The notes under the pieces were generated by a model, which had not been told where the DNA came from, did no database searches, and worked only from the letters and a program-made list of their open reading frames with translations. Made by a program: the position numbers and the translations under genes. From Rhizophagus irregularis (Eukaryota), in NCBI RefSeq assembly GCF_026210795.1, contig NC_089432.1, positions 2,480,001 through 2,544,000 on the forward strand: a stretch of 64,000 bases of DNA, in the 5' to 3' direction. This document shows, one piece after another, positions 1 through 64,000 of the stretch. Position 1 is the stretch's first letter. Every line of letters starts with the position of its first letter.

Positions 1-1
1 T

Positions 2-307
2 ATTGATAAGAAAAAAGCATTTGAATTATATCAAAAGGCAGCAGATTTAGAAAATACATTTGGAATAACCAACCTAGGAAATTGTTATCTTAATGGAATT
101 GGGACTGGTATTGATTATCAAAAGGCATTTGAATTATATGAAAAGGTATCAAATTTAGGGATGAGTGTAGCTCAATATAATCTTGCTATGATGTATGAGA
201 ATGGAAAAGGAACTGTGAAAAATATAAATAAAGCAATTTATTGGTACAAAAAATCTGCTGAACAAGGAAATCAAGTTGCTCTAAATAAATTAGAGGAGCT
301 TAAATAG
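2..307 (+). CDS. 3' end of a Sel1-repeat protein (probably a kinase-Sel1 gene starting left of the window)
   Basis: Frame 2 reads IDKKKAFELYQKAADLENTFGITNLGNCYLNGIG...AQYNLAMMYENGKG...KAIYWYKKSAEQGNQVALNKLEELK*, stop TAG 305-307; closely similar to the Sel1 tail at 12263-12830. Confidence 0.9.
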   Translation: MDKKKAFELYQKAADLENTFGITNLGNCYLNGIGTGIDYQKAFELYEKVSNLGMSVAQYNLAMMYENGKGTVKNINKAIYWYKKSAEQGNQVALNKLEELK

Positions 308-1676
308 AAAATAAAGAATAATTCATGTAAAAGTAAATTAAGAATATTTGATTAAATATTTAAATAAAATAGCACATAACTAGTAAACCATTATTTTTTA
401 AATATTATTAAATTGCCATCTAATATTTTTAAATTAAAATTTATTAATAAAAATTTTTCATTTACAAGGTATGGTGCCAGAAGTCTATACTTGACAATAA
501 AAATATAACACTTAAAAATCTTCAACTCCTTAAAAAAAAAATACAATTTAGAAAAAATAAATTGGTAACTATATTCTTTGAGGTAAGCTCTATCAAATTA
601 TCGGTCAGATTTTTAAAAGAAGATCTACGTAAAAAGTTATAAGCATTTGAAATTGCATGATTTTCATATGATCGGCCCAAGTTTGAAACAAAATATGTTG
701 GCAGAACTTGTGATAATTTGGGCCGACTCTATGCATTGTGATAATGCCAGCTCGAATTATCATAATATGAATCAAATGTAATTTTTTTAAAAAAAAATTT
801 TTTATCAATGTATAGCTTTTATGAAGTGGTAGTTGCGATTTATTTCCGAAATCTACTTTTTCTTATGTTTTATCTTGTTTGTAATAAAAAATTTTCAAAA
901 ACCGCATTTCATTAGTACTTTACACAAGAAATCCCGGATCACATGATATAGAATCGGCTCAGAAAATTGACCGTATAGACTTCCGGAACAATTTATGTGC
1001 TAATTACTATCTACCTATTTATTGTGCCAAGAAATTAGTATTAATTAAACAATAATTTAATCTATTATTATAATATTACTAGACTAAAGCTGTTCTCAAG
1101 CATCTCCTTCAATTTCATCAAATAGTTACGTTATTGTCACAATCAATAAATTGAAACGATGATTGAGCAATTGAAGGTCATTGAAGAAAAGTGGTTACTA
1201 ATCAATCTATCATTAGGGGCCCTAATTAACCAATTTTTATTTTAGAATTATTAAATTTAACAATAAATACAGTCGTTCCAGGGCCTCGGAACTATTATTA
1301 TTTAAAATTACTCGATTTAATAGCAACAATAAATAGTCAGTTGAGTACATTTTATATCATAATTATTAATTACCTTATAAAACTGCCTAAAGTATTCAAG
1401 GTCTAACAATTTAAATTGAATTATACCAGCAGGGAGGGTATTGATATTATACTATGGGCAGTATATTTCAAGGGAGATAGTACGCTACACAGCCAATATA
1501 CCGAACAATTAATCAGAGTCGTTATTTATTGATCTATTTAAATGACGCTTTATTAGCAAATAAATACAATATCCATAAACGAAATTTTATTGATTAATGG
1601 TTGGTCTTAATCAAAAAAAAATTTTTTACGTCAAATGGTTCTGCCATGTAAAGAGAAAATTTAGGAGAGCATAGTA

Positions 1677-1872
1677 AACATGTAGTGTATGGTTGGCTAT
1701 GTATGTAGGGTATGGTTAAACATCACATATAAAATGATCACGTGACCATACGTGTTACAAAATAGAACGGTCTAGGCCTTTCTATATTTGGTAATAAACA
1801 ATGTAGATCTGTATGGAACGCGTGTGAAATTTTGCATACCCTACATACATAGGTATCCATACAATACATGTT
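1677..1872. mobile_element. MITE-like element with ~38-bp imperfect terminal inverted repeats
   Basis: aacatgtagtgtatggttggctatgtatgtagggtatg (from 1677) is inverted at cataccctacatacataggtatccatacaatacatgtt (to 1872). Confidence 0.6.
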
Positions 1873-3369
1873 ATCGTAACACCCAAAATGTTTTTTAGCG
1901 ATAAAATACTCAGTTATTATAATGAGAATATGCCAAGGGGAAGTTTTTTAGTCAGTGCTATACGGTAACTGTTTCTGAGGAAGAAGCTATTAGGAAACAT
2001 GTTCCTGAATTTGTTTTTGTAAAATTATTTCCATAGTAAAACTTTATTATAAACTTTATTATGAACATTCAAGGCACAATAACAATATGAGAACTTTTTC
2101 ACCTGCACCAAAGGAGTTAAAATTCGGACCACTTTCTTTAGAAAAGACGCTCACTCGAGGAAATTTACAAAAATTCTGCGCTAAAATGTCATGCTCCTTT
2201 ACTTTCGCTTTTATTGACAAGCTAATTCTATATACGTTATATTAAAGTCTTCTTAGATGTCAATGCTTAAGAAAACAATAATGTTGATGTGAAAACATCC
2301 CAAAAGCATCCACAAGCCAGCTGCAATGTATGGAAACTTCTGAATACCGAGTAAATATGATAACGAAGAAATTTTAGCCAGTACTAAAGATCCATATCCT
2401 ATAAAATTATAGACGGTTTTTTGACGTGCACTATGAATTAAGCCTTGAATTTTCTTTGAGTCAAAAAATTTTTACTCGTTTCATTAAAAACTGGCTTGCC
2501 GTTAAATGGTAATGTCTGAATATTGCTAAGAACTTGGAATTAGTATTAGCAAAAGTCAGTTGAATTTAGTGACTTTGACTCAGTTAATTAATAATTACTG
2601 TCAAAATTGATATAATGATTGCTATCATAAAATAGGATATGGAAAATATATGGTACAAGGGCAATTGTTTAAGTGCTAATATAGATGTAGCTTACGCGAT
2701 TTAAAGAAATATTTAATGGCAATCATTATCTAAATTATGCGCTTAATGCCGTTATGTTTGCTTAATTAATTATAAAAAAAAATATCATTTGATTTGAACT
2801 CTAAGATAATAACAGAAAATATCATAAAAATATTATAAATTTCAATGTTTTTCTATTATTAAAGGTAAATGAATCACAAAGTTAATCATTGACATAGATT
2901 TTATTCGGGCAATTGTTAATTAACTTAATTATAATAATAATAGTATATACTTTACAAAAAAACCCAAATTCGACATAAGGCTAATAAAATTATTTTAATA
3001 GGCTGGTAATAGGAATAAATTAGACCTATCATCAAGCTCGTTAATAGTACTAGTAAGAAAATTGTAAACGAATATTTTAGGACTAAATAATAAGACTTTA
3101 AGCATTTTAGTATAATAGTAAAATAATTTTAATACAATATAAGTTTAATAACAACACTATGCAATATCACATTTAAAATAAAATTATAATAAAAATAATA
3201 TTATTGAATATTTATTTAATATTCGCTAAAAATATTATATCTAATTACTATAAAGTGTCATATTGTTAATTTTCACCCAAATTACATCGCCAAAAATAAG
3301 AATCTATTTTGAAACAATAATACATAACAAATGATATGACTTCATTCAATTAAAAAATTTTTGTTTAAA

Positions 3370-4450
3370 TATTACCTACAAAATACGTTAGTGTTTTTAA
3401 TAAAAAAAAATGAAAAGAAAAGTTTCCAAAGTTAGTTAACTTCAAAACTTACCATCCAAGTCCAAAATCTATAAAAGAAGCAGGAAATGTTAATAATTGT
3501 TTCTTTAAAAAAGAAAATTAAATAAAAAAAAATTTGAAGTATGTAACTTTGAAACTCACCATTTTGACATCACGAAGAGCTTTAAGTCCAACTTCGAAAC
3601 TAACCAAGGATTCCTAATTAACGTCCAAATTCAAAGCCAGAACCTATAAAAATAAGAAACCATTAGTTATTAAAAAATAAGGAAAACCCAAGTTTTGTAG
3701 GTGTTGCAAGACTTACCATTTTCATTCCCAGTGGTTTACTCATTTATATTCAAGAGTCCGAAACCTATAAAAGAAGAAAATGAAACATTAAAAATGTTTT
3801 ATTTATTAATGGAACAATTCATTAAATTTCCTCTATCCTTAGTATTGAGGAACCAGTTACCTAAAAAAAAAAAATAAATAAAAATAATGAAGTGTTAATG
3901 ATTATTTCGTCAAATTTTTTTTTTAAAAAATCCTAATATCCATTTCTCAAGATCTAGAAGAACTGACTGCGTATAAAAAATATTAATGATCATTTCATTA
4001 AAAAATGATGGATTTTTTTTTAAAATGAAAACCTTGATATCTATTTCTTGAGATGTGAAGAACTGACTGCCTACAAAATAAAAAAAAAGAACTGTTAGTA
4101 AGGTTCGTCAAAATAAAAAATTAAAAAAACAAAAACTTATAATATTACACTATATTGTTAGCCATTGAAATTCCACATGCCTAAAATGAACTGAAAGACC
4201 CAACTAAAAAAAAGAACCATTATAAACAGTTCATTAAAAAAAATTTTTTAAAAAAGGCAAGATTTTACCAGAATTCTATGCGTTTAAAAACCTTACAACA
4301 ATTCGTTAGAATAAATAAATCATATATTTCCAGGTTTTCTTAACAAGATTCTGTATCTAAAGAGCTGCCTAATAAAGAAGAAACAAAGAATGTTAAAAAT
4401 CATTTATCAAGATAAAATTTACAGGAATGTCATGTCCAAAAAACAGTCTA
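3370..4450 (-). other. Chain of short exon-like blocks with splice signals; possible multi-exon non-coding or decayed transcript
   Basis: On the minus strand, repeated pyrimidine tract-TAG / short GC-richer block / GTRAG pattern with CTAA-type branch sites; no continuous ORF found. Confidence 0.4.
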
Positions 4451-6740
4451 AAAGAAAAAAATCAAAACTAAAAATGTTTATTTAAATAAATAGTCCTTCG
4501 TTGCACTCCAGACTAATAATTTTTTTAATGGAAAGTTAAAGAAAAGAGGGAAAGGGAAAGGACGAAGGAAAGGAGATGGAAAAAAATAAGAGTTCTTTGA
4601 TTGTGCGACTTTGATGATTATCGTTCTTATAATGTAATATAAAGTCATGTGATTTGCTTACGTTACTCTTGCAAATTGAAAAATATAAAAAAAGCTTAAA
4701 ATATTGTGCCAGATAAATAAATACAATGAATAAATTAATAAGTTTAAAGAGATAATAATAAAAAGTTTAACTAAAAGAAGTTAAAAAAATAGCTTAATTT
4801 TTTATATACAGTATTTCATATTGGAGAACAATTAGACTTAGACTTATTTATAAACTTACTAACTAAATAGAAGAAAATCGTATAATAAATATTGTTGATA
4901 AAAATAAATATTAGCACAATACCAAAAATATAAAATTCATTAAATTAATTTTATTATTTTCCTCTGTAATAGCACTGTAATAGTAATATAATAGCTATAT
5001 GAATTTTTTAGTGAATATGCAAAACTGTCGGAAATATTGAAACTCTATTGTTAGTGTATTATAAGCCTTTAATATGGCCTAGTGTAGGCCTATATTTTCA
5101 ATTTTATGTAAAAAATTTGTTTAATATGCTTTTAATAGCCCACAATATGGCTAATTGTTAATAGATTTAGCATATTATAATGCTAATACCAAAATTCGAG
5201 ATTTTTGTAAAGTATGTTTTATCAATATATTTCGTTTATGACATCAGTTGCACCTAAATAAAACAGGTTGGCGAGATACAAGTCTGACATCTCGATCAAC
5301 AGAAATCAAGAAATCATAATTATATATTTCCTAGATATTGTAAGTTTTTACTATTTATGTGGTTTATATTGAACTGTCTTGAACTCTAAATAGAATTATT
5401 ATTGTACGGTGTTGTTTTATATTGGTTAACGTCACGATAAGTAAATAGGCACAGTTACAACTCAAGTAGCTGTGAATTATATAAATATCAAATAAAAAAT
5501 TTTTTACCATCTAACATTACTAAGTTCGACTGAAATCAAGAATTAATTTGTCAGCATTAAGGGGAGGGTGCACATACAGTATTTTAATGTACTATATATT
5601 TATATCCCAGGTCTTTTTTTTATTATATATACTAGCACTTCATAAAGTATCTCACGTTCTTAAAAATAATAATTTAAAAAATCTTTTATTGCAAGTTTTA
5701 ACCAAAGTTAAAGTATTTCCAACTTAAATACTATTACTAAATAAAAATATACTAACACCGAAAATAAGGTTTCCTTAACTAATTATCTAATTTAAATATT
5801 GGTCTATTACTTAAGTAAATTGAATACTACATATTTAAAATTTACTATTTCCAGCAGAAATTTTCACTGTAGAAAACCAATATGCGAATACAATAAAAGA
5901 TTCATTTTTTAGTTCGAACCAAAAAAAAAAGTAAAAAAAATTATTTTTCGTCATTGGAAAAAGGCAAGAATAAAAAAAATGAAAATAATAATTAAAAAAA
6001 TTTTTTATTGGCTTAAAAAAATTCAGTCTATAGTAAGAACCGGGAGAAAATGAAAGGTGATTAATAAAAATTAAATTTTTTTTATTAACATTATTATCTT
6101 AGTAAAAAAAAATATCCGTTCAAAATTTCATTAACCGAAATTGATAAATTATTTATCTGTAGTAAATAACATGTCACACAATTCAAAATTATTTATAAAG
6201 AGGGTAATCCAAATATTACCGGAATTTTTTTAGTTATATAGATGATCCTTTTTATTTTAAAATTTATTTTTGCTGATATATAAATAATAAATCATATTTG
6301 TGATATATAATTAATGTATTACATATAAATCATTACAAATAATATATTAATATAATCAGGTTTCAAAAAATTATTAAATAGACTATAAATATAAACTCAT
6401 GGTCCAATAAATTTAATCAATTTTTAACATTTCGGTTAAATATGACTACAAATTAATCCTTTAATAAGTTTTACAGTTTAGTTATACTTTTTAATACTTT
6501 TACTATAATAACAACATGATCTTGCGTGACTGACGCAATAACTATTATTTATTGTACGGACGCTTAACAATCTGATGTGGCGCTTCGCGCCACATCATAC
6601 CATTATTAAGCACGCCCAAATTTCATATTTTATTTAAAATAACAAAATAATAATAATCATAAGCTAATATTATCTATACTATATATAAAATATGTATTAT
6701 ATAATATCCTATTTTTTTTAAAAAAAAATATATATATATA

Positions 6741-8984
6741 TTATGACCCCACTTTTAAACTTTCTAATTTACTTTGAGCATTCGGATATCCTTGATTTGC
6801 GGAACGTTTATACCAGTAAATCGCTTGATTAATATCCTCATGTTCATACATACTTGCAAGATTATATTGAGCTACACTATACCCTAAATTTGCGGCTTGC
6901 TTATATAATTCAAGCGCCTTTTTATTATTAATATTAGTTCCAATTCCATTAAAATAACAATATCCTAACATTGAGATTCCTCTCAAATAATTTTTTTCTG
7001 CTAATTGTTTAAATATTTCAAAAGCTTTTTTATAATCTTTATTATTATCTTGATCACCTTTTTTATATATCATTGCAAGATTAAATTGAGCTGTTAAACT
7101 TCCATTATTTGCCGCCCTTTTATACCAATAATTTGCCATTCTTGAATCTTTTTTAACACCTATTCCTTTATCATAAAATAAACCAATTTTAAATTCTCCA
7201 GCTGCATGATTTTCGTTAGCTATTTCTTCATAATATTGAAAAGCAATTTCTTCACTTTTTAAAGCACCATCACCAAATTCATGACATAAACCAATATAAT
7301 ATTTTGCTAAATTATAATTTTTTTCCGCCGCTTTAGAGAATAAAGAAAATGCTTCTTCATAATTTTTTTCTATACAAATTCCACAATAATTAAAATATCC
7401 TAATAAAAAGATCAAATTTGTCTTATTATTAATTTGATTATTATTTAAGAACCAAGTATAAATTTCTTGTAAATTAATTTTACAACTATTATTAATATAA
7501 TCCAAAATATTTTCTTTAATTTTAATATCATCATCATTTTTTTCATTAATTGATATATTAATTATTTCAATAATTTTATCAGATATCATAAAAAAATCTT
7601 TTGATAAATTATTTTTGTTTATAATTGATTCATTTGATGAAGTTGATGATGATGTTGGAGTTGTTGAAGTTCCAATTTCTTTAATATTCTTTTTTTCAAA
7701 ATTTTGATAAACATTTTTTTGTAAAATTATTGTTGACAATTTTCTAACAACTTCTTGCATAGATGGTCTTTTATCCGGTTCAACGTCCCAACATTCTAAT
7801 AATAATAATATTTATGAACTGGTTATTATTTTTTTTTTAATGAAAATATAAATATCATTTATATATAAATAAATATTTACCTGTATAAAGTTTTGCATAG
7901 TCACTAGGAGTTTCAGGTATAATAGATTCTCTGAGACCTTGTGAAATTTCTATGGCCAAACCGATATCATATTCACCATTAGTATTAAATGGAGTATATC
8001 CACAAGATATTATCCATAATAATACGCCTACGCTATAAACATCACTTTTTACATTTAATGAGGATAATGCATTACTATTTCGTAAACTAAAACATTTTGG
8101 ATCGACGTACGGAATAATTTTATATAATATTGATTTGGATTCATTTCCAATTCTCTTCGATAATCCAAAATCACCTATTTTGATAGAATTCTGATGAACA
8201 AACACTTTTTTGGAGTGCTTTTTAAATAATTTCGTATTAGATTGATAAATTATATTAAGAGAGAGTTGCGATAAATATAAAAGTAATGAATAAATTAAAT
8301 AAAATAAAATTACCAAACCACAATGTACGATTCCTGCTTCGTGCATAGTCGATACAGCGTAGGCTAATTGAAGCGCCATATTTAATTTATCATTCCATGT
8401 AAGGTCCTTAAAATGTATCTTCAAATAATCTTGAAGGGTACCGCCATTGGCATAATCCATTACTATCATATAACTATTTAACTTCTTATTTTGTATTTCT
8501 AAATAAAAAAAAATTTTTTAAGTAAATTTTTAATTATAAAAAACGTAATAAATATTTTTATCATACCTAGATTAGTAATGCCGTAAAGACGAATATTATC
8601 ATGAAAATTGACCGTATGTTGAAGTTTGAACTTTAAATCATAAATAATATGAATTAATTAATTGTTAATTAGTTATTTAATAAATTATCTTAATATATAT
8701 AATATATATATATATTTTTTTAGATAAATTACCTCGTAAAGAGTTTCTTTAACCATGACAGTATTGATATTTAGAAAAGATTTCAATACGAAACATTTTT
8801 GAGAATTCTTCCAGTTTGCTCGATAAACTTTACCAAAATTTCCTGAACCGATTTCTTGAATATTAGTAAAATCTTTAAATTCATAATGTTTAAGATAATT
8901 TTTAGAAATAGCATCGTTGATCCAATTGATCTCTTTTGAATTATCTGTGGAAACTTTATTAAGTTCCATAGTATTTTTTGACAT
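6741..8984 (-). CDS. TKL-type (pseudo)kinase with C-terminal Sel1 repeats, 5 exons (about 8984-8733, 8630-8567, 8498-8314, 8217-7881, 7795-6741)
   Basis: GSGNFG loop, VLK, DFG, SDVYSVG, CW..P..RP and Sel1 repeats joined in frame by canonical splice sites; catalytic loop reads HCGLHSKK instead of HRDLHSxN. Confidence 0.9.
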
Positions 8985-11900
8985 GTTTGAAATTATTTTT
9001 TTTTTTTTTAAAAAAAAAGGTTATTTACTGCGGGAAAAAATTTAATTTTTAAATAAATGTTTAAAAAGAAAAAATTAATTTTTTTTTTTTTAGAAAAAAA
9101 AAATGAAAACTGCGTGTGTGCATATATATAATTCTTTGAACAAAAGCAATAAAAATAAATAAATAAATAAATAAATAAAAATACCGTATATCATGAACAA
9201 AAGCAAAAAATAAAAAAAATTTAATACTTTTATGGAAAAAAGTTTGTTGTACTGAAATTAGCCTGAAATAGATTTTAAGGCCGTGAAGATCTCGGCCCAA
9301 ATTATTTTAAAAAATGGGGTTGATCAAATGATCAACAATTTGCAAATTATACAAATTTTACAAAATTATACTTGAATAACCAAAAGATAATCATATATAT
9401 AAATTTTGATTAGTCCCCACTGGAGATTATGTAAACTTATTTTAGACGACAAAAAAAATTATAAAATAAAACAAATAATCTGAAAAAAAAAGTATTTTTA
9501 TCGAAAAGTTACTAAATTATTATTTATCATCATTTGACCAAATAATCATAAAAGTTTTTCATTTATGGTAAATATCAATCTTTGTTTCTCGAATGTTATT
9601 GTTTTTGCTTTTGAGAATTGTTTATTTACAAATATAGTAATATAAGTAAACAATTACTTTTGTTATTGTTTACATAAGTATAAAATGAAGAATGTATCAA
9701 AATATTACTAAATTTACTTGTATTTTAACAGGATTTACAAGTACAACATGACAAAGCAATCGTAATTCTATGAAATTCTGAAATTCTGTTTGTTTCGGTG
9801 ATCGTACAACATTATTTTGAAATTTCATATGAATAAATGTTTACTCCTGATACTCCAAATCGACCCAATGATTATATTTGTATATTGTTATTTTATAATC
9901 ATTCAGCAAATAGAATTAATATGTTGATCATTGTTACAAGATTCTTGCTTTTTCGGTAGTAGCCGTTATGCGGTTTTGTGGTGAAGCCCTCTTCAGTCAT
10001 ACGATGAAACATAAATAAATACATGGATGGTAATATACTAATACATAAATAAACTCAATAACGAAATCATTGTACATTATTTAAGCATATATTCTTGGAT
10101 AACTGCAATTTTTAATAAGTCGTTCTAGAAATATATTTAAAATAAGTAGCATTATCAAGTTTATTAAACTGGTCTAAGATACATAAGCATCGTTAACGTC
10201 TTTGTAACTGAAAGTTTAACTTTTTGCAAATCTTCATTTTTCTGACATTTATTAATTCTTGGTGGTTAAGATACGACACCGTATATACAGTACGTTCTTT
10301 TTTTTCCAGTAATGGTTGATGTATGAGATAGTGGATGTTTCTTTTGATAATTTCAGCGGTGTCAATCCCCGCTCGGGAGCCCCCTAAATGCGATAGCGCT
10401 GCGGATAATCGATGACTATTTTAGGTTTAAACAAAATGTTACAAAATCTATAAATAAGGCTTGCTTTCGGATTTTACCGTCTTCAATTTTAGTTTTCTGT
10501 CCAATAAAAATAATAAGCGAAATGCATGATACTGAAAACCGCACAAATTGGAAAAATGTTGAAAATTATTTAGCGTTAAATCTTTTTTTTAATTTAAACG
10601 TCATCGTAAATGTAAGGTAATTTTATTTATAGTGACTAGAATTTGCGTCTTGCAGAGGACTTCGTCCCTTAGCGTAATATTTTTATTATACGAATTAAAT
10701 ATATACAGTAGGTAATTCTAACCAATTTTCTTAATTTTGACTAATTTATTTAATTTAATTTATTAAATTAAATAAAAAAATGGCGACTTTGAATCATTAT
10801 ATCAAATTCCGACAAATCCGATTTGCGGATACGAATAAGAAAACTTTCAATTTTAATTAAAATTTTTATTTGGTTTTTTTTTAATAATAAACACATAATT
10901 TGGCTGGTAAGTCATTAATATTCACTGCGACTTTACAACACTATTATAAAAAATATACCGTGGGTAGTGTAGGTAGTATGAGTGGTGTTGTTGGTGATGA
11001 ATTCCTAATTAGGGATTCCCATAATTAGAATCGATTTTAATCGCGATTAATCGTTTCCAATCGATTGTGCACCATAAAATTTGTGGCAAAGCAATTCCAA
11101 TGATCACAAATTTAACATAAAAACTACTTGAAACCTCATTCTGTTTATTTTAGTGTTGGTTGCCGTAATAGTTATAACCGGTGCCGTAAAGTTTTATGTC
11201 GCAAAATGTATGTATCACGTGACTTATAGAATACTAAGCGATCGTCAAGAAGATTTCCTTTTTGGAAATCAGTGTAACGTCACGTGACATACGTGACATA
11301 ACGCGAAGTAGAATTTAGTAATTCGGGCTGGCATTATAGTTTCGTTTTTTATTCGATAATCAAGTAAAATCTATTCTGATTCGATTTTCGGTTAATTCGA
11401 TGAATTGATTCCAAATTATTCCCTCACTATTTAGTTAATTTAGTGTTAATTTCTTTACTGTGTAGATCTTCCAACAATTACGTTATACATTAGCTTATTT
11501 ATAAATAAACATTTTCACCACATATAAAAATATATTATTTAAAGTAAATACAGTATTAGACTTCAGCAAACTTTTTTGTTCTTTTAAAATAAACATGAGC
11601 CAATAACCAAACTCAATACGTACCGTTACTATTTTAAAAATTAAAAATGTTAATGATTCTAAATAACATAGAATAAGAAACATTTCCTGTAGCAGTAGTG
11701 GCTTTACTATGGCAGTTAGTGGAAATTTTATTTGTAGTAACTGGAAAGAGGGATATTGGGCGTCTTCACGAACCCCGTGATTGAGATTAGGATTGAGATT
11801 GGGATTAAAGATCAGCATGAGATTAGGATTAACGGATTACAATAAGAATCATTAAAAAAAATTTGAGAGTTTTAAGAAACTATCAAAAAAACTCGTTAAT

Positions 11901-12262
11901 AATTTTATTTTATAAAATTTAATTTTATGTCGAGACAATAATATTTTGTTTGAATCTTCATTATATAGTAAGAGTATAATACAAAAAAATAATAAATAAC
12001 ATCAAAAATGCAAATATAATATGCAATATAAATTCTACAAAGATTAAATAAGTAACATAAAGCTTATTTGTTTTATTGTACAAAAGTATAATATTATGCC
12101 TAGTAATATATTAATAGATTATGAATTTTATAAAAGTAAATAGACATCTGTTTATAGTTATTATAAGCAATCATAAATAAAAACTAAAATAATTATTATA
12201 ATATTCTATTTAAATATTTGAACAAATACTGTATTCTTAATTTACTTGATATAAATTGCTTT

Positions 12263-14735
12263 TTATTCCCTATTAAGCATTTTTAATTTATTTTGAGCAT
12301 ATTGATTTCCTTGTTCAGCCGATTTTTCGTACCAATGAATTGCTTTATTTACATTCTTATCAATTCCTTCTCCATTCTCGTACATCTTAGCAAGAGCATA
12401 TTGAGCTAAACTATCTCCTAGATCTGCTGCCTTTTGAAATAATTCAAAAGCTTTTTTCTCATCAATATCTGTTCCACTTCCATGATAATAGCAATATCCC
12501 AAATTACAATATATTCCAGGTGAATCTTCTAATCCTGCTGCATGTTGATATAATTCAAATGCTTTTTTATTATCAATATCAGTTCCAATTCCATTTTGAT
12601 AACAATATGCTAAATCACATATTCCAGATGAATCTCCTAATTCTGCTACCTTTTGATATAATTCAAATGCTTTTTTCTTATCAATATCAGTTCCAATTCC
12701 ATGTTGATAACACTTACCTAATTTATATATTCCATTTACGTCTCCCAAATCTGCTGCCTTTTGATATAATCCAAATGCCTTTCTTTTATCAACATTAGTT
12801 CCAACTCCATAATAATAATAATATCCTAAAAAAAATTTCCATTTGCATTTCCTAAATCTGCCGCCTTTTGAAAGAATTCAAATGCTTTATTCTTATCAAC
12901 AGCAGTTTCAATTCCATATAAATAACTATATCCTAAATAAAGTATTCCAATTGCATTTCCTAAATCTGCCGCTTTTTGATATAATTTAAATGCCATTTTT
13001 TTATCAATATCAGTTCCAATTCCATGTACATAACAGTTTCCTAAATTGTTAATTCCAAATGCATTATTTAAATCTGCTGCCTTTTGATATAATTCAAATG
13101 CCTTTTTATTATCAACATTGAATCCAATTCCTAAATAATAAAATTTTCCAAGTAAAACAAGAGAATTTAAATTATTTTAATAAATTGTTAATCTCTTGCA
13201 ATGTTATGTTATGATTATTAAGATAATTAAGGATTTTCTGTTTTTCTACTTCTTTACCATCATAATAAAGAAAATTAAGTATATCATTAACTATTTTATT
13301 GAAGTTATTTTCAAAACTGTTATTTGATGACATTGACATTTCTATATCTTTTGTATTCATCATATTAAAATTTTGAATAACTTGAGATAAATCTCCATGT
13401 AATGAATTAATATTTTTAGAAATTTCAACATCTAAAATTGGCTGTTTATCGTTTAATAATTGAGTATCCTTGTTATTATCATATAAGTGAAAATCTTTTA
13501 TAATTATATTTTCTTTTGTCATAATTGCTTTTAATTCATCAACTACTTGATTGATAGTTGATCGATTATCAGGTTCAATATTCCAACAATCTACAGAAAA
13601 TTATCTTCAATTAATTAAATTATATGGTTTATAATACATATAAACATAATTTTATAATTACCAGTATAAATTTTTATATAATCTATAGACGTATTGGGAA
13701 TAGGTGTCTCTCTGAGGCCTTGTAGAATACTTAGAGCCAAACCAACATCATACGGTATGTCATGAAAAGGAGGCTGACCACTAGATATCTCCCATAGTAG
13801 TACACCAATGCTATAAACATCACTTTTATTATTTAATACATATAACGTTGTTGTACTTCTGTTAAAAATTTTTGGATCAGTATAAGGAATTATTCCAAAT
13901 GTTTTTGATTGAGAGTTGGATGTTTCTTCAATTCTTTTTGATAAGCCAAAATCTGATAGCTTAATATTATTCTGATGGACTAACACATTATTGGAGTGCT
14001 ATTTGATTATATTAAAATAGAATAATTAAATTAAGATAAACTAATCATTAAAATACATTAAGCAATCATAATTAGTTGTAAATTTATTACCAAATCACGA
14101 TGCATGATCCCTTCGTTATGCAAACATGATACTGCACAAACCAATTGGAATGCAAGATTAAATTTATCATTCCAAGTGAGATTTTCAAAATTTTCTTTTA
14201 AATATTTTCGGAGAGTACCATTGTCGGCGTATTCCATTACTAACATATACTTTTTTCTTTGGTTTTCTTTTAGAAAAGAAAAAAATTCGCAAATTAGTTA
14301 ATTAATCAAAGTTTAATATAAAAAATAATATTATTAGAACTTTGATACCTTTACTGGAAGTTGTGGCTGTGATACCATAAAAACTGATAACATTATCATG
14401 AAAATCAACTTCACGCTGAAGTTGAATCTAGCAATAAATAGAACTCAGAAATGTATATAAATAAATTGAAATATGCTCGATATTAAAATTACCTCATGAA
14501 CAATTGCTTTAACTGTAGCGTCATCGAAATTAAAAAAGGATTTTAGAGCATAATTTTTGTAATAATTTTTCCAACTTGCACGATAAACTTTTCCAAAGCC
14601 TCCAGAACCAATTTTTTGAATATTACAAAATTGGTCAAATTCATAATATTTAATAAGTTTTTTAGAAATTGCTTCTTCTATCCAATTGTGCTCATTTGAA
14701 TTTTTAGTAATAGTAAGTTCAGCGTTACTAGACAT
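12263..14735 (-). pseudogene. TKL-type kinase-Sel1 gene with intact kinase but two frameshifts in the linker/Sel1 region
   Basis: GSGGFG, ALK, HRDL|HSNN, DFG, SDVYSIG and CWN.EP..R present across 5 exons; frame breaks near 13172 (LLK* versus NNLNSLVLLGKFYYLG in another frame) and in the A8 run near 12830. Confidence 0.8.
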
Positions 14736-14891
14736 AGTTGAATACACAAAAATGTTTGCTGCGGAATTAATTTTACGTTTTCAAAATTGGGAAAAAAAAT
14801 TCGAAATATTTTTTTTTTTTTTTGTAAAACCATTTAATAATAAAATGGTGTTACCGGACATAAATTTTGCTGATCTTCAGCATGCAGGACT

Positions 14892-15126
14892 AACTACCCT
14901 AGCGTTCCCCCAAAAAAAAGCACTGGTGGCCGGCATTATGCGGAATTATGCACTGTCACGTGAACAGTGCGGTGACAGATAAGGTGTGACAAATAAGTTT
15001 TTTCCAACTCGAAAAAAACTAAGTCCCTCAGATAAATATAAACAATGAAAACACTGAGGGGTGTGACGGATGTGATGATTTTTTACTTGGACACGTGACC
15101 AGTGCTTTTTTTTGGGGGAACGCTAG
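14892..15126. mobile_element. MITE with perfect 29-bp inverted repeat and 7-8 bp flanking direct repeat
   Basis: ctagcgttcccccaaaaaaaagcactggt (14899-14927) is inverted at 15098-15126; CAGGACT at 14885-14891 and 15127-15133. Confidence 0.8.
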
Positions 15127-15961
15127 CAGGACTGCGCCTGAAAAAGATCAGCGCACTTGCACAGAGATTCAAATAAATAAAAAAGATTGGTTAGGATAGT
15201 ATCATGCCATGTTTATATTTATTATGAAATTTTTTTTTCTTTTTTTTTTATAAACAATTTTTTTTAACAAAGCTTAACTGTTAAAAAGAAATATAATATT
15301 AAATATTTTGTCCCAAAATAAAAATAAAAATAAATATTTCCAAATTTTTTATCCTTTTGACCAGAAATTCTACTTTAATTAAATTAAAAAAAGTTGACAC
15401 TTGACACAACGCAATTCTTTGTAAATCTTCTATTAATTTAACATTTTGCGCGTGGTTTTACTATTTTAATTCAAATGATACTAACAAAATTTATTCTCAC
15501 ATTAGAAAAAGTTAAATCACTTTAATGATGCATTGAAAATGAAGTAAAATTTTAACTTATATCGTTTTATACGCGAGAGTTTTAGCAAATGTGTTAAAAG
15601 GATCACTGAGTCTGAAACTTTTTATTTACATTAATATTAATGAAAAATAGAATTAAATTAAATTAATGTATCTTTAAAGAGAACTTTATCATGAAATTAT
15701 TAAATCTGTTTGCTGATTAGATATTGTCGTACAAATATGAAATATCCTCGTTATATTATGATTTCTTTCGAGACTATAAGTACTGTAAATATATTTTTTG
15801 TACACTTTTTACAAATATGATTAATTAATATCTCAGCAAAATAAATTTCCGCATATTGCAAAAATAAAAATGTCATCACAAACTAAAACGTTTTTTTTAA
15901 AAAAAAATTCTATGCTTGAAGTAATATTAAGAATAAAATTTAAAGAGTTTTCTATTTGTAC

Positions 15962-16040
15962 ACTGTAGAGGTCGAAATTACCTGGTGAAATTATTAATTT
16001 TGGGGCGCAGTATTATATTTAATTTAAGTGTATAAAATTT
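15962..16040 (+). repeat. Dispersed repeat, direct copy at about 41682-41760
   Basis: actgtagaggtcgaaattacctggtgaaattattaattttggggcgcagtattatatttaatttaagtgtataaaa is nearly identical at both sites. Confidence 0.85.
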
Positions 16041-16479
16041 TCTAAGTATTTTCCGGAATGACGTTAAACTATCAATTGACGTAACTTTGTTACGGCAGTT
16101 ACGTCGGTAAAGTTTGTACCTCTATTTACTTTATTTTATTTTATATTTTATTTTATATTTTTTAGGGGATTAGCGTCCGTAATGACGTTAAACTATTCGT
16201 TGATTTTTATTAGATTAATAGTTATTAGATTTTTTATTGGTTAATTACTTTTATTTGGGATCGGGCTATTCGAGATTTCAAGATAACCCTGGAAATGATC
16301 TACATAATCGTTGACGAACATGAACGAATAATTTATGAGATCTAGAAAAAGAAATTATTAATTTAATTGGTTCTTTATTTCTTTTTAAAAGTATTACATT
16401 CAATCAGAAAAGTAGAAAATTTAGAATTTACCTTTCTTTCTTGAATTTTTCATTTTAATATTTGATTTTACATATTGTT

Positions 16480-16566
16480 ATGAAACTCGGGAATTGTTTT
16501 AACTTTTATCAAAATTAATAAAATGTTTTTGTAGCTTGTGGTGGCAAACGTCTTTATGACGGGCAC
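16480..16566 (+). repeat. Dispersed repeat, inverted copy at about 42335-42425
   Basis: tttttgtagcttgtggtggcaaacgtctttatga matches the reverse complement of tcataaagacgtttgccaccacaagctacaaaaa; flanking tgaaactcggga also matches. Confidence 0.8.
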
Positions 16567-17089
16567 AAGTTCTGCAACACCGGGTGTTCAAACACGGGTT
16601 TCCAAAAAGTAAATTTCTATACCAATCATTTAATGTTGAAATCGAGTTTATTTAAACTTATAAAAAAAACAACGTAATTGTCTTATTAAATCTTTTATTT
16701 CTTAAGTTATTTATTACGAGCAGATATTCGAAATTATGCGAATTTTATCCATTTTAAAATTCTTGTCTTTAGTTTAAATTGATCGTTAAATTTGATGTTT
16801 TGTTTGTCGATTTCTGTTCAGACATAACGATAAGAATTTATTTTATATTTTCTCAATATTTCTTTTTTTGATATAGAAAATTTGAAATGAAAAATTAATT
16901 ACATATTCTAAATTATATTTTATTGAAAAAATAAATTAGATTTTGAATGAGTAATAAATTTCTTGGAAAGGAATTTTTAGACGAGTTCAATCTAAGTTAT
17001 TGTAGCGAAAAAAAATCAAGTTTCAGTCCCTTTTATGACTCACGTCACTTACTTTTTTGCCGAAATGACCAAAAAAATAAATTTTGAAA

Positions 17090-17810
17090 CAAACAGTAAG
17101 TTCCATCTTTTAGGAAAACTTTTGGAAAAATTTTCATATTATACCCCTAGATGGTAAGTTTATTTATATCTTAATTATTATTATTTGCTAATTATTGTTT
17201 ACTGCTAAATATCAAAACTTTAACATTTAAGATATATTTTTCATGTTACATTTTAAAGGGAGTATATTGTATCTTAATTATCAAATTATTAAATTATTTA
17301 CTAATTACAATTATTAAAACATTTAAAACTTTAACTTTTGGATGTATATTTTACTTTATAGATGGTAAGTTTATCTATTTTGAAATATATTTTAAAACGA
17401 ATTTTTTCTGAAAATATAATATTTTATGTTAATAAGATTTATCAAAATTATCATAGGACCAGTATCTTATCTCCAATACAAGCAGATGAAATTACAATCT
17501 ATTTTTGGGAAATAATTGAATAATTAAATAATATCATTTTTATTATTAGAATCTAGATATATTACACAAACTTACAAATTTTCTTTGGGCGGTAATTCGG
17601 TAAGTGATTTATTTAAATTATTGATCTTTTTTTTTATCTTATCTTTAATATAGACTTGAACGAGGCTTATAATGGTTTAATTAACAACTCATATTTGCAC
17701 TATTCATCGATCATTTAAATCTAGTGATAATTCGTTAACAGTTAGAATTTGGTAAATTAATTATAAGTATAAATTAAATCATTAAATCTTTTATTATTTA
17801 GCAATAGATT
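17090..17810 (+). other. Chain of micro-exon-like blocks including two TAG|ATG|GTAAGT 3-nt blocks
   Basis: ctag-ATG-gtaagt at 17151-17153 and atag-ATG-gtaagt at 17362-17364; further short blocks end at GTAAGT (17600) and GTAAAT (17752). Confidence 0.4.
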
Positions 17811-19075
17811 TTTATAGTTTTTTTTTTGCTATTTACTAAAGGAAAATCTCATATTTTATTAACTGAAATAATAAATAAGTTTAAAATATATCATTTTTGT
17901 AACAGGTATAAATAAAAAGAAAATAATAATAATAATATATTTATAAATGACAGTAAAATTATATGTTAAAATCACTCAATTTACAGTCGTCACTGGATAT
18001 ATCAAACCCTACCCTCTGTTCCAGGATGTTTAGTTCGAGTTCGATATAGGCGAACTCGTTATATACAGTAGTTGATTGAAATATCAGATATTGCATGTAT
18101 CTCTGTTAAATATATTGTAACTTAATATTAGAATTATGTGTCAAACATATGCTGGAAATATAAGATCAAAATGTTTTTAGAATATGTTGAATACTAAATA
18201 TGTTTTTGTTATATATAAAAAATATATTAAAATAGTTATTTTTATTGTAAATTAACCGTCTAAAAAAAAAAGAAAAAAAATGAAATGTTGGAAAACATTT
18301 TATTAAAGAAACAAATTAAAAGAAAAAAAAAGCCCTTTTATCTCCTGAAAATCTCGACTTACTAGTAATTTGATTGACACAGCTTAAAAAATGGTTTCAA
18401 AAAAACTCAAATGAAAACCTTTTTCGTATTAGTGTCTTAAATCTTAAGACACATTACACTTACAATAAATCATACCCCTTGCATTTTCACAGTTTTTGAG
18501 GTAGTCTAAAGTTGTTAGCTTTTACTTTCATCAATTTATCAATTGTTTTGGAATCATTCTTTTGTGTTAGTTGATCGAACAAATCAATAAATCTCTCTCA
18601 ACCTAGCAGCTAGTAGTGTTTCATCCAATAACCGGATTCAACCGGACCCTGATAATTTTTTTTTGAATATCCAGATGGTCGCGAGATAAATTCCGGTTAA
18701 AAATATCCGGATTGATCCGAAATCCGGATAATAAAATAAAAAAAATATATATATTTAAATCGAATTTATGTACGTAATTGTGGCGCAGCAATTTTGAGAA
18801 ATCGATATTATTGTCTTTTTGTATAATTCTTATATGTCTTATCTTTCATTTTCATGTTTTTTTTTAAAAAAAAATTTTTATATTATAATAATATATTTAG
18901 TGTGCAAGTGCCAAAAAAATTTACATTTTTTTCGAGTTTTCATAAAATTGAAACTACTAATATAATTCAAGCAAAATTCATAGTACCGGCCGACACGTTA
19001 TATATATATAATTTTTAAAATAACAAAGTTGCCATGAATTTTTATTTACTGAGACCGGTCTACAAAAAAGAATTA

Positions 19076-19473
19076 CAGCTGATTTCATAATTTACGAGAA
19101 ACTTAGAGAACTCGGAAATATTCGGCAAAGCTCAAAATAAGATAAAATAAATTATACCACCATTCTCGGAATAGTACTCTAAAATTAGCGTATAATTTTT
19201 ATTTTATATCAAGCTTTACCGAATATTCCGAGTTCAGGACCCAGAAATATAGTTTGCGTATTTTGAACTAAAAAATCATAATTTTTTGATAATACCAGTC
19301 AAAATTTTATTTCCTAATATAGTAATCGACTGACATTATCATAATTTCGGCCCTGAAAAAATGTGTACAGCTCATAGTAAAAAATTTTTTCATCACCTGA
19401 CCCTATATATATTTCTGGATCCTCCAAGTTCTTTAAAACTTGTTAAGTGTCCCGTACATTATGAAATCAGCTG
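19076..19473. mobile_element. Tc1/mariner-type MITE (TA TSD, CAGCTG ends)
   Basis: TA|cagctgatttcataatttacg ... cgtacattatgaaatcagctg|TA; internal long inverted repeat at about 19109-19233. Confidence 0.8.
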
Positions 19474-20860
19474 TAATATATATATCCTTATCCGGATTTT
19501 GGTTTCTATCCGGATCGAAACCCTCATAACCTTTATAATGGTAAAAGCAAATAGATGAGGAGCGTTAGGAAAAAATTATTTCATCCAAACATAGTCCTTG
19601 GAGTCATTACCTCTCTGCAAATTCAATTGCATAGTATTTTTTTTTTTGCATTTTCAGTTCTATTAATCGCCTTCTTTTTGACTTTTCCTAGAAATTGTAA
19701 GTGATCAATCCTTCTTTTCATTTGTCTTGAATGATATTTCTTTACGCACCAAAATTTAAAAAACATGTCTTCTAAAAAGGAAAATACAAAACTGTTAGAA
19801 CGGTTCATTAAAATACATAAAGACAAAAATGAAGTACCAACTTCTAATGCATTAACATTACCGGGTAAAGAATAAAACGAAAAACTCATCAGAATAACAA
19901 ATCCTTTTTGATATATTTTACACGTTACTTTTTCATTGAAATTGTATGCAAATAGCGATTGAAAAATCAATAATTGAAGATTGTCTGGAAACTGAAGTAC
20001 ATTTGGAGAGTTAGGAACACAAAGAAAATCTTTAGCACGGCACGAAAAGACAAATAACAGACAGCCCAACAGCAAGGATGGCAACTCACTTAAGAAATAA
20101 ATCAAGTATGCTTCCCCACCCCATGGTTTTTTTTAATTCTCGACAATATTTTTAAACTTCCCACATAAACGACTATTCTGAAAAAAGAATGTAAAATGAC
20201 AAAGTTATAACGATTATAAAATGAAAACCCCTTTATTGGAAAATTTAATTTAAAACCATTATTGATATAACTTATAAAAAATTATGTACGCCAAAATCTT
20301 TTTAAGAATGAACAATTGTAAAAGAGTTAACAGCACAATGATAGAGAATGAAAAAATTAATGACAAACTGAGATAAAAAATTGAGGTGATGAAAAAAAAA
20401 GAACTACGCAGGAAAAATTACACAAATCATGGATAACGATAGTCTAATATTTATTAAGTATCCTAATAGAGGAAAACTTTCATCTCCTTTTAGCTCTAAT
20501 TTTCATTTAAATCAATCGCCATTGCTCCTAATATAAAAAAAAGTGAACGAACCTCTAACAAAACTTGCCAAGAAGGTTCAAAGCCTAAAATTAATTTATA
20601 ATAGAAACTAACTTACAACAATTAGTCATTACTTATTAAACTCCAAAAGTCTGTTTAAAACAAAACTCTATTCGACAATATAGAATTATTAAATCCATCG
20701 AAAAAATAATTAGCGGAAGCTGGTAAAGAAAGTACGAAGAGAAAAAGTTTCGTTATATTTTTTTATATGACCGATAGTATAAGTGCGGCTGTTGCGTTCA
20801 CGTGATATTTAATTACCGAAAAGTGCTAGGATGTCACACCGACTAATTAGATCAAAAGTA

Positions 20861-21782
20861 TATCAGCTAGCTATAAAAATTTGTATATTGGAGGCTTATT
20901 GTTACACGAAACTTAAAATTGATCAAATTCATCAAATTCTTTATTAATTATTTTACTTTACTATAAAAAAACCCAAAATTCCCACGAACATCATATTTAT
21001 TATTATTCTTTCTTTGGTTGGATACTATTCTTAAAAACTATTGCAAGGTAATTACGTTCATTTTTTCAAAGATTTTAAAAATGGGTTGATATTTCTTCTT
21101 AAAAGAAAATATTTGCAAAATATGATGTTCAAAACCAAATTCTTTTATATTAAAAGGTGAAATAGGTATCTGAACGTGACCTTGTTCTTAACCTATCTAT
21201 AGACTTGCTGTAAAAATTTGAAAGTAAGTACACGTTTCAATAATAATGTGAAACATTTTTAAATATACTAATTAGCATATAATAATAGATAAAATGCTGA
21301 AGATCTCTAAGAAAAAAATTCAGTCATGTAGAGCGAGCTAACTTCTTTAGATAGACAAAAAGCAACCGTGCAAGACACAAGTAAAGCATGTGATGATGAT
21401 CAATCAGAAAAATTTTGATTGACCTTCAAATGATAGTTGGTGTGATCATCAGATGACCTAATTTGAGTCAGTTCTTGAAGTCGGTTCGAAATCGGTTTGA
21501 AGTTCAGAACGGTTTTTATGGTTAAAAGTAGTTTTAAGCCTAAGAGATTCAGAATCTTTTAAATTTAAGATCGGTTCCAAAATCGACTCGAGTCGACTCA
21601 TTTTGAACTGATTCCATCCCTACCAAGCACTCATACCGATTGCCATGAACTATTGTATTTATAATATTATTAAGTGTAACTGAAATATTCTAATGATTAT
21701 CTCGTGCGATTCTGTATAGTTTACTGCGGTTTTTAAATACAATAAAAATCTCACAATATACAAATTTTATAGCTAGCTGATA
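20861..21782. mobile_element. MITE-like element with ~30-40 bp terminal inverted repeats
   Basis: tatcagctagctataaaaatttgtatattg (20861) is inverted at caatatacaaattttatagctagctgata (to 21782); contains a hAT-like end ccatcccta at about 21614-21622. Confidence 0.65.
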
Positions 21783-22124
21783 TTGCCTATAATTATCGTA
21801 TCGTCTTAATTTAATTTGATGATCAAAATACTAACTAAGAAATTCAACATACGGTTAGTCGAATGCCAAATATAGTTAACATTGGCATCATCTGCCGTAA
21901 TATTTGCTTACTTTGTAAAGGTTGTGCCGTATTTTCGTCCGACATATTGTAATTAATACATGTCACGTAACTTATATAATTGTGTAACACAACGCGAAGA
22001 TTGACCCGGTATTATGAATTTGGCCGAAATTAAGCATGTGTCGTAATTTCGAGCCGTAAATCCGAAATTAGGACTACGACCCTCCAAAATGCGTAATTGT
22101 TATTTACGGCAAGCAACACTATTA

Positions 22125-22690
22125 ACATTATATATGCTTATATGCTTATTTTAAGTTTAGAATACGCTTATACCTTCAAGCTTCAAGCTTTATGTGTTAG
22201 AATTTTAAAAAATATATTTGTCGATCACTTCCTTAATTATGATTTTTATATTGTATTAGCGATGGACTTTAACAGTTAACGGTTTCCGTTTTCCTCATTA
22301 ATATATTATAATTATTGGATGAAGGACATTAGATCCACAGCTAGTTTATCCACGCATGGACCAGATGGTAGTTAATGTATATTGAAAAAAAAGTGATATG
22401 CATGGGGTAAATAAATGATGAACATAATAGCAATAAAATGATAGACGAAAAAAAAAGATATGCAAAAAACATAATAAAATGGTAAAAATGATAGACGTAA
22501 ATAAATTTAAAACTTGTGAAAATGATTAATTTAGTAACATAATAGTAATTAATAGAATAAAGAAATTAGAAAGAAGTGCAACCCTCTGCGGGTTTTTATT
22601 TTTCATATTGAGATAGGTTTCACTACAGGGTTTCACCTTAGCAATAAAAAGTATCTTTTAAAAAAAAATCAAATCAAATAATTACTAGTA
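22125..22690. repeat. Dispersed degenerate repeat shared with about 59085-59620
   Basis: Shared blocks: atagacgtaaataaa/tttatttacgtctat, ttgagataggtt/aacctatctcaa, gggtttcacctt/aaggtgaaaccc (inverted), and aaaaaaatcaaatcaaat (direct). Confidence 0.55.
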
Positions 22691-23271
22691 AGATTTTACT
22701 TTAATAGATAAACTTTAAAAGAAAAGTTCAATTAAACAAAAGTGAAAATAGGAAAACCAGTGATTCTTATCTGCGTCTTTGAAATCATCTATATTTTCAA
22801 ATAAAATCTTATTTAATTTTATAAAATTATTTTAAAAAAATAATGTTTGTTTATTTTGCAAAAAATACATAAAATATAGCTTTCCAATTATACCGTAACA
22901 CTATAAAGCATTGGTATAAAAATGCAAGACTAATTCGTCCCATGCCAGTCTCTTTTATTTTAGACGTATAATGAATAAGCAATAGTTCCATACAGAAATA
23001 TTAGAAAAACATATTCTAAAAATGTGCGAGGTAGATGGCGACTGCAACAAGGAAATGACCTTAAACATACTAGTCGTGCTACTACTTTTATCATGAAAGG
23101 TCTCCATTTTTAACTCTTTTGCTAACATTTTTTTTGTCAAAAAATCTCCATCACTTATTTTTCAGACGTGAAAATCAGTAGTAAAAGTTCCCTAAATTAT
23201 ATAAATAATACATAAGAAATTCAATTTCTTTATTTAATTTTTAAAATAATAATATATTTAATATAAGAAAA

Positions 23272-24943
23272 TCAATTTCTTGGCTTAATTTCAACTAATA
23301 ATTCAGAAATTTTAATGCTATCATACGAAGTTTTAGTTTTAATAGGAGTACTCATATCTACTAAATTAATTTCATATTTCCTAAACAATAAAGCCATCAA
23401 ACAAACTAATTCTATCATTACCAACTTTCTTCCCGGACATAATCTTAATCCTCCACCAAACATGATAAAAGAATTCTTTTTTGGCTCAAAATTTTCAACC
23501 ATCCATCTATCAGGATTAAATTTATTAGGTTCTTCCCAATAATCATCATTATTATGAATGGCTTTAACATTAATTATAAACAATGTATCAGCTGGCCATT
23601 GATACCCTGCTATTTCATTGGGTTTATCAATATATCTTGTGAACGAGTGCATTATCGGGAAAACGCGAGCTACCTCTTTTACAATAGCTTCACAGTAACT
23701 TAAACTATAATAGTCATCTTTAGTGATTGATCGTTTTTTATTACCTTGAAATATACTATCAATTTCTTCTAGCATTTTCCTTTTCACATCCGGATTATGT
23801 ACAATATAATAGACAATTAATGAAAGCATATTCGAAGTCTGTATTTGAAATAAAAAAAAGGAATGATTAATATTATTTTAAGTTGAAATTATAAGCGTAA
23901 AATAAACCAAAATTTACTTTACAAGTTCCATTAAAAATTCCATCAAATAAATTAACGCGAATTTCAGAATCAGTCATAAATCTACTGGCTCCATCATTTC
24001 CAATATAATTAACATCACGAAATGTATTTTTGATAATCAACGTCGTCAACATATCATGCGGTAAGGGTTTATCCAATGGTGTATTTTCAATTCCACGCCT
24101 ACGTTTCTTAATGATTGCATCCAGTCTTTGATTAATAAATCCCATGTTTTGAAGTACATCATCTGATATATTTTTAAGAAACGGAACAAAATTTCGTAAG
24201 AAGGGAGGAATCAAGAAAAATATTGAATATCCCATAAGAACTTTACGAAGTGATTGGAATAATCTCACAGAATCTTCTACTATTATTGGTGGATAAAGAG
24301 ATTTTTCGTTACTGAGAGTATCAAAATAAGCTACCATTGAATAAGATTTTTCACCAGTTAACATTCTAATAATCATGTCATTTGTGTAATGATTAAACCA
24401 TTCAGGTAAATTCAATCTATTTTTATTTTCTTTAATAATTTCTCCTTTAAGAAATAACTTATTCCAATAATTTTCTAATTCATTGAAAAGTTTGTTTGTC
24501 CAACCAATAGCTTCATTAGTAAATTCCGGTGACAAAATAGCTTGATTAAAAACATGTCGATTAAATATCCACGATTTGAAATTATTATTAAACGTTATTC
24601 CTTTTCCTGCAATTCCCAATTCTTCTAATCCTTTGCTATTGTGAAATCTCATCTCATGCGTATTTTTTGACATAAAATCTTCAAGACATTCTGATCGACA
24701 TAAAACAATTGTTCGTTCCATACCGTTATAGATCTCATGTACGTCACCATATTTCTCGTAACAATAATCGTAAAACATTGAGCCATTTCCATTAAACCAC
24801 CAATAAATTTGAGGCAAGTTACCGATGAATGGTAATGGGAATGGACCGGGTAAAGGATTGACACGAGTAAAATACGTATAATAATAATGTGCCACAAATG
24901 TCACTAGCATTGTACTTAATAAAAAAATAAAGTCATTAATCAT
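23272..24943 (-). CDS. Cytochrome P450, 2 exons (24943-23918, 23838-23272)
   Basis: N-terminal TM anchor, PLPGPFPLP hinge, KEVAR (ExxR), PDRW, heme motif FGGGLRLCPG; GT-AG intron within the I-helix (NGTCK|TSNML). Confidence 0.95.
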
Positions 24944-26026
24944 CTTATCTAATCAAATTTATTTCTTTTCTATTTTATTTATTTTTTTTATCTATCTTAT
25001 CCCTTCTTTATTTTGTCTATTTTGTCTCTTTTTTTTTCGTTGAACAGCTCCTTCATATATTTTTGTGTTTTTTTTTATTCTATTTCATCTAACTTTCAAC
25101 TTCACTATTTTTTTCGGGTATATTTATAAATTTTGTTATATCAAGCGATCTGCAAATTATTTTGTACACTCTGACATTTGAAAAAACATTCCCTTCACGA
25201 ATGAAATAAATCATCATCCCGGTTTCCCAAAAGTAGGGGAATTCAATAAAGCTGATCTTTATAAGGATCTACCGATGTGGGCTGATGTGTAAATTTCAAT
25301 GTTTTGACACGTGAACACGTGAGTACGTTTTGAACTTACATAGTAATAAATAATAAGATCGTTTGAAAATGGAATCTTTTCTTTCCTCTTCGTTTTGTAA
25401 AATGGCGCAGTAAAAGCCGCACCTTTTCGTGTAAAAAAATATTTTACTTTAGGTTCGGAACTCGGAAGATACAAAAAAAAAATTTATTTTACCTTCGTGT
25501 CATATATACTAAAATAAAGAGATTTTTAAGAGTATTAAATGACTTGATCCTTTCTCTATTCTTGAAAAAAAATTATATTACGAAGGTTTAACTACTTTAT
25601 TCAGATTCCTTATTAATATGTACTAACTTTAAAATAAATTATGTTAAATTAGGAGTTCCATTTTAGATATTTCATTCTAAATTATAAAAACTCATTTGTT
25701 TTAACCTTTTATAAATTTACTTTATTACCTTTTTTAGAATTTTTTTTTTCGTTAAATTTTTAATCCCACGTTTTGTGGTAATCAGTATAATCAGTGAACG
25801 TGGCAAACGTGGCAAACTCATGCGCAATTTTGAAGATCAGACAAATGACATCGTCAGCTTATAAAAAAAATTAAATCTTTCCATTTTAGAGTAAGGTACA
25901 CGTTGATCCAATCGTTTGCACAATTTATTATCACACTTATACAAATAATAAGACTTTAGATTATAACGTGACATCAACATCGAAGAAGAAAATATTAAAT
26001 GTATTATATCGAAGATGACCTCTGAC

Positions 26027-27124
26027 GGGACCCCGAAATATATATAAAAAGGTAAGGTGGGCCTTCGAACTTTTTACTAATAGCTGTACGCAAGGGTTTT
26101 CTATAAGTTACTGGAAAAAATGCGCAAATTAATTTTCTAACCACCGATCATCATGTGATTTACCTATTGTTTTTGTTGATCAAACTTAACTGTTAACGCT
26201 TATCGAAGAATAATTTTTTTAAAAATTTTAATAACTTTATATATATTATATAAATGTATTTATTAAATGTACAAGCATTACACATTTTTTTGCATTAAGT
26301 AAAGTGCTACATATTTTTTGCACTAATAGTTATTTATATTTATTTTATTTATCTCAATGAAATATATATATAAAAAATATATATATTTATTTTTATTTAT
26401 CTCAATGAAATATATATATATAAAATATATACAGTATATATATGATCAGCCAAACTACTAAAATACGCAAAATAAACCCTTACTTAAACAATTTAATGGT
26501 CTGACCGTGGCAAAAAAATCCCCAGGTTGTACGTAAATCAATACCCAGAAATATATGTATAAGGGTCAGGTGGCGAAAATTTTTTTTACTATGAGCTGTA
26601 TGCAGAGACTTTTTATATATGGGTAGTACGCATAATTGACACCTGATATTGAAAATCCTGCAAATAAAATTTCAGACATTAAGTTATTAATTATTTTATC
26701 ATGACTTCTATATTATTTATAAAACCAAATACTAATGTGAAAAAAAATAGAATTTATTCTAATTTGCCATTTTTTCAGTAATATTTTCCAAAATTTTACT
26801 TTTTAATCCTTAGAAATTTCTTTCAATTAATACTAGCGGTTAACGTACAGTAAATATATAAGATTAGCCAAATTTAAGCCAAAAATACGCAAACTAATTT
26901 TTTACATATAAAATTTCGATAAAAAATACGTAATCTTGATGACCTAACTATGGATGAAAAATTCTTAGATTGTACGCAAATCAAAACTTTACTCTAATTT
27001 CACTATGATGGCGACGCATCTGTGTATCCTACCCCTGTATATATATTTCTGGGTCCCCATAAAATTTCTCTATGCTGGCGACGTAATTATGCACCTTACC
27101 CCTACATATATATTTCGGGGGGTC
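26027..27124. mobile_element. Degenerate inverted-repeat element (MITE-like)
   Basis: ccccgaaatatatataaaaaggtaaggtg (about 26031) is inverted at caccttacccctacatatatatttcgggg (about 27092-27120); related internal copies at about 26545-26600 and 27030-27058, and at 19360-19420. Confidence 0.5.
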
Positions 27125-27462
27125 TTCCTCTGACATTTTTTGTCGACAAACTTTTAATCAATTTTTATTTTATTTTATTACTAGAAGAGTAGTACTCCAA
27201 AACTATTACAAATAAAAGAAAGACAACATTTACATGTTCTACAACTAATATACGTGTATAGAATTTTGGACGTTAATCCCCTACAGGACCTCACCCTTCG
27301 GACTATCTATTCAAAAAGCTAGGACTACGCTAACCTTTCAAATGGGAAAAAAGAAAAATAAAAAGTGAAACCCGCCCATCCGAAAGATAAAGAGACCTAT
27401 AAAATAAAAGTAAATAAAATTTGTCCTAACTAAAATTGTCAATCTAAAAAGTAAAAATTAAA

Positions 27463-27530
27463 GATCCGTATTTTTCTTTCGGCCAAGGCCGCCACCTGTA
27501 AATACTGTAAGAGGTGGAATGGTTCACACT
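27463..27530 (-). ncRNA. Conserved structured RNA motif (predicted pseudoknot) in the element 3' UTR
   Basis: Near-identical block at 50123-50195; compensatory G-C to A-U change in the hairpin CGGC/GCCG versus CGAC/GUCG. Confidence 0.55.
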
Positions 27531-27649
27531 ATTTTAAGTTGTTTGTAAAAATCAATATATATAAATGAATAAATGTAAAAAAAAATGTAGATTTAACTAC
27601 TCGAAAAAGGGTAATTTGACTCTAACTAAAAAATTAAATATAAAATAAA

Positions 27650-29536
27650 CTATTTTGAATTTGACGGTCCCGCTTCTTCAGAGTCATAATCAATATATGG
27701 AGCAGGGCGGGAACGTTTCGATGGTGTATCTATAGGTGAGGAAAAAGATATCCTATTATCATTGATGTTGCGTTTGTAAGGACGGGATTCTAAGGCTGCG
27801 GTATCATCCGAGACAACCAGGGGTTTGTATGAAGGGACGAAAATAGTAGTTTCTCGTCTAATTTTGTAATCTTTAAGAAATTTCTTCAGGTCTCGTTCGA
27901 GAAATTTAGTTGATCGACCCGTGTCGATACGCTCCTTTCTTTTTGTTAAATAATTGGGGATATATTTGTGGAATTCGTCTGTTGAGTACATTAAGAAATC
28001 AACTTGTGATTTACGAGCGTCCAGGTACTTGACACTAGTACCAAGGTGTATCGCCTATTGTTTGCGTTCCTCTATTTCTTTTGTTCTCCTTTCTTGGTTT
28101 TCTATGCGTGATCTCTCAAATGCTTGTGTTACTTCTCGATGTACACGTTCATTAAATTCTTGTTCAGCTTGTTCATCGATAGATTTTTCCAGATTATACA
28201 TATATGTGAACCATTCACGAGAACCTGGAGTAATAAAGCAATTGTTAACGTAAATGGGGTCTTTGGGTATAATATCACGGTATTTTTTAGGAATAAACAT
28301 GTTAGGAATAGGGTTGAACGGTTCGGTAACATCAGGAGGTTTTGGTGTGATTTTAGATGGTGTAGGTGGGTTTAAATGTTTCGATAAGGTGTTGATATTC
28401 TTCCAAGTTTTATTTTCATTGGGGTGTCGTTTAGCGTAAAATGGAACCAAAAATGGATAGTCCTCAGGATTCGGTTCGATAAAACTTTTCTTATATACTA
28501 AATGTCGAATGGGGAATTTAATGTACTGATTTTTTAAGAATATAAACTTGTGTTTTCTAGCTGTTGCTAATATAGCTTGGTGATCGTCTCCTATAGCTTT
28601 ACCAAGAACGTGCCGACAAGCACGAGTAAATCTTTTTTCTTGTTTTTGTTGAGTACAGAGATTAGGACTAAAAATCCGTTGAAAGTTGGAAAAGACTTTT
28701 CTGTACATATGTTTACTGCCCAATTTAAGGATTGAATTAGCATCCCGAGCGTGGATTGAGCTGATGTAAGAAACGCCCGTTCTTTTGGAGTAATGATGTT
28801 TAGGCTGACTAGAAAGCCATCTGTGATATAAAAGGTTAGCATGAGAAGATTTATTGTTAATAAAATCTTCATTTGTTTGTTTTTTAAGTATATTATTTTT
28901 TGGTTTGATATTCTTGTAAAAATGGTGTTTAGCTAAATTTTGTTGATGATTGATGCAAGCACATCGATCATGTGACATAATAAAAGGACTAGGGATTCGA
29001 CATAAGGGAGGTGTATAGGGGTTATCAGAATTGTTTTTGAATGAACAAGGGATATAAATTCCAAAATAAAAACGATATCTTTTGTAACTAAAATTAAAAA
29101 AAGTTTTCGTCATCGTGTTCTTTTTTGCCATCAAAGAAGCACGTGATTCAATAATTTTTCTTCTATCCAATAATTTGTTGCGAATTAAATTGAAATATTT
29201 TTGTTGTACACGACGGGGTATAACTCTTTGTAAAGAAAAAAAATGTGTGAGCATGCAACTAATTTGGTATTTGTCATTCGGGAATGAACTCGTGTTACTA
29301 TAACTAATAGGTTTAGTGTTCATCTGATAATCATTTGTGTATATTTTTAAATGAATATTATTGGTGTTCGGGGAACGATCAGCGAGCTCAAAAAAGAAAC
29401 TCCTAGATCGGCGTATTTCATATATCTTGTTAAAACCTGATCGATTTGGTTTGATCACGTGAAATTTTTTCAGGGACACCTGTAGGGGAGTTTTCGATAA
29501 AATTTTTTCCGAAGGAAAAATTTTTTCGGAAGACAT
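27650..29536 (-). CDS. Basic hypothetical protein (~628 codons) of the putative retroelement, interrupted by one in-frame TAG at 28055-28057
   Basis: The 493-aa and 113-aa ORFs are in frame: EERKQ*AIHLGTSVKYLDARKSQVDFLMYSTD; Cys/His cluster C..C..CAC.NH; C-terminal KRSRP; no RT, APE, RNase H or DDE motif recognised. Confidence 0.75.
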
Positions 29537-30460
29537 ATGTATAGTGTATAATATTTATTATAATAAAGGATAGTAAAAATGTATGTAAACGTGAAAATAA
29601 ATGGTATATTTAAGCGACAGTAGGAATAAAGAAAAAACTCTACTATAACTGCAAGGTTGAATATTACGTAAGGGGGTATATATGACGTTGTCTATTGACT
29701 GTATAATTCTATTAAAAGTAAAACTTTTACCATATGTATATACTAAAAGATATGGAGTGACTTGAGAATATTCGCGAGTTGTTGTAAGATAAAGAAAAGT
29801 ATTAGCAAGCGAAAAAAAAGTGTAAAAAAAACGTCTATTTTGTAATAATAAAAATATTTTACTGCGCCATTTTAGTAAAAATTGGGTTTATCGGAAAGAG
29901 TTTTTTTTTTCTCAAAACTTTTAATCAAATAAGGGATTAATTTTGAAACAATATAGTCCAGTGAGATCACGTGAACAAAATACGGCTAATAGGACAAACA
30001 CAAACTAATTTAGATTTATTTAAGCAAGGAGGACCTTCCAATAACAAACAAGATAAATTAGCGGAAATATTGAATTTTGTTATTGACAATGATGTAGTTT
30101 TTAGTTGATTTTTAGTTGTTTTTTTATATTTTTTTTTCTTTTTTTCCTTTCGTAGGTTTTTTTTTTCATCTAGGTTTTCTCACGGCAGGAACTTGCAGCT
30201 TCGTAGTCAGGTTCAGTGTTTTTTCTAGGTATTTAGTTTTGTTTGTGTAGGACATTTTATATGCCTGGTTACTGTGGGTCGATGGGCAGTTGTTTATGCG
30301 GCTTTATATAGTCACTTAGATATACTGTACATATGGGTGTTTTTATTACACTTGGTATCTCTGATTATATACTTATCACATGAGTTCCATCGCTGTAGGA
30401 CATGAACTAGTTTAGAATGTGGATTATGAAATTGTAATATACTTTATATGATTGATATTA

Positions 30461-30892
30461 TAGTCATAGCTCGATATAACGATTCGAGATAAACCGATTT
30501 TGGCCCACAGCGAACTTTTTTCTTAAACAAAAACCATCTATAATTAATTTATCACTATATACCGACCTTATTATAAATTTCGCGATATTATATATAGCGA
30601 AGTTAATCATAAATCCATATTTATTTATTCGCGATATCTATGACTATGAGTCTCAATTTCGGTACAAATTTCTGTATGATAACATTGTATTGATAGTATA
30701 AACATATTCTAAACTCTAAAGTGATATAAAAATATGATTTTATAATATATTTTTTTAGATATACCGAATTTACTATACATACTTTTTAATATATAAATCG
30801 GTATAATAAAAATATTTGATTTATCGAATATTCGTTATAACGACCCAAAATCGGCTGAACAGAGGAGGGTTCGTTATATCGAGTTCTGACTA
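30461..30892. mobile_element. pogo/Tc1-mariner-type MITE (TA TSD)
   Basis: TA|tagtcatagctcgatataacga ... tcgttatatcgagttctgacta|TA (2 mismatches); a solo end TA|cagtcggaactcgatataacga lies at 33735 and a related end near 17985. Confidence 0.8.
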
Positions 30893-31580
30893 TAATAACA
30901 TGATTATAACGAGTAACGGAGTTAGTTCAAATATATTATAACAGATTAGTTCGGAATTTTCTTTTTTTTAAAAAAAATAATTACTTTTTATTGTTTATAA
31001 CAAATAGAATTAATAAATTGGTAAATATAGTTAATTTTTTCGTAAATAATCAACTAAATGATAAGATTCATTTGAGTTACAATACATTAACACAGAGAAA
31101 TTTCGTGTAATTCTTGGTAAAATTTTTCAGTGAATAATTTTCCGAAAAATTAAATTTTCGTATTAACTAATGATGTCATATTTCTAGAAAATAGTTAATT
31201 GCAACTATTGGACGTTACACTTGACTTGGCAGTGTGACTTATATAGTAATATCGAAATTCCATTCGTGAAACAGAAATAACGGAATATCGGATAAATATC
31301 GGCAATAATAAAAAATTAAGCTTGATCGACATTTTAATTTACTTAAACGTCAATTCATCATCTAAGCAGTATTAAAAAGTTACGTTAACGTTTGTTTCTT
31401 GGCAATGACTTTTTTTTCTTATAAATAAATCCACTAAAAAAATGTCTCGATTTTTTCAGAGCAATTTTAAAATACATTTAAAATACATTAGAAAAATTAA
31501 ACAATTTTAAATATCATAACAATTCTTCTTTATCTACATTTCTTTTTTTTAATTTTATACAAATAATAATTTCATTGAGA

Positions 31581-33097
31581 ATGCAACAAGAAAAGATTCC
31601 AACGATTATTATTGTCGGTGCAGGTATAGGGGGACTTTCTCTCTATCATGCTTTGATAAAGAACAAGGACAAAAAAGTATTCAATGTAAAAATCTATGAA
31701 CGTGAATCTAGTCCTACAGGTATAAAAATTTCTAATTTCTAGTTAAATATGACGTTAACAACATTAAATTTAACTAACTCATAATATCACGTGTTAGATC
31801 GATGGCAAGGATATCATATAGCCTTATCCAATTACGGAGCTAAATCTCTTTTGAACTGTGTTCCGTCCTCGATCGCTTCAAATCTTCCAAAAGCAATGCC
31901 AAATCCAATTTCTGATGTAGAAACTCATGGAATAACTATCACTGATCAAATAGGAAATGTTTTACTTGCCCCTCCAACTAAATCATTTAAAGATGTTTAC
32001 GAAATCGCAAAAATATCTCGTGGTCTATCATCAATTATTACTTATCGTAACCAGTTCAATGGAATAAAAAATGTATTAAATATGTAGAAACTCAAGAAGG
32101 AGTTTGGGTATTTTTTGAAGATGGTTCACAAGAATTCTGTAGTATTCTAGTTGGTGCAGATGGAATTAATTCTCCAAGTAAGTTATAAGGCATTTTTCAA
32201 ATAATGTCTATTATTTAAATTATTCTCAATTAAACAACAAACATTTTTTTTTTATTTCCTATTAGTACGAAAACAAAAATTACCTGAATTACAAATAGTT
32301 AATTATGGAATAACTCATGTTAGTGCAGATGTTTCCGTACCTAAACATCTTATGGATAAGGTAAATAAAATCCATGGAAATGTTTTGATCCGTAAAACTC
32401 TTGGAACAGAAGGAGATTCAACACTCATGATGACACGTTTAATACCAATCAAACAAAAACAAAATGATGAGAAAAATGAACCTCATTATAGGGCAACATT
32501 AGTTTATTCTTATCCCTCTGAATTGGATAACGTTGATGTTGAATCTGATAAAGTTAAAGTTGATGATAATGATCCTGCATCAGTCATAGAACATGTTAAA
32601 CGATTAATTCGAACATTAAGACCAGATTGTAAATTGACTGAATTATTGGTAGAATTGTGGGACTTGGCACCTAAAACAATTCCGAATGATCCAATAAATT
32701 TTCCATTTAAAACTTATAATCCTGTACAACGAAGAATGATGCGAGATATTGATCCAATGTCTATTAAATCATGGACAGAGTTGTATTATTAGGAGATGCT
32801 GCTCATGCTATGAGTCCTATATTAGGATTAGGAGCAAATAATGCTATTCAAGACGCTGATAAACTTTCTCAAGCATTACTTAAATATACGGACAATAATA
32901 TTTCTTTTATTGAAGAATATGAAAAAGAAATGTTAAAGCGAACATCTGCAGATGTATTAAAATCAAGAGCAGCCACATTTAAGACTTCCATGCCACTTGG
33001 GCCTTTTGGTATTATGATTAGAAACAGCATTTTGAGGACTATAAACGTTATGATAAACCTTTATAGTTTTGCGGATAACTTAATTTTTAATAATTAA
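31581..33097 (+). pseudogene. FAD-dependent monooxygenase (group A flavoprotein hydroxylase-like), frameshifted
   Basis: IVGAGIGGL, VGADGINS and VLLGDAAHAMSP..G.GAN.AIQDA motifs; 3 exons; frameshifting deletions near 32050 and near 32775. Confidence 0.85.
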
Positions 33098-34251
33098 AAA
33101 ACCATTAATATTTAATTTATTATTTTTAGAATTTTAGAATCTTTATTTATTTATATATAATATTTATATGTATTTATATACGTACAATATATGTATATGA
33201 TTCTAAACACATAGAATATTAGAATATATAGTATATAGATAGAACAAATATTTATTTTTGTTAGAATTATCAAGAATAAAGAGACACTTTAAAAGTTTAA
33301 TGACATGACTTATTTTTCCTTTAATTTTTACATTGTAAATTGAAGTAGCAATTATGTTTTCGATTTTAACTACTTTTTTTATTTATTTATATTTCACGTG
33401 CATCCTGTATATGACCTTGCAAATATAACTTTGTTTTTTTTACAGTCGTTATCAAAATTTTTTAAAAGTTTTTTTTCTTTTTATTCAAATAAAAATCTTT
33501 GAATTAATTCCAAATTTAGATATCGTAATATATAATATATTCGGAATCATCGGATTACTATATCTATTTTTTTATATTTTAAAGTTGCAACATATTTTAA
33601 AATGTTTATATAATAATGAAATTAGTGAAGAAAAAATAGTTTCTGACATGTGACACATTCCAAAAAATGGATTTTGCAGGGCTGTTCCTTAAAAAGTTAA
33701 TTATAAACATTTCTCTAGTCCTTTTTTTTAATTACAGTCGGAACTCGATATAACGACTACAGTTGCCATTGGTTATACCGAACCTGTATATACTGAAAAC
33801 TCGTTATACTGAACCAAGATTATTACGAATTTTATAATTTTGAAAACTGTAAAATAAAAAATAAAATAAGAAAATTGAGCACGAAATATTTTTGTATAAG
33901 GAACTAAAAGTCAATATCAATTACAAATGTAACCATAACAAACGATCGTAAATCATTTGCAGATTTTTTATTATCCTTTCTGAACAAAGTACGGTAACGT
34001 ATTTTTTAAAAAAAAAATTAAACGTAGTAACATAATTTCAATGTCCTTTTAGTTTTATAAGGTTTTCCATAATCAAAAGGAATATTAACAAAGATTAAGA
34101 TTTGATTCTAATTCAAGAACCAAGAATTAGGTTACAATGATACCAATTACCAAACAAATAAGTACTAGTTGATCTACATTAAGTATAAATTATGCAAGTT
34201 ATTTACGCCCTCGTCTCGTTATATATTTATTTTTTCTTTTTAAAAAAGAAA

Positions 34252-34999
34252 ATGTCTTCGAAATTTTTGAAAGAGTTATCCGACGATTATGAAAAACTTT
34301 TTGAAACAGAAATAGGATATGATGTTATTATATTATTATATATGCAGGAGAAGAACCAAATGTTAAAGAAATTCATGCTCATTCAAATATTTTATGCGCC
34401 AGATCTCAATATTTTCGTTCTGCATTTTCTAATGAATGGGCTAAAAAAGAAGATGGGAAATTTATTTTAAGAAAACCAAATATTCGACCACATTTATTTG
34501 ATATTATTCTTAGGTAATACATGTATAACTTTTATTACGATAATTTTTATTTTTTATTTTTATTTTTTTTAAAAAAAAAATTTTTAAATTAATTATTAAT
34601 GATTAATGTGTTGATTTACATTTGTAGATTCATTTATTGTGGAAATATAAAGGCCCTACTATTTGGATAGCAAAAATCAAAAATTCTACAAAATTAATTG
34701 GAGGTTATAATCCACTTGATTGGAATGGAGATTGTTGGAAAAGTACTAGAGATAGCTTTTTATTCAGTTTTGCAGATTGGAAAAATATTTCTAATACTAC
34801 AACAAAGTTATCTTACATTGATGATGAAGATTATGCTGTTTATTGTAGTAATAATTTTGGACCACAAATGGGTGATTTTACTTGTAAAATAGTCAATAAT
34901 TGGGAATATTATGGCCCTTCATATTACTACACTAGTTTAGAAATTCCAGAGCAAATTACAATAGAAGATTACGAAGTATTTCAAGTAATTAAAAAATAG
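34252..34999 (+). pseudogene. BTB/POZ-TLDc pseudogene
   Basis: YDVII..AGEEPNVKEIHAHSNILCARSQYFR (BTB) with an 8-nt duplication ttattata causing a frameshift; FIYCG jumps directly to KGPTIWIAK..IGGYNPLDW..EDYEVFQV (TLDc), so the middle domain is deleted. Confidence 0.85.
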
Positions 35000-35379
35000 T
35001 GTAATATTATTAAAATGGAAAGAAATTAGATAACAAGTAATAATAGTGAAGTTCGAATGAGTTGCTTTAATATCAACGTAAAAAATAATATAATTTATGT
35101 ATGATTATAATGAAACATATGATTTTTTGATTTATAAAGTGAATGAGAAAAAAAAAATGCACGTATGTAAACTTCGATCATAAAATTTTTAATAACTGGA
35201 GAAAATTCATTTCAGTTCAACCCACAGTTATTGGTTTAATATCAGTCTAATAAAAGATTATAGCAAGTATTTTAATCAAAAATACAATAAAATTTATCCT
35301 TTGAAATTATAAAAAATAAATATTTCAATCTAAATATGAAAAAAGAAACTATAAAATTAAATATTATGAATTTTTCGTT

Positions 35380-36516
35380 AATTCTATACAATTCGAAACT
35401 CAACTTCTACAATAAAACTTCTATTTTGTGCAACTAATATTTAACCCATATAAACACAAATCACCATTTCCAAATGATGGACCGTAATTCCAACAGTTAT
35501 GTGTAGCGCTCCTTTCATTTATTACGCGACTATAATTATTATTTCTAAAAGAAATATAAAACCATCTTTAGTAATACCATAAAGATTATTAGATTTCCAT
35601 TCAATCAGATTATATCTTCCCAAAATTTTATCACCGTCTTTAACTTTAATAAATGTAACAGTACGGGCTTTGTTATCACAAATTTCATGGAATTTTTTAA
35701 TCGTACATCCGTCACGAGATCCACGAAAAATTAATTTAAATTCATATCTTGTCCGTGTACTCTAACCTATCAATCCATTTTGAGATTAATTCAACATGTT
35801 GAAATGTAATGATTGTAGAATCAATATTTTTTGGTCTTATTGATCCTATTCCAGGTTCTGATATTTCATTGAAATCATCTTTTGAATAGTTTTCAATGTC
35901 GGATATTTTGAGCAAGTCCCCATTAATCACATGTTCCCAGACTTGTAATTCATTCAATTGATTAGTGATTAAATTAATGCAGTATTTTGAAGATGTAAAA
36001 AAGAATTATTTTCAAAACTCGTTCGATATATCAAATCAAAGTTTTGTTCCATTCAATCAGATTTTCTTTTAATCAAAAAGGTTTCTAAATAAAGAAATAT
36101 TTCTTGAAGGCTAAGTTCATTAGCAGTGACTAAGATTTTGATGATATCGAAACCTCATATTCTTCCAAAGATAATTTTCCTCCATAAAAATATCTAAATA
36201 AACACTTTTGAATTAATAAAGTATAATGATTATAAATATTTATTTTATATATTTACTTTTTTTTTTTACCTTAAAACCACATTAAAAATTTCAGGTGAAA
36301 TATTTGGTGCGCCAAAGTTCCATCATTTCTCTTTTTATTTGTTGACAAAACTCTTCGTAAATAAGGGGAACGATAATTTAAAATAAGTATATGAGCACGA
36401 AATATTTTACGTCAGGGTCATTGTCAACTTAAATTGTAATATCATAATATCTTCATCATTTAAAGATTTCAAGCAAATTTTGTGATAATTTTGGTAAAAG
36501 TTTATTATCAACAATT
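35380..36516 (-). pseudogene. Highly degenerate BTB/POZ-(BACK)-TLDc pseudogene, convergent with the previous one
   Basis: Fragments NKLLPKLSQNLLE, FRAHILILNYRSPYLR, MNELQVWEHV, IDSTIITFQHVELISKWIDRL, FKLIFRGSRDG, FHEICDNKARTV, NYGPSFGNGDL, with many frameshifts. Confidence 0.85.
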
Positions 36517-37155
36517 ATTACAATTATTAAATGGTTAAGAAATTTAATTTATATTTATATATTTTAAATTTTTCATAGATTTTATAACAAGACCATTGAT
36601 GTCAGTGCGAAGTAACGGGAGACTACTAATTTAAACTAACTAAATTATTAATTTATAAAATTATTTGAATTATTTGATAATTTCTTTTAGATTGTAGGTA
36701 AGTTACATATTATTTATATAATATTTGCATGTAAATATATATAACAAAAAAAATTGTCATCGCTTACTCTGTATAAAATTATAAATAGCCTTAGGAAAAC
36801 ACGTGATACCTTTACGCCTGATCTGAAAAGATTTTTTTGGTCGGAATTTTAATTTTTTTTTTTGAGGCTGAGAGGGCTGTGTAATTATTGATTAAATTGA
36901 TCATGCGATCATGCATATTTGTATTCCTAAGCAGTCCAGCTAATGGCTAAGGTTTTGACTCTCCGCTGTATTTAAGGCAAAAAATGATGATTGTAGACTA
37001 ACCGATATGGAAATTTGCTGGTTTTTCATATGATTTAAAATTATAGTAAAGATGACGTCATGGTTGATAGACTTATATCACGGGATAAGAAAAAATAATA
37101 TAAAAAGGGGACATCTTCCTAACAACTACCTAATAAAAAAACTCTACCGAGTTCT

Positions 37156-37385
37156 AAACTCTTCTAACAAAAAAAAAAAGATAACGGGACGATCCATACA
37201 ATAAAAGGCTTTTATGGATAAAACTAAACTCTCCTAACAAAAAAAAGATGCCGGAACAGTCCATACGAACAAAAAAGTCTTTTATAGATAAAACTAAACT
37301 CTCATAACAAAAAAAGGGGGGACGGGACAGTCCATACGAACAACAAAAGGCTTATATGGTAAACTCTTTAACAAAAAAAAAAATC
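37156..37385. repeat. Degenerate tandem repeat, ~70-bp unit, ~3 copies
   Basis: Recurring aaactctc.taacaaaaaaa...ggacagtccatacgaac...ttttat.gataaaact. Confidence 0.7.
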
Positions 37386-37743
37386 CTTGACTGCACACCG
37401 CGCTGACCAGACGGCTTTAAAGGTTTTGAAAGTGGAGATTTGTATTCACTTTTGATATGTTTAGCGTTAATGGTTTTTTACTTTATTATGAACTTTCTAA
37501 AGAATCACAACCATTACGTGAGAGCTCGAAATGGGCCGCGTTTGGTTGAGTTTATTTTTACTTTTTTTTGTTCATAGTCTGTGTAGGTCAGAACCGGTGA
37601 TATGGCATGTTTAGTGTTAATTGTTTTTTACTTTGTTATGAACTATCTAAAGAATCACAACCATTACGTGAGAGCTCGAAATGGGCCGCGTTTGGTTGAG
37701 TTTATTTTTTACTTTTTTGTTCATAGTCTGTGTAGGTCAGAAC

Positions 37744-40216
37744 TAGAGATGTGCCATGCGCATTATGTGTTGCTATTATGCATTGCGCATAATGCGCATT
37801 ATGCGCATGATAAATTTTGTAATAAATTATAAGTTGTAATTCTGGTAAACTTTACACCCTAACTCCGGCCAAAATTATAAATTAACAAAAATGGAATTTA
37901 TAATAAATTTGTATTACATTAGATCTTTCACAAAAAAAAAATTTTTTTCTTCGTTCAATCAGTTCAAAAATGCCTCCAACTAGCCCTATTTGGGCTCACT
38001 TTAATAAACTTGGACATGTGGCTGGTTTTCGGCAAGCCCGTGCACAATGCAAATACTGTAATCATGAACTAAATGCTGCTGCTAACAAATGTATTGCACA
38101 TTTAAAAACCTGTTCAAGTGCAAGTATAACAGTTCTCCAAGGATTTTTTGGGCCAGATTTTAAACTTAGTGCAAAACAACGTATTAATTCCCATTTACCA
38201 ACAGAGCAAAATAATATTGTTACTATTAAGAAACAACCGCAAAAATCAATAAATAATTTTGTTGACAAAATAACTTCAGCAGAACAAAATGAAGCTGAAC
38301 TATTATTTGCACAAGCAGTTTACCGATGTGGATTATTCTTATCATTATCTGAACTAGAACCAATTAAAATTCTTTTTCAAAAACTTCGTCCTTGTTTTTA
38401 ATTGCCCTCACGAAAAGCTTTATCAACAACATTACTTGACACGGTATATGAGGATACAAAAGATGAAATAAATAATTTGATTAAATCAACTGATTATATT
38501 TGTTTGATTTCTGATGGATGGTAGGTGATATATTTTTTTTAACTATTATTTATATATTCATTATAAATATCTTGTATAAATATTTTTAGGTCAAATATGT
38601 TGCAAGAACATTGGACAAATTATTTAATTACCACGCCAAGACCAGTATTTTTCTCTGCTCATCAAACTGGTGAAATCAAACAAACAGGAGAAAATATTGC
38701 AGCCGACATTGATAAAGTTATATCACAGATTGATCATTCCAAACTTTCAGCAATTATTACTGATAACGCATCTTCAATGAAGAAAGCATGGAAACTTTTG
38801 GCTATTAAATATCCAAACATAGTTTTCCTTGGCTGTGTAGCTCATTCCTTAAATCTTCTAATTGGTGATATTATGAAACTCCCTTGGGCGGATAGTACTA
38901 TAAAAAATGGAAAGAAAATCGTTAAATATTTCAAATCACATCAAATTCCAGCTGCAGTTCTGAAACGATATCAAAGATCCAGTTATGATAAGCAAATTTC
39001 ACTTAAATTACCTGTAAAAACACGTTGGGGATCATCAGCTATTTGCCTTAATTCACTTCAAGTAAATCAGCTTGCTATTGAATTAACGGTAACAGAATTA
39101 TCACGTAATCAAACTGTTAGAATTGATGATGATATGAGAAGTATTGTATTAAATGATGGGTTTTGGAAAGATGTTGATAATTTACTCAAAGTTCTCAACG
39201 AACTTGTTATTGGAATTTCTATGTTTGAATCGGATACACCTTTTTTATCTAAAGTATTAGATTGGTATTACAATCAATTAGAATCATCAGGTAAAATATC
39301 ATTTTTTTCTTTGGTAAATATAATCTAAATTATTACTAATCAAATTTAATTTCTCAAGTTTATTTTTTTGATATAAACGGAAATAATACGAGTATTAAAA
39401 ATATTATCAAAAAAAGGTGGGAAAGTATTTACCACCCTGTTATGGAAGTTGCGCATCTGCTTGATCCATCATTCCATGGTTGCCATCTTACTTCTAATTC
39501 AATGGATAGAATTTCGCAGTTTATCCAAAAATATTATTCGGATAATGCAGTAATTATTTGGACACAAATCTTGAATTATAGGAGAAAAACTGGAGTTTTT
39601 GCGAATAAACTTGCTTGGGAAACTTCTGATAATGTTGATCCTATAACTTGGTGGAGTGGAAATTTTAGTGATTCTGCACCTGAACTTACTCAAGTAGCAA
39701 AAAAGGTTTTATCTATTCCAACATCATCTGCTGCGTCTGAAAGAAATTGGTCAGCATTTGCATACATTCATGATAAAAAACGAAACCGGTTGAGAGCTGA
39801 TCGTGTCTTTAAATTAGTGTATATTTATAGCAATTATAGATTACAAATGCCACGAGAAACGCCAGAATGGAAAGGGTTTACAAACGGGTTTGATAAAAAT
39901 ACTTCGTTAGACGGGGGAGTTGTAGATGACGAAATTCAAAGTTCAGGCGAAAATGAAGAAAGTGATTATGATGAAGATGTAAATAGTAGTAGTGAAAACG
40001 AAGAGAGTTTTAATGATAATGAAGCTGATGACTCTGATGTATCTTGTTAATAATTCAGTAAAATAAATAATAAAAAATTTTATTTTTTTGTAAAGAAATC
40101 GTATTTTTTTTTTCTGTATAACAGTACTATGTGTATCATGTGCATGATGCGCATGATGCGCATCATGCGCATCATGCGCGTGATAAAATGAAATTTCCGC
40201 ATTTTGCCCATCCCTA
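37744..40216 (+). mobile_element. Full-length hAT DNA transposon
   Basis: 8-bp TSD GTCAGAAC (37736-37743 and 40217-40224); TIRs TAGAGATGTGC / GCCCATCCCTA; subterminal ATGCGCAT repeats at both ends; internal transposase. Confidence 0.97.
37970..40050 (+). pseudogene. hAT transposase (BED finger, DDE, C-terminal dimerisation domain), 3 exons, one nonsense codon
   Basis: WAHF..CKYC..HLKTC; SDGW spanning intron 38521-38589; TDNAS; CVAH; TRWGS; SAASERNWS; second intron 39291-39358; in-frame TAA at 38399-38401 (RPCF*LPSRK). Confidence 0.92.
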
Positions 40217-40679
40217 GTCAGAACCGGTGATCTGGTATGTTTAGTGTTAATTGTTTTTTACTTTACTATGAACTATCTAAAGAATCACAACCATTACGTG
40301 AGAGCTCGAAATGGGCCGCGTTTGGTTGAGTTTATTTTTTACTTTTTTGTTCATAGTCGGTGTAGGTCAGAACCGGTGATCTGCCGTGCTGATTAAGAAA
40401 TTTGTATTCACTTTTGGTATGTTTAGTGTTAATGGTTTTTTACTTTATTATGAACTATCTAAAGAATCACAACCATTACGTGAGAGCTCGAAATGGGCCG
40501 CGTTTGGTTGAGTTTATTTTTAATTTTTTTTGTTCATAGCCAGAGAACTAGTGATATGGTATGTTTAGTGTTAATGGTTTGTACTTTGTTATGAACTATC
40601 TAAAGAATCACAACCATTACGTGAGAGCTCAAAATGGGCCGCGTTTGGTTGAGTTTATTTTTTACTTTTTTGTTCATAG

Positions 40680-41620
40680 TCGGTGTAGGTCAGAACTGGA
40701 AGTTACATGCTTGGAGGAAGATGATGAAAAGCGTGGGTTGTACGAACATAACACCTTATAAAAAGCAAAAATTGAAGGTAAGTTTTTTTTGGTTTATACT
40801 AAAATTAAAAATTGAATCAGATTTTTACTAAAAAAAAAACTTACTTTTATTATAGCCTGAATTTTGGACGTACGTGGTAAATTCCAGTAGCGAATTCTAT
40901 TATAACGGAAAAGTTTGGATTTAGAGAAATACAAAAAAATTGCAAGTAAGTTTGAATATGATGTCGTTTGTTATTTCATAATTGAAATAAACTTACTACA
41001 AACGTTTAATTAGTGCCTCAACGAAATAGTCGCATAATGGTCCAGGATGTCCTGCAAAAATCAAACCGGTTGTAACCCGAAATTTTATCTCTGAAATAAA
41101 AGATAGAGAATTGAATTCTCTGATAAAGAATATGTCATGATGAGCTCTTATGGTGTTGATCCGAAAATAACCTACTGTTACTATATCTAAAAGATAAAGA
41201 AACTCTTTGGCAAAAATTTGAGGATATCCTGATGGAATAAAGAGGACCTCTTTTATGGCACTTTTGGAAAGTGGTCAATATGTGTATTGAAAAGATTTGG
41301 GTGGGCTATGTAATTTTTGCAGTGTATATTGTTATGGAGTGTTTAATACGTTAATTAGTTTGGTACAATTACATGTAGAAAAGGAATCACGGGTATACAA
41401 TAAGAATATTACATAACAAAATTTTGTTTGAATTTATTATTTATAAAAAATTTGAAATAAAAAAATTGGAAATAAATATTATTTTCTAATTTTTATTTTT
41501 TTTTAAAAATAAACTTAAGAATTAAAAATAAACTTAAGAATTCACTAATAAATGAACTTGAAAAATTACGCCATCATCTAAAATGAGGTTTCGAAAATGA
41601 GCTTATTATAAATGACTATA
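40680..41620 (+). pseudogene. Degenerate multi-exon gene or transposon remnant of unknown function
   Basis: GT-AG-bounded blocks translating to fragments such as GPGCPAK, YLKDKETLWQKF, YPDGIKRTSFMALL and DLGGLCNFCSVYCYGVF, with stops and frameshifts. Confidence 0.5.
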
Positions 41621-41994
41621 TTTTTCTTTATGTTTTGTTTATCTATCACTTCGTCCTCCTCGAGAAATTTTTCCGCTCTGTACTGTAAAGGTCGAAATTA
41701 CCTAGTGAAATTATTAATTTTGGGGCGCAATATTATATTTAATTTAAGTGTATAAAAATTTGAAGTGTTTAAATGTACTGCGTCCGGAACTGTGATTCAT
41801 TTGGTGGTTTTATTGGTGATGTATTTTGTTTCTAATTTCTAACCCGTTCTACTTGAAAAAAAAAATAGAGTGAAAAGATTACAAAGGAATAATTAGACCG
41901 GTGCTATATAATCTTGCTTGCATTATGAATGCATTTTGTAATCAGTTTGTTGAACTTCTTTTGCATTTCGGCACATGAAATAATTTGAAGTTAA

Positions 41995-44900
41995 GGTGCA
42001 GTAAAGAGTTAGGCGTAGCTAATAAATTGTCGGGCTAATTCACATGTCGGAAAAATTGCATTTCGGTGAAATAGCTGTCTGTAAATTGTACGTAACCAAT
42101 GTTTTCAGCCTGGGCAACAGAAATGATTTGTTATTTTAATATATAATTAATAAAATAATATTACTAAATTAAGGAGTATGGTATCGATTATGCAAGTATC
42201 GACAAAAGATTTGTAAAATAGTAATCCCTATATAGTAATCGCGGATATTGATGTCGCATGATGAACGAAGGGGATGCCGATGAAATAAAAGGATCACGTG
42301 AAGATACCACGTTTCACTGCATAATGCAACGTTATGGCCCATCATAAAGACGTTTGCCACCACAAGCTACAAAAATATTCCTTTATTAAATAAAATAAAA
42401 TATTAATATATCCCGAGTTTCATAATAAAATAAAAGAATAAAATGAATAATTTCAATATAAATCTAATTCTAAGACTATTTCTACTAATTATAAATCCTT
42501 AAATCAAATTGCGATAATTTCCCCTTATTAGTAATTCTTAATAAGCCATTAATTAAAATAATTAATGTGGCACTTTTTCATCCAAAAAGAATCGAACAGT
42601 GAAAGTATGATGTGAAAATTTTTAATTCGAAAATCTCCCTAATGTAAAGGATTTTAAGGTATATTTATATCTTTTTATGTTACACTAACATTCTAAATAG
42701 CGTCCCCATAGAAATTATTAAAATTTGTATAATAAATTAATTTCAACATAAAAAAATTTATATCATTGAAAATATTCCTTACTTTCTTATTAATACTGTA
42801 AAATGAATCAAAGGTCATGTCTGCAAAATGGCTTGTCAGCAAGATAGGAATTCGTTAAAATGGTTTCGAAAAAATGTGATATCGATAAAATGCCAAGTAG
42901 GCAACCCTATAAAAAAAATTCTGAAAAAAACTCCGATAAATAATCATTTTTCTAGTTCTCAAACATGTGATCATTTTTCTGAAAAATTAAATTTTTCATA
43001 GGGGCAAAATGACGTAAATTTTATGTCGGTGAAACAGGTGTCGGCAAAATGGGTGAATACGGAAAACATCATATTATTTATTTACCAACATGAGGTTCAC
43101 GATCTTTTAGACTATTAAAATATTTTTAATAATTTTTTGCATATTTATAAATTGAAATCATTTTTTTCACAATAATTTTCAAACTTTTAAAAAACATGAC
43201 CTCTTGATCCAGTTATAAAAAAATTGTGTAACATAATACATTACGTGCCAGCTGTGATATATAAAATATTAAATTTATTTAGAGATGATATATTAGAAAA
43301 TCAATTTCTTAATTCAATTTTAACTAATAATTTGACACAAGAAATTACAATATCATCACTTTTAGTTTTAATAGGAGAATTCATATCTACTAAATTAATT
43401 TCATATTTTCTAAACAGTAAAGCCATCAAACAAACTAATTCAATCATTGCTAATTTTCTTCCTGGACATAATCTTAATCCTTCACCAAACATGATAAAAG
43501 AATTTTTCTTTGGCTCGAAATTTTCATCCATCCATCTATCAGGATTAAATTTATTAGGTTCTTCCCAATAATCATCTTTATTATGAATAACTCCAACGTT
43601 AATTATAAAGAATGTTCCAGCTGGCCATTGATATCCTGCTATTTCGCTAGGTTTATCAATATATCTTGTATTCAAGTGCACAATTGGGAAAATGCGAACT
43701 GCTTCTTTTACAATTGCTTCACAGTATTTTAAACTGTAAAAATCATCTTTAGTAATTGGTCGCATTTTACCTTGGAATATACTATCAATTTCTTCTAGCA
43801 TTTTCTTTTTCACATTTGGATTATGTGCAATATGATAGATAATGAATGAAAGCATATTAACAATCTATATTTGAAATGAAAATAAAGGAATTGTTAATAC
43901 AACTTCGAGCTAAAGCATATTGCATTTATGATGAGAAGATCTAAAAATTTACTTTACTAGTTCCATTGGAGATTCCATCAAATAAATTGACGCGAATTTC
44001 ACTATCAGTCATAGACCTATTGCCTTCATCGGTTTCGATATAATTACCATCACGAAATGTATTTTTGATAATCATCGATGTCAACATATCATGAGGTAAG
44101 GGTTCATTCAGTGATGTATCTTCAATTTCTTTTCTACGTTTCTTAATAATTGTATCCAGTTTCTGATTGGCAAAACCTATGTTTTGAAGTATATCATTTG
44201 CTATATTTTTAAAAAACGGAACATAATGTCGAAGAAAGGGGGGAACTATGAAAAAAAAAAAATATCCTATATGAATTTTGTGAATTGATTGAAATAATTT
44301 CTCAGAATCTTCGACTCTCGCTGACTGATTATCAAATTTTTCATCACTAATAGTATTAAAATAAGCTGCCATTGAATAAGATCTTTTACCAGTTAACATT
44401 TTATTAATCATGTCAGTTGTGTAATGACTAAACCATTCAATTAAATCCAATTTAATTTTATTTTCTTTACTAATTTTTTCTTTAAGAAGTAACTTGTCCC
44501 AATAACTTTCTAATTCACTGAAAAGTTCGTTTGTCCAATCAATAACTTCATTAGTAAATTTTGGTGATAATATAGCTTGATTAAAAAAATGATGATTAAA
44601 TATCCACGACTTATAATTATTATTGTATACTATTTCTTTTCCTTCAAGTCCCAATTCTTTTAATCCTTCGTAATTTGGACATCTCATCCAATACATATTT
44701 TTTGATAAAAAAATTTCAAGATATTCTGCTCGACATAAAACTATACATCGATAAAAATTGTTAGTCTCATATATGTCACCATATTTCTTGTAACAATATT
44801 TATAAAACTTTGGAATATCCCCTTTAAACCAAACAGCATAAGGAAAAGTGCCAATGATTGGGAATGGGAAGGGGCCAGGTAACGGATTGACACGAGTAAA

Positions 44901-45043
44901 ATATTTGTAATAATAATATGCCACATATATCATTAATACTGTACTTAAAAGTGACAAAGCATTAATTTCGAAATTCTCGAGTGGATTAAAAATCATCTTA
45001 TCGAACAGCTGCTTCAGCTCCCTTAACTTAATTTTTTTTCTGG

Positions 45044-45076
<33 letters not shown>

Positions 45077-45471
45077 TTTTTAAAAAAAATAATTTACATA
45101 TACGATTATCGCTCGACATTTAAATCAACTTTCACATTTTATTTAAGATGATCGTCAATTATACAATGAAAAAATGCATGTTGAATATTACCATTTCGTT
45201 TAACTATATATGGTAAATTTTTGTCAAATGGGATTTTTTTTCATCAACAAATGATCAATTCTTTGCAGAAGTAAATAAAGGTTACAGTACAATTTATAGA
45301 CAGCTATTCACCAGCATGAAATTAATCGGCGCCATTTTGCTGATTTGCATTTACTGACATGAAAATTTACCTATTCGATTTCACCGAAATGTCATTTTAC
45401 CGACTTGTAAAATTATCCGACTTGCCATTTCGCCAAAAATTTATTGGTTGCGCCTCACTCCTTATTGCGCC
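41995..45471. repeat. Pair of long imperfect inverted repeats (41995-42098 and 45280-45471) enclosing the second P450
   Basis: ggtgcagtaaagagttaggcgtagctaataaatt...catttcggtgaaatagctgtctgtaaattgtac matches the reverse complement of the 45280-45471 block, with indels. Confidence 0.65.
43301..44996 (-). CDS. Cytochrome P450, 2 exons (44996-43953, 43864-43301), paralog of 23272-24943
   Basis: PLPGPFPFP, KEAVR, PDRW, FGEGLRLCPG; same intron position (NGTSK|IVNML). Confidence 0.95.
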
Positions 45472-46623
45472 TTTTTTCAGGTGTCAACAACTAAATAAAT
45501 TCAGTGATGGTAAATGACCAGGTCATTAGGCCAGACCCCTGAATGACCTTCGAACGGCCTAGTCATTTTGGGTCATTTGTCATTTGAGTCATTTGGAATT
45601 CATTCAGGCCAAATTTATGATGCCGGCCAGAATTACAAATTTATAAATTCACGTGATATAATTTAAATACATATGGGCCAAAATTATGATGTAATTTTTA
45701 AAGAACGTCCTTATCCTATTCGGGCTTCTTATCCTAGACCCTCCTTAAATATGATTGGTTTAATCAGCTACCAAAACAAGACTTATTTTGCGTAATATTT
45801 ATCTTAGAAAAATTTTCATAATTTTTTTTATAATATACGCTAATACGCGCATAACATTTATCAGAAAATTTTCAAAAGATTTTTAAATTAATTTTTTTTT
45901 TTATTATAGCTGATAGGAATTTTTTATGACAAAAAAAATGATATAATAATAAACTAACCAACTATTAGAAACATTTGAAAATCGGGTAAAGAATTATTTA
46001 TTATATTTCATTTATTCCCTACTTACAAAATAACCTTGTATTAAAAAAAAAACATACCATTATTAAAATGAAAAATACTTCCCGAATTTCCATTGACGTT
46101 TTGTAAATATAAGTATTAAAACAATACACATGTTAGTAAAATTACAAACTTTAGTTGAAAGAAGTTTCAAACAATACATAATAATTTTAATCCAAAACTC
46201 AGAATAAACTCACCTATTGCAAGTGTTAAACGTGAACACTTTGTATTTATCAGATTTAAAAATTTTTGATAAAAAGGTTTTTTTTTTATTGTCCTAATAT
46301 ATAATTATGAAAATAACAGTAATAAAAAAATATTTAATATAAAAAGAAGGAAATAATTTGTGCAAAAAAGAAGAATATAAAAGAAAAAAGATTAAATGAA
46401 AGAGTAGTCAGTAGTGTAAGAAAGAGTGAAAGAAAATGGCTGATAATGATCAGCTGTGCCACAAGGTCTAGGTTAAGGGGTCTAGACCAAGATGCTAAGC
46501 AATTCTAAATAAAAATAGGAAAATAAACAAATACTATTCCAATAATTTATCATACTTGCATTAAAATACTTATTATAAGAACTGTAATAGTATACAACAA
46601 ATAAAGAATATATAGCAGAATTA

Positions 46624-49433
46624 TTAATCTTCAATCACACATTCAAAACCTTGAGTCTCTAAAATTTCAGTAAGTTTGCGACTTGTATAATATGCTTGTG
46701 GATGAGATTGTATAATAAAAGTATTTTCTTGTTCTTGTACTAAAGTTTTGTTTGCTTCTACAAATTCAAACATATCATTTTCTAATTGATTATCAATATT
46801 AGATACTTTATATTCATAATTTCCTTCTCTGTTAATATTATAATATTTATTAATACATCTAATCCATTCAGATATAATATTTTCAAGCATTATTATAGTC
46901 GGTCTATTGGAAGAATTTGAATCCCAACATTTTTTCATTAAATTTACATAACATTTTGGAGTATTTTTTATAATTTCAGGACGTTTTCCTTTACAAATAC
47001 TCAAACTAAGGTATTGATCATGTACTTCATGTTTAAATGGAGGAATACCTGATGTAAATTCCCACATTATCAATGAAAAACTATAAATATCACTTGCTGG
47101 TGTATAGGGTTTTAATCTCAATATTTCAGGTGCCATATAAGGCAAAACTCCATAAATTTCATTAATTTTATTATTAGAATCTTGTAAATCACTTATAGGT
47201 TTACATAATCCTAAATCAATAATAAATAACTCATTGTAATTATCTGACATTAAAATATTACCATCATGTAAATCACCATGAATTAAATTTGATTCATGAA
47301 TTACTTTAAGTCCTAATATAATTTTTTTCAATAATTGTAACTTGTCTTGCCATTTAAACTTAATTATATCAGATAAACATTTTCTCAAACTTCCTTTTTT
47401 TGCGTAACTCATTACTATTATATAATTTAAATTATTTGGATCTTGAGTAAATCCAAAAAATTGAATAAATTTCGAAAATGATTTTTTTTGACAATTATAA
47501 TGATATTTCCACTATACAAATAATAAAAATAATTAAATTTTTGCAATAAAAATAAAATTTCTATTAAATATAAATACTATACCTCATCCAGAAATTTACT
47601 ATTTAAACTTGATGAATTATTAAGTATTTTAAGAATAACCTCATAGCCTGTTTGAAAAATACATCTATTCCATTGTTTTTTGTAAAAATTCCAACTATAA
47701 ATAGGTCCATCCAACCAGATAGCTTTATGAATTTCACTAAATCCCCCTTTATCATAATAATTAATACTTTTCAATTTATTATAAGGTATCCACTCTAAAA
47801 TTTCATAACTATTTTTAGCATTTAGTTGTCCTTCTTGAATAAATTCATCAATAAATTCATTTTTACTAGTCCATTTTGAAAAATCTTGTTGAAATCGTTT
47901 TGTGTTACATTGTTGGCACCACTGGTAATCAGTATATGGTTGGTTACATTCATTACATAATTCAATTTCAGTTATGGGGCTTACTTTGTCACTTTCTGTT
48001 ACTTTTTGATACCAATAAAAGGCTTTTTCTAAATTCTTCTCTGTTCCTTTCCCATCTTCATAACATATGGCCAAACTATTCATTGCTTCTTCATCACCAT
48101 TTTCTGCTGCTTTTTGATGCCAATAAAAGGCTTTTTCTAAATTCTTTTCTGCTCCTTCCCCATTTTCATAACATACAGCAATATTAAACATTGCATCGGT
48201 ATAACCATTTTCTGCCGCTTTTTGATACCAATAAAAGGCTTTTTCTAAATTTTTTTCTATTCCTTCACCATTTTCATAACATATGGCTAAACTATTCATT
48301 GCTTCTTTAAAACCATTTTCTGCTACTTTTTGATACCAATAAAAGGCTTTTTCTAAATTCTTCTCTGTTCCTTTTCCACGATTATAAAATGTGGCTAAGT
48401 TAAACATTGCAATTTCATTACCATTTTCTGCTACTTTTTGATACCAATAAAAAGCTCTCTCTAAATTCGTTTCTGTTCCTTCTCCATTTTCATAACATAT
48501 GGCTAAATTAAACATTGCTATTTCATTACTATTTTCTGCTGCTTTTTGATACCAATAAAAGGCTTTTTCTAAATTCTTTTCTGTTCCTTTTCCATTATTA
48601 TAATAAATAGCCAAATCATTCATTGCATTAATATGATCATTTTCTGCTGCTTTTTGACACCAATGAAAGGCTTTTTCTAAATTCTTTTCTGTTCCTTCTC
48701 CATTATAATAACTCCCTGCTAAATTAAACATTGCTTCAATATGATTTTTTTCTGCTGCTTTTTTATACAAATAAAAGGCTTTTTCTAAATTCTTTTCTAC
48801 TCCTTCTCCATAATAATAACATATGGCCAAATTATTCAATGCATTTTCATCACCATTTTCTGCTGCTTTTTGATACCAATAAAAGACTTTTTCTAAATTC
48901 TTTCCTGTTCCTTCTCCATTATAATAACGTGCGGCTAAATTATTCATTGCTTTCTCATTACCATTTTCTGCTGCTTTTTGATACCAATGAAAAGCTTTTT
49001 CTAAATTCTTTTCTGTTCCTTCTCCATTATAATAACATATAGCTAAATTATTCATTGCTTTTTCATTATTATTTTCTGCTGCTTTTTGATACCAATAAAA
49101 GGCTTTTTCGAAATTTTTTTCTGTTCCTTCTCCATTATAATACCTTTTGGCTAAATTAAACATTGCTTCAGTATGATTTTTTTTGGCTGCTTTTTGATAC
49201 AAATGAAAGGCTTTTTCTAAATTCTTTTCTGTTCCTTCTCCATCTTTATACTTATTGGCTAAATTAAACATTGCTACTTTATCACCATTTTCTACTAATT
49301 TTTCTAAGGAACTGATACATTCTTTACACCATAACTCTTCAGTAAAAGGTTTATTACAGTATAAACAATCTTCGTTGTTCACTGTATCAGTAACTTTATC
49401 TGAGATATTTAAATTGCTCAATTTAGTTTCCAT
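46624..49433 (-). CDS. Sel1-repeat (12x) plus C-terminal TKL-type kinase, 2 exons (49433-47583, 47511-46624)
   Basis: 12 repeats of 36 aa; KGGFS loop, VILK, HGDLHDGN, DLG, YMAPE, SDIYSF, CW..RP; in-frame GT-AG intron 47582-47512. Confidence 0.95.
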
Positions 49434-49876
49434 TTAGTTATTTTAGAAATTTATTTTACTGAAAAAAATTATAAATTTTTTTTTAGAAAATTTATTTTTT
49501 AGACTTTTTCCTTATTCGTGAATGAGTTACTAAAAAGGAAATTTTTAACCAAAAGTAGAAGTTACAATAAAAAAAAATTTTTTTCGGGTCATATTTTTTC
49601 CGGTGCACTGATCTGCGTTGAGCATAATCTTTCTAAAAAGTTTCAGCTACCTTCTTCTTTATTGTTTCTTGCTAAAAGTAACTTGGTAAAACTTGGTAGA
49701 GGTAAATAGTGCTCCAAATCTAACAATATAATCTTTCTTACCTTACTCTGAGTTTTACCGGGGTAGCATATCCATTATCACCTACTTAAAAAATTTTCAG
49801 TATCATCTTATTCTTAAAAGAGAATTTAAACTCTCTTCAATGGTGCATAATTTCTTACTGCGGATTTTTATGAAGA

Positions 49877-50764
49877 TTTATTTATTTCTATTTTATTTTT
49901 ACTTAGAAGTCGTGAATACATCGTTTAGTTACAGATTCGTTATGACTACAAGGCACATTATGAGTACACAGCTAAACTAGACAAAATCCAACGGGCGGAC
50001 CCACCCTTCGTTAGAACGAACTGACTAATGGAAACATAGTCGCTATAGCAGTAAACGAACAAAGGAATTAGAAGTTAAAGTAAAAATAAAGGGAAGTGTA
50101 CCGAGCAATTAAATAAAAAAATGATCCGTATTTTTCTTTCGACCTTTTGGGTCGTCACCTGTAAAATACTGTCATAGGTGGAGTGGTTCACACTATTCAA
50201 AATTGTTTGTGTTTGTAATAAAATGAATACATTGATGTATACTAATATTTAAAATGCTACACGTCAAAAGGGGATATAGACTCATTACTAAGTTAAAGCA
50301 GTAGATAAAAGAAATAAAATTAATACATGGTATCTATAAGTCCTACTACTGGGGAGTCCTTAGGGGAACCAGTTGAAGGACGTGATCTTTTCATCGGATT
50401 TGAGGAGTTATTGGAAGTAGATGTGCCGGTGTGTGAGGAGACGTTTGTTTGTTCGGATTTCGAGGTTTTTCTTATCGTTCGACGTCGCTGGATCTATTGT
50501 GGAACGGGGTCGTGGATTGTAATATTCTAGATCAAGTTTATCGAACTCGTCTTGTAATTTTTCGGATCTGTTAATACGTTGATCGGTTTTGCGTTTGGCT
50601 AAAAACTTAGTCACTATCCGGTGATACTTGTTTTGATGATTAGTTAGAAACTTTGTTTGATCAAGTCTCTCCGGAAGTTTGTGCATGCTCGTGCCGTGGA
50701 ATTGAGCATCACGGACGCGAGCGGATTTTACGAAGAAAGCCCAAAGTGCTATACAAATTGTATA
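49877..50764 (-). mobile_element. 5'-truncated, diverged copy of the 27162-29914 element
   Basis: Peptides FHGTSMHKL..FL..KRK..RS, TSNDKKNLEIRTNKR and KRSRP align with HLGTSVKYL..FL..KRK..RS, VSDDTAALESRPYKR and KRSRP; same 3' UTR motifs and A-rich tail. Confidence 0.8.
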
Positions 50765-52001
50765 AAACTATAAAAATCATCTTTAGTAATTGGTCGTATT
50801 TTACCTTGGAATATACTATCAATTTCTTCTAGCATTTTCTTTTTCACATTTGGATTATATGCAATATAATAGATAATGAATGAAAGCATATTTGCAGCCT
50901 AGATTTGAAATAAAAAAAAAAGGAATTGTTAATATAATATCAAGCTAAATCATATTGCATTTATGATTAGAAGAGTGTGAAATAAAATGAAATTCCTCTA
51001 AAAATTTATTTTGTGCATTCCATTAGAAATTCTATCAAGTAAATTGACGCGAATTTCACTATCAGTCATGGATCTATTGGCTTCATCGGTTTCGATATAA
51101 TTACCATCACGAAGTGTATTTTTGATAATCATCGATGTCAACATATCATGAGATAAGGGTTCGTTCAATGGTGTATCTTCAATTTCTTTTCTACGTGTTT
51201 TGAAGTATATCATTTGCTATATTTTTAAAAAATGGAACGTAAGATCGTAAAAAAGAGGGAATTATGAAAAAGAATAAATATCCTATATGAATTTTATGAA
51301 TTGATCGAAATAATTTCTCAGAATCTTCGACTCTCGCTGACTGATGATCAAATTTTTCATCACTAATAGTATTAAAATAAGCTGTCATTGAATAAGATCT
51401 TTTACCAGTTAACATTTTATTAACCATGTCAATTGTGTAATGACTAAACCATTCCATAAAATCCAATTTAATTTATTTTCTTTACTAATTTTTTCCAATA
51501 ACTTTCTAATTCATTTAAAAGTACGTTTGTCTAATAAATAACTTCACTAGTAAATTTTGGTGACAAAATAGCTTGATAAAAAAATGATGATTAAATATCC
51601 ACGACTTATAATTATTATTGCACGTTATTCCTTTTCCCTCGAGTCCCAATTCTTTTAATCCTTTGAAATTTGGACATCTCATCCCATGCGTTCTTTTCGA
51701 TAAAAAAATTTCAAGATATTCTGCTCGACATAAAACTATACATCGATGTAAATTATTAGTCTTATATATATCACAATATTTCTCGTAACAATAATAATTA
51801 TGAAACATTGAGATATTTCCTCTAAACCGAATAGTATAAAGAAAAGTACCAAATAATGGAAATGGGAAAGGGCCAGGTAAAGGATTAACACGAGTGAAAT
51901 ATTTGTAATAATAAAATGCTACATATATCATTAATACTGTACTTAACAGTTAAAAGTGACAAAGCATTAATTTCAAAATTCTTAAGTGGATTAAAAATCA
52001 T
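50765..52001 (-). pseudogene. Cytochrome P450 pseudogene (recent duplicate of 43301-44996), truncated before ExxR and the heme motif
   Basis: High nucleotide similarity to the second P450 including upstream DNA; several frameshifting indels; donor GT mutated to AT near 51008; homology stops after KDDFYS at about 50765. Confidence 0.92.
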
Positions 52002-52919
52002 CTTATCGAGCAACTACTCCAACGCCTTTAAATTAATAATAATTTTTCTGGGTTATATATATATATATATAAATTTTTAAATTTGAAAATTGCTGAAGAG
52101 AAAAGATGGAAGATGATTTCCAAATTGTGTAAAAGGTACATCCCAAAACATATTGACACATAATTATAAAATAAATTTTTACTTATATTATCGAGTTATT
52201 CAACTTAATAACTAACAATTTATTATTTTCATAGATAGGATGGCTTTCTCATGTGTGACATGTGCGACGATAAATAAGAAAGTAAAGATAAACGGAATTA
52301 ACGTTAAGTTTTCATAAGGAATCCATATACAGTATATGATTATCACTCGAAATTTAAATCAAAATTACGTCATTCTAAATTTGATTTAAGATGTGTGATC
52401 GTCAATTATACAATGAGGAAATGTATGATATACTTCCAATTAGTTCTAATTGAATATCACAAGTTCATTTAACTGCATATGGTAAATTTTGTTAAATGAG
52501 AATCCCTTTTTTTCTTTGATTGATTGATAGACTGGTTAAGCTTTACCGTATATCATTTTCCCTGAAGTCAATTTTCCGATTTGCCATTTCCCGAACTGGC
52601 TCATTCCCTAAACTCCAATATCCCGAATGAAAATTTTACTAGATTTAATAAATGACGTATAACAATTCTTTTTTTAAAATAGATTTTATTTATATTTAAT
52701 AAATCATAATGACAAAAAAAAATAATAATCCTTTAATTTTAGGTTTCTTTTTAACTACCCGCTCCATTTTCTCCATTTCGATTACAAAATTTAAAATAAA
52801 ATAGCATTAAATAGTCAAAGTTTTAAATAAAATATAAAAATATATAATAATAATAATAATAATATAATATTTTTTTATGTAAGAACCTAAATAGAAAAAA
52901 ATAAATAATTTTTTAATTG

Positions 52920-52952
<33 letters not shown>

Positions 52953-53386
52953 TTATAGTTTAACAATACTAAAAAAAAAAGAAAAAAATTTTAAAAAAGA
53001 AAAAAAAATATTAGTATTAATAATCAAAAAAAAGAAGGATGGGAAAAAATCTAGTTTGAACTAAATCGCGTTAAGACTTAAGATATAATACAAAAATCAA
53101 AAATCTAATCCTCTTATATATGAGGATCCGATCCAATCCAAATGGATCGGTGAACGCACCCAATTTATCAATGTAAAAATATTTTTTTTTATTAAAAAAA
53201 AATGTTTGTTTTATATTTATTTAAAATAAACATATAAAATTCGACTTTATTTAATGAGTAAAATAATATAAAATAAAAATTGTAAATAAATAAAATATAT
53301 TACTATCTCAAAAACCTTAACATGTAAATTTACATAGTAGATCATAAGAGATAGTATAATAATCAACTATTTCAACTCCTTTAGCT

Positions 53387-54937
53387 TTAATCCGATTCAT
53401 TAAATTCCACTATTTCAATTCCTTTAGCTTTAATTAGATTCAATAATTTTAATTCCTCATCATTCAATTCTTTATCCAATTTCATACTAAGAACTTTTAA
53501 ATAATTGTTACTTCTTTCAATATAATTTAAAACAATTTTAAGTAATTCTAATCCAATAATCTGATTTAAATTAATCACTTCAAAACTACCATGACAATTC
53601 TCTAAAAATTCCTTAAACTTAACGGTATCACAAGAATTAATATAAATAGAAATTTCACTAATACTAATAGATATATTATTTGCTAAATATTCAAAAAATC
53701 TAATATCATAAAGAATACTAAGACTTAATGCTCTTGTTCTTAAATTTTTAAAACATTCTACCACTGATAAATCAATATGAAAATTAATTCTTATTTTTAA
53801 AAAAATAAGATTTAGACAATACATTGATATATTTTCAATAAGAGAAATAATTGGGCTTTCAATGGATAATCTTTTTAATGATGCACCTAGATATTTGATC
53901 ATTAAAGATGTGACGCCAATATTCCAATAATTGCATATAAATAATAGTTCCTTGAGCTTAAACGAAGAAAAATTTAAACTCTCACATTGATTTAATAATA
54001 TACCTTTACAATATCCAAATTTTAAATATTCTAAATTATATAAATCATTAAAGCTTTTTAAATTAACATTACTAAAATCGATGCCTATGAATTCAACGTG
54101 AACTAAAGAATGCTTTTGAAATCCTAAAGACAAAAGAATGTTATTTAATAAAAAATGACATTTCCATATCTTAAACATTTTAAGTTTGTTTTGCACTTGA
54201 ATAATTTTACAAAGCTTTTCTATAATAGTAGTATTATCAATCAAATTATTGGATACGTCATGAAATGGTGAACTTTTAGTTTGAGGAAAACGAATTACTA
54301 ATTTTCTACAATTTGTACAGATATTTGCTATATTCTTTAAAAATTCTTGTTCAATTTCTCCTTTTGAATTAAATTCTAATGATAATGAATTTAATTTTGT
54401 TAAATTTGAAGTGAAGTTTTGAATGTTAAAGTTTTTAAAACTTTCTTCATAAAATAAATATAATAAAATATCTAATTGTTTAATGTTTCTACTTTGACGT
54501 AAAATTGATTGATGAAATATCGGAATAATATCTTTATATATTTTTTGAGAACTTAATAAATCTGAACAATATTTAGCAAACCATCCATAAATAACAGAAT
54601 TTATTAATTTACTATTATAATTTTCCAAATATTTTGGATATTCAAATAAAGGGTTGTGTTCTTTATCAAAATTAATATTATTATTAATCTGGCTTAATCC
54701 AAGTTGTTTCTTCAATTGTAAAATTTCTGCTTTATTAAAGCAAAAAATTAAGGTCAAGGTTATTGAATAATTTTTTTCAGTTTTAACATTTTCAAAAGGA
54801 TTTGCATAAAGTAAAGGAATAGTTGATCTGCACCAAAATCGATTAACTAATAAACATTTAAATAAAGTTGAACGATCATTTTGAAGGTGTTGTAAAATGG
54901 AATAAATACAATCATCTGTTAAATAAGGCAAAGTCAT
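53387..54937 (-). CDS. F-box protein with RNI/LRR-like C-terminus
   Basis: 516-aa intronless ORF; N-terminal LTDDCIYSILQHL...LFKCLLVNRFWCR..IPLLY.NPF F-box-like motif. Confidence 0.85.
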   Translation of the reverse strand: MTLPYLTDDCIYSILQHLQNDRSTLFKCLLVNRFWCRSTIPLLYANPFENVKTEKNYSITLTLIFCFNKAEILQLKKQLGLSQINNNINFDKEHNPLFEYPKYLENYNSKLINSVIYGWFAKYCSDLLSSQKIYKDIIPIFHQSILRQSRNIKQLDILLYLFYEESFKNFNIQNFTSNLTKLNSLSLEFNSKGEIEQEFLKNIANICTNCRKLVIRFPQTKSSPFHDVSNNLIDNTTIIEKLCKIIQVQNKLKMFKIWKCHFLLNNILLSLGFQKHSLVHVEFIGIDFSNVNLKSFNDLYNLEYLKFGYCKGILLNQCESLNFSSFKLKELLFICNYWNIGVTSLMIKYLGASLKRLSIESPIISLIENISMYCLNLIFLKIRINFHIDLSVVECFKNLRTRALSLSILYDIRFFEYLANNISISISEISIYINSCDTVKFKEFLENCHGSFEVINLNQIIGLELLKIVLNYIERSNNYLKVLSMKLDKELNDEELKLLNLIKAKGIEIVEFNESD

Positions 54938-55251
54938 ATTAGAAATTTAGGAAGGAAAAAAAAAAGTTTTCACGGAGTTATCAGAGAAAGCTAGTTTAGT
55001 TATTATAAGCCCACATGTTGTACATCTTTTGTAATACTGTAGGCTGTAACACATACATGAGTGATTTATAAGCAGGGTCAGATGATTAGCATTCCAATTA
55101 GTAAAACCTTAACAGGTGAACAGTTGTGAGACTATTGTAGATCTTTTGTTATCTGTTATTAAGTTGTAATTTGGTTTAATAATAATATATGGCTGTTCCT
55201 GGTTAACGTGTTGAAAGCAATTTAGAAACTGTTCAAAAAAAATTTTAACCA

Positions 55252-55433
55252 ATTATCGCCGTTTTCAAAATGATGTATTCAGTTAAATTGAATAAAAAAA
55301 AAAAGAAAACCGAAAACCGGACGAAAACCGGACGAAATATGGACAAAAAACGGACGAAAACCGGGCGAATATTGCCTATTCGAATATACAATCACAAATA
55401 AATTGCGTATACTATTTTGAAAACGGCGATAAT
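55252..55433. mobile_element. Small MITE with 20-bp perfect TIR
   Basis: attatcgccgttttcaaaat ... attttgaaaacggcgataat; internal gaaaaccggac repeats at about 55312-55365. Confidence 0.75.
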
Positions 55434-56667
55434 ACTAAAAAATACTTAAAAAAAAAAAATTTTTTTTTTGACTAAATTAGGGAGACCTTATTTCATTAAT
55501 TTCGTTAAAAAATTGTTCGATTTGAGCACGTGACCAAAGTTGTTTGGATCATAATTCTGGTCAGTTATATAATGCGGGCCAGAAGTATGCAAATCACTTT
55601 AATTAACCGGTTCCAACCTCCAGTTATTAAAAGAGAAATTCATAGCATACATGATATTTCCAAAAATAATACTGTGTATTTATCAATTACTTTTCTTATT
55701 TTAAATTAAAAACATCCCACATCCCCAATATTACATGTAAAAAAATATTTTCAGATGAATAGTCGTGCTAAATGAATTGAATTTGTTAACCATACTGACA
55801 CTACCTAACTGGTAATCTAGTATGTGAGATTTATGCTAAATTTTATTGTGAAATAATTTTGTAAAAATGAAAGAATCGGGATAGTGGCATGTTAGTCTTA
55901 TTGGTTTACCTGTTAATGTTGTAAATTTTGAATCTCTGCATTTTAGAAATAAGTTCAACAGGTACAGGTATGTAAAAACTGAAATTTTGTAATGTTAGCT
56001 TGAACATTTTGGGGTGTAGACTTTGTTTACATTTTACAAGAGTCTCGGCAAAAAGGTATCAGCGTGGAAGGGCTCCTGAATATATACATAATGCAAGCAA
56101 ACCGCCTGCTTATTATTGCCTGTATAGAAGACGCTAAAACCCTAAAGACTCTCAAATTTGAGAAGGAGGAAGAATGGTCCATTCTTTTTACAATCAGCTG
56201 TAACAATCATTTTTAACTGGTTAGTAGATGTCTTAACTGGTTGACCGTCTTAACTGGCCAATCATTGGTTAAAATTTTCCATAAAATGTTTTTTAATAAA
56301 GTAGTAGCAGTTCAAATTTAGAATATTTTACTATTAAATTAAATATTTGGCCACTTATCTGACCAAAATTATGCATAAACCTGGCTAAAATTATATATAA
56401 GCCTGGCTAGAATTAAAAATTATATATAAATAATCTAGCCAATAAAATTGCAAGTTTAATGTATCGCGTGATATAAATAGATATTTTAAATTTGGCCGCT
56501 TAAAAATTTTTTTATTGTGACTAAGTTGTATGCACTATACGCTTTTGTTTATGTTAATAATCGACTAATACAATAATAATAATGTTTTATTTTTAGAATA
56601 AGAAAATTTATAATTTATATAATAACGTTCATACATAATAATTTTTATAAATATTACTAAACAATTA

Positions 56668-58341
56668 CTAATCACTTTTCTTTAAATAATTATAAACTTT
56701 TATAATTGAATCATCATAATTTTGTACTTTGATATTATATGAATTAAATTCCTCTACTTCACCTTTCAAATAAAATAAATCCTCATTATTAAATAATAAA
56801 TATTTATAAGAAGAATTCTTAATAGATAAATATTTGACTCTTTTCTTTTTCATAATATATTCTTTTATAGAAGGTAAAATATCATCACCATCCTTATTAT
56901 TAATTAATAATTTCTTAATAAAAGTATTTTGAGAATTCTTTAAAAAGAATTCAAAATTATCTTCTTTAATATGAAGAATTAAACTTAAATATTCTAATTT
57001 AGAAGGAAGGATTTGACCCAAATTTTGTAATATTAATGAACTATATTTAATATATTCAGTAATATTACTATTTGATATTAATGATTGAAAGATATTAATA
57101 GAAAGATAATTAAGATTTTGATTAATATTTTCAATTAAATTTAATATAGGATGAATAATTTGAATTTCATATTCATGTAAATCAAGTAATTTGATATTTT
57201 TACAATATTTCATAATTGATTCAAGTAATTTTTGTTTTGATAATAAATCATAATTACAATAACCAAAATTTTCTAAATAATCACCAAATTTTTGTAATAA
57301 TAAATGTAATGATTCATCAATTTGTGATCTATAATTTATAATTAAAGATTTTAATTTAAATGGTTTAGTTAAATTAAGAATTTGTTGAATAAAACCAGTA
57401 TTTAAAGGATAACAATAAATAAGATGAATAGATTCCAAAACATTTAATTGATCAAATACATTATCTAAATTAATTATATCTTGAAAATTGATACAATATA
57501 ATATGATAGTATTTAAAGTATTTGAACAAATAGAATTAGAAATCTTTGATGATGATAATAATGATTGATATAAAGGAAAACTTTTGTTATCTAATACAAC
57601 TTTTTTAAGATTTGGATGTAAATTAATTAATTTTAATATATGATCTTTAGTTAATTTATCATCATTAGTTTCATTAAAATATAAGAAACTAGGAGTTCTA
57701 CCAGTATAAAGTTTTAAATATTTAATATTATGAATAAAATTTGTATTTTGTAAAATTAATTCAAAAATATCATTAAAATAAGAACTATAACCATTAAGAG
57801 TGACCTCAATTTCAAAAGTATGTAAATTTACTTCATTTTCAATAAATATTTTAAATAATGACATATGAATTAATCTTTTAAAATCAGTTTTTAAATTTAA
57901 ATAAGCATTTTTTATAAAATAACGTTTTTTGAATTTTATTAAAGTTCCAACGGAAATTTCAAACCATTTCTCAATAGAAGTAATAATTTCTTTTGTATTT
58001 AAATATTTAATAAAACTAGGATAATTGAAAAGTGTATTATTTAAAGGTAATAATTTATCAATTTCATAATCATTTAATTTTGTTTTTAAATCACCTTTTA
58101 AATTATTTAAATAAATTCCAATAAATTTATAATTTCCAGTAGAAATAGAAAATGGGTCTTTCCATAATAATGGAATCGTTAAACGACACCATAATCTATT
58201 AACTAGAATACATGAATATAAAGTTGGAAAATCATCTTGAAAATATTTTATAATTTCATATGCTAATTCAGGTAAATCTCCTGAAAATATTTTTGAGCAT
58301 GACATTATTGTAAGCGAAGAGAGAGTATAGTCGTATGACAT
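56668..58341 (-). CDS. F-box protein with RNI/LRR-like C-terminus
   Basis: 557-aa intronless ORF; DLPELAYEIIKYF...LYSCILVNRLWCRLTIPLLWKDPF and LFNYPSFIKYL motifs. Confidence 0.88.
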   Translation of the reverse strand: MSYDYTLSSLTIMSCSKIFSGDLPELAYEIIKYFQDDFPTLYSCILVNRLWCRLTIPLLWKDPFSISTGNYKFIGIYLNNLKGDLKTKLNDYEIDKLLPLNNTLFNYPSFIKYLNTKEIITSIEKWFEISVGTLIKFKKRYFIKNAYLNLKTDFKRLIHMSLFKIFIENEVNLHTFEIEVTLNGYSSYFNDIFELILQNTNFIHNIKYLKLYTGRTPSFLYFNETNDDKLTKDHILKLINLHPNLKKVVLDNKSFPLYQSLLSSSKISNSICSNTLNTIILYCINFQDIINLDNVFDQLNVLESIHLIYCYPLNTGFIQQILNLTKPFKLKSLIINYRSQIDESLHLLLQKFGDYLENFGYCNYDLLSKQKLLESIMKYCKNIKLLDLHEYEIQIIHPILNLIENINQNLNYLSINIFQSLISNSNITEYIKYSSLILQNLGQILPSKLEYLSLILHIKEDNFEFFLKNSQNTFIKKLLINNKDGDDILPSIKEYIMKKKRVKYLSIKNSSYKYLLFNNEDLFYLKGEVEEFNSYNIKVQNYDDSIIKVYNYLKKSD

Positions 58342-60701
58342 TGTCGGCTGTGCAGATTATATCAATTTTTTTCGGAGTGGTAAATCCGATATGTTGCACA
58401 ATTTGTGTCAATTAATTTTGCGTAACGTGTTCAATAAATAATACACTAGCTAGTAGCACTACATAACTTATTGTCATAAAAAATAATACCCAATAATTTA
58501 CCAGAACCCTATACAAACAAAGAATTTTTTGTTTTGTCATATAAATAAAACAATCGATTCTTTGTTAAAGGAAAAAGTATAACAAGAACATTAGACATGT
58601 GTTCAATAAATTTAATTAATGTTTAATATTTATTGACATCAAATTTACAATAGGCAGCCCTTTGTAATTAAATTCAATTATTATGGCTGATTTTTGACTC
58701 CAATGAGATGTAGAATTTTATAATGATAAAACTCAAGAATCAAATTGCTTGCTTATTAATAATTCTTCAGCAAATATAATTTATAGTCTATCAGCTTGTA
58801 AAAGAAATGATACAATAGTCAAATATTTTGAAAAAATTTTACATAAAATTATTATTATTTTTTTTTTTAAGGAAAAAATGAAAAAGTAATATTTTGCCCA
58901 ATAAAAATTTTGATGAAATTTGATAGATGCATCTAATAAATTTAGTATTTTTTTTAAAAAAATTACAAATAAATAAACAAATTAAGCATCTTTATTTATT
59001 TTTTTGCAAAATGAACGAATTAAGTTTATTTATCATTTCATTTTTTTCCGCTTATTATACGAATATACAGATGATTTCAAAAAAGGTGAAACCCCAGCGC
59101 TATCACAGGAATCACCGATTTCCCTATTCTAATTTCCACTTAATTGAAAAAATAATCTCTTTAAAAAAATCAAATCAAATTACTAATTAATAATTATTAA
59201 GATTATTATTAATCTTGAAATTATTATTAATTTTATTAATTTGGAAAAAAAATGAAACCCGAACCTATCTCAATGTGAAAAAGAAAAATCCATGGAAGAT
59301 GCGTATTCTTTATTCTAATTAAATAAGTAAGAATAAAAAAGGAAATTTCTATAGAAAAAAATATAATAAAAGTAAATGGTAATTATTATGCAAACATAAT
59401 GAATGAACTTTACTAAATTAATCATATTCATACTATGATTATCAATTTTATTTACGTCTATCATTTTTAATTATGTTGTCTTATTTGCACATCATTTTTT
59501 TGTCAGCACTTTTTTTTTTATTAACCTACCATAAACTGGTTGCGGATTCAATGCATAAATCTCGAAGCTTAAAGCATATTTAAACTTAAAAATAAATAAT
59601 AAGCTTAAGCATATATAATGCTATAAAATATCGAAAAAGGCTAAACTATATTCTGGCATCAAACCAACATATATTGAACTTCTTGGTTCGAGCGATCAAC
59701 TTCAAATTCTTAGCAAATATGCCCATCTTTACTTGTAGTATCGATTTGACGATCAATACGTTTCTCAGTTTCTCATTTTTGGTTTCAATTCTCATCCTAT
59801 ATCGGACATTATTGGTAGATGATAGATATGTAATGTAAGACAATACCCACATATGGAAAAGAAAGAGAATAAATAAATTTTTTATTTATAAAAAAATTTA
59901 TAGAATAAAATATAAAATATTGACTGGTTATAACTTAATCACGTTTAAATGGAATGGGATGATTTAATTAATAACGCAGAAATTTATTGATGGATACGTA
60001 AATACTAATGTATTAGTAGAATTTATATTTATTGTTATTAATATTACAATAAATACGGTTCTTTCATTCCAGTTGTACCAACCAATAGAAATGTTTATTT
60101 GCGTTCTAAACAAATTTAAAAAGTTCTGTCGCACAAACAAATGCAAGTAGACCAGGTCAATCAAATTGAACTTCAACCAATCGAAAAATGCAACCAAGTG
60201 TGAATTGAGAAGTTAATCCGAAGGGGTGTATCTTTTGCGTCATCTAAAGATAATATCAAAACGTACAGTATATTTAAGAGGTTTAAAATAACGACAATAC
60301 AAGGAATGAATAGTTATTTTTCGATTTTCGATGCATAAAGTCAACAAGGAATTTACTTGTAATTATAGGTGATGTGACACAGTGTTCTAGAATCTCAAGC
60401 TTGTCAATAAATAAATATTTGTTGATATAAAGTGTGCATAGTAAATTTTGTTTGTATTTAATGTAATCAAATAGGTTTTGCCAATTCGTCATTTGAGTCC
60501 GGACCAATAATAAAAGTTAATTTAATTATATGAACACAAGATTAAGATTTGTGTAAAATTTTTATATTTATTGAAATAAAATGATAAACAAATGATGTGA
60601 CGTACAGGTGTTACAAACACAAACATTAAAAAAAATTTTCGTGCCACGTAAATGATACAATTTGGAAAGGTAAATGGTATAAATAATAGTATTCTAATAT
60701 T

Positions 60702-62358
60702 CTAATTCATAGCAACACCAGGACCAGTTCTTTTTTTAGGATGGTATCTAACCCAACAATAAGTAGGTATAGTACCTACAATAATACCTAACACAGTAAA
60801 TCCAAATATAATACCACCTTGTTGAGCTTGAGTAAAAAGTTTATGTTGTACAGGAAAATCTATTAATGTGTATTGTAATTTTGACCAAATTATGTGAGTT
60901 TTATTTACTGTATCCATTATGTATATTGAATCTGATGGGGTAAATGAATTTTTTAATGATGATTGTGTACTTGGTTTTGCGTTTTCACTTGATTGCACTA
61001 TATATATATTATATAAAGTTAATTATAATTAATATAATTTTTAAAATAAAAATTTAAATGCCTTACTTCCAAAAGCAACAATCATATAATTTCCAACCAA
61101 TGTAGCAGTATGGCCATAACTTTGTAATGGTTCCAAAGAGTTATCACCCAATTGTAATGTGGTCCAACGAAATGGTTGAGATGATGTTGCTAATACTGAA
61201 ATTAACGGATTTGGATATTTTTTACTATCCGAATCGGAGGATGCCTTTCCTAATATAACATCATTTATTCCTCCATAGATAATTATTCTTCCATCCAACG
61301 CTAGTTAAATTAATTTAATGAAATTTAAATTTGTAATTTTTGTAATTTAAGAATTTTAAGAGAAAAAATTACTTACTAACTACTGCGGAATGCATGGTTC
61401 TACCGTTTGGAGGATCACCGACGGTTGGCTTTTTTTAAAAAATTTTGATTAATTTAAGAATAATATTTGATTTACACGTTTCATTGCGTTAACTTACTTG
61501 AAAATCCCATGTATTAGTTTTTGTATTGTAAATAGTCAACTAATAATAATAATGATTCAATTTATATTTTTTTCATATATAATATTTTCACACGCCTTGT
61601 AACTTTGTACTTACATTACTAGTTTGAGCAAATTGATGATCCCTAGAGAATAATTCATCACCAAAACCATTATTTCCATTACTGATTATACTTCCACCAA
61701 AATAAACAATAACACCGTTACGTAACAAAGTAGTAGTAAATCCATGAAGATTACCAAATTGAGGTAAATTAAGAACAAAATTCCAACTCAAAGATCCAGT
61801 ATAAAATAAATCCACTTCACCGTTATTATCCCTTATGCTGAATGTATAAATTGAATCAAAATTCTCGGTATAATTTGAATTAATTGCACGAAATGATGAA
61901 TGTTTTTGTGAAGGATTTTTATCAATATTAGGACGAATCCATTGATTTATACTAGTATTAAAAGCAAATACTCTTGATAAATCAAATTCAAATAAATTAT
62001 TTTGTAATCCTCCAAATAAGAATAACGCTGTTTTTTGTGGATTGGTGGTTGTTTGAGATGGTTCGCTAAGTCCTGGTGATGTTTGAGCGAATGCGTGAGG
62101 TAATATGAAATCCATATTTGTTTTTTTATTCAAATAAATTATTTGAGTTTGACGAGATGATAATGAAGATGGAGATACGTCTATTGAAATGAATTCATTT
62201 GTTAATTCATTGTTCATAATTCCTCCTAGAATATAAAGTGTAGAATTTACAGAAAATATGCATGTTGAAGAATGGCCATATCTTGGTGATAACGATTGTG
62301 AATTTATCGTCGTCGTAAGTAAGAAAATGAAAAAAATTATATATTTTTTATTATTCAT
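60702..62358 (-). CDS. Type I membrane Kelch / beta-propeller protein, ~5 exons (about 62358-61615, 61539-61498, 61428-61377, 61300-61067, 60997-60702)
   Basis: Signal peptide, PRYGHSS, LYILGG, LFLFGG, IVYFGG, GRTMHSAV, IIIYGG, YGHTATL, C-terminal TM helix IIFGFTVLGIIVG followed by a short basic tail. Confidence 0.85.
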
Positions 62359-62847
62359 TTCGAAAAAAAAACGAAAAAAAAATTTTTCTTTTTTTTCTTT
62401 CTTTTTTTTTTTTAAAGGAATAAAACTTTTTTTAAAAAAATCATATCAGATATATAAATAGGCATAAAAAACATTCTAAATGAAAGTATATAAATAGTTA
62501 CAATTCTTTTTAAAAAAAAATGATGTGCGACTGATGTACTACTAAATATACCTATAAAACAATGGTTACATTTCCTAATCCTGCATATTTATTTGTTTTT
62601 TCTATTACGCATCTAATACGCATCTTATGTATCACATGCGCCCCTTTGTTGGGTTCCTTCTATAATTGGACAATGAAAAAGGATGTTTTCGGACATCATT
62701 TACCGTAAATATTTATAAGTTAACAAAGTTTTATGGAAATGTGAAGGATCTGCTCCGTCATTTACCAAAACTTTTAAGAAAGTGTTTTGTAAAAAACTGG
62801 CATATTTTAACTCTTTGTACCCAGGCTTTGTTGAAATTACTTTTGAT

Positions 62848-64000
62848 ATGAACAATATGGCGACGCCAACGCCCCCTATCTCACAACGTACTCGTTCAGG
62901 AACGGCCAAAAACTTGGTCCAAGATAAAAATGACGGTGACCATGAAGTTTTTTCAAAAAAAAAGGAACCTGACAATATTGTTACTCCTCTGCAGACTAAT
63001 ATAAATGAACCGCTAGAACCTAAAGAGGCTTCTAGCAGACGCGAACTTCGTAAAAAGAAACAACAAGTTAGTTTTAATACCAACAAACAAGTTTTACAAA
63101 ATACGTCTTCGCCAGTATTCTTGGTCTCTTCGCCCGAAAAAGTCAGTACAAACACAGTGGGCCAATCAACGGACCAAAATCTAGACGTAAACAATGATGC
63201 ATCTAACAAACAAACATCTAGTTCTGCTATTGGTCAAACTTCTGTCGATCATAACAACATCACATCAAATGACCAAATCGTAAATGATCAGCAAGTTATC
63301 TTACCCGATATAGAAATGATCATGGATGAGCAAGAGGACGACACTAATCAATTCCATAAATTAGAAAATAGTAAAATCATTGCCATACTTAAAGTGCCAA
63401 TCAACAACCCTGATAATATTGATGAATATAAAAAATTTATGAAGATCGTACAAAATAGTATTCTCGAGGATTCTATGCTTAAACAAGAAGATATTATTAG
63501 TCTTCAAGTTCAAATTATGACACAGAAAGTTCCAGAAGGCACAGTTGCACAAATGAATGATAACCAGAAAAAAGTTAATAAGATTATTACAGGAATTTCT
63601 TTACAAGCAACATTAATCTCTCAACAAACATGGAAAGATTTACAAGAAACGCCTTATCGATGTGATGGTATAGATTATTTTTTTGAAGAGGTTATAACAA
63701 ATCGTACACGACAAAAACAAAATAATGGAAATTCACAAGATAGGGTCGTACAAGTGTTTAATGCGTCACTTCGTTTGACTACTGCTATAATTAAACCCTT
63801 TATGCGTAAATATGGAGAATTAGAAGAAGAGAAATGTTATTCTCGAAGGCCTCATGCACATGCACCAAATCGTCAAGTAGTTTATATTACCTTTAAAGAT
63901 GCTAATAGTGTTCATCGATTTTACGATAATCACGTGCTTTGGATCTATGGCGAAATGTTATATGTTACTCCATTTTTAATGGATAAAAATATTAGAGAGG
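62848..64000 (+). CDS. Long intronless ORF running off the window; probable ORF1 (gag-like, RRM-like) of a non-LTR retrotransposon
   Basis: Open from ATG 62848 to the end (MNNMATPTPPISQRTRSG...); low-complexity N-terminus followed by VQVFNASL...FMRKYGEL...VVYITFKD, an RRM-like pattern; absent from the ORF track because it has no stop. Confidence 0.65.
   Translation, partial: MNNMATPTPPISQRTRSGTAKNLVQDKNDGDHEVFSKKKEPDNIVTPLQTNINEPLEPKEASSRRELRKKKQQVSFNTNKQVLQNTSSPVFLVSSPEKVSTNTVGQSTDQNLDVNNDASNKQTSSSAIGQTSVDHNNITSNDQIVNDQQVILPDIEMIMDEQEDDTNQFHKLENSKIIAILKVPINNPDNIDEYKKFMKIVQNSILEDSMLKQEDIISLQVQIMTQKVPEGTVAQMNDNQKKVNKIITGISLQATLISQQTWKDLQETPYRCDGIDYFFEEVITNRTRQKQNNGNSQDRVVQVFNASLRLTTAIIKPFMRKYGELEEEKCYSRRPHAHAPNRQVVYITFKDANSVHRFYDNHVLWIYGEMLYVTPFLMDKNIRE

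What the first reader, a model, noticed from the sequence alone, without database searches (positions are those of the whole stretch)
27148..29928. Protein-coding, RT-less retro-mobilised element with 14-bp TSD and (TAAAA)n tail
Seen: an exact 14-bp direct repeat (AAACTTTTAATCAA) brackets 2753 bp holding a ~380-nt leader, one intronless ~628-codon Lys/Arg-rich ORF with a Cys/His cluster, a ~490-nt 3' UTR and a TAAAA-repeat tail next to the repeat. A second, very diverged, 5'-truncated family member lies about 20 kb away. Known: a long TSD, A-rich tail and 5' truncation are hallmarks of target-primed reverse transcription by LINE machinery. Inference: this is a non-autonomous retroelement family (neither SINE nor LINE) encoding its own non-RT protein, perhaps an RNA-binding or packaging factor, and mobilised in trans. 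I do not recognise the protein family.
Basis: partly seen in the sequence, partly recalled or inferred. Interest (0 to 1): 0.88.

Follow-up and report, generated by a model that had tools for sequence, protein, structure and literature searches.

The report
RT-less retroelement with twin RNA pseudoknots
In root-symbiotic fungi, a family of 2-3 kb elements carries one gene for a protein with no recognised fold and no reverse transcriptase, flanked in several members by two copies of an undescribed predicted RNA pseudoknot, and its insertion scars show that it is likely a jumping gene that borrows the copying enzyme of another, still unidentified, retrotransposon.

Summary
Real, and richer than reported. 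The exact 14-bp repeat, (TAAAA)n tail and intronless ORF are there, but this copy's ORF has a stop at codon 494. The protein is Pfam DUF8211, a large family of Rhizophagus/Glomus; no RT-fused form was found, and a confident model (pLDDT 92) matches no known fold. A distant relative, pieced from two overlapping soil contigs, has the same head motif, a (TAAA)n tail and its own 19-bp target-site duplication, so variable-length TSDs mark at least two unrelated insertions. Contigs from three probable RNA runs cover the element unspliced and almost exactly end to end. New: a three-stem RNA pseudoknot (14 of 17 pairs with compensatory changes, no Rfam match) lies in the 3' UTR of all four copies whose 3' UTR was seen, and again in the 5' leader of three. 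Best reading: a protein-coding non-autonomous non-LTR retroelement that works like HAL1 or TRE5-A.2, but with a protein unrelated to known ORF1s. The helper RT, an empty site and the protein's function were not shown. The scan's earlier notes held no match to this element.

The parts
29915..29928 (.). Target-site duplication, copy at the element's 5' end (14 bp)
   Evidence: exact match to 27148-27161; only two copies in the window
29892..29914 (-). Conserved head: TGAG, A-run, CTCTTTCCG; element 5' end
   Evidence: pattern AAAAAACTYTTTCCG found exactly once in the window and in L001 and L004, 2 of 6 loci; in L004 it starts 4 nt after the TSD
29859..29866 (-). CGCAGTAA motif in the leader, likely a host-type promoter or initiation element
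   Evidence: 5 copies in the window against 0.79 expected; also in the leaders of L001 and L002
29701..29755 (-). 5' leader copy of the predicted three-stem RNA pseudoknot
   Evidence: found by a model trained only on 3' copies, E 0.001; descriptor hit; covariation
27650..29536 (-). DUF8211 ORF, 628 codons, intronless, with a premature TAG at 28055-28057; basic N-terminal core (aa 15-375) with a CCCH motif, then coiled coil and disordered tail
27468..27517 (-). 3' UTR copy of the predicted three-stem RNA pseudoknot
   Evidence: no Rfam match
27162..27179 (-). (TAAAA)n tail
27148..27161 (.). Target-site duplication, copy at the tail (14 bp)
49880..50765 (-). Second, diverged family member: about the last 100 codons, 3' pseudoknot (50128-50181) and A-rich tail; no TSD found

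Best explanation
This is one copy of a family of non-autonomous non-LTR retroelements of mycorrhizal fungi that carry a single DUF8211 gene and no reverse transcriptase, and that are likely inserted by target-primed reverse transcription using the enzyme of another, unidentified retrotransposon. Shown: TSDs of 14 and 19 bp at two unrelated sites, a conserved head, a tandem-repeat tail, a conserved protein under purifying selection, whole-element contigs, and a covarying pseudoknot in the 3' UTR and often also in the leader. Inferred: the element is transcribed from an internal promoter as one unspliced RNA; the basic, CCCH-motif DUF8211 protein binds that RNA in cis, most likely at the pseudoknots, as an ORF1-like chaperone (about 45% for this step alone); the RNP recruits a host LINE-type RT/endonuclease that primes at an A-ending nick and copies from the tail. 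This copy's truncated protein keeps the whole conserved core, but the copy may be dead.
For: TSD 14 bp here. TSD 19 bp shared by L004:407-425 and L006:1334-1352, two contigs overlapping at 447 of 452 nt; longest shared word in 20,000 random pairs was 14. Head motif in the window, L001 and L004. L001, 42% identical in protein, has head, one long open frame and the 3' motif in the same order with no RT. X2 holds one gap-free contig of 2754 nt, 27140-29893, with no differences; X11 covers 27165-29858 and X8 27152-29868, with no depth at 29913-29990 and none over 30324-31500 for X8. X16, on record as poly(A) RNA-seq, has four near-identical contigs inside the ORF. Other contigs in the same runs join the 3' motif to the N-terminal coding region 1.5-1.9 kb away, and one in X22 also reaches the head. 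104 homologs, 19 of them named from one strain; 636 clusters at 50% identity; none longer than 828 aa among the 228 held; none in the 'longer' searches. dN/dS 0.14-0.31 in 6 of 6 pairs. Pseudoknot: 14 of 17 pairs change on both sides in 6 sequences, 0 of 500 shuffles as high, slid controls at most 4 pairs.
Against: No whole genome was held, so the helper RT, copy number and empty site could not be examined; no joint across the element appeared in the listed rows, which are cut. The 19-bp TSD comes from two different samples, not one contig. The head motif is missing in 4 of 6 loci, including L002, which has 531 nt upstream of its open frame. The leader pseudoknot was not found in L001, L002 or L005. 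Most runs are RNA only by the tool's guess and no spliced control gene was laid. dS is near saturation. The two 'longer' searches are weak evidence and would not see a LINE that carries DUF8211 as a separate ORF1. Both sites lack the T-rich primer end typical of L1 (recalled), so the helper is not pinned down.
Confidence: 0.8

Rival explanations
1. HAL1-type derivative: DUF8211 is the ORF1 of an autonomous Glomeromycota LINE, and these elements are its ORF2-deleted offspring. The mechanism is the same; only the origin is ordinary.
For: Precedents exist: HAL1 encodes only ORF1p (PMC5753468, passage) and TRE5-A.2 has the structure AB-ORF1-BC and is mobilised in trans (PMC3159450, passages). The protein is basic, has a Zn-finger-like motif and a coiled coil, as ORF1 proteins often do.
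Against: No similarity to the LINE ORF1-like protein in this window (probability 0.08%), no CCHC knuckle in 0 of 232 proteins, no fold match to any solved structure. In L001 and in the longer run contigs the ORF is followed directly by the 3' motif. The family is very diverse (636 clusters), which points to a long independent history.
Confidence: 0.2
2. A host gene family that spreads as processed retrocopies: an ordinary mRNA with structured UTRs is occasionally copied by a LINE, and the protein serves the fungus.
For: Host-like promoter motif in the leader, expression of several members, purifying selection.
Against: Tails are (TAAAA)n or (TAAA)n repeats and not plain poly(A); TSD-bounded copies start at the same head in distant lineages; many database members are fragments; L004/L006 and this copy are broken.
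Confidence: 0.1
3. Endogenised copies of an RNA replicon (satellite or virus-like RNA) whose paired pseudoknots are replication or packaging signals and whose protein is a coat or nucleocapsid protein, pasted into DNA by a host RT.
For: Same RNA fold near both ends, one basic protein of no recognised fold, high diversity.
Against: No relative in IMG/VR by protein or motif, no match among predicted viral structures; expressed RNA is identical to this genomic copy, stop codon included.
Confidence: 0.07

Closest known systems
HAL1 (half-L1) of mammals
   Same: Non-autonomous non-LTR element that encodes one non-RT protein (PMC5753468, passage); TSD and A-rich tail.
   Different: HAL1 derives from L1 and encodes L1 ORF1p. 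DUF8211 shows no sequence or fold match to a known ORF1, no parent LINE was found, and the element carries an undescribed pseudoknot in both UTRs.
TRE5-A.2 of Dictyostelium discoideum
   Same: ORF1-only element mobilised in trans; a structured 3' module is essential (PMC3159450, passages).
   Different: TRE5-A.2 is a deletion of a known autonomous partner and targets tRNA genes. Here no partner is known, and only 1 of 2 TSD-defined sites lies near a tRNA-like gene.
Pfam DUF8211 (PF26638)
   Same: 102 of 104 homologs carry this label.
   Different: It is catalogued as a domain of unknown function in hypothetical proteins; the term occurs in 0 papers of the library. The local Pfam copy gave no hit, so the label comes from the precomputed annotation of homologs.
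Hammerhead, HDV-like and other ribozymes of retroelements
   Same: A small structured RNA in the UTRs of a retroelement, in more than one copy.
   Different: No CUGAnGA or conserved GAAA block (against PMC10085705, passages); no room for the HDV P3/L3 stem and no C in the linker position (recalled consensus); no Rfam hit.

Membership tests
Non-autonomous non-LTR retroelement (TPRT-mobilised) | Variable-length target-site duplications at unrelated sites | tested here: met
   14 bp in the window; 19 bp of different sequence in L004/L006. 2 of 2 copies with both ends visible; the truncated second window copy has none.
Non-autonomous non-LTR retroelement (TPRT-mobilised) | A-rich or tandem-repeat 3' tail next to the TSD | tested here: met
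   (TAAAA)n here, (TAAA)5 in L006, A-rich tail in the second window copy.
Non-autonomous non-LTR retroelement (TPRT-mobilised) | No RT or endonuclease of its own | tested here: met
   One ORF between the TSDs; no Pfam, PDB or fold match to RT or nuclease; no GD[FWL]N motif in 0 of 232 proteins, YxDD-like strings in 11 of 232, not at a conserved column of the folded core.
Non-autonomous non-LTR retroelement (TPRT-mobilised) | Element-length RNA | tested here: inconclusive
   Contigs match the element end to end in three runs that are RNA by guess or of unknown kind, and in part in one run recorded as poly(A) RNA-seq; contigs cannot prove ends or strand.
Non-autonomous non-LTR retroelement (TPRT-mobilised) | Empty site in a relative / insertion polymorphism | not testable with these tools
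   No fungal genome is held; no joint across the element among the listed rows.
Non-autonomous non-LTR retroelement (TPRT-mobilised) | 3' end shared with an autonomous partner | tested here: inconclusive
   A deep 282-nt contig in X22 shares only the last 135 nt and then differs; what it belongs to cannot be read.
HAL1 / ORF1-only LINE derivatives | Protein homologous to ORF1 of an autonomous LINE | tested here: inconclusive
   No match to the one LINE ORF1-like protein in the window or to solved structures; other fungal ORF1s could not be compared.
Penelope-like elements | RT plus GIY-YIG endonuclease, pseudo-LTRs with hammerheads (recalled) | tested here: not met
   No RT; a conserved GIY tripeptide exists but no YIG follows it; no terminal repeat beyond the 14-mer; no hammerhead core.
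Hammerhead ribozyme (any permutation) | CUGAnGA and GAAA blocks | tested here: not met
   Neither is conserved in the six aligned copies (definition from PMC10085705, passages).

The most novel reading that the evidence does not exclude
A self-standing class of protein-coding retro-parasites, not descended from any LINE: a protein of a new fold recognises a new pseudoknot present at both ends of its own RNA (or that pseudoknot is a new self-cleaving or exonuclease-blocking RNA) and uses it to capture a host reverse transcriptase, and the family has diversified into hundreds of lineages that are now annotated as orphan genes of mycorrhizal fungi.
Probability: 0.35. Interest if true: 0.88.

Novelty: new variant of a known kind. 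Interest (0 to 1): 0.74.

Why it matters
It gives an identity to a large family of 'hypothetical' genes (DUF8211) in a fungus where two-thirds of transposable elements are reported unclassified (PMC11075540, abstract passage), and curation there kept new families only if a transposition domain was present (same paper, passage), which would miss this element. It also offers two testable novelties: a confidently modelled protein core with no fold match, and a strongly covarying RNA pseudoknot absent from Rfam that recurs in both UTRs. Together they make it possible to ask how a non-autonomous element can use its own protein and RNA signal to hijack a foreign reverse transcriptase.

Tried and rejected
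Whole-genome search: none held. Local Pfam: no family for either ORF piece. RT-fused forms: 0 of 3697 and 0 of 2684 long candidates scored. Viral contigs: 0 of 77 pattern stretches were relatives, motif pattern 0. Prokaryote genomes: 0 of 62; 8 hits of a 20-nt motif pattern were chance, none matched the RNA model. Fold searches: full-length model against PDB, no match; core model against PDB and viral libraries, none at E 0.001 or better; VIA best Z 3.5 over 90 residues, rmsd 5.1, none at Z 5 among 48,161 chains; the two sub-domains were not folded apart, so absence of a match does not prove a new fold. PDB sequences: one designed helix bundle at E 6.8. ESM Atlas: no usable hit; a second look-up could not be answered. 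Internal repeat in the protein: none by profile comparison. GIY-YIG nuclease: rejected, no YIG. The CGCAGTAA match after the second copy's tail is not a head-to-tail junction: the motif is common in the window. The last 169 nt fold no better than shuffles (z -0.33), and single copies of the pseudoknot are not unusually stable (z 0.09, 0.32, -0.92); support comes from covariation only. One RNA-model hit on the minus strand inside L006's coding region (E 0.003) is taken as false. Depth in X22 (thousands on the tail and motif) was not used as copy number. Missing cover of the element body in X21, X22 and X23 was not used as evidence. Literature: DUF8211 in 0 papers; searches listed no description of this element or motif (titles and abstract starts seen); passages read in PMC11075540, PMC8647823, PMC11952901 and PMC5640933 held none; their supplementary TE libraries were not seen and may hold a consensus under 'unknown', SINE or LINE. 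The HAL1 origin paper (PMC2923044) is not held.

Full report
Observation. The 14-mer AAACTTTTAATCAA occurs only at 27148-27161 and 29915-29928. Between the copies lie, on the minus strand, a 378-nt leader, a 628-codon frame (29536-27650) and a 488-nt 3' UTR that ends in (TAAAA)3.4. The frame has a TAG at codon 494, so this copy makes at most a 493-residue protein. In this window 29 of 20,000 random zone pairs share so long a word; the repeat here also falls exactly on both ends defined below. The surrounding genes (Sel1-repeat kinases, P450s, F-box-like proteins, by my reading of the translations) and the names of homologs place the window in a Rhizophagus-type fungus. No whole genome was available.

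The protein. A search with the frame read through with X gave 104 relatives; 102 of them carry Pfam PF26638 (DUF8211); all named ones are Rhizophagus, 19 from one strain's gene set. Glomus cerebriforme adds members (3 of 10 proteins looked up). A profile found 636 clusters at 50% identity. Nothing scored among longer proteins, in viral contigs or in prokaryote genomes. The core (aa 15-375) has pI 10.3, with Cys, Cys, Cys and His conserved in 96-99% of aligned sequences, and folds with mean pLDDT 92 and pTM 0.75 from 147 sequences. It matched nothing by Foldseek and reached only Z 3.5 by VIA. The C-terminal part is predicted as long helices and a disordered tail. Pairwise dN/dS among four genomic copies is 0.14-0.31 (dS near saturation), so the protein has been under selection.

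Other copies. Six metagenome loci were fetched. L001 (42% identical) shows the same plan: head motif at 123, one long open frame, then the 3' UTR motif; the contig ends before the tail. L004 and L006 overlap at 447 of 452 nt and together give a decayed element of about 2.2 kb. Directly before its head (L004:407-425) and directly after its (TAAA)5 tail (L006:1334-1352) stands the same 19-mer; random pairs of such zones gave at most 14 in 20,000 trials. So two unrelated insertions have TSDs of different length and sequence, both starting within 4-5 nt of the conserved head. The head is absent from the other four loci; L006 lacks that region, L003 and L005 may begin inside the leader, and L002 should show it but does not. 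The second window copy keeps about 100 codons, the motif and a tail, but joins a truncated P450 copy without a TSD.

RNA. Fifteen of 24 listed runs hold 97-99% of the element's sampled words. Seven different runs were laid in two calls. X2 has one contig of 2754 nt at 27140-29893 without a difference or gap, X11 covers 27165-29858, X8 covers 27152-29868, and the flanks are mostly without depth. X16, recorded as poly(A) RNA-seq, has four near-identical contigs in the ORF. X21, X22 and X23 do not cover this copy's body. The unit that is assembled thus matches the TSD-bounded unit, unspliced and with the stop codon. X2 and X8 are RNA only by guess, X11 is of unknown kind, and I laid no spliced control. 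Other contigs in these runs link the 3' motif to the N-terminal coding region 1.5-1.9 kb away, and one in X22 goes on to the head region; depth stops before 29913 in all four runs.

The pseudoknot. The 3' UTRs share about 70 conserved nt. They fold as a 6-bp stem whose loop pairs with a downstream strand, with a 5-bp hairpin between. A model built from three 3' copies found, unprompted, the L006 3' copy (E 3e-9) and a copy in this element's own leader at 29755-29701 (E 0.001). Later models added leader copies in L003 (E 0.04) and L004 (E 0.04; its crossing strand pairs over 5 bp). L003 holds part of a further copy 334 nt upstream. No leader copy was found in L001, L002 or L005. On a structure-blind alignment of six copies 95% of cells pair, 14 of 17 pairs change on both sides (3 of 6 in the crossing helix), and 0 of 500 shuffles reach this. 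A descriptor, written after five copies had been seen, hit 6 places in 74 kb, all in elements, and none in 12 simulated windows. Rfam has no match. It lacks the hammerhead blocks. Contigs run through both copies, so complete self-cleavage in vivo is unlikely, though partial cleavage is open.

Mechanism. Shown: boundaries, TSDs, tail, protein conservation, RNA fold by covariation. Inferred: transcription from an internal promoter (the leader holds a motif that is over-represented in the window); binding of the basic CCCH protein to its own RNA at the paired pseudoknots, the leader copy suited to translational feedback and the 3' copy to RNP assembly; reverse transcription from the tail by a helper. 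At both TSD-defined sites the priming strand would end in A-rich letters, with 1-2 nt of match to the tail repeat, unlike the T-rich priming of L1 (recalled), so another clade is more likely. R. irregularis has CR1-Zenon, L1-Tx1, R1, R2-Hero, RTE-BovB and I families (PMC11075540, passage); unchecked notes of this scan describe LINEs with 15-17-bp duplications in the same genome. I could not test any of them.

Comparison and verdict. It works like HAL1 (PMC5753468, passage) and TRE5-A.2 (PMC3159450, passages): one non-RT protein, mobilised in trans. It is not filed as a member, because kinship of DUF8211 to a LINE ORF1 was not found and could not be excluded without a genome. An unchecked note of this scan reports an ORF1-only element in mushrooms with an RNA-binding gene, so the strategy is not unique in fungi. 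The term DUF8211 is in no paper of the library and six further searches listed no description of the element; supplementary TE libraries were not seen. Verdict: a new variant of a known kind, confidence 0.8, interest 0.74, with about a one-in-three chance that it is a separate class.

Noticed in passing
window 37435-40700: A hAT-like transposase (DUF659, E 5e-19; hAT dimerisation domain, E 6e-17) lies between about 310-bp repeats in direct orientation, 92% identical (37435-37747 and 40397-40700), which is unusual for a hAT element.
   Followed up: no
window 26027-27125: Left flank is a roughly 1.1-kb repeat with nested inverted arms (26027-26059 against 27030-27057 and 27092-27120), deep in run X22; the element inserted about 25 bp outside its end.
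   Followed up: no
window 29929-30450: Right flank looks like the decayed end of a coding frame plus the 3' UTR of another element on the plus strand; no match elsewhere in the window.
   Followed up: partly
window 30444-30909: MITE-like element with 39-nt inverted arms; X22 has a contig identical over 30453-30928.
   Followed up: no
window 62719-64000: Open frame of at least 427 codons that resembles a LINE ORF1 by eye, running off the window; no Pfam hit above threshold, unrelated to DUF8211.
   Followed up: partly
window 23261-24919, 43290-45077, 50765-52084: Three P450 paralogues; the third is broken and cut where the second DUF8211 copy begins.
   Followed up: partly
L004:222-302: A tRNA-like gene on the opposite strand ends about 105 nt upstream of the 19-bp TSD; the window has no tRNA gene.
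   Followed up: partly
L003:1-57 and 335-391: Tandem duplication with 334-nt spacing in the leader that repeats the pseudoknot.
   Followed up: partly
window 27163-27298: A 282-nt contig at very high depth in X22 (and a like one in X8) shares only the last 135 nt of the element and then differs: a possible short partner element or helper LINE tip.
   Followed up: partly
window 9025, 21721, 25406, 29859, 49855: CGCAGTAA is over-represented (5 against 0.79 expected) and lies just upstream of genes at 9020 and 49433; a possible promoter element of this fungus.
   Followed up: partly

Follow-up and report, generated by a model that had tools for sequence, protein, structure and literature searches.

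The closest described counterpart of the RNA considered here is found in the 3' UTR of the R2Tg element: a pseudoknot with base triples that is bound by the R2Tg reverse transcriptase (RT) protein and, in the account given in PMC12222951, makes up the last 67 nt of the RNA; the core of R2Bm is reported there to be spread across a 248-nt UTR. Class 3 exoribonuclease-resistant RNAs (xrRNAs) are described as forming a ring anchored by a P1/P2 bulge, a T-loop and an AGY motif (PMC12397905), the xrRNAs of plant viruses are placed in 3' UTRs and ~135 nt before an ORF (PMC6299227), and the core blocks of hammerhead ribozymes are given as CUGAnGA and GAAA (PMC10085705).

The locus described here lies in a window of 64,000 nucleotides from the fungus Rhizophagus irregularis (contig NC_089432.1, positions 2,480,001 to 2,544,000), about two-thirds of whose repeats are reported as unclassified (PMC11075540). 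The window is AT-rich fungal DNA with a base composition of 27% GC and with frames of the Sel1-repeat, kinase, P450, F-box-like, Kelch and hAT types. Two insertions in it, called element 1 and element 2 below, carry a small RNA motif that, as judged from three DNA copies and one peptide read-out, is real, covarying and uncatalogued. Like the R2Tg pseudoknot as described in PMC12222951, the motif is a small conserved 3' UTR pseudoknot of an apparently target-primed element, with A-rich single strands, and it is likewise the most conserved non-coding block. Unlike that pseudoknot, it ends 250-307 nt from the 3' end, has a hairpin inside its last loop and recurs as a second copy in the 5' leader. 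It also differs from R2 in that the ORF here is DUF8211 and not an RT-endonuclease, the insertions are dispersed, and binding is a prediction. Because the R2Bm core is spread over so long a UTR, the position of the motif does not exclude an R2-type job.

The DUF8211 element and its surroundings

Element 1, on the minus strand, is ~2.75 kb long and contains a single ORF, which belongs to the DUF8211 family (PF26638; 27650..29536, minus strand) and is broken by an in-frame TAG at 28057-28055. It is flanked by an exact 14-bp repeat, a candidate target-site duplication (5' copy 29915..29928, 3' copy 27148..27161), and ends in an A-rich, (TAAAA)n-like tail at 27161..27180. None of ~3000 random local windows had a flanking repeat as good as this one, and two 2-kb tests put the chance levels at 1/56 and 1/147. 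Element 2, also on the minus strand, holds the C-terminal fragment of another DUF8211 ORF, truncated at its 5' end and frameshifted (50320..50720; tblastn E 5e-12 to P0099), which retains roughly the last 130 codons and starts inside a P450 pseudogene region. At the truncation point lies the 5' copy of its own candidate duplication (50721..50736), and an A-rich tail (~49904-49877) followed by the 3' copy (49876-49860) occupies 49860..49904; this duplication is weak, being gapped and matching in 15/17 columns, with 58 of ~3000 random windows as good.

A-rich tails, 5' truncation and target-site duplications are marks of target-primed reverse transcription. Both copies here have the tails and candidate duplications, the duplication of the second being the weaker, and the second copy is truncated. 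Given the tails, the candidate duplications and the one 5'-truncated copy, the DUF8211-ORF element looks to have been inserted by target-primed reverse transcription, and its carrier is likely a non-LTR retroelement, so that the placement of the motif in a retroelement-like 3' UTR, as originally proposed, holds. No RT or endonuclease ORF lies inside either insertion, 31 long gene models contained no RT and no Pfam family, and a weak search for a longer fused form of P0001 carrying an RT found none. DUF8211 may be an additional ORF of a LINE or else cargo carried by a non-autonomous element.

The 3' UTRs of the two elements share a second block, which in element 1 (27268..27300, minus strand) reads CGAAGGGUG, followed by a stem with G.U pairs, and has its counterpart in element 2 at 50010-49993 (minus strand). 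Its distance to the tail is ~120-135 nt, two gene models (P0006 and P0389) run through it, and its fold is by itself not significant. The leader and 3' UTR of element 1 have nothing in common except the motif. Near the 5' end of element 1, AAAAUGGCG at 29874-29866 (minus strand) opens a three-codon frame; it presumably resembles the motifs found at LINE 5' ends.

Several neighbouring features were noted. There are three P450 paralogues on the minus strand (23272-24952, 43301-45047 and 50754-51955), the third of which is frameshifted, lacks its C-terminal part and ends at ~50765, directly before element 2. A hAT transposase remnant at 37907-40050 (plus strand) retains zf-BED, DUF659 and dimerisation domains, and its region (37437-40718) has a 179-nt subterminal repeat family on each side. 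Directly after element 1, 27135-26500 is a repeat of higher GC content whose parts resemble one another and which may be a miniature DNA transposon; 26562-26600 matches 19366-19404 at 90% in inverted orientation, and 19108-19235 forms a long imperfect hairpin that weakly matches a microRNA precursor model (E 0.24) and is probably a small inverted-repeat element. A Sel1-repeat gene (47577-49433, minus strand) has 108-nt units repeated 12 times in tandem, and a kinase frame (46624-47511) comes after it. Lys-rich, frameshifted frames (30260-29967, minus strand) border the 5' duplication of element 1 on its outer side and are possibly the remnant of another element into which element 1 inserted. 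The frame at 30179-29967 had no match in Pfam and lies outside the duplication, and a reading of it as part of a LINE ORF2 is unsupported.

The DUF8211 ORF of element 1 gave 126 matches, and the named ones among the 120 matches listed are all from Rhizophagus; it shares 99% identity with a fragment from R. irregularis, a profile search with a cut-off of E 0.001 returned 623 cluster representatives, and one of the relatives looked up is from Glomus cerebriforme. The protein is basic (pI 10.0; median 9.7 over 51 sequences). A C-x14-C-x14-C-x2-H motif (residues 164-197; 29047-28946, minus strand) is kept throughout the aligned rows (47-49/47-49) and is likely a zinc site, and the C-terminal part is a long helix. 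The core domain (28864-28412, minus strand) has a high-confidence predicted fold (pLDDT 93, pTM 0.81). Foldseek gave no match at E up to 0.001, the VIA matches of the whole model covered the long helix only, and the domain alone reached a best structural Z of 2.9 among 48,161 PDB representative chains; there was no PDB sequence match and no usable Atlas feature match. On the model, the core domain is a candidate new fold, although missing matches of this sort do not by themselves establish novelty. An internal duplication in the protein was rejected (HHalign probability <1%).

Three copies of the motif and support for its fold

The copy in the 3' UTR of element 1, c1 (27463..27529, minus strand), is predicted to form a 6-bp stem P1 (27517-27512 with 27497-27492) with a 6-nt loop, a pseudoknot between 27505-27500 and 27473-27468, an AC linker after the first pseudoknot strand, and a hairpin at 27491-27480 that is followed by the A-rich linker AAAGAA. 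The copy c2 (50123..50193, minus strand) belongs to the 3' UTR of element 2, the one truncated at its 5' end, and has its core at 50181-50128. The original prediction had quoted both sequences; its letters are correct, and the blocks are found where it put them, at 27529-27463 and 50193-50123 on the minus strand. It had also described the block as better conserved than the ORF or the surrounding UTR, which agrees with what we find: with 81% identity over 102 nt (blastn E 3e-20), the block is the only strong blastn match between the two elements among the matches listed, and 55/60 aligned columns are identical outside the hairpin, as compared with mostly 38-57% identity in 40-column windows of flanking UTR and 32% protein identity in the ORF tail common to both elements.

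What these two copies say about structure is more limited. The compensatory change of G-C to A-U in the hairpin is real, but it is no proof alone, as one of 20 pairs covaries between c1 and c2 and 258 of 500 shuffles do as well. The extra U of the c2 pseudoknot strand is not compensatory, as c1 and c2 have the same 3' pseudoknot strand. The pseudoknot with embedded hairpin pairs in both copies, except that the terminal P1 pair of c2 is broken (C.A), a point that had gone unmentioned. Nested folding of c1 and c2 gives ordinary z-scores (0.25 and -1.28). In both copies GAACC and GGAUC could pair as a closing stem, but this stem is lost in the third copy and unreadable in P0061 (see below), and was dropped; a hairpin upstream of the motif was not significant.

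A third copy, overlooked earlier, came to light in the 5' leader of element 1 through a covariance model of c1 and c2. This copy, c0 (29701..29755, minus strand), ends 165 nt before the AUG, and the 5' end of the element lies ~160 nt before it. The model that picked it included P1 and the hairpin, and the match (29692-29787) ranked third of 14 with an E of 0.11; a model of all three copies found no fourth in the window. With a GC content of 20% and an identity to the other copies of 40-41/59 columns, c0 nevertheless has the same spacing as c1 and c2, namely a 6-bp P1, a 6-nt loop, AC, a hairpin and a 6-nt linker with AGAA. Two P1 pairs and one pseudoknot pair are changed on both sides, one pair has become U.U, the hairpin is wholly replaced by a 6-bp AU-rich stem, and the pseudoknot is of 5 bp and AU-rich.

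Across the three copies, 8/17 pairs are changed on both sides (two in P1, one in the pseudoknot and five in the hairpin, these five being in the hairpin that c0 replaced outright), 49/51 cells pair, and 0/500 shuffles reach this level of double change and pairing; slid registers of the same alignment are 33-46% paired. A sequence-free descriptor of the fold, drawn up after c0 was known, matches exactly c1 and c0 in the 128 kb of both strands, as compared with a mean of 0.04 matches in 25 shuffled windows. Allowing one P1 mismatch gives four matches, adding c2 and one poly-A/T artefact, against 0.76 expected, and requiring AC and AGAA as well leaves c0, c1 and c2 only, with 0 matches in 25 shuffles. 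A degenerate pattern, itself derived from the three copies, recovers the same three and has no match in 100 shuffles. As a control, 0/26 viral loci with the same sequence pattern have all three stems.

Further evidence comes from P0061, a gene model of R. diaphanus that runs through the motif, with the match in its tail, after the last domain match. Among 406 proteins scanned it scored 32.1, the best of 406 shuffles scoring 27.0. Read through degenerate codons as a single peptide, P0061 differs in 7/57 readable columns from both window copies at codon-fixed letters, and four of these seven differences make up two compensatory pairs in stems named beforehand: pseudoknot pair 2 changes from U-A to A-U and hairpin pair 2 from G-C to A-U, and none of the stem pairs of the original prediction is forced to break. 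Random placement of the changes gives p 0.0012, or 0.0004 with none broken, on the assumption of uniform change. The descriptor alone matches 1/406 real and 2/406 shuffled proteins, and by this measure P0061 is not significant. The tail of another protein, P0394, reads the 3' half of the motif unchanged and counts by position alone, its score of 27.3 equalling the null maximum and lying below those of unrelated in-ORF matches (27.9). Since c0 keeps the spacing with its stems re-paired and P0061 contributes two double changes, we take the motif to be supported as a predicted three-stem H-type pseudoknot.

Comparison with known RNAs

The coronavirus frameshift element and the preQ1-II riboswitch are built as a stem 1, a loop pairing, a hairpin, a linker and a closing strand. 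The strand order of the motif is that of these three-stem pseudoknots; it differs from both in its non-coding context, in having no slippery site and in having no Rfam match. A -1 frameshift pseudoknot was rejected, as a slippery heptamer lies upstream in 0/3 copies and all three are non-coding. The likeness to class 3 xrRNAs as described in PMC6299227 and PMC12397905 consists of a stem-loop with a pseudoknot to a 3' strand, of positions both upstream of an ORF and in a 3' UTR, and of an AG in the linker directly before the 3' pseudoknot strand. Unlike the class 3 RNAs of PMC12397905, the motif is without a J1/2 bulge and without an L2B T-loop, and has AGAA and not AGY; its P1 is an unbroken 6 bp, two nucleotides (AC) follow the pseudoknot strand, a hairpin is inserted, and the host is a retroelement.

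With HDV-like ribozymes, as described in PMC5640933, the motif has in common two crossing stems followed by a variable hairpin, and CGAA after the hairpin in c1 and c2. It is unlike them in being without P3/L3 and P1.1 and in having 2 nt between the crossing strands. In c1 and c2 the C of the CGAA is taken up by hairpin pairing, and in c0 the A-rich linker is not preceded by a C, which leaves no catalytic J4/2 C. A relaxed HDV descriptor, run without a positive control, had 0 matches on 5/6 strands; on the antisense strand of c2 it had 10, without the L3 consensus. With P3, L3 and P1.1 absent and no conserved core on either strand, an HDV-like ribozyme was rejected, in agreement with the reservation made at the outset that P3/L3 was missing; the candidate catalytic C is not kept either. 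The motif resembles non-circularly permuted hammerheads (PMC10085705) as a pseudoknotted small RNA with GAAA after the hairpin in c1 and c2, and departs from them in having no CUGAnGA and in that the GAAA is not kept in c0. An exact CUGAnGA is absent on 6/6 strands in any strand order (there is one match with one mismatch, in c2), and hammerheads in circular or permuted order were rejected for want of a conserved core. Rough motifs for the twister, pistol and hairpin ribozymes in their unpermuted forms gave one match, a pistol-like 7-mer in the c1 antisense flank. A retrozyme or Penelope terminal repeat was rejected in that leader and 3' UTR are not near-identical (41/59 columns, in the motif only), a splice acceptor in that the YAG/G of c1 and c2 is lost in c0, and SECIS, hairpin-ribozyme and loop-E readings were dropped by eye, broken by c1 or P0061.

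The motif had no match in Rfam 15, at E up to 1 for the window and at E up to 10 for the two UTRs. Viral scans returned 6 loci (by eye unrelated), 0, 0 and 26 (none with three stems), and a protein-led viral scan gave three candidates, none confirmed. The motif was absent from the 21 loci of a metagenome scan, none of which (0/21) encodes DUF8211, and from the 2 of a prokaryote scan; model R1 had 0 matches in 29 loci, and a search with the open frame across c2 found nothing. Three short motif words are absent from eight supplementary files of PMC8647823 (file 1 left out) and from one of PMC11075540; repeat libraries outside these files may hold the element. No description of the motif and no paper on DUF8211 or PF26638 was found in the literature searched, a body that excludes most subscription papers. 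R. irregularis is absent from the main text of the fungal motif survey PMC5640933, as is the word ribozyme from the main texts of the R. irregularis transposon papers PMC11075540 and PMC8647823.

Possible functions of the motif

Our preferred reading, to which we would give somewhat less than an even chance, is that the motif serves as a protein-docking fold for selecting the element's own RNA, by analogy with the R2 3' UTR pseudoknot. It is preferred because the R2Tg pseudoknot is its nearest precedent and because the templates were uncut: both insertions include DNA from each side of the motif, which implies RNA templates not cut at it. The ORF-sense transcript would fold P1, on which the hairpin would stack, and the A-rich linker would run along P1 and close the pseudoknot, leaving the invariant unpaired AC and AGAA, together with the conserved pairs, as a surface that could be read by the basic DUF8211 protein or by a mobilising RT. 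Binding would assemble an RNP and favour the element RNA for target-primed reverse transcription, as in avian R2. The leader copy could serve as an additional site in translational control or in bridging 5' and 3' ends, or alternatively be the UTR mark of an upstream ORF lost by truncation. Being basic and carrying a near-invariant CCCH motif, the DUF8211 protein is a plausible second reader of the motif. A plain RT-recognition signal, in turn, fits less well than first seemed, because 250-307 nt lie between the fold and the 3' end and there is a copy in the 5' leader. Against docking itself are this distance, a leader copy that an RT signal would not need and whose position is like that of plant-virus xrRNAs (PMC6299227) and of ribozymes that open translation in fungal viruses (PMC13725137), the weak duplication of element 2, and that neither element nor any of the 31 gene models contains an RT.

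The copying of both insertions straight through the motif also disfavours an efficient, fast sense-strand ribozyme. There could instead be a slow or regulated self-cleaving ribozyme of an undescribed kind, excising the ORF from a longer transcript or opening cap-independent translation, and in its favour are the size of 50-55 nt, the invariant unpaired bases, the presence of one copy on each side of the ORF and the report of translation driven by ribozymes in the UTRs of fungal RNA viruses (PMC13725137). This we consider distinctly improbable, in view of the insertions having been copied through the motif, with ends ~160 nt ahead of c0 and 250-307 nt beyond c1 and c2, of the absence from both strands, whatever the strand order, of a conserved HDV or hammerhead core, and of the two copies in element 1 being identical in 41/59 columns and thus not terminal repeats. 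An exoribonuclease-resistant RNA of a new kind, at which Xrn1 would stall in the leader to give a subgenomic DUF8211 mRNA and in the 3' UTR to give a short non-coding tail RNA, would suit a stem-loop whose 3' strand pairs back into the loop and a copy that ends 165 nt before the AUG, much as plant-virus xrRNAs are placed at ~135 nt (PMC6299227). It is improbable all the same, as the P1/P2 bulge, T-loop and AGY of PMC12397905 are not present, c0 is 20% GC with a 5-bp AU-rich pseudoknot, and an uncapped product would require cap-independent translation.

Each copy begins 104-139 nt after an in-strand stop codon, and this would fit a post-stop host signal in a polycistronic RNA, acting in protection from nonsense-mediated decay, in reinitiation or in 3' end formation. 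We find this rather improbable, given that the frame ended by the stop ahead of c0 is short and of uncertain reality, that stops are frequent at 27% GC, that there is no upstream slippery heptamer and that the splice-acceptor-like YAG/G is lost in c0. Were the fold to act on the opposite strand, as an antisense RNA or first-strand cDNA, the lower plus-strand energies and z-scores of 3/3 copies (-0.24 to -1.48, as compared with 0.24 to -0.80 for sense) would be accounted for, and the C.A break of c2 would become U.G. The lower energies are partly a composition effect, however, the additional hairpin of the antisense strand does not reach significance (z 0.32, -0.49 and -1.85), the sense strand gives the second UTR block its better fold, and the element's polarity also favours sense. 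Pseudoknots usually have a polarity in which an A-rich linker runs along a GC-rich stem, and it is the sense fold that shows it. The opposite-strand reading is, on balance, very improbable. To the idea that the block is a conserved DNA sequence, or its pairing due to chance and its structure not selected, we give almost no credence: the near-zero nested folding z-scores and the count of three DNA copies would agree with it, but the P0061 test, the descriptor scans and the double changes among the three copies speak against it.

More ambitiously, a new RNA-processing class might bracket an accessory gene, one that may encode a protein of new fold, and cut out a subgenomic mRNA as RNA viruses do. 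It would be either a self-cleaving ribozyme or an RNA that blocks nucleases, the latter being the first in a eukaryotic retroelement; this is unlikely. A fold on both sides of one ORF is, to our knowledge, unusual for non-LTR elements. Whichever reading applies, the large orphan family DUF8211, with its 623 cluster representatives, is tied to an element with retrotransposition marks, and that element gains a conserved RNA fold that matches no Rfam 15 family. The three natural variants, at 50-55 nt, are cheap to test. Should the motif cleave or block Xrn1, it would represent a new class; should it be a docking site, it would provide a compact handle on RNA selection by these fungal elements.
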